Below, piece by piece: positions 1-27,484 of a DNA stretch of 27,484 bases; position 1 is the first letter of the stretch, and every line of letters starts with the position of its first letter. The notes beneath the pieces are model-generated. The model did not search any database and was not told where the DNA came from. It saw nothing but the letters and a program-made list of their open reading frames with translations. Position numbers and translations under genes: made by a program. The DNA comes from an uncultured Alphaproteobacteria bacterium (GTDB lineage Bacteria > Pseudomonadota > Alphaproteobacteria > 16-39-46), in assembly GCA_964442815.1 (NCBI GenBank), contig CAYUAL010000001.1, positions 1-27,484 of the forward strand, read 5' to 3'.

Positions 1-331
1 TAGTTTGCTCTTCTACAAACGCTAAATGAGAACGAGCTAACCCTGGTAGGTCTGCTGGATGAGTGCTTGCTTTAGCTTGAGTATACGCAGCATGGGCGTT
101 TGTTATTTTGTTATGAATATCTATAAAAAATTGCTCTGTACACCCCGGAGCATATTGAGCCAATATTCTTGTAGTCTCAATTTCCATCTCTTTTTTTGCA
201 TCTGCAGATGTAGTTTTTTTAGCTGATATGATCTTTCCATCTTGCGAAGGAGAAGCCCATATTTCTTCTAAAAAGAGACATAAAATACCCCCTACAAAAC
301 ATAGGAACATCCTTCTTGCATGCATAATCAT
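1..331 (-). CDS. Partial hypothetical exported protein (3' end runs off the window's left edge)
   Basis: Not in the ORF track; read by hand on the minus strand. ATG at 331 (alternative ATG at 325) gives an open frame to the edge: MIMHARRMFLCFVGGILCLFLEEIWA-SPSQDGKIISAKK... with a basic n-region, hydrophobic h-region and IWA cleavage-like site. Confidence 0.7.
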   Translation of the reverse strand, partial: MIMHARRMFLCFVGGILCLFLEEIWASPSQDGKIISAKKTTSADAKKEMEIETTRILAQYAPGCTEQFFIDIHNKITNAHAAYTQAKASTHPADLPGLARSHLAFVEEQT

Positions 332-450
332 AAAACCTTTTTTCTTTAATTAGATACTACGCAAAAGTATATAAAGATAGCAAAAGACCCTTTAATTTTT
401 ATTTTGAACAATATATCGTGATTAAAAATAATAAATAAAGATTAAATTAA

Positions 451-945
451 ATGGGCCGTTGCAAAAAAAACATAGAACGATTGAAAAACACTATAGTAGG
501 AACTGTCTTTATGGTTTTTGCTCTCTTTAATATAATATCTACAACACAGGCACAAACTACCTGTGTAAAGGAATGTGGTGTTGCTATATGGCCTCTTATA
601 AAAAATATGTCTACCCTTCCTAACACTATCTCTACATTAACGCGGCAACTAAAAAACAAACAAGGAGGTTTAAATATAAATGCGATTGGAAGCATATGCC
701 TTCCTAGTGATATAATTAATCCTCTTATAAATGGCTTCACATTAGCAAATTCTTGTAATAGTTCTCCTCCTTGTTGCAATAAAGATACTATCGATGCAGC
801 GAACACGCCTTTTGGAAACTATAGTTTAGACGTACAAATTGTATGCAATATAACAAGCAGCCTAAATCCTTATTCAGCTGAACTTATACAAGATATTAAT
901 TGCCTAAACTGCCAAGCTGCTGGGATAGAAGTTGCAGGATGCTAA
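451..945 (+). CDS. Secreted cysteine-rich hypothetical protein, paralog 1 of a tandem pair
   Basis: 164 aa. Signal-like N-terminus ending TQA-Q, 10 Cys in the mature part. Shares CxxxC, IGSxC, NxLINGF, CNxxPPCC and LNxYxxELxxDINxxNC with 1008..1451. Confidence 0.8.
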   Translation: MGRCKKNIERLKNTIVGTVFMVFALFNIISTTQAQTTCVKECGVAIWPLIKNMSTLPNTISTLTRQLKNKQGGLNINAIGSICLPSDIINPLINGFTLANSCNSSPPCCNKDTIDAANTPFGNYSLDVQIVCNITSSLNPYSAELIQDINCLNCQAAGIEVAGC

Positions 946-994
946 AGATCTCAATTACATTCCAATTTCCTCAGTTTTACATAAATAAAAAATA

Positions 995-1000
995 AAGGAG
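995..1000 (+). promoter_or_regulatory. Shine-Dalgarno site for 1008..1451
   Basis: AAGGAG 7 nt upstream of the ATG at 1008. Confidence 0.7.
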
Positions 1001-1007
1001 AATAAAA

Positions 1008-1451
1008 ATGAACTTTCCTAATACAAAAAGATCTCTCAAAACACTTCTCTTAATTAGCAGTATTTCTTTATCTTGTATTTTTAATGCGGCACCAGCACGT
1101 TCTGATTGTATATTGGACTGTGCACTTGCAATTGATCCTCTTCTTCGACATTTAGGAGCTATTGAGAGTATGATGGGACAATTCGCTTCCAATAAAGGAG
1201 GAAATCTCATAAGCAAGATTGGGAGTGCTTGCATAAATCAAACACTTTTAAATGGACTAATAAATGGTTTTACTACAGATTCTAATTATATGTGCAATGG
1301 TCAACCGCCTTGCTGTACACACGATAGCAGAGAAGCTTTATCTATCGCAGGATCAATAGCAAATACCCTTTGCCAAGCAGAAAACCTTAATTCTTATACT
1401 GTAGAACTTCTTAGAGATATAAATACCATCAACTGTGCTCTAGATAATTAG
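1008..1451 (+). CDS. Secreted cysteine-rich hypothetical protein, paralog 2 of a tandem pair
   Basis: 147 aa. Good RBS, signal-like N-terminus ending APARS-D, 8 Cys in the mature part, all alignable with paralog 1. Confidence 0.85.
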   Translation: MNFPNTKRSLKTLLLISSISLSCIFNAAPARSDCILDCALAIDPLLRHLGAIESMMGQFASNKGGNLISKIGSACINQTLLNGLINGFTTDSNYMCNGQPPCCTHDSREALSIAGSIANTLCQAENLNSYTVELLRDINTINCALDN

Positions 1452-1529
1452 TCCTTAAATATTTTCATTGCTGTTGTCCTTACGTTGGTCTAAGAATCAG
1501 TGTTGTTTTACAGCTAACACGGATGATCT

Positions 1530-3320
1530 ATGGCTTTACCCGTTCTCACCATTCATAATGGCGTGCTTCATTATGGCACGCGATCTATCTTCCAAGGTAT
1601 TGATATCAATATCTTGGAAGACGAGCATGTGTGCCTTATTGGCCGTAATGGGCAAGGAAAATCGACTTTATTAAAAGTCCTGGGCGGTATGGTAGAACTG
1701 GATAGCGGCACCTTGTACAAAAAACCACATACAAAAATTCATTACCTTCCGCAGGATTTATCTTTACCCCACGGAAAATCTGTTCGGGATATTGTTATGG
1801 AATCAGGCGCAGAAGAGTATGAGGCTGATATCTTTTTAGATGCTCTGACCCTCAATCCTTTAAGCCTTGTTGATAATTTATCTGGCGGAGAAAAACGGCG
1901 TGTCTTATTGGCTAAAACTCTTTCTGGTCACCCTGATGTGTTGTTGTTAGATGAGCCCACCAACCATCTAGACATTACAGGCATTCAGTGGCTTGAGGAT
2001 TATATTAAAGCCTTTAAAGGCGCGGTCGTTATGATAAGCCATGATCGACGCTTTTTAACGAACACATCGCGCTCCATCCTTTGGCTAGATCGAGGAGCGG
2101 CTCGCCGTAGCAATAGAGGCTATGCTTATTTTGAAGAATGGATGGAAGATATTGAGCAAAGTGATGCTAAGGCCTTAGACAAACTCGAATCTAAATTAAG
2201 AATAGAAGAACACTGGAAACAACGCGGCGTAACGGCTCGACGCAAGCGTAATCAAGGACGATTGGAAAAATTGTACCAAATGCGTGCAAGGCGTAGTCAG
2301 TTACTTTCCAATCAAACCAAAGCTGTCCAATTATCTGCCACAACAAATACATACGGTAACCAACTCGTGTCAGAATTGGTTAATGTTCAAAAGAACTATG
2401 AGGGGCGCCTGCACTTAGGGCCCTTTTCTGCGCGCATTTTTAAAGGAGATCGCATTGGCATCATTGGTCCAAATGGTAGCGGAAAGTCGACTCTCCTCAA
2501 ATTAATTATTGGGCAGCTCAAACCAGATTCTGGGCGTGTGCGCGTTGGCAAAACGATTGATGTTGCCTGGTTTGAGCAAGAACGCAATTCCATGGATGAA
2601 AATGAAACACCCTGGCAATATCTCTGCCCTAGCGGAGGAGATTCCATCCTGGTACAAGATACGCCCATGCATGTTGTTGGCTATTTAAAAAAATTCCTCT
2701 TTGATGACAAACAAGCCCGCGGACCAATTAGTACTTTATCAGGAGGTGAAAAAAATAGATTGCAGCTTGCTAAGGTTTTAGCACAGCCCTCCAATATCCT
2801 TGTATTGGATGAGCCCACCAATGATCTGGACATGGACACGCTCGATTTACTGACAGATATGCTTGCCGATTATAAAGGAACTTTAATTCTTATTAGTCAT
2901 GATCGGGATTTCGTTGATCAGTTGGTCACAGCTGTTTTCGCCATCCAGCCTGATGGTAAAGTAATTGAGTGCATCGGTGGGTATACAGACTATGAACAAA
3001 CTTCTTCTAAAACAAGCGTGCAACCTAAGCCCCTAAAGCAAGAGGAAAGGAAAGAGAGCCCTCTTAAACAGACTATTCAAAAACCTAAAAAACTAACCTA
3101 TGCGGACCAACGAGATTTAGAAGTCATTCCTCAGAAACTTGAGGATATAGACAAGCGGTTGAAAGAGATTGAATTTTTGTTAAGTGATTCTGACCTATAT
3201 ACTAAGAATCCTACGAGATTTGAAGAGCTCATAAAAGAAATGGCCGACTTAAAAGCGGCTCAATTGGCTTTGGAACATCGCTGGTTAGAAATCTCTCTAC
3301 GCCAAGAAAGTATGATGTGA
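1530..3320 (+). CDS. uup: ABC-F family ATP-binding protein (Uup-like)
   Basis: Two ABC domains (GRNGQGKST and GPNGSGKST Walker A, two LSGGEK signatures, LLLDEPTNHLD and LVLDEPTNDLD), linker WxxRGVTARRKRNQGRL, C-terminal KKLTY..coiled-coil tail, no TM segments. Confidence 0.9.
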   Translation: MALPVLTIHNGVLHYGTRSIFQGIDINILEDEHVCLIGRNGQGKSTLLKVLGGMVELDSGTLYKKPHTKIHYLPQDLSLPHGKSVRDIVMESGAEEYEADIFLDALTLNPLSLVDNLSGGEKRRVLLAKTLSGHPDVLLLDEPTNHLDITGIQWLEDYIKAFKGAVVMISHDRRFLTNTSRSILWLDRGAARRSNRGYAYFEEWMEDIEQSDAKALDKLESKLRIEEHWKQRGVTARRKRNQGRLEKLYQMRARRSQLLSNQTKAVQLSATTNTYGNQLVSELVNVQKNYEGRLHLGPFSARIFKGDRIGIIGPNGSGKSTLLKLIIGQLKPDSGRVRVGKTIDVAWFEQERNSMDENETPWQYLCPSGGDSILVQDTPMHVVGYLKKFLFDDKQARGPISTLSGGEKNRLQLAKVLAQPSNILVLDEPTNDLDMDTLDLLTDMLADYKGTLILISHDRDFVDQLVTAVFAIQPDGKVIECIGGYTDYEQTSSKTSVQPKPLKQEERKESPLKQTIQKPKKLTYADQRDLEVIPQKLEDIDKRLKEIEFLLSDSDLYTKNPTRFEELIKEMADLKAAQLALEHRWLEISLRQESMM

Positions 3321-3337
3321 GATGAAATTATCCTACA

Positions 3338-3360
3338 ACCTCTCCTCTTGTGGGAGAAGT
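3338..3360. terminator. Short hairpin between convergent uup and MBL hydrolase; possible bidirectional terminator or degenerate REP-like repeat
   Basis: acctctcct-cttgt-gggagaagt: arms match at 7 of 9 positions as an inverted repeat, in a 62-nt gap between convergent stops. Confidence 0.35.
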
Positions 3361-3382
3361 CGATTATTTTTTAAGGAAAGAC

Positions 3383-4150
3383 TCAAAACTCAATCACCAT
3401 GCCATCATAAGCAGGCTCTACGCCTTCCGGTAGTTGGCTTTTTAGCGTATCATAATCCATATCATGATTCATGTGAGTCAAAATAGCGCGCTTGGGTTTT
3501 ACACGCTCAATCCAACTTAGGGTAAGATCCAAGTGCGCATGGGTTAAAGCAGGCTCATACCGTAAGCAATCAACAACCCATACATCTAAATCCTTAAGAG
3601 CTTCAAAAGCAGTTTCCTTAAAAGCTACAACATCTGTGGAATAAGCAAAGTTCCCTATTCTATACCCTGTTGTTTTATTAGGTCCTCCATGTTCTTGCTC
3701 AAAAGGAATAATCTCTACGTTCTTTATACTAAAAGGCTTTTGCATGACGTAAGGCGTTAAAAAAGGCTTATGGTGCTCCACACTCCCAAACTCATCAAAA
3801 AAGATATAAGAAAACCGTTTTAAAAGTTCTTGGATTGTTGCGAGGGATCCATAGATAGGAATTGGCTTGTGCATAAGCACGCTCAAAAATTTGAGATCAT
3901 TAATACCGTGTGCATGATCTGCGTGCGCATGGGTATATAAAACAGCGTCTACCTTCTTAAGATTGTTTGCCAAAAGCTGCTCTCGCACGTCAGGAGAACT
4001 ATCAATCAAAAATGCCGCGTCTTGAGTCTCTACCAAAGCAGATGCTCTGTATCTTTTATTTTTTGAGTTGTTAGGATCGCACTCTCCCCAGCCGTAACAA
4101 AGACTTGGGACTCCATGCGTTGGACCGCACCCTAAGATAGTGACTTTCAT
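3383..4150 (-). CDS. MBL-fold metallo-hydrolase (PhnP-like)
   Basis: LGCG...GVP N-terminus, THAHADHAHG metal motif, AYSTD and LTHM motifs. 4-bp overlap with tatD, the usual alphaproteobacterial pairing. Confidence 0.9.
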   Translation of the reverse strand: MKVTILGCGPTHGVPSLCYGWGECDPNNSKNKRYRASALVETQDAAFLIDSSPDVREQLLANNLKKVDAVLYTHAHADHAHGINDLKFLSVLMHKPIPIYGSLATIQELLKRFSYIFFDEFGSVEHHKPFLTPYVMQKPFSIKNVEIIPFEQEHGGPNKTTGYRIGNFAYSTDVVAFKETAFEALKDLDVWVVDCLRYEPALTHAHLDLTLSWIERVKPKRAILTHMNHDMDYDTLKSQLPEGVEPAYDGMVIEF

Positions 4151-4944
4151 CGAGACACCTTCCAGAAAAGACGATAAAAGTTTTCAGTTGTCGCTTGTTT
4201 GAGTTCTTCCAAAGAAAGATTCTTTATTTCTGCAACGCAATACGCCGTATTGACCACATAGGCTGGCTCATTCGGTTTTCCACGATGAGGAACAGGTGCC
4301 AAAAAGGGGGCATCTGTTTCTACAAGCAACCGATCCAAAGGAACCTTTTTAACAATTTCGCGCAAAGTTTCTGCTTTTTTAAAAGTAACGATTCCAGAGA
4401 TGGAAATGTAAAACCCCATGGCCATAGTTTCTTCAGCTAGGTACTCCGTTCCACTAAAACAATGAATAACGCCTGGGGCTTTTCCGTTAAGAGACCCCAC
4501 TTTCTCCTCCTTAAAAATCTGTAAAAGATCTTCCTCTCCTTCTCGCGAATGGATTACCAGAGGAAGCTCTGTTTCCTGATGCACATGGATATGAGCCCGT
4601 AAACACTGCTTTTGGATTTCTTTGGGGCTATGTTCATAATAATAATCTAAACCTGTTTCCCCAAGCCCTACGACTTTCGGATAAAGTGTTCCTTGTTTAA
4701 GCTCTTCTTCGGTTAAGGAAGGATGCTTCTCTGCTTCATGAGGATGTACCCCAATGGTACAAAAAACGTCAGGATACGTTTGCGTAATTTTAAGAACTTC
4801 AGGAAATTCCTTCATTTCCGTAGAAATAGTAAGAAACTTCCCTACACCTACTTCACGCGCTCTTTGTAGAACACCGGGTAAATCTGCCTTCAACTCTGGA
4901 TAATTGAGGTGACAGTGACTGTCGATGAGATAAGTGTGAGACAT
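4147..4944 (-). CDS. tatD: TatD-family deoxyribonuclease
   Basis: DSHCH, GVHPH, GETGLDY, HSR, HCFSG and ETDAP motifs. Confidence 0.95.
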   Translation of the reverse strand: MSHTYLIDSHCHLNYPELKADLPGVLQRAREVGVGKFLTISTEMKEFPEVLKITQTYPDVFCTIGVHPHEAEKHPSLTEEELKQGTLYPKVVGLGETGLDYYYEHSPKEIQKQCLRAHIHVHQETELPLVIHSREGEEDLLQIFKEEKVGSLNGKAPGVIHCFSGTEYLAEETMAMGFYISISGIVTFKKAETLREIVKKVPLDRLLVETDAPFLAPVPHRGKPNEPAYVVNTAYCVAEIKNLSLEELKQATTENFYRLFWKVSR

Positions 4945-5080
4945 TGTATTAACTGTATTAATGTTAGAAAAGATATTAAGAAGTTTTATACTAAATAAAA
5001 AATCATATCCTCAATAGATAATTCTTCTCATTTGAAAAAAATTTCTGCATATTAATTGTTAGTATCAGGAAATACCCATC

Positions 5081-5296
5081 ATGCATATCACCAAAAAAGG
5101 ACAGGTAACTATACCTGCTCATATTAGGCAAAAATTTGGCTTTTTACCTAAAACAGAAGTTAACTTTATTATTAAACATAATGAAGTTATTCTTCAAAAA
5201 ATAAAAACTTCTTCGAAGAATGATTTTCGTTCCTTTTTAGGGTGCACCACAAACTCCATGAGTACAGATGAGATTATGCAATTAACCCGATCTTAG
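5081..5296 (+). CDS. AbrB/MazE/SpoVT-family DNA-binding protein (type II antitoxin-like), no toxin gene following
   Basis: 71 aa. ITKKGQVTIPAHIRQKFG is the swapped-hairpin signature; the C-terminal STDEIMQLTR is typical of antitoxins preceding PIN toxins. Confidence 0.85.
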   Translation: MHITKKGQVTIPAHIRQKFGFLPKTEVNFIIKHNEVILQKIKTSSKNDFRSFLGCTTNSMSTDEIMQLTRS

Positions 5297-5358
5297 AACA
5301 ATCTTTTTTAAGCAACGCAGTGTGCAGGGTTTAAGCTGAAAGCTAATGGAAAAAGAAC

Positions 5359-5518
5359 CGTCATCGCGAACCTAAGAAGCGTAAGCGTAATTAGGTGTGG
5401 CGATCCAGTAAAATACTAAAAGCTCGTTAGAGCTTTTCTACTTAAATAAATAAAGAGCTGCTACGCAGCACTTTTATGTTCTGGATTGCCGCAGGCCTTT
5501 CAGGCCCTCGCAATGACG
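5359..5518. repeat. ~160-bp nested palindromic element (MITE/REP- or Rickettsia-palindromic-element-like)
   Basis: Terminal IR cgtcatcgcga (5359-5369) / tcgcaatgacg (5508-5518), 10/11. Inner IR gtggcgatccag (5397-5408) / ctggattgccgc (5481-5492), 10/12. Internal hairpins aaaagctc-gtta-gagctttt (5418-5437), gctgc-tac-gcagc (5457-5469), ggcct-ttc-aggcc (5494-5506). Confidence 0.8.
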
Positions 5519-5579
5519 TCTTTCTCTTTTTCCACTATATTGGTGTAAAAATCTGAACTCTACGCTAAGCAATAACTTC

Positions 5580-7100
5580 TTACTCCTCCTCTACATATTT
5601 TGGAAATATAGGAAAAGGTGCTGGGAGGCTATTTCCTGGAACAAGGGCTTTAGAAAAATTTTTAAACTCTCGATCACTTGGTCCAATACTTAATAAATCC
5701 AGAATCTTTGTAGCTGAAGAGGGAATAACGGGCAGCAAAAGAAGAGTGACTTTGCGAATACTTTCACACAAAACATATAAAACCGTTTCCATTCTTTCAG
5801 GATCTGTTTTCCGCAAAGACCAGGGTGCCATATGATCTACATACTTGTTCGCTGCTGAAATCACTTTCCAAACTTCCTCCAAATAGCGATGAAAAGCTTG
5901 TTCTTCTAAAATAAGCTCTCTTGCGCGATCTAATAAAGCATCTGCTTTTTCTATAAACTCTTTATCTGCGTCTTGCAAAGTATGGGCTGAAGGGATAACT
6001 TCTCCTGCATTCTTATGAATAAAAAAAAGAACGCGTTGGACGAGGTTCCCTAGATCATTGGCTAAATCTACATTTAAACGCTTCACCATTTGCTCGTGAG
6101 AAAAGTCCCCATCTTGGCCAAAAGGTACTTCTCGCATAAGAAAATATCTTACCGCATCTAAGCCATATTTCTTTTCAATATCAAAAGGATTTATCACATT
6201 TCCTAAGGATTTTGACATTTTTTGCCCGTCTTTTGTCCACCATCCATGGGCATAGACTTTTTTAGGCAAAGGAAGCTCTGCTGCCATTAAAAAAGCAGGC
6301 CAGTATACGGCATGAAATCGGAGAATATCTTTTCCTACGAGATGGATAGCCTCTGGCCAAAATTTGCGCATTTTCTCTGTGTTTTCAGGATAGCCAAGTG
6401 CTGTAATGTAGTTTGTTAAAGCGTCCAACCAAACATACATAACATGTTTAGGATCATTGGGAACAGGCACCCCCCAATTAAAGCTAGTACGAGAAATAGA
6501 TAGATCTCTTAAGCCCCCCTTTACAAAACTAATCACTTCATTTCGTCGCGAAGGCGGAACAATAAAATCTGGATGTTTTTCGTAATATTCTAAAAGCTTG
6601 TCCTGGAAAGCAGATAGCTTAAAAAAGTAGCTAGGCTCCTCCACCCATTCTACAGGTGCTCCTGTTGGTGCTTTTCCATCTACTATTTCATCTGCTTCAT
6701 AAAAAGCCTCATCCCTTACAGAATACCATCCTTTATAAGATCCAAGATAAATATAGCCTTTCTTATAAAGAACATCCCAAAAAGCTTGGGCCCCTTTGAT
6801 GTGACGTTCTTCTGTCGTACGAATAAAATCATCTTCGGTATAATCCAGAAGAGGCCCCATCTCCTTAAAATTAAAAGATATCTTATCAACATATTCTTGG
6901 GGACTTATACCTGCTTTTTCAGCTGCCTTTTGAACTTTTTGCCCATGCTCATCCGTTCCTGTTAAGAAGTATGTATCCTTTCCATCCAAACGCGAAAAGC
7001 GTGCTAATACATCCGCAGCTAAACTTGTATACGCATGCCCAATATGAGGTACATCATTCACGTAGTATATAGGGGTCGTAACATAAAAAGGATTTGACAT
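5580..7100 (-). CDS. metG: Methionine--tRNA ligase (short form, no C-terminal tRNA-binding appendix)
   Basis: YVTTPIYYVN, PHIGHAY (HIGH), GTDEHGQK, YVWLDAL and KMSKS motifs. Confidence 0.98.
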   Translation of the reverse strand: MSNPFYVTTPIYYVNDVPHIGHAYTSLAADVLARFSRLDGKDTYFLTGTDEHGQKVQKAAEKAGISPQEYVDKISFNFKEMGPLLDYTEDDFIRTTEERHIKGAQAFWDVLYKKGYIYLGSYKGWYSVRDEAFYEADEIVDGKAPTGAPVEWVEEPSYFFKLSAFQDKLLEYYEKHPDFIVPPSRRNEVISFVKGGLRDLSISRTSFNWGVPVPNDPKHVMYVWLDALTNYITALGYPENTEKMRKFWPEAIHLVGKDILRFHAVYWPAFLMAAELPLPKKVYAHGWWTKDGQKMSKSLGNVINPFDIEKKYGLDAVRYFLMREVPFGQDGDFSHEQMVKRLNVDLANDLGNLVQRVLFFIHKNAGEVIPSAHTLQDADKEFIEKADALLDRARELILEEQAFHRYLEEVWKVISAANKYVDHMAPWSLRKTDPERMETVLYVLCESIRKVTLLLLPVIPSSATKILDLLSIGPSDREFKNFSKALVPGNSLPAPFPIFPKYVEEE

Positions 7101-7193
7101 ACGAGACCTTCTTTTTTATCTAAAAAGAGAAATTTTTTTATATTACCTCTTATTAAACAAAAGAAATATTAGTGCAAGCTCTATATCTTTCTT

Positions 7194-8231
7194 TTATTGA
7201 TAAGAATGTATTTTCTGGAATACGAGTGCCCAAGTCTGCTTAGCCTCAAGATCATATGTGTCTGCTTCTATCAGAAGAGTATGAATTTGATGCCATAGAA
7301 CTATCTTCCTTTCTTCTGGCAAGGGCCATAAAGGTGAGGATGTATCAACAAAAAGAAGGTCCCGAAAAAGAGAAAGAAAAACAAAAACTTTTTCCTCAAA
7401 ATTTAAAGCTTTGTTTCCTTTTTCTTTTGCAAAATATTTTTCAATAAAAGCTTGAGGATAGAAATCTTTTTTCTCAAGTATCATTGAGAAAGCTTCTTTT
7501 AAAGATTCATAAAAAGAATCTCCGCCCATATGGTTATATAGAAGGATCTGGCCTGGCATTCCGTTAAAACACTTTCTTTCCTTTAAGTTTGCCATTTCCT
7601 GCTTTTCTAAGGGAAACTGCTCTAGAACCCTCTCTTCTTCTTCTTTTTTAAGGAGAGAAAACTTTATTTTTTGTAGCCGTGATCTCAAGGTCGGTAGCAG
7701 CGCTTGTTCTTTATGCGTGCATAAAAAAAGATAGGCGTGAGCAGGAGGCTCTTCTAAACTCTTAAGCAAAGCATTGGCTGCCTGGGGTGTTAATTTTTCA
7801 GCTTCTTCTATAATAACGCACCGTGTATTCCCTTCCAAAGGAGTTTGGTGTAAGAAACGGATGATATCCCTAATTTCTTCTATACTTATGTCTGAACTTT
7901 TCTTAGAAGAATTTATAGTCTCTTGGTGAGAGGAGATTACTTTAAAATCACCATGGCTCCCCTGAACAATCCTGCGAAAAATAGGATGATCAGAAGAAAT
8001 ATCAAACGTATCTAAAAAGCCTTGCTTATCCTTAAGAAAAAGCCCGCGCGCAAGCCTATAAGCACATGTGGCCTTCCCTACACCTTTAGGCCCTGAAAAT
8101 AAAAGCCCATGGGGAAGCTTGTTTTGTTGGAGTAAACGCAGCAGAAAAGCTTCTTGTGGCTTGTGCCCGTAAAAAACATCTGTTTCAAAAGGGGCGCAAA
8201 CTTCCAAGAAACTCTCTGCCGCTTCTCTCAA
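7194..8231 (-). CDS. holB: DNA polymerase III delta-prime subunit
   Basis: HGLLFSGPKGVGKAT, ISIEEIR, AANALLKSLEEPP, LLPTLRSR. Directly upstream of metG; TTG start. Confidence 0.88.
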   Translation of the reverse strand: MREAAESFLEVCAPFETDVFYGHKPQEAFLLRLLQQNKLPHGLLFSGPKGVGKATCAYRLARGLFLKDKQGFLDTFDISSDHPIFRRIVQGSHGDFKVISSHQETINSSKKSSDISIEEIRDIIRFLHQTPLEGNTRCVIIEEAEKLTPQAANALLKSLEEPPAHAYLFLCTHKEQALLPTLRSRLQKIKFSLLKKEEEERVLEQFPLEKQEMANLKERKCFNGMPGQILLYNHMGGDSFYESLKEAFSMILEKKDFYPQAFIEKYFAKEKGNKALNFEEKVFVFLSLFRDLLFVDTSSPLWPLPEERKIVLWHQIHTLLIEADTYDLEAKQTWALVFQKIHSYQ

Positions 8232-8236
8232 TTTTC

Positions 8237-10309
8237 TTAGTAGGAAGCCAAAGCAGCTAACAAAAGCAACGCTACGATATTAATAATTTTAATCATAGGA
8301 TTAACAGCGGGACCTGCTGTATCCTTATAAGGATCCCCAACAGTATCTCCTGTTACTGCAGCCTTATGCGCTTCAGAGCCTTTACCCCCGAAATGGCCAT
8401 CCTCAATGTACTTCTTTGCGTTATCCCATGCGCCGCCGCCAGATGTCATGGAAATAGCTACAAACAATCCTGTAACGATGGTTCCCATAAGCATAGCGCC
8501 TAAAGCGGTAAAAGCTGAAGAAGCTCCTGCAATATATCGAACTACAAAGTATAGAACGATGGGAGATAATACAGGAAGAAGAGACGGCACTATCATTTCT
8601 TTAATAGCGGCTTTTGTTAATAAGTCCACAGCACGACCATATTCTGGCTTCGCTTTTCCTTCCATGATCCCTTTTATTTCTTTGAATTGACGACGTACCT
8701 CAACAACAACAGCACCTCCAGCACGACCCACTGCTTTCATTCCCATGGCTCCAAAGAGGTAAGGAAGCATTCCTCCAATGAAAAGTCCTACCATCACGAA
8801 AGGATCTTGAAGGGAGAAGCTCACATTCAAATCTGGAAAGAAATGCTTCAGATCTTCAATATATGCAGCAAATAAAACAAGCGCCGCAAGACCCGCAGAT
8901 CCAATAGCGTATCCTTTTGTCACAGCTTTTGTAGTATTTCCAACGGCATCCAAAGCATCTGTCACTTTACGTACTTCTTTAGGCAAATTAGACATTTCCG
9001 CTATACCACCAGCATTATCTGTAACAGGACCATACGCATCTAATGCCACAATGATTCCTGCTAAAGCCAACATAGTTGTAGCAGCAACAGCAATACCATA
9101 AAGCCCTGCAATCATAAATGTTATGATAATACCCGCACAAATAACCAGAACAGGAAGCGCTGTTGATTCCATAGAAACAGCAAGCCCTTGAATAATGTTC
9201 GTTGCATGTCCCGTTGTAGAAGACTCTGCGACGCTTTTTACAGGTCTATATGCTGTGGACGTGTAGTATTCGGTGATCCATACTAAAAGACCTGTAATAA
9301 CTAATCCTGTTAAAGAACAATATATGAGATCTTTTGCCTCAAGGGTATACCCTTCATACATAAGAGTTTGACCTTCAAATAACCAGTGAGTAATACCAAT
9401 GATAAAGATAGCAGAGAGTAATGTTGCAGCTATCAAACCTTTATATAGGGCTCCCATAATATTGGCATCTTTTCCTAACTTGACAAAAACGGTACCTATT
9501 AAAGAACCAATAATACAAACTCCTCCAATCATAAGAGGATAGCTCATCATTAACCCTTGCATATCGCCTGCAAAGGAAATAGCTCCTAAAAGCATCGTTG
9601 CTACCAACGTTACCACGTAAGTTTCAAAAAGATCTGCAGCCATCCCTGCACAATCTCCTACGTTATCCCCCACGTTATCTGCAATAACAGCAGGATTCCG
9701 AGGATCATCTTCAGGAATTCCAGCTTCAATCTTTCCAACTAGGTCAGCCCCGACGTCTGCGCCCTTTGTAAAGATCCCTCCTCCTAGACGCGCAAAAATG
9801 GAAATAAGAGAAGCTCCAAAACTAAGAGCTATTAAAGCTTCTAAAATATCTCTGGTAGATGCTCCCCAATGCTGTAGTAGCATATAATAAACTGTAACAC
9901 CTAAGAGCCCCAAGCCTACCACAAGCATACCTGTTACAGCACCAGATCTAAAGGCTATAGAGAGGGCACCTTGCAATCCATTTCTAGAAGCTTCTGCTGT
10001 ACGCACATTAGCACGCACAGAAATATTCATTCCTATGTATCCTGCGATACCTGATAAAAAAGCACCTATGAAATATCCTAAAGCAACTTCAAGACCCATC
10101 AAGAAACCTAAAATTGCTCCTATGACGATACCTACACCAGCAATGGTGGTATATTGACGGTTTAGATATGCTTTTGCACCTTCTTGAATAGCGGAAGCAA
10201 TCTCACGCATCCTTTCTGTGCCTGTTGCTGCTCTTAAAATAGATCGGGTTGTAATTAGCCCATATAAAAGAGCTAGAATTGCGCAACCAATAATAAGGGG
10301 ATATAGCAT
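8237..10309 (-). CDS. hppA: Membrane-bound H+-translocating pyrophosphatase, K+-independent type
   Basis: [70 protein letters not shown] and many TM helices. GNTTKA (Lys rather than Ala) marks the K+-independent subfamily. Confidence 0.96.
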
Positions 10310-10472
10310 CTGTTTTTATCTCCATAAAAATATGTTTATAATTAGGTACGTACTCTAATGGGATTTCCCCCAACAGGTCAATATCCTTTATGTTTGTTAC
10401 TTTATGAACCTTGCAAAAGCATATAATTATTTTTACAATTAAAATAAAATATATTTTATAAAGGACCTAAAA

Positions 10473-10850
10473 ATGAACAAACTAATCTCTTTCTTAATAT
10501 GTTTTTTGAGCAGTATTATGATAGGCAACATATCTGCCTATGCGTCTTTGGACCCATTGCTCTCTCTTAACGATAACACTGGCTTAGAAGTTCTTACGAA
10601 AGAAGGCGCACAGCAAGTTAAATCAGGATCTCTTATTGATAATATTGTTGATGAAATATATAAATGGGGAAATGGGAGCAGAGAAAATATTGAGCGAACA
10701 AAAACTGCTCAAAATAAAACTACCATGGAACCAGGCTGGGATACAGTACGTTCTGGACAGATGCAACCGGACGAATTTAAACGCCTTATACGAAAAAAAC
10801 TAGAAGAGAAACTTTCTAATCTTCCTATACCTCAGGCAAACTCAAAGTAA
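10473..10850 (+). CDS. Small exported hypothetical protein
   Basis: 125 aa. AAGGA RBS upstream; MNK-hydrophobic-AYA signal peptide; no recognisable domain. Confidence 0.75.
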   Translation: MNKLISFLICFLSSIMIGNISAYASLDPLLSLNDNTGLEVLTKEGAQQVKSGSLIDNIVDEIYKWGNGSRENIERTKTAQNKTTMEPGWDTVRSGQMQPDEFKRLIRKKLEEKLSNLPIPQANSK

Positions 10851-10876
10851 TATAGGCTTCTCATGCTGGTCTTATA

Positions 10877-11224
10877 TTAAACAAGGTTATTCCCTTGTTT
10901 CTTTTGAAATGCCTCAAGAAGCTCCTGAACTGTGCTGATTTCTTTAAGCCCAAGACCTATACCCTGTTGGATCAGGAGGTCTTTTTTTCCTTTGGGAATA
11001 AAGGCCATTTTGAAACCTAGTTTCTGAGCTTCTTTGAGGCGGATTTCTTCTCCATAAACCATACGAATATCACCGGAGAGTCCAACTTCTCCTAAGAATA
11101 CCGTATCTAAAGGAAGGGGCTTATTATGGCATGCTGATAGGATAGCTACGACCACCGCTAAATCAGCAGCAGGCTCCGTAACCTTTAAGCCCCCTGCCAC
11201 ACTCACATATACACCTTTATTAGA
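10877..11224 (-). pseudogene. radA: Second, diverged copy of the radA 3' end (open frame; could be translated as 109 aa from GTG 11206)
   Basis: Reads SNKGVYVSVAGGLKVTEPAADLAV...GEVGLSGDIR...EAQKLGF, nearly identical to RadA at 13054..14436, but lacks the Zn finger, ATPase domain and first part of the Lon-like domain. Confidence 0.85.
10901..11224. repeat. Direct repeat copy A (partner 13060..13386)
   Basis: Hand alignment of 10979-11218 vs 13141-13380 gives 23 differences in 240 nt (about 90% identity), with identical tracts of 56 and 49 nt. Confidence 0.95.
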
Positions 11225-12860
11225 ATTTGTCTAAAAACTTTGTAAAATCTATTGGACGTAAAATATCAAACTCACCTTTTCTTAGGACAGAGTCATACCC
11301 CATATTAGATGGTTGAGGTTTTACTTCTTGGGCATTAGGGTTTCGAAGATAGGCTATAGCGGATCCCTCAAAGTGAAGTCCTAAGTCAAAATTTCCCCTA
11401 ATAAAGTTTATATCAGGCCATTGGGGTTCTTGGTCTCTATAAGCGGGGTCTTGAAGCGCAATAGAGGATTTCATGTGCATTACAAGTTCTTCTACTGGGG
11501 TATGTCTACTATTGGTATTTTCATATCCTCGTGCCCAAGAAAATCCTACTGATTCTCTTATGTTTGATCCTCTTATGTTTGGGTCACGAGTTTGCATATC
11601 TGCAAATACATGAAAATAAGTATCTAATAGACTTCTATTAGGGGTATGTCTTATATGACTTTGGAGGCACTCTAAAATAGGAAGTATAAGTGTACGTCGT
11701 GATTCTTCTAAGGAACCAGCAATACGCTCAAGATCCCATTCTAGTATTTTTTCTCTAGCCCTGGTGCTAAATGGGTAAAGACCTTGTCGCAGGCGTATAG
11801 CTAAGGGTGCTGTTATATACAAGGTGGAATCGTATAGGTATAGCCTTTCATAATCTATAGAGCTAACTTCTAATAAGGTTCCATCAGAGGATAAATGCAT
11901 AACCCCGTTACGCCATTGGTTATCGCCAGAAAGCGTCATAAAAAAAGCTATTAAATCATCTTCTACGGTATCTTGACTAAAACAACTCAAGCCATAATTT
12001 CTTTCATCTTCTGTAATTAAAGGGAGAATAGAAATTCTTTTTTTCTTATTGTTAATACTGTAGCCTTCTAATACACGTGTAAGGTCTTGCAAGCGTTCAA
12101 GGTCTGGTAGGCGTATGGCCTCTTCCAGAAGATGTCCATATTCTTGCTCATCCTCTTCTTTCATATCAACCCACTTTGTGGTGTGTGAGCAAGACCAAAG
12201 AGCCAATGCTGGAAGGGCTCCATGAGGATGAGGCATCTTATTTAAAATGGTAGTAAGAGGCGTTTGTATTGTAGGGTCGTGTGGGTTAAGAATTACTACA
12301 GGTTGAACAATTCCATAAAAATTTCTTACTTCATACCCATCGGACGTTTGGTAAGTTAGAGGTAAGTTCCTAACAACATAACCAGGAGCTAATGTTTTAC
12401 CAAATCCAGCCTCCTTAAGAGAAGCTGATGCTTGCACAAAGCTGTCTGCTATATAAGTATTTCTCTCATACAGTCCATTTGACTCAAGTGCAGCTCGGAA
12501 TCTAAGTGGTGTTTGATTGAAATCACTTGCCTCTTCTTCGCTGAGTTTCCATTTTGGGTCATACCCTTGTTTTAAAACAGCAATGGTCCGGTCTCCCTCT
12601 TGTACTGTAATCATAGGCGTAGTGTCACCGTACATAGAAGCAGCAGCTTGAATGGGATTATGTTGAGAAGCTTGAATTACGCGAGCTAAAAAAGCCTTTT
12701 CTTCTCCAGAATCCCCAGCATAAGCAGATGAACTCCCAGCAGAAGGATCAAAGGCCCAAGCTAAAGAAATAGACATTCCAATAGGAATACCTATGATCAG
12801 TGCAATAATTAATTTCTTTATAAAGTCTGGGAAAATCTGATTAACCATATTTTTTTTCAT
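11220..12860 (-). CDS. Exported hypothetical protein with putative atypical (PI3/PI4-kinase-like) kinase domain
   Basis: 546 aa. Signal peptide ending SLAWA-F. Ordered motifs IAVLK97, YE132RNTYIAD, YGIVQ186, D313NQWRN318 and SID336YE match the spacing of PI4K type II/HipA-like kinases (VFK, E..AY.LD, GS.Q, DRH..N, IDHG). Kinase call is from motif reading only. Confidence 0.55.
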   Translation of the reverse strand: MKKNMVNQIFPDFIKKLIIALIIGIPIGMSISLAWAFDPSAGSSSAYAGDSGEEKAFLARVIQASQHNPIQAAASMYGDTTPMITVQEGDRTIAVLKQGYDPKWKLSEEEASDFNQTPLRFRAALESNGLYERNTYIADSFVQASASLKEAGFGKTLAPGYVVRNLPLTYQTSDGYEVRNFYGIVQPVVILNPHDPTIQTPLTTILNKMPHPHGALPALALWSCSHTTKWVDMKEEDEQEYGHLLEEAIRLPDLERLQDLTRVLEGYSINNKKKRISILPLITEDERNYGLSCFSQDTVEDDLIAFFMTLSGDNQWRNGVMHLSSDGTLLEVSSIDYERLYLYDSTLYITAPLAIRLRQGLYPFSTRAREKILEWDLERIAGSLEESRRTLILPILECLQSHIRHTPNRSLLDTYFHVFADMQTRDPNIRGSNIRESVGFSWARGYENTNSRHTPVEELVMHMKSSIALQDPAYRDQEPQWPDINFIRGNFDLGLHFEGSAIAYLRNPNAQEVKPQPSNMGYDSVLRKGEFDILRPIDFTKFLDKF

Positions 12861-13053
12861 AAATGATGCCTCAAAATTAATAATGCATAATTTTCTTACT
12901 CTTGTTATATAAGAATGCTTTTTAAGAATATCAAGAGCTGGCTTTAAAAAAATTTAAACAGATATGAGACTAAGAAAGAGTGAGAGAACCCAAAAAGGGG
13001 TTAGTTCTACAACTATCTCTCGAAATGTTTGAGTATAAATAGAGAAAAAAATC

Positions 13054-14436
13054 TTAGTGCTTTTGAAATAATCCAAGAAGCTGCTCTTGAACCGTACTTA
13101 ACTCTCTAAGCTCTAACCCAACGCTCTGTTGAATCAGAAGGTCTTTTTTTCCTTTGGGAATAAAGGCTGTTTTGAAACCTAGTTTCTGAGCTTCTTTGAG
13201 GCGGATTTCTTCTCCATAGACCATACGGATGTCACCAGAGAGTCCAACTTCTCCTAAGAATACCGTATCTAAAGGAAGGGGCTTATTATGGCAGGCTGAT
13301 AGAATAGCAGCTACAACGGCTAGATCTGCTGCAGGCTCCGTAACCTTTAAGCCCCCAGCAACGCTGACATAGACATCCTTATTGGAAAAAGTGTAGCCAC
13401 ATCGTGCCTCTAAAACAGCCAAAAGCATGGCCAAACGCCCATAGTCCCAACCTACTGTCGTCCGCCGGGGCGTCCCATATGGAATGGAAGTTACCAGAGC
13501 TTGAATTTCCATTAAAAGAGGTCGTGTACCCTCCAAACTTGCAAAAATACTAATCCCACTAACAGGTGCCCGATCATGCGCTGGGAGAAAAAGCCCTGAG
13601 GGGTTTGTTACTTCTTGCAAGCCACGCTCTGTCATTTCAAAAACGCCAATTTCATTAGCTGGGCCAAAACGATTCTTTACAGAGCGCAAAATACGATAGG
13701 GATGTCCGCGTTCCCCCTCAAAATACAAAACCGCATCTACCATATGCTCCAAAACCTTAGGACCGGCAATAGCTCCTTCTTTGGTTACATGTCCTATGAG
13801 AAAAACTGTAATTTCCTTTTGCTTGGCAGCTTGAATAATCTCATGTACAGACGTGCGCACCTGCGTCACTGTACCTGGTGCCGCCTCAATTCCTTCTACA
13901 TACAATGTTTGTACTGAGTCAATAACAAGATAAGAAGGAACTTTATCTCCTTCCAAAAGTGTTAATATCTCTTGTACTTGGGTAGCCGTTGCTAACGCTA
14001 AAGGACCTTCTTTAACCCCCAATCTTTCCGCACGCAAACGGATCTGGGCTCGGCCTTCTTCGCCGGATACATACACACAGTCTGCCAATCGAGATAAACG
14101 ATCTGCAATTTGCAGCATAATCGTGGATTTTCCAATGCCAGGATCCCCTCCTATGAGGATAATAGATCCGGCTACCAGCCCTCCCCCTACAACTTGGTCA
14201 AATTCTTTACACCCTGTTAGTGTACGAATGGGACTTTCTTCCTTAGCGGCTAAAGGGACGACTTCAAGAGTTTTATGAGCGTACCCCTTCCCTTTCTTCT
14301 GGAAAGAGAATCTATCCTTTGTGGTTACTTCTTCTTCTAAGCTATTCCAAGCTCCACAACCAGTGCACTTCCCCGTCCATTTAGGGTGAACAGTACCACA
14401 CGCTTGGCACACATACTGATGAATAACTTTGCTCAT
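13054..14436 (-). CDS. radA: DNA repair protein RadA/Sms
   Basis: CQAC..CTGC Zn finger, GGDPGIGKST Walker A, VIDSVQT, KNRFG motif, Lon-like C-terminal domain. Confidence 0.98.
   Translation of the reverse strand: MSKVIHQYVCQACGTVHPKWTGKCTGCGAWNSLEEEVTTKDRFSFQKKGKGYAHKTLEVVPLAAKEESPIRTLTGCKEFDQVVGGGLVAGSIILIGGDPGIGKSTIMLQIADRLSRLADCVYVSGEEGRAQIRLRAERLGVKEGPLALATATQVQEILTLLEGDKVPSYLVIDSVQTLYVEGIEAAPGTVTQVRTSVHEIIQAAKQKEITVFLIGHVTKEGAIAGPKVLEHMVDAVLYFEGERGHPYRILRSVKNRFGPANEIGVFEMTERGLQEVTNPSGLFLPAHDRAPVSGISIFASLEGTRPLLMEIQALVTSIPYGTPRRTTVGWDYGRLAMLLAVLEARCGYTFSNKDVYVSVAGGLKVTEPAADLAVVAAILSACHNKPLPLDTVFLGEVGLSGDIRMVYGEEIRLKEAQKLGFKTAFIPKGKKDLLIQQSVGLELRELSTVQEQLLGLFQKH
13060..13386. repeat. Direct repeat copy B (3' end of intact radA)
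   Basis: Aligns to 10901..11224 with one 3-nt indel near the stop. Confidence 0.95.
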
Positions 14437-14448
14437 AAGAGAAGTTTT

Positions 14449-15222
14449 CTACTTTACATTAACAGGGATGGGACCTTCCATTTCGCCATGGATAAACTGC
14501 TTAAGATATGGATTCTTACTTTTTTCTAAATCTTTAATCGGACCTGTCCATATTATTTGCCCGTCATAGAGCATGGCTACTTTATCGGCGATGGCTCGTG
14601 CACTAATAAGATCGTGTGTGATTGTAATAGCAGTGGCACCTAATTCTTTCACACACTTTATAATGAGGCTATCAATAACTGTGCGCATAATGGGATCTAA
14701 CCCGGTTGTAGGCTCATCAAAAAATAAAATAGCGGGACTTGTGGCAATGGCACGCGCAAGACCTACACGCTTTTGCATTCCCCCTGATAATTCTGCAGGC
14801 ATGAGTGTCGCTGTTTTCTCTGTAAGCCCTACTGCTAGCAATTTCTCAATGGCTGTCTGATGTGCTTCTTTCGTAGGAACACCTCTTTGCAAAAGTCCAA
14901 AGGCTACATTTTCCCAAACAGGAAGGCTGTCAAATAAGGCCCCACCTTGAAAAAGCATACCAATTTGGCCTAAAACTTCATCTTTCTCTGAGTTTTTAAG
15001 GGAAAGAACATCTTGGCCATCAATAAATATTTTACCGCCATCGGGCCGCAAAAGACCTAAAATATTTTTTAACAGGACAGATTTTCCTGTGCCTGATCCT
15101 CCTATAACAACTAAGGATTCTCCCTTTTCAATTGTTAAGTTGACATCCTTTAGCACATGATTAGATCCAAAAGATTTTTTTAAATTTTCAAGGCGAATTT
15201 TAGGGGTTGAGCTCATGCGCAC
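14449..15222 (-). CDS. mlaF: MlaF/Ttg2A-type ABC transporter ATP-binding protein
   Basis: GGSGTGKS, GMLFQGGALFDSL, LSGGMQKRVGLARAI, FFDEPTTGLDP; adjacent to mlaE. Confidence 0.9.
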   Translation of the reverse strand: MRMSSTPKIRLENLKKSFGSNHVLKDVNLTIEKGESLVVIGGSGTGKSVLLKNILGLLRPDGGKIFIDGQDVLSLKNSEKDEVLGQIGMLFQGGALFDSLPVWENVAFGLLQRGVPTKEAHQTAIEKLLAVGLTEKTATLMPAELSGGMQKRVGLARAIATSPAILFFDEPTTGLDPIMRTVIDSLIIKCVKELGATAITITHDLISARAIADKVAMLYDGQIIWTGPIKDLEKSKNPYLKQFIHGEMEGPIPVNVK

Positions 15223-15228
15223 GCTTTC

Positions 15229-16005
15229 CTAGGAAGCAAATAAAATGGCTGTCAGTAAGTAGTTCAGAATTAAGATAAGGATAGAAGCCGATACCACAGC
15301 AGAAGTCGTTGCCACACCAACTCCTTGAGCTCCTCCTCTAGAATTAAAGCCTGCATAACACCCAGCAAGAGCGATAATAAAACCAAACACCGCTGCTTTT
15401 ATTAACCCTGAATTTACGTCTTCTGCTTTTAAATATTTAAAAGTCTGATCCAGGTAGAGAGCGGGGTTAAATCCTAGTTTATAGGTTGATACAAGATACC
15501 CACCAAATACACCAATGGCATCTGCTACAAGGACTAAAAGAGGAAGGACGATAACTCCTGCCCATAAACGTGGCACGATAAGATACTTATAAGGATTCGT
15601 CGAGAGAGTTGAAAGTGCATCAATTTGTTCCGTAACACGCATCGTTCCTAATTCGGCTGCTATGGAGGCCCCAATACGCCCTGCTACCATCAGACCAGCC
15701 AAAACAGGCCCAAGCTCCCGTGTCATAGATAAAACCACAACCGTCGCTATGGAACTTTCCGCCGAAAAGCGCGAAAATCCTGTGTAGCTCTGAAGAGCTA
15801 AAACCATTCCTGTAAAAATAGCTGTAAGACCAACTACAGGAAGAGAAAGATATCCTATCTCAAAAAATTGCCGGACTAGCTGCTTGAAGAAAAAAGGAGG
15901 CCGAAAACAATGACTAACAGACTCAACGGTAAAAAGCGCAAAAGCCCCTGCTGCCCTTAAAAAAGAAAGAAAAACACGGCCAACTGTTTGAATGAAGGTA
16001 ATCAT
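15229..16005 (-). CDS. mlaE: MlaE-family ABC transporter permease
   Basis: RELGPVLAGLMVAGRIGASIAAELGTMRVTEQIDAL, GGAQGVGVATTSAVV. Confidence 0.93.
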   Translation of the reverse strand: MITFIQTVGRVFLSFLRAAGAFALFTVESVSHCFRPPFFFKQLVRQFFEIGYLSLPVVGLTAIFTGMVLALQSYTGFSRFSAESSIATVVVLSMTRELGPVLAGLMVAGRIGASIAAELGTMRVTEQIDALSTLSTNPYKYLIVPRLWAGVIVLPLLVLVADAIGVFGGYLVSTYKLGFNPALYLDQTFKYLKAEDVNSGLIKAAVFGFIIALAGCYAGFNSRGGAQGVGVATTSAVVSASILILILNYLLTAILFAS

Positions 16006-16057
16006 ACCTTTTTATACCTTTTATTTTTTCTCACCCTATCATTTCTTATGCCCCTCT

Positions 16058-17320
16058 TCAATGCGGGTTAGGATGTTCTTTGTAAGAAAAATAATAACTC
16101 CCTATGAAAGTTATAAAGGCAAGCCCACTTAGCACAAGGGGTAAGACCCATAAGCTAGAATAGTAACTGATCAAGAAAGTTAAGCAGCTGGGCAACAAGG
16201 CCATTAAAGCAAAAGTTACATTATAGCAAAAAGCAATCCCCGTATAACGGATTTGAATAGGGAAGAGCTTGATCATTAAGGAAAAATAAGAAGGCGCAAG
16301 AAGCGTAATAAAAAGCTGATGCACTAAAAGAAAGAGCATCAACACAAAATTGCTGCGCAAAAATAACAAAGAAAAAAGAGGAACGACACAAACCGCATAC
16401 GCCAAACTTGATTTTAGTAAGATCTCTCTCTTTGAAAAATTATCTGAAAACGTACCCGTTATTGTCATCATAACGGCACAAAAAATAAGGCTTATTGTCG
16501 TGAAAAAATATACTTCCTTTGGCGCATACCCAAAATACGTGGGTAGGTAAGAAGGAAAGTACAAATTTGTAACGACAAGAGCCGCAAACAAAATAGTCAG
16601 CAAAATCCCTTTTATAATAGCTAGAGGGTGCTCAAGAAGAAGTGTTTTTAGGGGATTTTGTACCTTGATAGGAGTTTGCTCAAAAGCTGGTGTTTCTTGA
16701 ATTCCTTGTCTTAGGAAAAATAAAATAATACCGAAAATCCCACCCATTAAAAAAGGAATACGCCATCCGCCTGCCCAAATCTGAGACTCAGATAAAAAGA
16801 CGGTTAGACTATAAAGCACAAGAGTTGCCACAATAGCACCTACCGTCGTGCTGGAAATTAAATATCCATTAAATTTTCCATGATGTTCAGGGGCAGAAAA
16901 CTCTCCCAAAATAGTCGTGGCGCCTGGAAGCTCCGCTCCAAAAGAGAGGCCCTGCAGAAATCGGCATACAACGAGTAATAAAGGAGCAAGCAAGCCTATA
17001 CTGGCATAATCAGGTAAAAATCCTATGGCTAGAGTGCTTGCTGCCATTAGTCCTGTCAGCATCAGAAAGGCCGGTTTCCTCCCAAAACGGTCACCAATAA
17101 ACCCAGCCAACACACCTCCAAAAGGCCTGGCAAAATACCCTACGGCAAAGACAAGAAACGCTTGTAAAAGAGCTGCTGTATTATCCTGAGCTGGAAAAAA
17201 AGAAATACTAAAATATTTTGCCATCATCCCATAAATGACAAAATCATAATATTCGAGGATAGATCCAGCCCCGACCCAAAGAAACACTTTATTAAAGCTT
17301 TTTAAATAAGAGGGTGCCAT
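16058..17320 (-). CDS. MFS transporter, MHS (ProP-like metabolite:H+ symporter) family
   Basis: LEYYDF, RPFGG..G..GDRFGRK, RFLQGLSFGAE, WRIPF..GG, IQETP, R.TG; about 12 TM segments. Substrate unknown. Confidence 0.88.
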   Translation of the reverse strand: MAPSYLKSFNKVFLWVGAGSILEYYDFVIYGMMAKYFSISFFPAQDNTAALLQAFLVFAVGYFARPFGGVLAGFIGDRFGRKPAFLMLTGLMAASTLAIGFLPDYASIGLLAPLLLVVCRFLQGLSFGAELPGATTILGEFSAPEHHGKFNGYLISSTTVGAIVATLVLYSLTVFLSESQIWAGGWRIPFLMGGIFGIILFFLRQGIQETPAFEQTPIKVQNPLKTLLLEHPLAIIKGILLTILFAALVVTNLYFPSYLPTYFGYAPKEVYFFTTISLIFCAVMMTITGTFSDNFSKREILLKSSLAYAVCVVPLFSLLFLRSNFVLMLFLLVHQLFITLLAPSYFSLMIKLFPIQIRYTGIAFCYNVTFALMALLPSCLTFLISYYSSLWVLPLVLSGLAFITFIGSYYFSYKEHPNPH

Positions 17321-17423
17321 TTTTATTCTCCCGGTAGAAGTGGAATGTCTATTCCTTGTAGTATTATTAATAGGGCTTTAAGTTTATACTGTCTATATAC
17401 TACGGATCAGTCTCTAAGTTTAT

Positions 17424-18338
17424 TTATGAATGTGTAGCAATAAATTGGCGTACTATTTCCGACAGTGCTCTTTTATATGGCGCAATATTCTTATGTCCCA
17501 TCTCATCTATAAAGTGACATGTAACCAAAAGGTTTTTTCCTTGTTCTTCTGCATTTGCTATAAATCTTTCTGTATGTTGACGATTTACAAGAGTTGTCTG
17601 GTCTGCTTCTCCTCCATGGATCACAAGAAGTGGTTTATTAATGTTTTCTGTATAACCTAAAGGATTTCTAGCTATTTCTTTTCGAGCACGAATTTCTGGT
17701 GTGTCAGCTTCAAAAATAGGGCAATTAGCATCTCCATGGTCACCTAATGTATAAAAGCTAGATGTAGCTATCATTCCACAAAATTCTCTTTGTAAGTTCA
17801 GGTCAAGGGCAGCTAAAATAGCCATGTAACCCCCATAACTATGACCCCCTACAAAAAATTTCTCTGGATTTATCTTAGCACTATAGGTTGCCTTGACATA
17901 GTGTAGAACAGATCGAAGATCCTCCATCGGTCCAATACCATAATCATTATTGACAGAGGCAAGAAAACGCGCCTTTAAGTCATCATGCCTATAATATTCC
18001 TGGGCTACTACCGCATAAACATCCGCATGCATCACGCTTCCACGATAATCAAAAATTACTACATTTACCCCTAAGAAACGCGCTTGCTCCTCTTGCGATG
18101 ATATATCACCAAACTCTCGGACAGACCCACATGGACCGCCGTGGCATACGAAAAACGTAGGTTTTTCTTGGCTATCTTCTCCATAGAACATTATTCTTCC
18201 AGGAATTTTAAAACCCGTTCTTGAATAATCAAAGGCTTCTACTTCGAATTCTTCCGTCACTAAAGAAGCAGCTACATAAGAAAAGCTTAAAGCTCCTAAA
18301 ATAAATCCTTTCATGAAAATATATTTTAAAAACCGCAT
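17424..18338 (-). CDS. Exported alpha/beta hydrolase, S9 (prolyl oligopeptidase/acylaminoacyl peptidase)-like catalytic domain
   Basis: Signal peptide; HGGP oxyanion motif, DYRGS, GHSYGG nucleophile elbow, LLVIHGGEAD (Asp), MGH (His). Confidence 0.8.
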   Translation of the reverse strand: MRFLKYIFMKGFILGALSFSYVAASLVTEEFEVEAFDYSRTGFKIPGRIMFYGEDSQEKPTFFVCHGGPCGSVREFGDISSQEEQARFLGVNVVIFDYRGSVMHADVYAVVAQEYYRHDDLKARFLASVNNDYGIGPMEDLRSVLHYVKATYSAKINPEKFFVGGHSYGGYMAILAALDLNLQREFCGMIATSSFYTLGDHGDANCPIFEADTPEIRARKEIARNPLGYTENINKPLLVIHGGEADQTTLVNRQHTERFIANAEEQGKNLLVTCHFIDEMGHKNIAPYKRALSEIVRQFIATHS

Positions 18339-18403
18339 ATACTATATCCTTAAATTCTTTCTCTAATTATATATGCTCCTTAAATAAGCATTTTTTATAT
18401 TCT

Positions 18404-19051
18404 TCAAGGGTAAATTTTTTCTTCTATATTGCGATAATAAGCACATACGCTAGATACAGGACATATATTACATAACGGCTTTATGGCTTTGCAAGTGTAA
18501 CGTCCATGGAGAATAAGAAGATGATGTGCTGAGTGTAAATAAGCTTTAGGTACATTCTTTTCAAGTTTTTGTTCTACCTCTAACGGTGTTTTTCCAGGTG
18601 CAAGCCCTGTCCGATTAGATACGCGAAAAATATGCGTATCCACAGGAATGGTCGGCTGATTAAAAGCTACATTCAGAACGACATTGGCTGTCTTACGCCC
18701 TACTCCAGGAAGTTCCATAAGTTCTTCTCGAGTACCTGGAATTTTCCCACCAAATTTTTCTATTAAAATTTGGCTCAATTTAATAATGTTTTTAGCTTTC
18801 GTATGATAGAGGCCTATGGTTTTAATGGCATTCTTTAAATTCTCTTCTCCTAACCCAAGCATTTCTTGTGGCGTTTGGATCTTCTCAAAAAGTGGCTTTG
18901 TAGCTTTGTTAACGCCTTTATCCGTACTTTGGGCAGATAAGACAACTGCCACCAAAAGAGTATAAGGATTGGTATATTGCAATTCCGTAGCAACATTTGG
19001 AATAGTAGCCGCTAATGTTTTAAAGAAGAACTCTCTATCTTGAGGTGTCAT
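18404..19051 (-). CDS. nth: Endonuclease III
   Basis: LLVAVVLSAQSTD, HhH LPGVGRKTANVVL, VDTHIFRV, C-x6-C-x2-C-x5-C [4Fe-4S] cluster. Confidence 0.97.
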   Translation of the reverse strand: MTPQDREFFFKTLAATIPNVATELQYTNPYTLLVAVVLSAQSTDKGVNKATKPLFEKIQTPQEMLGLGEENLKNAIKTIGLYHTKAKNIIKLSQILIEKFGGKIPGTREELMELPGVGRKTANVVLNVAFNQPTIPVDTHIFRVSNRTGLAPGKTPLEVEQKLEKNVPKAYLHSAHHLLILHGRYTCKAIKPLCNICPVSSVCAYYRNIEEKIYP

Positions 19052-19063
19052 GGGACTCCTTTT

Positions 19064-21730
19064 TTACATAAAAGTATAAGAGAATCCTTCGTCTCCATGC
19101 GTATCTAAAGAGATATGAACGCTTTTGTATTCTGTTCCTTCTATCATACGCTCTAGGATTTGGCTTGAAAGTCCCGGAAGAAGGTTTTGTGTCAGAATGG
19201 TATCAATGGCACGAGCCCCACTTTCGACTTCCTCACACCGTTCTGTAATGGCAGATACCACGTTCTCATCAAAAGTTAAGGTAGCACGATGTGTCTCAAA
19301 AAAGCGTCGTTGAATCTTTTGTAATTTCAATTTAACAATCTGAGAAATATAACCTTCTCCCAAAGGATGGTAAGGTACGACAACTAACCGTCCCAAAAAA
19401 GCAGGCTTAAAGACTTTTACTAAGTCAGGTCGCAAAGCTTCTAAAAGCTTTTCAGCGGTTGGGACAGGTTCGTCTTCTTTATCTAACAAAGACATAAGAA
19501 TTTCGGATCCCACATTAGAAGTTAGGAGAATAACTGTATTTTTAAAGTCGACTTCTATCCCTTCTGAATCTTCTAAAACACCCTTATCAAAGACTTGATA
19601 AAATAACTCTAAGACATCCGCATGGGCTTTCTCAATTTCGTCCAAGAGAACAACGCTATAAGGATTACGCCGCACAGCTTCTGTCAACACACCGCCTTGC
19701 CCAAATCCCACATAACCAGGAGGGGACCCCTTCAAGGTAGAAACTGTATAAGCTTCCTGATACTCTGACATGTTAATTGTTATAAGTGCTTTCTCTCCCC
19801 CATAAAGAATATCGGCCAATGCATGCGCTGTCTCTGTCTTACCTACACCGCTGGGGCCAACAAGAAGAAAAACTCCTATAGGCTTTCCTGGTTCATCTAA
19901 TCCAGCTTTATATGTCCTCAAACGTCGTGCAATTGTATCCAGAGCATGAGATTGTCCCACGATACGGTTCTCAAGTTCTTTTTTAAGACCTAAAACTGTT
20001 TGGATTTCATCTTTGACCATCTTGCCAAGCGGAATACCGGTCCAAGAAGAAATGACATGCGCTACAACATCTGCTGTCACTCGCTGCGGAACAAGTGTCC
20101 CTTCTTTCAGTCCATTTTCTTTTTCTTTAAAAGTTTGTCGGAGTACCTCAAGATTTTTTTCGAGTCTTTTTAGAACTTCTTTCTTATCTCTAGAATCAGT
20201 TTCTGGGTTTTGCTCGAGTTCTTTTTCTAAAGAACAAATTTGCTCTACATACTTTTTCTCTTGATCCCATTGTTGTTCCATGAGGTCTTTTTGAACCTGG
20301 ATCTTCGAAATATCCTCTTGGATTTTTTGAAGACGTTCTGCATGAGACGCTCCTAAAGTCTCTTCTCGCAAAAGAACTTTTTTCTCTATCTCAAGAGCCT
20401 GCTCCTGGTAGTTTAGCGCTTCTAAAGCTTCAGGAATAGAATTATGAGCTACAGCTACACGGGCACATGCTGTATCTAAAACACTTACAGCTTTATCCGG
20501 CAACTTGCGACCGGCTAAGTACCTGTTAGAAATCTTAACAGCGGATTCTAATGCTTCTTCCTCAATGCGTACTTTGTGATGAGCTTCTAGTTTCTTAAGC
20601 AAGCCACGCAACATAAGGATTGCTTTTTCCTCATCAGGTTCTTCTACTTTTACAACCTGAAACCGTCGAGAAAGAGCTGCATCTTTTTCAAAATACTTTT
20701 TATATTCAGCCCAAGTAGTAGCTGCGATCGTCCTTAGTTCTCCACGAGCAAGAGCTGGTTTAAGCAAGTTAGCCGCGTCGTTTTGCCCTCCGCTACTTCC
20801 ACTACCGATTAGTGTATGGGCTTCATCAATAAAAAGGATGATAGGCGTGGGAGAAGCCTGTACTTCCGAAATAACTGACTTAAGCCGCTGCTCAAACTCT
20901 CCTTTTAAGCCAGCTCCCGCTTCTAAAAGACCTACATCTAAAGAGCGAATAGATACATTCTGCAGAGGAGGAGGAACATCACCTGCAGCTATTTTAAGTG
21001 CTAACCCTTCCACCCCAGCTGTTTTTACAACACCAGCAACTACCGGAAGAATAGGGTTATTTTGGCGTCGCCGCATAAGAATATCAATGATCTGGCGGAT
21101 TTCTCCTTCACGCCCTGTCACAGGATCAATTTTTCCGCTGCGTGCTGCTTCTGTTAAATCTTGCGTATAGAGGTCTAAAGCCTCTGTTTTATAAGATCCC
21201 GTTTTCTTTTTTGATTCTCCAGATGGAAAAGATACTTGATCTCTTGTCGGTCCTTCTTCTTCTCCGCTATTTTGTAAAATATTAGATAATTCCTGGCGCA
21301 AGACAAGACGCGGAATGGTAAGTAAAATAGGACAAGAATCTATTAGGACCCCTTTAAGCCCTTCGGCCTCTAAAAGAGCCAACAGAATTGCCGAAGATCG
21401 TATTTTAGAAGACTCTAAAGTTAAGGAAGTGATAATCCAAGCTTCTTCTATAAGTTTTAAAAGAAGCGGCGAAAAGGCTGGTGTCCTGCTATTTCCTCTT
21501 TTAAATTTATCTATTGCTTCGCTTAACTGCTGAGCAAGCACTAAGCCGTCTACATTAAAAGCTTTTAAACTAACCGCCCAATCTCCATCTAAATTGTCAT
21601 TTATCTTAACAAGAAAATGTTCTATCTCCACTGTAAAATGCGTAAGAGATACACAATACTGTGCAGCCTCTTCTAAAGCTTTACGCAAAAGTGGATTTAA
21701 TTTTGTAATAAGATTTTTTGTATCTGTCAT
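19064..21730 (-). CDS. tssH: Type VI secretion ATPase TssH/ClpV (first Walker A degenerate as read)
   Basis: ClpV-type N-domain (ALEEAAQYC..LTHFTVEIEH), RRRQNNPIL, FIDEAHTL, KPALARGELRTIAATTW.EY, second AAA LVGPSGVGKTETA and DEIEKAH; follows tssF-tssG. Confidence 0.92.
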   Translation of the reverse strand: MTDTKNLITKLNPLLRKALEEAAQYCVSLTHFTVEIEHFLVKINDNLDGDWAVSLKAFNVDGLVLAQQLSEAIDKFKRGNSRTPAFSPLLLKLIEEAWIITSLTLESSKIRSSAILLALLEAEGLKGVLIDSCPILLTIPRLVLRQELSNILQNSGEEEGPTRDQVSFPSGESKKKTGSYKTEALDLYTQDLTEAARSGKIDPVTGREGEIRQIIDILMRRRQNNPILPVVAGVVKTAGVEGLALKIAAGDVPPPLQNVSIRSLDVGLLEAGAGLKGEFEQRLKSVISEVQASPTPIILFIDEAHTLIGSGSSGGQNDAANLLKPALARGELRTIAATTWAEYKKYFEKDAALSRRFQVVKVEEPDEEKAILMLRGLLKKLEAHHKVRIEEEALESAVKISNRYLAGRKLPDKAVSVLDTACARVAVAHNSIPEALEALNYQEQALEIEKKVLLREETLGASHAERLQKIQEDISKIQVQKDLMEQQWDQEKKYVEQICSLEKELEQNPETDSRDKKEVLKRLEKNLEVLRQTFKEKENGLKEGTLVPQRVTADVVAHVISSWTGIPLGKMVKDEIQTVLGLKKELENRIVGQSHALDTIARRLRTYKAGLDEPGKPIGVFLLVGPSGVGKTETAHALADILYGGEKALITINMSEYQEAYTVSTLKGSPPGYVGFGQGGVLTEAVRRNPYSVVLLDEIEKAHADVLELFYQVFDKGVLEDSEGIEVDFKNTVILLTSNVGSEILMSLLDKEDEPVPTAEKLLEALRPDLVKVFKPAFLGRLVVVPYHPLGEGYISQIVKLKLQKIQRRFFETHRATLTFDENVVSAITERCEEVESGARAIDTILTQNLLPGLSSQILERMIEGTEYKSVHISLDTHGDEGFSYTFM

Positions 21731-21757
21731 TTTTAGATTACAACCTCAAGCTGCTCT

Positions 21758-22792
21758 TTATGCAAAACTATCTTCAAGAGAAGGATGAATATAAACTTGT
21801 CGTGCGTCTTGTAAAAAAGGTTTTGTCTTTAGCCATGTGCGCCAACCTAAGAAACTATCTTGCCCAAGAACCAAAGAAGGAACCTCTTCTTTTTTTAAAA
21901 TAAGATTAAGATCAAATGTTATAGAATCTTCCGTATAAAAAGTAATAAGGTCACAAACCTTTTTATAAGATTCCTGATTCCTAAAAAAATTACAAAAATA
22001 CGTTAAACCCATAGGACCAAGAGAAGCCGTAATATGTCCTACTTTATCCCATGCTTTGGTTCCAAGAATGCAATCCTTTCCAAGAACATTAAATTGCCCC
22101 TTTTGCGTACCAATCAGACTACATTCTTCTTTTTGGATAGAAAGCCATTTTCCTTGAAATTCATGAATCGTTACGGGTATTCTAAGGTACTTTTCTAATA
22201 AAAATTTTAGACCTATACTTGATCGAACGCGCGGCCATAAAAAACTTGCAAGCCCTAGAAGGCCCCTATCTGAAACCTTCAATTTATTTTGAAAAAGAGG
22301 ATTTTGAAAGCCAAGCCCCGTCAGAGCACGTAGCATTTCTCCTATGGTTGTTTTTTCCGCGGGTATTTCATAAATACCCATTCGGTGCCGTTTTCGTATT
22401 TTATGAAAAAGAGAAATAAATCGATGGTTAAAAATATCCAAAAAATCTCGAAAGGCTAAATCTTTTTTCTGGATTCTATCCACTAAAAGCTGTGTATAGG
22501 GTGTAGGCAAAGGACCTTGAATACCTGCAATTCCTAAAAAATTTACTTGCAATACATCAACTCTAGAAAAAGAAGAAGCTGGGAGAGTTTCCACTAAATC
22601 ACTAGGTGGAAAAGCAAATGAAACGCTTGCGCTAAATCGAACAGGTTCTTTTTCAGGATCTACCCCTTCCGCAGGAGCCACCGTGTCAGGATATAAGGAT
22701 TGGAAAACCCGAACTGCTTGCAAAAAGTCAAATACATAGGCTTTTTCAAAAAGTTTATCTTTTAAAGAGAGTTCTTTTCTTATATAAGCCAC
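21758..22792 (-). CDS. tssG: Type VI secretion baseplate subunit TssG
   Basis: FDFLQAVR, FLGIAGIQGPLPTPYT, FRDFLDIFNHR, LGTKAWD; overlaps the tssF stop by 13 nt. Confidence 0.9.
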   Translation of the reverse strand: MAYIRKELSLKDKLFEKAYVFDFLQAVRVFQSLYPDTVAPAEGVDPEKEPVRFSASVSFAFPPSDLVETLPASSFSRVDVLQVNFLGIAGIQGPLPTPYTQLLVDRIQKKDLAFRDFLDIFNHRFISLFHKIRKRHRMGIYEIPAEKTTIGEMLRALTGLGFQNPLFQNKLKVSDRGLLGLASFLWPRVRSSIGLKFLLEKYLRIPVTIHEFQGKWLSIQKEECSLIGTQKGQFNVLGKDCILGTKAWDKVGHITASLGPMGLTYFCNFFRNQESYKKVCDLITFYTEDSITFDLNLILKKEEVPSLVLGQDSFLGWRTWLKTKPFLQDARQVYIHPSLEDSFA

Positions 22793-24591
22793 GTTTCACC
22801 TGCCATAGGAGGCCATTTTTTCCAAATACCAGGCTTATTTGCTTTATATACAGTAAGCTGTGTGAAAGAATTAATAGAAGTATATAAACTGAAAAAATGA
22901 TTCAATACCATCGCAAAAAGTAAGGGGGGGGTGCCTCCATAATACCTATCATCAAACGTAAGTTCTAAAGATGTCCCGCGTGCAAAGTTTCTCCATGCTT
23001 CATTCCCTAACCTTTGAATATTATAAGAACAATTCATCTTCGTAATGGACTCAATCTCATTGGTCGTCTGAGGAGTACCTAACCCAGCATATAGGCGAAG
23101 AATACTCTTTAACGCATCTAAACTATAAGGCTCATTTGAAAGAGAAATACGATTTAAACAAAGCTGAGAAATAAGAGACCATAGCACGCCTCCTTCTTGT
23201 GGAGGATATAAAGGAGCTGCAGGCGTATTTAAACAAATAATACTAGAAGACGGCGTATCATTTTCTATCTCTAATATTGCTCCTGCTGGAATTTGCATGG
23301 CCAGATCTCTATTCGTACATAAAATATGTGCGTAAATTGTATCCACGCTAGGAACACTTGGATTAAAGTTAAAATCCACAAAGGAAAGATTTGTGTCCGT
23401 TCCCGGCATTCCTGGACGCACCGTAGGAATACGCCGAGCGATCCAAAAAAATTTTTGATCTTCTTGTTCTTCCTGATGCATAAACTCAAAATAGGGAGAG
23501 AGAGCTATGGGATCAGGAGTACTAGAATTAGTGGCATATACATCTGTTACCACATTAATTTCTGTTATCATTTCACGTCGCTGATCCGGCACAAGCCTAT
23601 ATTCTGTGCTTAATCCATCCAAACGAAAAGGCTCAGAAATCTTTTTAAAACTATTAATGATAGGAGAACACCCCAAAAGAAAAATATCTGGAGAAAAATC
23701 AATCCAAGAAAGACTCTCAGAATTAGAAACAGGAATAAAAATACTTAATTCTTTATCTGCTCCACTATTTTGAATTCCTAAAACATCAAAGAAGAAAAAT
23801 TTCTCAGGAAAACAAAAATACTCTAATAACAACACGTATGCTGGATGTACCTTTAATAGATGAGGCAAAAGGACTTCTTTTTGGCTTAATCCTACTGGTT
23901 TTAAAGAAGAAGGGCAGGTTTTTACATCCCTTGTTCCCCCTATAGCTACGCCAATATTCTCAGAAGAAGTAAAAATAGCTTCATATAATATATGCTGAAG
24001 GACATTCCCTCCATTTATAAAGAATCTTAACTGTGATAAATTTTCTAAGTCCTTAAAAGATCCTTGTAAAGGAGAGAGATCGATTTTTATGGCTTGGGGT
24101 TGATCCGTAAAAAATGTTGAAAAGCTATAATCTTCTACTGGAACTAAGGAAATATTTTCTATTTTTATAGGCCATAAATTTACATCGTATCCCGTTTGGA
24201 ATTGGCAGGTTACTCCCTCTGCTGTGCGTGCAAATAATGAAGTATGTTGTGGAATAACATATCCTGTTGTCGGAACACTTTTTTTCACATCAACTTGAAA
24301 TTGCGTAACGGCACACGAAGGAATAATATGCACAAACTGAGGATATAAAATGGATAACAAAGTCTGAGAAATACGGGGAAACTCTGCATCCATATCTCGC
24401 TGCAAAGTCCCAGATAAAAAAGCAAAAGACTCTAAAAGTCTCTCCACATGCGGGTCAGTACTTTCTCCTTGTCCAATATCGAGTCTCTTTGCTATTTTCG
24501 GATGTTTTTCAGCAAAAAGGCTCCCCATCTGGCGTAAATACGCCATTTCTCTTTGGTAATATGTTAATAACTTATCTTGTTCCCCAGCCAT
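22780..24591 (-). CDS. tssF: Type VI secretion baseplate subunit TssF
   Basis: YYQREMAYLR, DPHVERLLESFAFL, LLLEYFCFPEKFFF, LGCSPIINSF, CTNRDL, LNHFFSLYTSINSFTQL. Confidence 0.94.
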   Translation of the reverse strand: MAGEQDKLLTYYQREMAYLRQMGSLFAEKHPKIAKRLDIGQGESTDPHVERLLESFAFLSGTLQRDMDAEFPRISQTLLSILYPQFVHIIPSCAVTQFQVDVKKSVPTTGYVIPQHTSLFARTAEGVTCQFQTGYDVNLWPIKIENISLVPVEDYSFSTFFTDQPQAIKIDLSPLQGSFKDLENLSQLRFFINGGNVLQHILYEAIFTSSENIGVAIGGTRDVKTCPSSLKPVGLSQKEVLLPHLLKVHPAYVLLLEYFCFPEKFFFFDVLGIQNSGADKELSIFIPVSNSESLSWIDFSPDIFLLGCSPIINSFKKISEPFRLDGLSTEYRLVPDQRREMITEINVVTDVYATNSSTPDPIALSPYFEFMHQEEQEDQKFFWIARRIPTVRPGMPGTDTNLSFVDFNFNPSVPSVDTIYAHILCTNRDLAMQIPAGAILEIENDTPSSSIICLNTPAAPLYPPQEGGVLWSLISQLCLNRISLSNEPYSLDALKSILRLYAGLGTPQTTNEIESITKMNCSYNIQRLGNEAWRNFARGTSLELTFDDRYYGGTPPLLFAMVLNHFFSLYTSINSFTQLTVYKANKPGIWKKWPPMAGETWLI

Positions 24592-24710
24592 GTTCTATCG
24601 TGCTTTATTTTCTTGTATTGTAAATATAATTAAAAAAGAAGAAAGGCTCTATTTTTCTAAAATAAAAAAAAGTCCTTTTAGAATATAAAAATAGGTAGTT
24701 TATTTTAAAC

Positions 24711-25742
24711 CTAATCCAATAACCTACGATTCTTTTCTCTCATCTCTTTAGAAGGAGGGATAAGCCCCTTATAAGCCAAAGGACCATCTTCTGACCATAC
24801 CTCTTCAGATAGAAACTCTTCTACAAATTTTTTCAAAGAAGGTGTATTCTTCAGACTCTCTTTTTTTACGTACATATAAAAAAGGCGTGTCAACGGATAA
24901 ATCCCTTTAAATATAGTTTGCAAACTTGGCAAACTACCTTCAATAGGCAGAGCCTCTAATACACTCTGATTTTGCTCCCAGAAAGGAAACCCTAATATCC
25001 CTATGGAGTAAGGATTTAACATCATTTTTTTGATAATAATCTTCGTATTTTCAGGTACTTCAATATATCTTCCATCCTCTCTAATGAGATAACATTGAGC
25101 CTGGAAAGAAACATCACAAAAAGGCTGAAAAATAAGCTCTTTCATAGATTCTCTTACGCCAGAGGTAGAAGGAGGACCAAAAATAAAAATGGGTATATCT
25201 GGAAGATTTGAATTTATTTGTTTCCAGGTAGTATAAGGGTTTGGAATCCATTTCCCGTCTTGAAAAATATTTTTAGCAAGCCCTTTATAAAGATCTTCTA
25301 AGGTTAATCCTTTTATAAAAAAAGATGTAATGTCTTTTTTGTTTTCTTTATAGTTTTTTGCTAAAATAATAGCTCCATACCCTATGGTAAATTCCTTTAT
25401 ATTTTTAATACCATTACGAAAACATAGTTGCCTTTCGGACGCGTTCATAAGACGCGAAGCATTAACAATGCCTGGTGAATTAGAGTCTGTTCCCGAACAA
25501 AATAGCTTAAACCCAGCACCTGTCCCCGTACGTTCTATAATAGGCGCTTCTTCTTCCCATAAAATAGCAAGCCTCTCAGCTATAATAGCTGAAAAAGGAA
25601 AAATCGCCGTCGATCCTACAATACGCCCAGGATCATTTTCTTGCGAAGCATAGGAATATTCCTTACACAAGAAAAGAACGATTATACTAGATAAAATACT
25701 AGCGATTACCCTTAGTTGTTTTTTTAAAAGATTTCTGCCCAT
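24711..25742 (-). CDS. pstS: PstS-like periplasmic phosphate-binding protein
   Basis: IVGS...FPF, TGTGAGFKLFC, NASR, GPPSTSG.RE, YPLTR.FYMYVK. Start more plausibly ATG 25742 (followed by a signal-like segment) than 25826; still overlaps the maeB 3' end by 44 nt. Confidence 0.75.
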   Translation of the reverse strand: MGRNLLKKQLRVIASILSSIIVLFLCKEYSYASQENDPGRIVGSTAIFPFSAIIAERLAILWEEEAPIIERTGTGAGFKLFCSGTDSNSPGIVNASRLMNASERQLCFRNGIKNIKEFTIGYGAIILAKNYKENKKDITSFFIKGLTLEDLYKGLAKNIFQDGKWIPNPYTTWKQINSNLPDIPIFIFGPPSTSGVRESMKELIFQPFCDVSFQAQCYLIREDGRYIEVPENTKIIIKKMMLNPYSIGILGFPFWEQNQSVLEALPIEGSLPSLQTIFKGIYPLTRLFYMYVKKESLKNTPSLKKFVEEFLSEEVWSEDGPLAYKGLIPPSKEMREKNRRLLD

Positions 25743-27484
25743 TCTTCCTAACGTATGCTTCATGCGCTGCAAACACAGCCATATTAACAATTTCGGAAAC
25801 TGTAGAGGCCATAGGCACAATTTCAATAGGTTTTTGTAACCCTAAAAGAAGAGGCCCAACCATCGTCCCTCGAATTAAATTCTGCAGAAGCTTAGAAGAA
25901 ATACTGGCTGAATTTAACCCTGGCATAATAAGAATATTTGCAGGTCCTGTTAGCCGACTGAAAGGATATAATTTTTTAAGCTCTGAGTTTAACGCCACAT
26001 CGGGAGACATTTCTCCTTCATACTCAAAATCTACATCTTTTCTTTGATCTAATATTTTCAATGCTTCCTGAATACGCTCAGAATGCGATGTAAGATAGGC
26101 TCCCATGGGGTTTCCAAACGTTGAGCAACCAATAAAAGCAACACGAGGCTCATATCCTAAAGAACGCGCCTTACGAGCTGCTTGGCACGCAAAATCGGCA
26201 AGCTGTTTAGGTTCTGGCATAGAATGTACGCTGGTGTCTGCAATAAATACAGCAGCCTGTGGTGTAATAAAAAGAGAAAGACCCAAAACTTCTTCCTCAG
26301 AGCCTCTATCAATAACTTTAGTTATTTCATCGAAAACAACAGAGTGGCTACGCGTCAATCCCGTTACCATTCCATCTGCTTCGCCAAAAGAAACCATACA
26401 AGCCCCAAAAATATTGCGATCCTGATGAACCATCCGCTGTACATCTCGATAGAGAAACCCTTTACGTTGCAGTTTTTTATATAAGAAAGCTTTAAAGGTA
26501 TCATTATGATCACTATGGGCAGCATTATAGATCTCCACACCTCCTTCTTCTGGTAATTTTAAACCCATTTCTTGAAGATTATGGAGAATAATATCATCTC
26601 GACCAATTAAAATAGCTTCCCCGTACCCACTTGCGTGGTAAGAAAGTGCTGCTCGGATCATTTTTTCTTCTTCACCTTCAGCAAAAATAATACGCTGAGG
26701 ATGCGTACGAACCGCTTCAAAAATAAGCTGAACACCCGCAGCTGTTGGATCTAACCGAAGAGTAAGCTCTTTTTTATAAGCTTTCATATCCGTAATAGGT
26801 TTTTTAGCAACTCCTGTTTCCATAGCAGCTCTAGCCACCGCTGAAGGCACTTCTACAATGAGACGAGGATCAAATGGAACAGGTATAATGTACTCAGGGC
26901 CAAAACGAAGCTGTCGCCCAGCATAGGCAACTCTTACCTCATCTGGAACGTCTTCACGAGCTAACGCAGCAATAGCACGTGCAGCTGCAATTTTCATTTC
27001 TTCATTAATGATAGTAGCCCGTACATCTAAAGCCCCTCGAAAAATATAAGGGAAACCAAGAACATTATTAACTTGGTTGGGATAGTCTGAACGCCCCGTT
27101 GCGATAATAGCATCGTCTCTTACTGACTTAACATCTTCTGGCGAAATTTCTGGATCAGGATTGGCCATAGCAAAAATGATAGGTTGAGGTGCCATGGACT
27201 TTACCATCTCTTTTGTAACAGCCCCTTTTACAGAAAGACCTAAGAAAATATCAGCCCCTTCTAAAGCATCTTTAAGTGTTCTTGCCTTTGTTGGAACAGC
27301 ATGAGCTGATTTCCATTGATTCATACCCTCTTGGCGCCCCTCATAAATAACGCCCTGTCGATCTACAAGAGTGACATTTTCATGTCGCATACCATAACTT
27401 TTCAAAAGCTCCACACATGCAATAGCGGCTGCACCAGCGCCATTTACTACCAACTTTGTTTTTTTAATGTCACGCCCAGTTAAT
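25699..27484 (-). CDS. maeB: NADP-dependent malic enzyme with C-terminal phosphotransacetylase-like domain (partial; 5' end beyond the window)
   Basis: VNGAGAAAIA, FAMANPDPEI, ATGRSDYPNQVNNVLGFPYIFRGALDVRA, then PTA-like IIFAEGEE...GPLLLG. Frame stays open to 27484 (LTGRDIKKTKLVVNGAG), so 27453 is not the true start. Confidence 0.95.
   Translation of the reverse strand, partial: LTGRDIKKTKLVVNGAGAAAIACVELLKSYGMRHENVTLVDRQGVIYEGRQEGMNQWKSAHAVPTKARTLKDALEGADIFLGLSVKGAVTKEMVKSMAPQPIIFAMANPDPEISPEDVKSVRDDAIIATGRSDYPNQVNNVLGFPYIFRGALDVRATIINEEMKIAAARAIAALAREDVPDEVRVAYAGRQLRFGPEYIIPVPFDPRLIVEVPSAVARAAMETGVAKKPITDMKAYKKELTLRLDPTAAGVQLIFEAVRTHPQRIIFAEGEEEKMIRAALSYHASGYGEAILIGRDDIILHNLQEMGLKLPEEGGVEIYNAAHSDHNDTFKAFLYKKLQRKGFLYRDVQRMVHQDRNIFGACMVSFGEADGMVTGLTRSHSVVFDEITKVIDRGSEEEVLGLSLFITPQAAVFIADTSVHSMPEPKQLADFACQAARKARSLGYEPRVAFIGCSTFGNPMGAYLTSHSERIQEALKILDQRKDVDFEYEGEMSPDVALNSELKKLYPFSRLTGPANILIMPGLNSASISSKLLQNLIRGTMVGPLLLGLQKPIEIVPMASTVSEIVNMAVFAAHEAYVRKNGQKSFKKTTKGNR

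Follow-up and report, generated by a model that had tools for sequence, protein, structure and literature searches.

An orphan gene between two diverged radA 3′ ends in an alphaproteobacterial genome, and its possible gain and loss by homologous recombination

The window analysed here, the whole stretch of 27,484 nucleotides, comes from a metagenome-assembled genome (MAG) of 1.54 Mb that is divided into 216 contigs, is 96% complete and derives from mixed populations. It contains a complete, functional-looking radA gene (13054–14436, minus strand) that encodes a protein of 460 aa with a Zn ribbon, a KaiC/AAA_25 ATPase and a ChlI/Lon_C domain. Approximately 330 nt of the 3′ end of this gene are present twice, in direct orientation and at 86% identity. 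In particular, a repeat search returned a 300-nt direct repeat (10916–11215 and 13078–13377, 86%), and blastn of the two tails gave 284 identities in 330 positions (13060–13387 and 10901–11225), the copies being offset in register by 2162; there are no others in the genome. We refer to the end of the complete radA as the attached tail, A, and to the other copy as the displaced tail, B, and divide each into a 5′ and a 3′ part, all on the minus strand: A5′ (13169–13387), A3′ (13054–13168), which encodes the present RadA C-terminus ..QEQLLGLFQKH, B5′ (11007–11225) and B3′ (10877–11006), which encodes ..QELLEAFQKKQGNNLV. The tails are separated by a 193-nt spacer that lies after the radA stop and before the cargo start (12861–13053, minus strand), is not repeated anywhere else in the genome and gave no Rfam match, and by a cargo gene for a 546-aa protein of an orphan family (11220–12860, minus strand), whose stop codon lies within radA-derived sequence; homology begins at this stop, TTC-TAA, or TCT-AAT when read in the radA frame. 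The displaced tail forms an intact reading frame of 109 aa (10877–11206, minus strand) with a GTG start and ChlI/Lon_C Pfam hits, and is entered as a separate protein (P0127) in the NCBI record. Downstream of it lies a convergent gene for a 125-aa orphan protein with, by eye, a signal-peptide-like N-terminus (10473–10850, plus strand). An earlier note on this DNA had described a radA 3′ end present twice around one gene, a homology that starts inside the cargo stop codon and tail ends that diverge, and our comparisons agree with it on each of these points. Synteny downstream of radA is broken in the lineage, cvpA being located on contig C96, and synteny on the hppA side is too variable among relatives to inform.

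The cargo protein has a hydrophobic N-terminus that, as read by eye from its sequence, resembles a signal peptide or a membrane anchor. It had no match in Pfam, NCBIfam, PADLOC, a PDB profile search or the ESM Atlas, its single-sequence AlphaFold model was unusable (pLDDT 35), and scans of metagenome and genome contig collections returned weak matches or none. The family comprises four relatives among 1.84 billion representatives, and radA was not adjacent to them in any context seen (L035, L057).

The two tails differ in the manner of coding sequences. Across 13147–13386 we counted 24 differences, one more than the 23 in 240 nt given previously, and the three amino-acid changes named there (D/G, A/V and T/M) are as reported. 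Over an ungapped 270 nt the Nei–Gojobori dS is 0.55 and dN is 0.027, a ratio of 0.05, which bears out the earlier claim that each of the tails evolved as a coding sequence. Along the repeat, divergence forms a mosaic: 18 of 93 sites differ in the 5′ block and 4 of 123 in the centre (Fisher p=1.5e-4), and strong divergence, with an indel, marks the 3′ end. Compared with the radA of a sister species, A5′ differs at 10 of the 93 positions of the 5′ block, and B5′ is about twice as far from that species, with changes that are almost all synonymous. In this block, dS between B5′ and the resident tail is 1.33 and that between B5′ and the sister species 1.65, with a dN/dS of 0.02, and B5′ is farther from the resident tail than is the radA of the sister species. 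The distance of B5′, together with its almost exclusively synonymous changes, indicates that it came from another functional radA. The central blocks of A and B lie at the same distance from the sister species (21/123), pointing to an exchange of sequence between the two. Outgroup polarisation showed that a composite of A5′ and B3′ is ancestral at five of the six polarisable sites.

An uninterrupted allele of the locus is found in a near-identical strain. An ENA contig from another assembly (L044) agrees with the window at every position of the first ~1 kb, which spans mlaF and the start of radA, and carries a single uninterrupted radA of 465 aa, as opposed to 460 aa in the window, with a different C-terminus. 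The tail of L044 is of the attached type at all 5′ diagnostic sites and of the displaced type at all 3′ sites, at the stop codon and in the next 10 nt; these 10 nt, the known flank of this allele, mark the region that holds the 125-aa gene as resident flank. For the farther flank, the ENA contig with holB ends within hppA, and p125 and NuoE are not on record. A5′, the resident sequence, is identical to L044 (0 differences in both the 93-nt 5′ block and the 123-nt central block), and B3′ matches it where compared (0/51 differences over 13117–13167, and one difference farther 3′). The switch between the two types falls between the adjacent bases 13169 and 13168, inside one codon that reads ACA in the attached tail, ATG in the displaced tail and ACG in L044; because ACG occurs in neither window copy, switching between k-mer paths is not its origin. 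Relative to L044, both tails of the window are reciprocal hybrids with one switch within the homology. The two alleles differ by a unit of 2,162 nt (11007–13168, minus strand) that consists of A3′, the spacer, the cargo gene and B5′, the last being foreign radA sequence, and that is present in the window and absent from L044. If circular, such a unit would hold one complete, diverged radA tail.

The crossover region (13139–13218, minus strand; mirror region 10977–11056) comprises identical tracts of 49 nt (13170–13218) and 29 nt (13139–13167) around the switch codon; the other identical tracts between the tails are of 56 nt (13238–13293) and 26 nt. The switch is 218 nt inside the repeat, the 5′ edge of which is its most diverged part, and in the 30 nt adjoining that edge there is no identical run of at least 15 nt. 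The earlier note had regarded the high divergence at the 5′ junction as atypical for a fresh att core, which is consistent with these observations. It had also called for a search of related genomes for an empty-site allele and had reasoned that crossing over within the identical tracts would remove the cargo and exchange the C-terminus of RadA; L044 is such an allele and has exactly that structure. In a contig from run X2, the body of radA is linked to sequence of the displaced type by a switch within the 49-nt tract; this junction is unlike that of L044 and could be a k=31 graph switch. We conclude that the insert is a real gene-gain/loss polymorphism without an integrase, and that in general terms it belongs to a known kind.

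The layout seen at radA recurs elsewhere in the genome. Like architecture is present at five further genes (those for an MFS transporter, a GNAT protein, nuoF, prfA and cytochrome c1) and at an M3 peptidase locus, where three displaced tail copies lie in series and the switch occurs in just 12 identical bases. The idea that radA is a special target is thus not borne out, six other genes sharing its architecture and a cis duplication of the radA tail occurring in 1 of the 354 sampled alphaproteobacterial genomes with a radA-tail match. (The double radA-tail matches of two genomes, G125 and G150, were rejected because each comes from a second, full-length gene on a different contig and not from a duplication in cis.) A search of the literature on radA as an attachment site found nothing relevant. 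All seven tail-duplication loci of the genome keep the reading frame, and dN/dS of the duplicated tails, computed for four of the six further loci, is 0.08–0.20. Most of the inserts at the further loci encode orphan proteins with signal-peptide-like N-termini, and one carries a candidate defence gene; among the inserts and repeat boundaries compared we found no shared backbone, att/boundary motif or RNA family. An independent assembly (L053) reproduces the GNAT locus at 99.98%, including the insert and the start of the tail copy, another of the six loci has a hybrid allele with no interruption (L054), and two of three checkable loci are polymorphic between near-identical strains. On contig C109 a gene tail is copied, at 95% identity, by a true tandem duplication of a segment.

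The earlier note had offered two readings, a minimal or relic island that targets radA and has no integrase left, or a recombination cassette. We found no recombinase within 11007–13168 or among the neighbouring genes. The MAG as a whole yielded two strong hits and one weak hit to the tyrosine recombinases (PF00589) and, at 96% completeness, no hit to the serine recombinases (PF00239); the recombinases detected are Xer-like only. RecA (recA is on contig C30), MutS and MutL are all encoded. Mobile-element genes are frequently missing from MAGs.

On balance, the insertion/deletion polymorphism probably arose by reciprocal recombination within the diverged radA 3′-end repeat, and we favour RecA-type Campbell insertion and excision over a decayed integrase island. 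The mobile unit of 2,162 nt would consist of one orphan gene and, as radA sequence of its own, a diverged copy of the final ~110 codons. One crossover between this copy and the chromosomal radA tail would insert the unit (a Campbell-type insertion-duplication), leaving radA intact with a new C-terminus and shifting the old end downstream, and the reverse crossover would remove it. The enzyme would be the homologous-recombination machinery of the host, in which RecA is present, rather than a site-specific integrase; the incoming molecule may have been a circle from a related bacterium, and the uninterrupted allele would represent the original state. A like process appears to have acted at several other housekeeping genes of this genome. 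In keeping with the Campbell reading, radA shows reciprocal hybrids and a switch flanked by 49 nt and 29 nt of identity, and RecA is encoded. No circular form, donor genome or junction-spanning read was seen, and the ~4x Logan contigs of four runs showed no joints. Also counting against this reading are the 12 nt of identity at the M3-peptidase switch, which are short for RecA, the presence of MutS and MutL, which disfavour recombination at ~20% divergence outside the identical tracts, and the frequency with which MAGs miss mobile genes, which leaves room for an integrase in trans.

An alternative that we consider unlikely, albeit the strongest of the rivals, is a site-specific integrative element, of the e14/icd type or CIME-like, of which the unit would be a relic or satellite; the element would have brought a replacement radA 3′ end, and its integrase would since have been deleted or would act in trans. 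The layout is the classical one, with the target kept intact by an element-borne tail and the displaced tail at the far end, a precise presence/absence allele exists, and mobile genes are often absent from MAGs. The synonymous-biased divergence would also fit selection on the element's copy (PMC13626634). However, the crossover lies well inside the repeat, no identical core is found at the 5′ edge, and the unit holds 219 nt of homology upstream of the crossover that an integrase does not need; moreover, the recombinases found are Xer-like only, the compared loci have no common att motif or backbone, and the X2 contig shows a second apparent junction at another position. A further alternative is an in-place origin. 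The radA tail may have been duplicated in tandem before an insertion occurred, or a linear fragment may have come in through one-sided, homology-facilitated illegitimate recombination that duplicated the target, the copies then diverging in this genome. Tandem duplication of a gene tail is known from contig C109, and the broken cvpA synteny beyond radA would also fit, but a displaced copy that is not translated should gain non-synonymous changes and stops, and what we find is a dN/dS of 0.05 and no frameshift, with 5.5 non-synonymous changes observed where ~49 would be expected at a ratio of 0.5. Because B5′ is farther from the resident tail than is the radA of the sister species, it is not a local copy. 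Judged from these sequence comparisons, an in-place duplication appears largely refuted and is very improbable.

Lower still do we place an assembly artefact, in which the radA ends of two strains would have been chained into one MAG contig. A MAG of 216 contigs from mixed populations and the existence of the single-tail L044 make such chaining conceivable, and the Logan contigs, at ~4x, are fragmentary and contain no joints, none of those listed bridging the junctions. Assembly error is nonetheless unlikely, since the sequences that meet at the junction of cargo and tail B are not homologous, a situation in which graph assemblers do not mis-join, and since identical pieces recur: fragments that match the window at 100%, including cargo sequence and sequence specific to tail B (B5′), are present in four runs from three studies. 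Reproduction of the GNAT locus in an independent assembly and the retention of the reading frame at all seven loci of one genome also argue against an artefact. The reading to which we give the least credence is that of a programmed switch, with RadA C-termini that alternate or a 109-aa tail fragment that acts as a regulator. Both C-termini do occur in near-identical strains, and the displaced tail is an intact frame recorded as a protein, but the extreme C-terminus of RadA is variable in length and sequence among relatives, and the recurrence of this layout at unrelated genes speaks for a by-product of a general kind. Given that the last residues of RadA vary among relatives, the swap of its C-terminus looks like a by-product, and the swappable C-termini of the earlier note need not be a function.

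A broader possibility, which we put forward tentatively, is that integrase-free "tail-anchored cassettes" carry accessory genes between related strains throughout the lineage, as a systematic route of gene gain and not as unrelated scars. The diverged 3′ end of a housekeeping gene would be the only recombination handle of such a cassette, and host homologous recombination would insert and remove it with the target gene unharmed. If so, small-genome alphaproteobacteria of sludge would possess a systematic route of this kind, with seven loci in 1.5 Mb. The locus, in its two allelic states, presents a single accessory gene gained or lost at the end of an essential-type gene that is left unbroken, without a visible integrase, and recurrence at several housekeeping genes of a 1.5-Mb genome suggests that gene flux in reduced or host-associated bacteria includes a route that is under-described. 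Annotations list such duplicated tails as small stray proteins, in this genome as a "RadA" fragment of 109 aa, and the tails can lead gene calling, strain typing and assembly astray.

Several known systems resemble the radA locus in part. As summarised in a later account, e14 (and also phage 21) occupies icd in E. coli, with icdC as the C-terminal pseudogene (Hill et al. 1989, PMC210168, via PMC13626634), and loss of e14 recombines the two icd ends into a chimeric working gene (PMC13626634). Like e14 at icd, the unit at radA lies at the 3′ end of a housekeeping gene, supplies a replacement end that keeps the target intact, and leaves the old end at the far side as a direct repeat that differs mainly at synonymous sites. 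Unlike e14, which is 15 kb long, SOS-inducible and equipped with its own site-specific recombination system, the radA unit is 2.16 kb long and holds one gene and no recombinase; it has no core at its edge, and its crossover lies in the middle of a 330-nt homology, with homology in the unit on both sides. Campbell insertion-duplication, the single homologous crossover by which non-replicating circles such as suicide plasmids integrate, is familiar chiefly from laboratory use or from plasmid/IS homology. Such events share with the radA locus a direct duplication around the insert, reciprocal hybrids, reversibility and a need for identity tracts, but the radA case is natural, involves a tail that is ~14% diverged, preserves the target gene and has counterparts at several genes of one genome. 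CIMEs are integrase-less, att-flanked remnants of streptococcal ICEs, and their att sites remain functional for the integrase of a cognate ICE in trans. Their small cargo, direct repeats that include the 3′ end of the target, and lack of an own integrase are also features of the radA locus, which differs in that no such integrase or common att motif was found in this MAG, a type of assembly in which mobile elements are under-represented. At rhs, cdiA and T6SS effector loci, C-terminal displacement produces orphan arrays of polymorphic toxins, whose new tip, paired with an immunity gene, is the payload under selection. As in the radA case, recombination in a conserved part brings a new 3′ end and a linked gene and displaces the old end; in this genome, however, housekeeping genes are targeted, changes at the tip look incidental, and the gene linked to radA encodes a 546-aa orphan with a hydrophobic N-terminus and no family match. 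The M3-peptidase locus, with its three displaced tails in series, recalls the orphan arrays of rhs and cdiA.

The last ~330 nt of radA (13054-14436, minus strand, 460 aa) are repeated in the same orientation at 10877-11225 (284/330 identities), and these two tails are the only copies in the whole genome. Between the attached and the displaced tail lie a 193-nt spacer and a cargo gene (11220-12860, minus strand, 546 aa) whose stop codon falls just inside the start of the radA-like sequence; the duplication bracketing a cargo gene described in the earlier note is real. The reading frame of the displaced tail is free of stops and frameshifts, and over the 270 nt that align without gaps the tails differ with a dS of 0.55 and a dN of 0.027 (ratio 0.05). 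Free drift of the displaced copy would be expected to produce ~49 non-synonymous changes between the tails, and 5.5 were observed. Both tails therefore diverged within working radA genes and met recently. In the NCBI record the displaced tail appears as a separate 109-aa protein (P0127; 10877-11206, minus strand), most likely a non-functional fragment.

The cargo protein has a hydrophobic N-terminus that by eye resembles a signal peptide or membrane anchor. A family search returned no match for it, and just 4 relatives were found among 1.84 billion representative proteins. Across this five-member family the pattern S-G-D-x3-R-N ... I-D-x-E (cargo residues ~311-338) is invariant; by eye it is similar to motifs for catalysis and metal binding in kinases of the choline-kinase/APH type, a likeness to which sequence searches lent no support.

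The 90% protein cluster of RadA includes a 459-aa protein from a sister species (P0128, locus L045) and a 465-aa protein (P0126) from an ENA contig, L044, of a near-identical strain. The first ~1 kb of L044, spanning mlaF and the beginning of radA, is identical to the window, and the contig carries a single radA tail. At every tail-differing site upstream of 13169 it has the attached-copy base, and downstream of 13168 it has the displaced-copy bases, through the stop codon and the next 10 bases (TATAAGACCA, window 10876-10867). The crossover therefore lies 218 nt inside the repeat, flanked by identical tracts of 49 and 29 nt. At the switch codon the attached copy reads ACA, the displaced copy ATG, and L044 the reciprocal combination ACG; because ACG is found in neither tail of the window, L044 could not have been produced by assembler path-switching. 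The union of an attached-type 5' part with a displaced-type 3' part shows that the two tails of the window are reciprocal hybrids. The strains differ by a 2,162-nt unit (11007-13168) made up of the attached 3' part (13054-13168), the spacer, the cargo gene and the displaced 5' part (11007-11225), and their RadA proteins, of 460 aa in the window and 465 aa in L044, have different C-termini. This uninterrupted allele with its mapped crossover supports the earlier note's reading of the feature as a recombination cassette. A Logan contig from run X2 also leads out of the radA body into sequence of the displaced type, with displaced-type bases at both 13168 and 13169 and two further differences unplaced; its switch would sit within the 49-nt tract, and is either another junction, independent of the first, or a graph switch at k=31. 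Elsewhere in the radA body (L044 nt ~1140-1680, window ~14316-13777, radA nt 121-660), ~46 differences between these otherwise identical strains are packed into 540 nt, apparently a tract imported by homologous recombination from a diverged relative and distinct from the tail event.

In the 93-nt 5' block of the repeat, the attached copy equals L044 and has 10 differences from the sister species, whereas the displaced copy has 18-19 differences, nearly all synonymous (dS 1.33-1.65), from both L044 and the attached copy and from the sister species. The displaced 5' part is thus foreign, from a radA more distant than that of the sister species. Over the central 123 nt the tails differ at just 4 sites, each having 21 differences from the sister species; the heterogeneity along the repeat is significant (Fisher p=1.5e-4), and the central block has been homogenised, fitting exchange at crossover sites. 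With amino-acid differences polarised by outgroups, the composite of attached 5' part (13169-13387) and displaced 3' part (10877-11006), the L044 state, was ancestral at 5/6 polarisable sites; the opposite composite bears derived states, among them Gly in place of an almost invariant Asp, and one additional Gln. On this evidence an original state without the insert is modestly favoured; L044 could equally be a revertant.

The gene order mlaE-mlaF-radA-cvpA-SDR was present in all relatives seen, including a contig with a 77%-identical RadA. In this MAG the last two, cvpA and SDR, lie on a separate contig (C96, 2370-3900), behind a ~900-nt region without a long ORF, and in this lineage synteny is broken directly downstream of radA. 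The genes behind radA in the sister species are different orphans with signal-peptide-like N-termini, and its radA locus has no tail duplication. The radA 3' flank is thus a variable region of the genus. The MAG itself (1.54 Mb, 216 contigs, 96% complete, 2.7% contamination) contains the window as the whole of one contig, C1, and sequence near-identical to the window occurs in wastewater and sludge metagenomes. The closest RadA among GTDB relatives has 62% identity, and the organism is an alphaproteobacterium without a close species representative. A class-level survey, which took in the unpublished genome G047 (1 radA-tail match), detected a cis duplication of the radA tail in 1 of the 354 sampled alphaproteobacterial genomes that matched this tail, namely the present one. 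None of the conclusions depends on G047.

No recombinase genes were found within or near the unit; MAG-wide there are two strong tyrosine-recombinase matches, which are probably XerC/XerD, one weak match and zero serine recombinases. In such a duplication an integrase core is normally expected at the 5' edge, and in this repeat the 5' edge is the most diverged part. In addition, upstream of the crossover the unit holds 219 nt homologous to radA, a stretch that is of no use for restoring the gene and is exactly what homologous recombination requires. These features, together with a mid-repeat crossover between identical tracts, lead us to lean towards host homologous recombination, whereby a single Campbell-type crossover would insert the unit and the reverse crossover would remove it. 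RecA, MutS and MutL are encoded in the MAG; active mismatch repair should limit crossovers to identical tracts, and the observed location agrees. A decayed or trans-mobilised integrase element, which ranks second, we consider unlikely. An in-place duplication, or a one-sided illegitimate insertion with target duplication, is highly improbable given the foreign, selection-shaped 5' part of the displaced tail.

A whole-genome scan for gene C-terminal ends recurring downstream identified, besides radA, six further genes with a diverged downstream copy of their own 3' end and, apart from these, one true tandem segmental duplication (C109). For four of the six we calculated dN/dS: an MFS transporter gene (C12; repeat 159 nt, 87%; insert 432 nt without a long ORF; dN/dS 0.12), a GNAT gene adjoining recA (C30; repeat 231 nt, 84%; insert 649 nt with a 145-aa orphan on the opposite strand; 0.20), nuoF (C62; repeat 135 nt, 83%; insert 456 nt with a 108-aa Cys-rich orphan; 0.11) and prfA (C87; repeat 95 nt, 94%; insert 1,470 nt with an AAA_14/DUF4143 ATPase; 0.08). 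At these four loci the displaced copy has kept its reading frame and the repeat stops 3-39 nt past the stop codon. The prfA-insert ATPase (C87 4522-5772; L049:1523-2773, minus strand) matches PDC-S01, a candidate single-gene defence system in PADLOC (E=5e-139). At the cytochrome c1 gene (C52; repeat 63 nt, 81%) the insert is 2.76 kb and encodes a 799-aa orphan (C52 1906-4305, locus L050); repeats in this orphan score 149 bits against the DotG/IcmE model, far under the cut-off of 750. The M3 peptidase locus (C9 7767-14215, L051) is an array of displaced tails, with three copies in series (12188-12325, 10850-10951 and 9262-9363; 75-80%), two of them within a 1.6-kb tandem duplication (97%); the 1.85 kb to the first copy hold a peptide deformylase gene (def) and a 260-aa orphan. 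Judged by eye, the orphan products of the inserts have signal-peptide-like N-termini. Among the inserts and repeat boundaries that were compared, there was no common sequence and no common Rfam family. Orphan N-terminal duplicates number about 1-2 in the genome, much rarer than C-terminal ones. A dispersed, intergenic family of 60-230-nt repeats, MITE/REP-like in character, occurs in the window (5315-5532), at C6 20664-20893, C123 295-452 and C13 17429-17535, and on many other contigs.

Three loci could be checked between near-identical strains, of which two (radA and M3 peptidase) are polymorphic and one (GNAT) is shared. In particular, the ENA assembly containing L044 reproduces the GNAT locus at 99.98% (L053), with the insert and the beginning of the tail copy included, and at the M3 peptidase locus carries an uninterrupted hybrid allele (L054), attached-type 5' and displaced-type 3', that lacks both def and the gene for the 260-aa orphan.

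The radA feature is real, and its kind is already known. What the locus adds is the direct sight of both alleles together with a mapped crossover, evidence that the cassette tail is foreign and mosaic, and recurrence at several housekeeping genes of one small genome. The nearest parallel on record is the e14 element of E. coli icd: when it is lost, icd recombines with the icdC fragment to give a working chimera with synonymous changes (PMC13626634). Unlike the radA unit, e14 brings a recombination system of its own; in other respects the radA layout is that of a Campbell-type insertion-duplication, with a resemblance to the C-terminal displacement at rhs/cdiA loci.

Follow-up and report, generated by a model that had tools for sequence, protein, structure and literature searches.

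Which kind of enzyme is encoded by the kinase-like gene in this window (the whole stretch of 27,484 nucleotides that was analysed, from an uncultured alphaproteobacterium), and where would that enzyme act? A reading of the sequence alone had proposed an exported atypical kinase, related to the phosphatidylinositol (PI) 3- and 4-kinases and directed at a host. The gene itself proved real. A 546-aa ORF is the longest frame at the locus in the ORF listing of the window, and a ribosome site precedes it.

11220..12860, (-) strand: whole kinase-like gene, encoding protein P0001 (546 aa plus stop; ORF list and translation)
12869..12872, (-) strand: Shine-Dalgarno-like GAGG, 8 nt before the first ATG (read from the sequence)

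Because of this upstream GAGG, the 546-aa start is favoured over the M5 start of the database copy, P0002. The gene is partly covered by contigs from the sequencing runs of three studies, with zero differences. Scanning positions 10400-13200 for promoters and terminators gave sites no more numerous than in shuffled sequence, and no RNA runs are among the sequencing runs listed as holding the DNA of P0001. The motifs quoted in the sequence-only reading all lie at the residues assigned to them (ASMYGDT, 74-80; IAVLK, with K97; YE132RNTYIAD; YGIVQ186; D313NQWRN318; I335D336YE), and the D-x4-N pattern occurs once in P0001, as D313-x4-N318. Taken singly, such motifs are common by chance; it is conservation that lifts them above chance.

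The N-terminus of P0001 bears on where the protein would go.

12753..12860, (-) strand: Sec-type signal peptide, residues 1-36, with a Lys-rich n-region, the core LIIALIIGIPIG and the c-region AWA-FD (hydropathy and inspection)

Judged by inspection, the N-terminus reads MKKN..KK, LIIALIIGIPIGMSISL and AWA-FD, in the n/h/c layout of a Sec signal. The hydrophobic core is 17 residues long, and hydropathy found no further hydrophobic segment in the rest of the protein. The signal peptide that had been noticed earlier (..AWA-FDP) holds up across the family described below, with an equivalent N-terminus in all five members: each has the N-terminal hydrophobic core and no later hydrophobic stretch, and four of the five have small residues at -3 and -1. 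On this pattern, the N-terminus is read as a Sec-type signal, which would presumably be cleaved, although it may instead serve as an uncleaved signal anchor. A Sec signal places P0001 in the periplasm, not in the host, and classical injected effectors usually do not have Sec signals.

Sequence profiles gave no foothold for classifying the protein. P0001 had no match in Pfam or NCBIfam at E<=10. A Pfam scan of all five family members was equally empty at that threshold, so that the anticipated match to the PI3_PI4_kinase profile is missing in every one of them; that profile (PF00454) also found nothing at E<=1 in the whole source genome. Among PDB sequences, phmmer with P0001 and hmmsearch with both full-length and catalytic-segment profiles gave nothing relevant at E<=10. 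The sole PDB sequence match, the esterase YdiI (E 0.6-3), was dismissed as chance. An ESM Atlas feature search with P0001 reached a best score of 0.77, below the useful range.

Relatives are few. One was found in a word-indexed search of 5.8 billion proteins and four when 1.84 billion cluster representatives were searched exhaustively with phmmer, and profile searches, including one of the 5.8-billion-protein set, brought in no further family members. A back-translated pattern scan of metagenome contigs gave 186 pattern matches and no relatives, and the family profile matched nothing in seven other genomes of the order or in 400 genomes sampled from the class. The following four proteins make up the family with P0001.

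P0003: 503 aa, 53-59% identity
P0004: 457 aa, 38% identity
P0005: 452 aa, 36% identity
P0006: 386 aa, 34% identity

As far as these searches reach, the family appears restricted to one small alphaproteobacterial clade, uncultured and translocase-bearing. In the alignment of the five members, which share 27-57% identity, the invariant positions include V95, K97, G183, Q186, S311-G312-D313, R317-N318, I335-D336 and E338, together with P352, Y362-P363 and W375. E132 had been put forward as the partner of the lysine, and here the alignment disagrees: the residue is not invariant, being Q in P0006, the most distant member. The family is out of reach of sequence profiles and is tied to kinases through its predicted structure.

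A single-sequence AlphaFold model of P0001 had a pLDDT of 35. AlphaFold2 with the five-sequence alignment, signal peptides removed, gave a mean pLDDT of 66 and a pTM of 0.68. Confidence in this model is good for the N-lobe hairpins and C-lobe helices, whereas pLDDT stays below 50 in the catalytic and activation loops and the last ~50 residues are weak. Two regions can be delimited beyond the signal peptide.

11592..12713, (-) strand: predicted type II PI4-kinase-like catalytic domain (N-lobe, hinge, C-lobe), residues 50-423
11223..11591, (-) strand: C-terminal tail, residues 424-546, with a QDPAY..PQ.P motif in 4/5 members (alignment)

Structural comparison of the model, which had been suggested as a check of the kinase reading, bears that reading out: a bilobal kinase-like fold is predicted, and PI4KII-alpha (4hne; E 1.7e-3, probability 1.0) ranks first in Foldseek against the PDB. 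PI4KII-beta, VPS34 and choline kinase are among the next matches, and MavQ is far down the list. In a PDB structure comparison, scores of 11.3-12.0 go to all eight entries of PI4KII alpha/beta, against 6.5 for the one that follows; the PI4KII match spans both lobes, with 227-249 aligned residues, and stands ~5 Z units above the next fold. The TM-scores of the matches are low, at 0.3-0.45. Nearly all matches among AFDB clusters, Swiss-Prot models and ESM Atlas entries were PI4Ks of type II (plant PI4K-gamma, animal PI4K2A/B and yeast Lsb6), and five independent structure libraries agree on the type II PI4K fold. From the model, P0001 very probably has a PI4KII-like kinase fold. The helical C-terminal extension of ~200 aa described from the sequence was overstated, as the kinase-fold match continues to about residue 423 and the poorly modelled tail amounts to ~120 aa, with pLDDT below 50 at model residues 462-497.

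The predicted kinase is composed of several elements that can be compared with those of PI4KII-alpha.

12612..12641, (-) strand: probable phosphate-binding loop ASMYGDTTPM, residues 74-83, the likely counterpart of the PI4KII G-loop
12570..12578, (-) strand: putative ATP-binding lysine strand V95-L96-K97, a strand end in the model; V95 and K97 invariant
12294..12314, (-) strand: probable hinge GIVQPVV, residues 183-189, after a long N-lobe beta-hairpin; G183 and Q186 invariant
12069..12158, (-) strand: helical hairpin insertion, residues 235-264, two helices in the model, specific to P0001
11907..11930, (-) strand: predicted catalytic loop SGDNQWRN, residues 311-318; S311, G312, D313, R317 and N318 invariant
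11847..11858, (-) strand: IDYE, residues 335-338, predicted start of the activation loop with the metal/phosphate-binding Asp, the DFG equivalent; I335, D336 and E338 invariant

In PI4KII-alpha, V150 and I345 line the adenine pocket, K152 and D346 hold the alpha-phosphate, and a K152A mutant is inactive. Adenine is bound by Q261 and the backbone of L262 and V264 (262-264). [quoted passage not shown] The model of P0001 presents, in order, loop 74-82, the V95-x-K97 hairpin, a long helix, a long hairpin leading to G183..Q186-P-V-V, and then the C-lobe elements. Loop 74-83, modelled at low confidence, comes ahead of the beta-hairpin ending in K97. Between the loop and this lysine are 14-23 residues, comparable to the 16-22 residues between the PI4KII-alpha G-loop and K152; its TTP recurs in all family members but one, and P82 never varies. 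By order and local pattern, Q186 of the hinge would map onto Q261. Loop 311-318 is positioned between helix 296-309 and a beta-hairpin, as is the catalytic loop of PI4KII-alpha, and I335-D336 close the second strand of a short hairpin, with a disordered loop next.

Altogether, V95/K97, Q186, D313/N318 and I335/D336 match the nucleotide-site residues of PI4KII-alpha in order and in secondary-structure elements, and the model suggests that K97, Q186, D313, N318 and D336 converge on one pocket. Both the fold assignment and activity are best argued at this point, because conservation owes nothing to the model and yet the same positions emerge. The type II PI4K reading is thus backed by the predicted fold together with invariant residues in PI4KII order. 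Since K97, Q186, D313-x4-N318 and D336 are all invariant in the family, we read P0001 as an active phosphotransferase, and it is probably an active kinase.

The eukaryotic type II PI4Ks (human PI4KII-alpha/beta, yeast Lsb6 and plant PI4K-gamma; 4HNE, 4HND, 4PLA, 4WTV) share 12-16% identity with P0001, which differs from them in lacking a PF00454 match, in its Sec signal and in its bacterial origin. The cysteine-rich CCPCC palmitoylation motif that anchors PI4KII in the membrane (PMC3974213) is absent from P0001, which has three isolated Cys and no CC. The C-lobe insertion of PI4KII-alpha is replaced by a short turn, whereas P0001 has its own helical hairpin at 235-264; most of this hairpin is gapped in the other four members, and its structural matches are generic helical hairpins only. 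The ~120-residue tail with its QDPAY..PQ.P motif is a further difference. The fold is no guide to the substrate: plant members of the type II PI4K group phosphorylate proteins (PMC3741686, PMC12953816).

Other kinases are more distant. Helicobacter pylori CtkA (3AKJ/3AKK) and the Fam20/CotH kinases (5XOM, 5YH0, 4KQA, 5JDA), which are protein or glycan kinases, reach about half the structural scores of PI4KII and have no sequence or Pfam match with P0001. Legionella LepB (a PI 4-kinase), MavQ and AnkK/LegA5/OpiA (PI 3-kinases) and Rickettsia Risk1 embody the same biological idea, as intracellular bacteria make their own kinase-fold enzymes to rewrite host phosphoinositides (PMC9758233, PMC12607708). 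The HipA/HipT toxin kinases have a D-x4-N catalytic loop and a downstream Asp in common with P0001. The N-to-D spacing of HipA is 18, equal to that of P0001, and P0001 has neither a HipA_C profile match nor a HipA fold. LepB, MavQ, OpiA and Risk1 are other kinase-fold families, delivered by type IV or type VI systems. Of the likenesses drawn earlier, that to PI4KII stands, that to HipA is only distant and that to LepB appears distant as well; the reading is best narrowed to a PI4K type II-like enzyme rather than a HipA- or LepB-like one. More broadly, P0001 would be grouped with the secreted atypical kinases of host-associated bacteria.

The assembly that represents the organism totals 1.54 Mb over 216 contigs. 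No GTDB species representative has a RadA more than 54% identical to the one encoded there, the best matches being alphaproteobacterial MAGs. Two TLC ATP/ADP translocases (577-643 bits) are encoded, and none of 14 control genomes matches the TLC profile. The source DNA occurs in runs from several studies, which are metagenomes of wastewater and sludge. An intracellular lifestyle is indicated by the two translocases, the 1.5-Mb genome and the occurrence in wastewater and sludge, and the carrier is most likely an energy-parasitic intracellular bacterium, probably of a protist. As to secretion, two secretin genes are present, and a pseudopilin gene comes after one of them; these secretins may belong to pili. 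The genome also has a T6SS sheath gene (TssC, contig C168) and a HipA toxin kinase; with the two translocases, these genes outside the window are placed on contigs C168, C171, C32 and C28. VirB4 had no match in the genome, which is 96% complete, and the absence of type IV secretion is thus not proven. A link of the kinase to the T6SS genes of the window (tssF/G/H, 18404-24591) was considered and dropped, as these lie more than 5 kb away with unrelated genes between. T6SS cargo normally carries no Sec signals.

Within the window, the kinase gene is flanked on both sides by radA sequence.

13054..14436, (-) strand: complete radA, directly upstream of the kinase gene (Pfam: RadA zinc ribbon, ATPase and Lon/ChlI-like C-terminal domain)
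10877..11206, (-) strand: duplicated radA 3' fragment, directly downstream, with 87% mean column identity to the 3' end of radA

The last ~330 bases of radA are present twice (10877-11206 and within 13054-13400), with a nearly identical central block, and the copies bracket the kinase gene. The downstream radA-like stretch starts inside the kinase gene, in its final codons, and an integrase is absent between the two copies. Contigs from public runs bridge both radA/kinase junctions (X1, 11102-11327 and 12899-13133; X4, from another study, 12940-13124), and the arrangement is therefore no assembly artefact of the contig. The G+C content of the kinase region (0.38-0.40) is like that of the genome (0.385). 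Past the radA fragment, and convergent with the kinase gene, is a 125-aa ORF (10473-10850, (+) strand) with a signal-peptide-like N-terminus and no Pfam match.

The other family members have different neighbours. The contig that carries P0003 is short and has no radA. P0004 is flanked by a dicarboxylate symporter and an LppC-like gene; the organism is distant, its neighbour genes being 47-53% identical to those of the source genome. P0005 lies between prmC and prfA in a same-genus organism, whose neighbour genes are 83-98% identical. P0006, an intact copy from another metagenome, lies between a HIT gene and hslVU. A second family copy of ~386 aa in the source genome, likewise placed between a HIT gene and hslVU (C69:1-750 (-) and C61:3-404 (+); loci L004 and L002) is split over two contig ends just before the IDxE motif; because it matches P0006, at 94-97% identity, the source genome carries two paralogs. 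The prmC-prfA interval is a variable site: it holds a kinase-family member in the same-genus species (L014, 4613-5971), and in the source genome (locus L102, contig C87, 2255-4147) an unrelated 630-aa repeat protein and no family member. The 630-aa protein has coiled-coil-like stretches and Ala/Ser-rich tandem repeats, and an AAA-type ATPase gene comes after it. The patchy occurrence and differing housekeeping neighbourhoods indicate that the kinase family behaves as accessory cargo at variable sites.

On balance, we lean towards an exported PI4KII-fold kinase that acts on a host molecule after release. Guided by its N-terminal signal, P0001 would cross the inner membrane through the Sec system. 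Mature P0001, beginning near residue 37, would contain the bilobal core (50-423), in which K97 and D336 would hold ATP and metal, Q186 would bind adenine and D313-x4-N318 would form the catalytic loop. After P0001 leaves the periplasm, a host molecule would be phosphorylated, the candidate targets being phosphatidylinositol, converted to PI4P on a membrane around or near the bacterium, or a host protein. The gene, its conservation, the predicted fold and the genomic setting rest on what was observed; we infer catalytic activity, signal cleavage, release beyond the outer membrane and substrate, and the step from periplasm to host is the weak link of this explanation. That P0001 acts on the host at all is a fairly open call, tilting slightly towards the negative, and phosphatidylinositol is a doubtful substrate.

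A rival to be taken seriously is a periplasmic or envelope kinase that would modify the bacterium's own envelope lipids, glycans or proteins, using host ATP on its way to the translocases. The Sec signal, present in 5/5 members, is the only targeting feature, the genome does encode two TLC translocases, and host ATP must cross the periplasm because the translocases sit in the inner membrane. However, housekeeping genes (mur operon, FKBP) surround both TLC genes, neither a kinase nor a phosphatase adjoins them, the five kinase-family loci have no phosphatase or transporter neighbour, and the patchy, accessory distribution fits an interaction factor better. We consider an envelope role unlikely, and it is somewhat less likely still that the kinase runs in the periplasm on host ATP bound for the inner-membrane ATP/ADP translocases. 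The bacterial periplasm is usually regarded as ATP-free, and such a kinase, if real, would be a case of ATP-driven phosphorylation in that compartment. The chemistry may also differ from that of a kinase, as in a pseudokinase, a scaffold, or an enzyme of AMPylation (SelO) or glutamylation (SidJ). SGDNQWRN and IDYE depart from DRH/DFG and from the PI3K consensus, model confidence is low in the catalytic and activation loops, and E132 varies; moreover, other chemistries are on record for effectors with a kinase fold (bioRxiv 10.1101/2021.04.13.439722). Nevertheless, across 27-57% identity the lysine, the two aspartates and the asparagine never vary, matching the pattern seen in active type II PI4Ks, and no family member has lost catalytic residues. 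The pseudokinase option raised by the sequence-only reading is accordingly less likely than an active kinase, and some other or no chemistry on a kinase fold is improbable overall.

Finally, the kinase likeness could itself be an artefact, a shallow alignment having drawn AlphaFold to a familiar fold and P0001 being an unrelated secreted protein. The alignment holds five sequences only, the mean pLDDT of 66 falls to 35 with a single sequence, the TM-scores are below 0.5 and no kinase profile lends support. Yet the model-independent conservation picks out the positions assigned to the ATP site and catalytic loop, and the match is specific to one subfamily, covering both lobes with a gap of ~5 Z units and concurrence of the five libraries. 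A modelling artefact is very unlikely because the match is subfamily-specific and the conservation signal is independent of the model.

P0001 and its relatives would represent a Sec-signal family that shares its fold with the type II PI 4-kinase of the host itself, unlike the LepB, MavQ, OpiA and Risk1 families. If active on PI, P0001 would be a bacterial mimic of the enzyme making PI4P at the Golgi and endosomes; action on proteins, or within the periplasm, would extend the concept of extracytoplasmic phosphorylation to bacteria. Much effector-like enzymology in protist symbionts may be reachable through structure prediction only.

Two further bacterial proteins were compared with the family profile by hhalign, a VPS34-like PI3K (locus L100) and a weak PF00454 match (L101), with a probability of 0.1 for each; the non-significant alignment with the latter sets the D-x4-N and ID motifs in register (D313 loop against DRHLNN). 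The L100 protein (496-2283, (+) strand; 595 aa) comes from genome G423, a 2.8-Mb single contig of the same phylum. It matches PI3_PI4_kinase with 146 bits, has the motifs GIGDRHLEN and HIDFG, and looks like a VPS34-like lipid kinase of effector-like character. The kinase-like L101 protein (1090-1893, (+) strand; 267 aa; genome G436) has the motifs NPDRHLNN and IDYSRAF. Its gene overlaps the end of an upstream 239-aa ORF, by eye an XRE/LexA-type repressor, and this pairing suggests a phage or toxin-antitoxin module.
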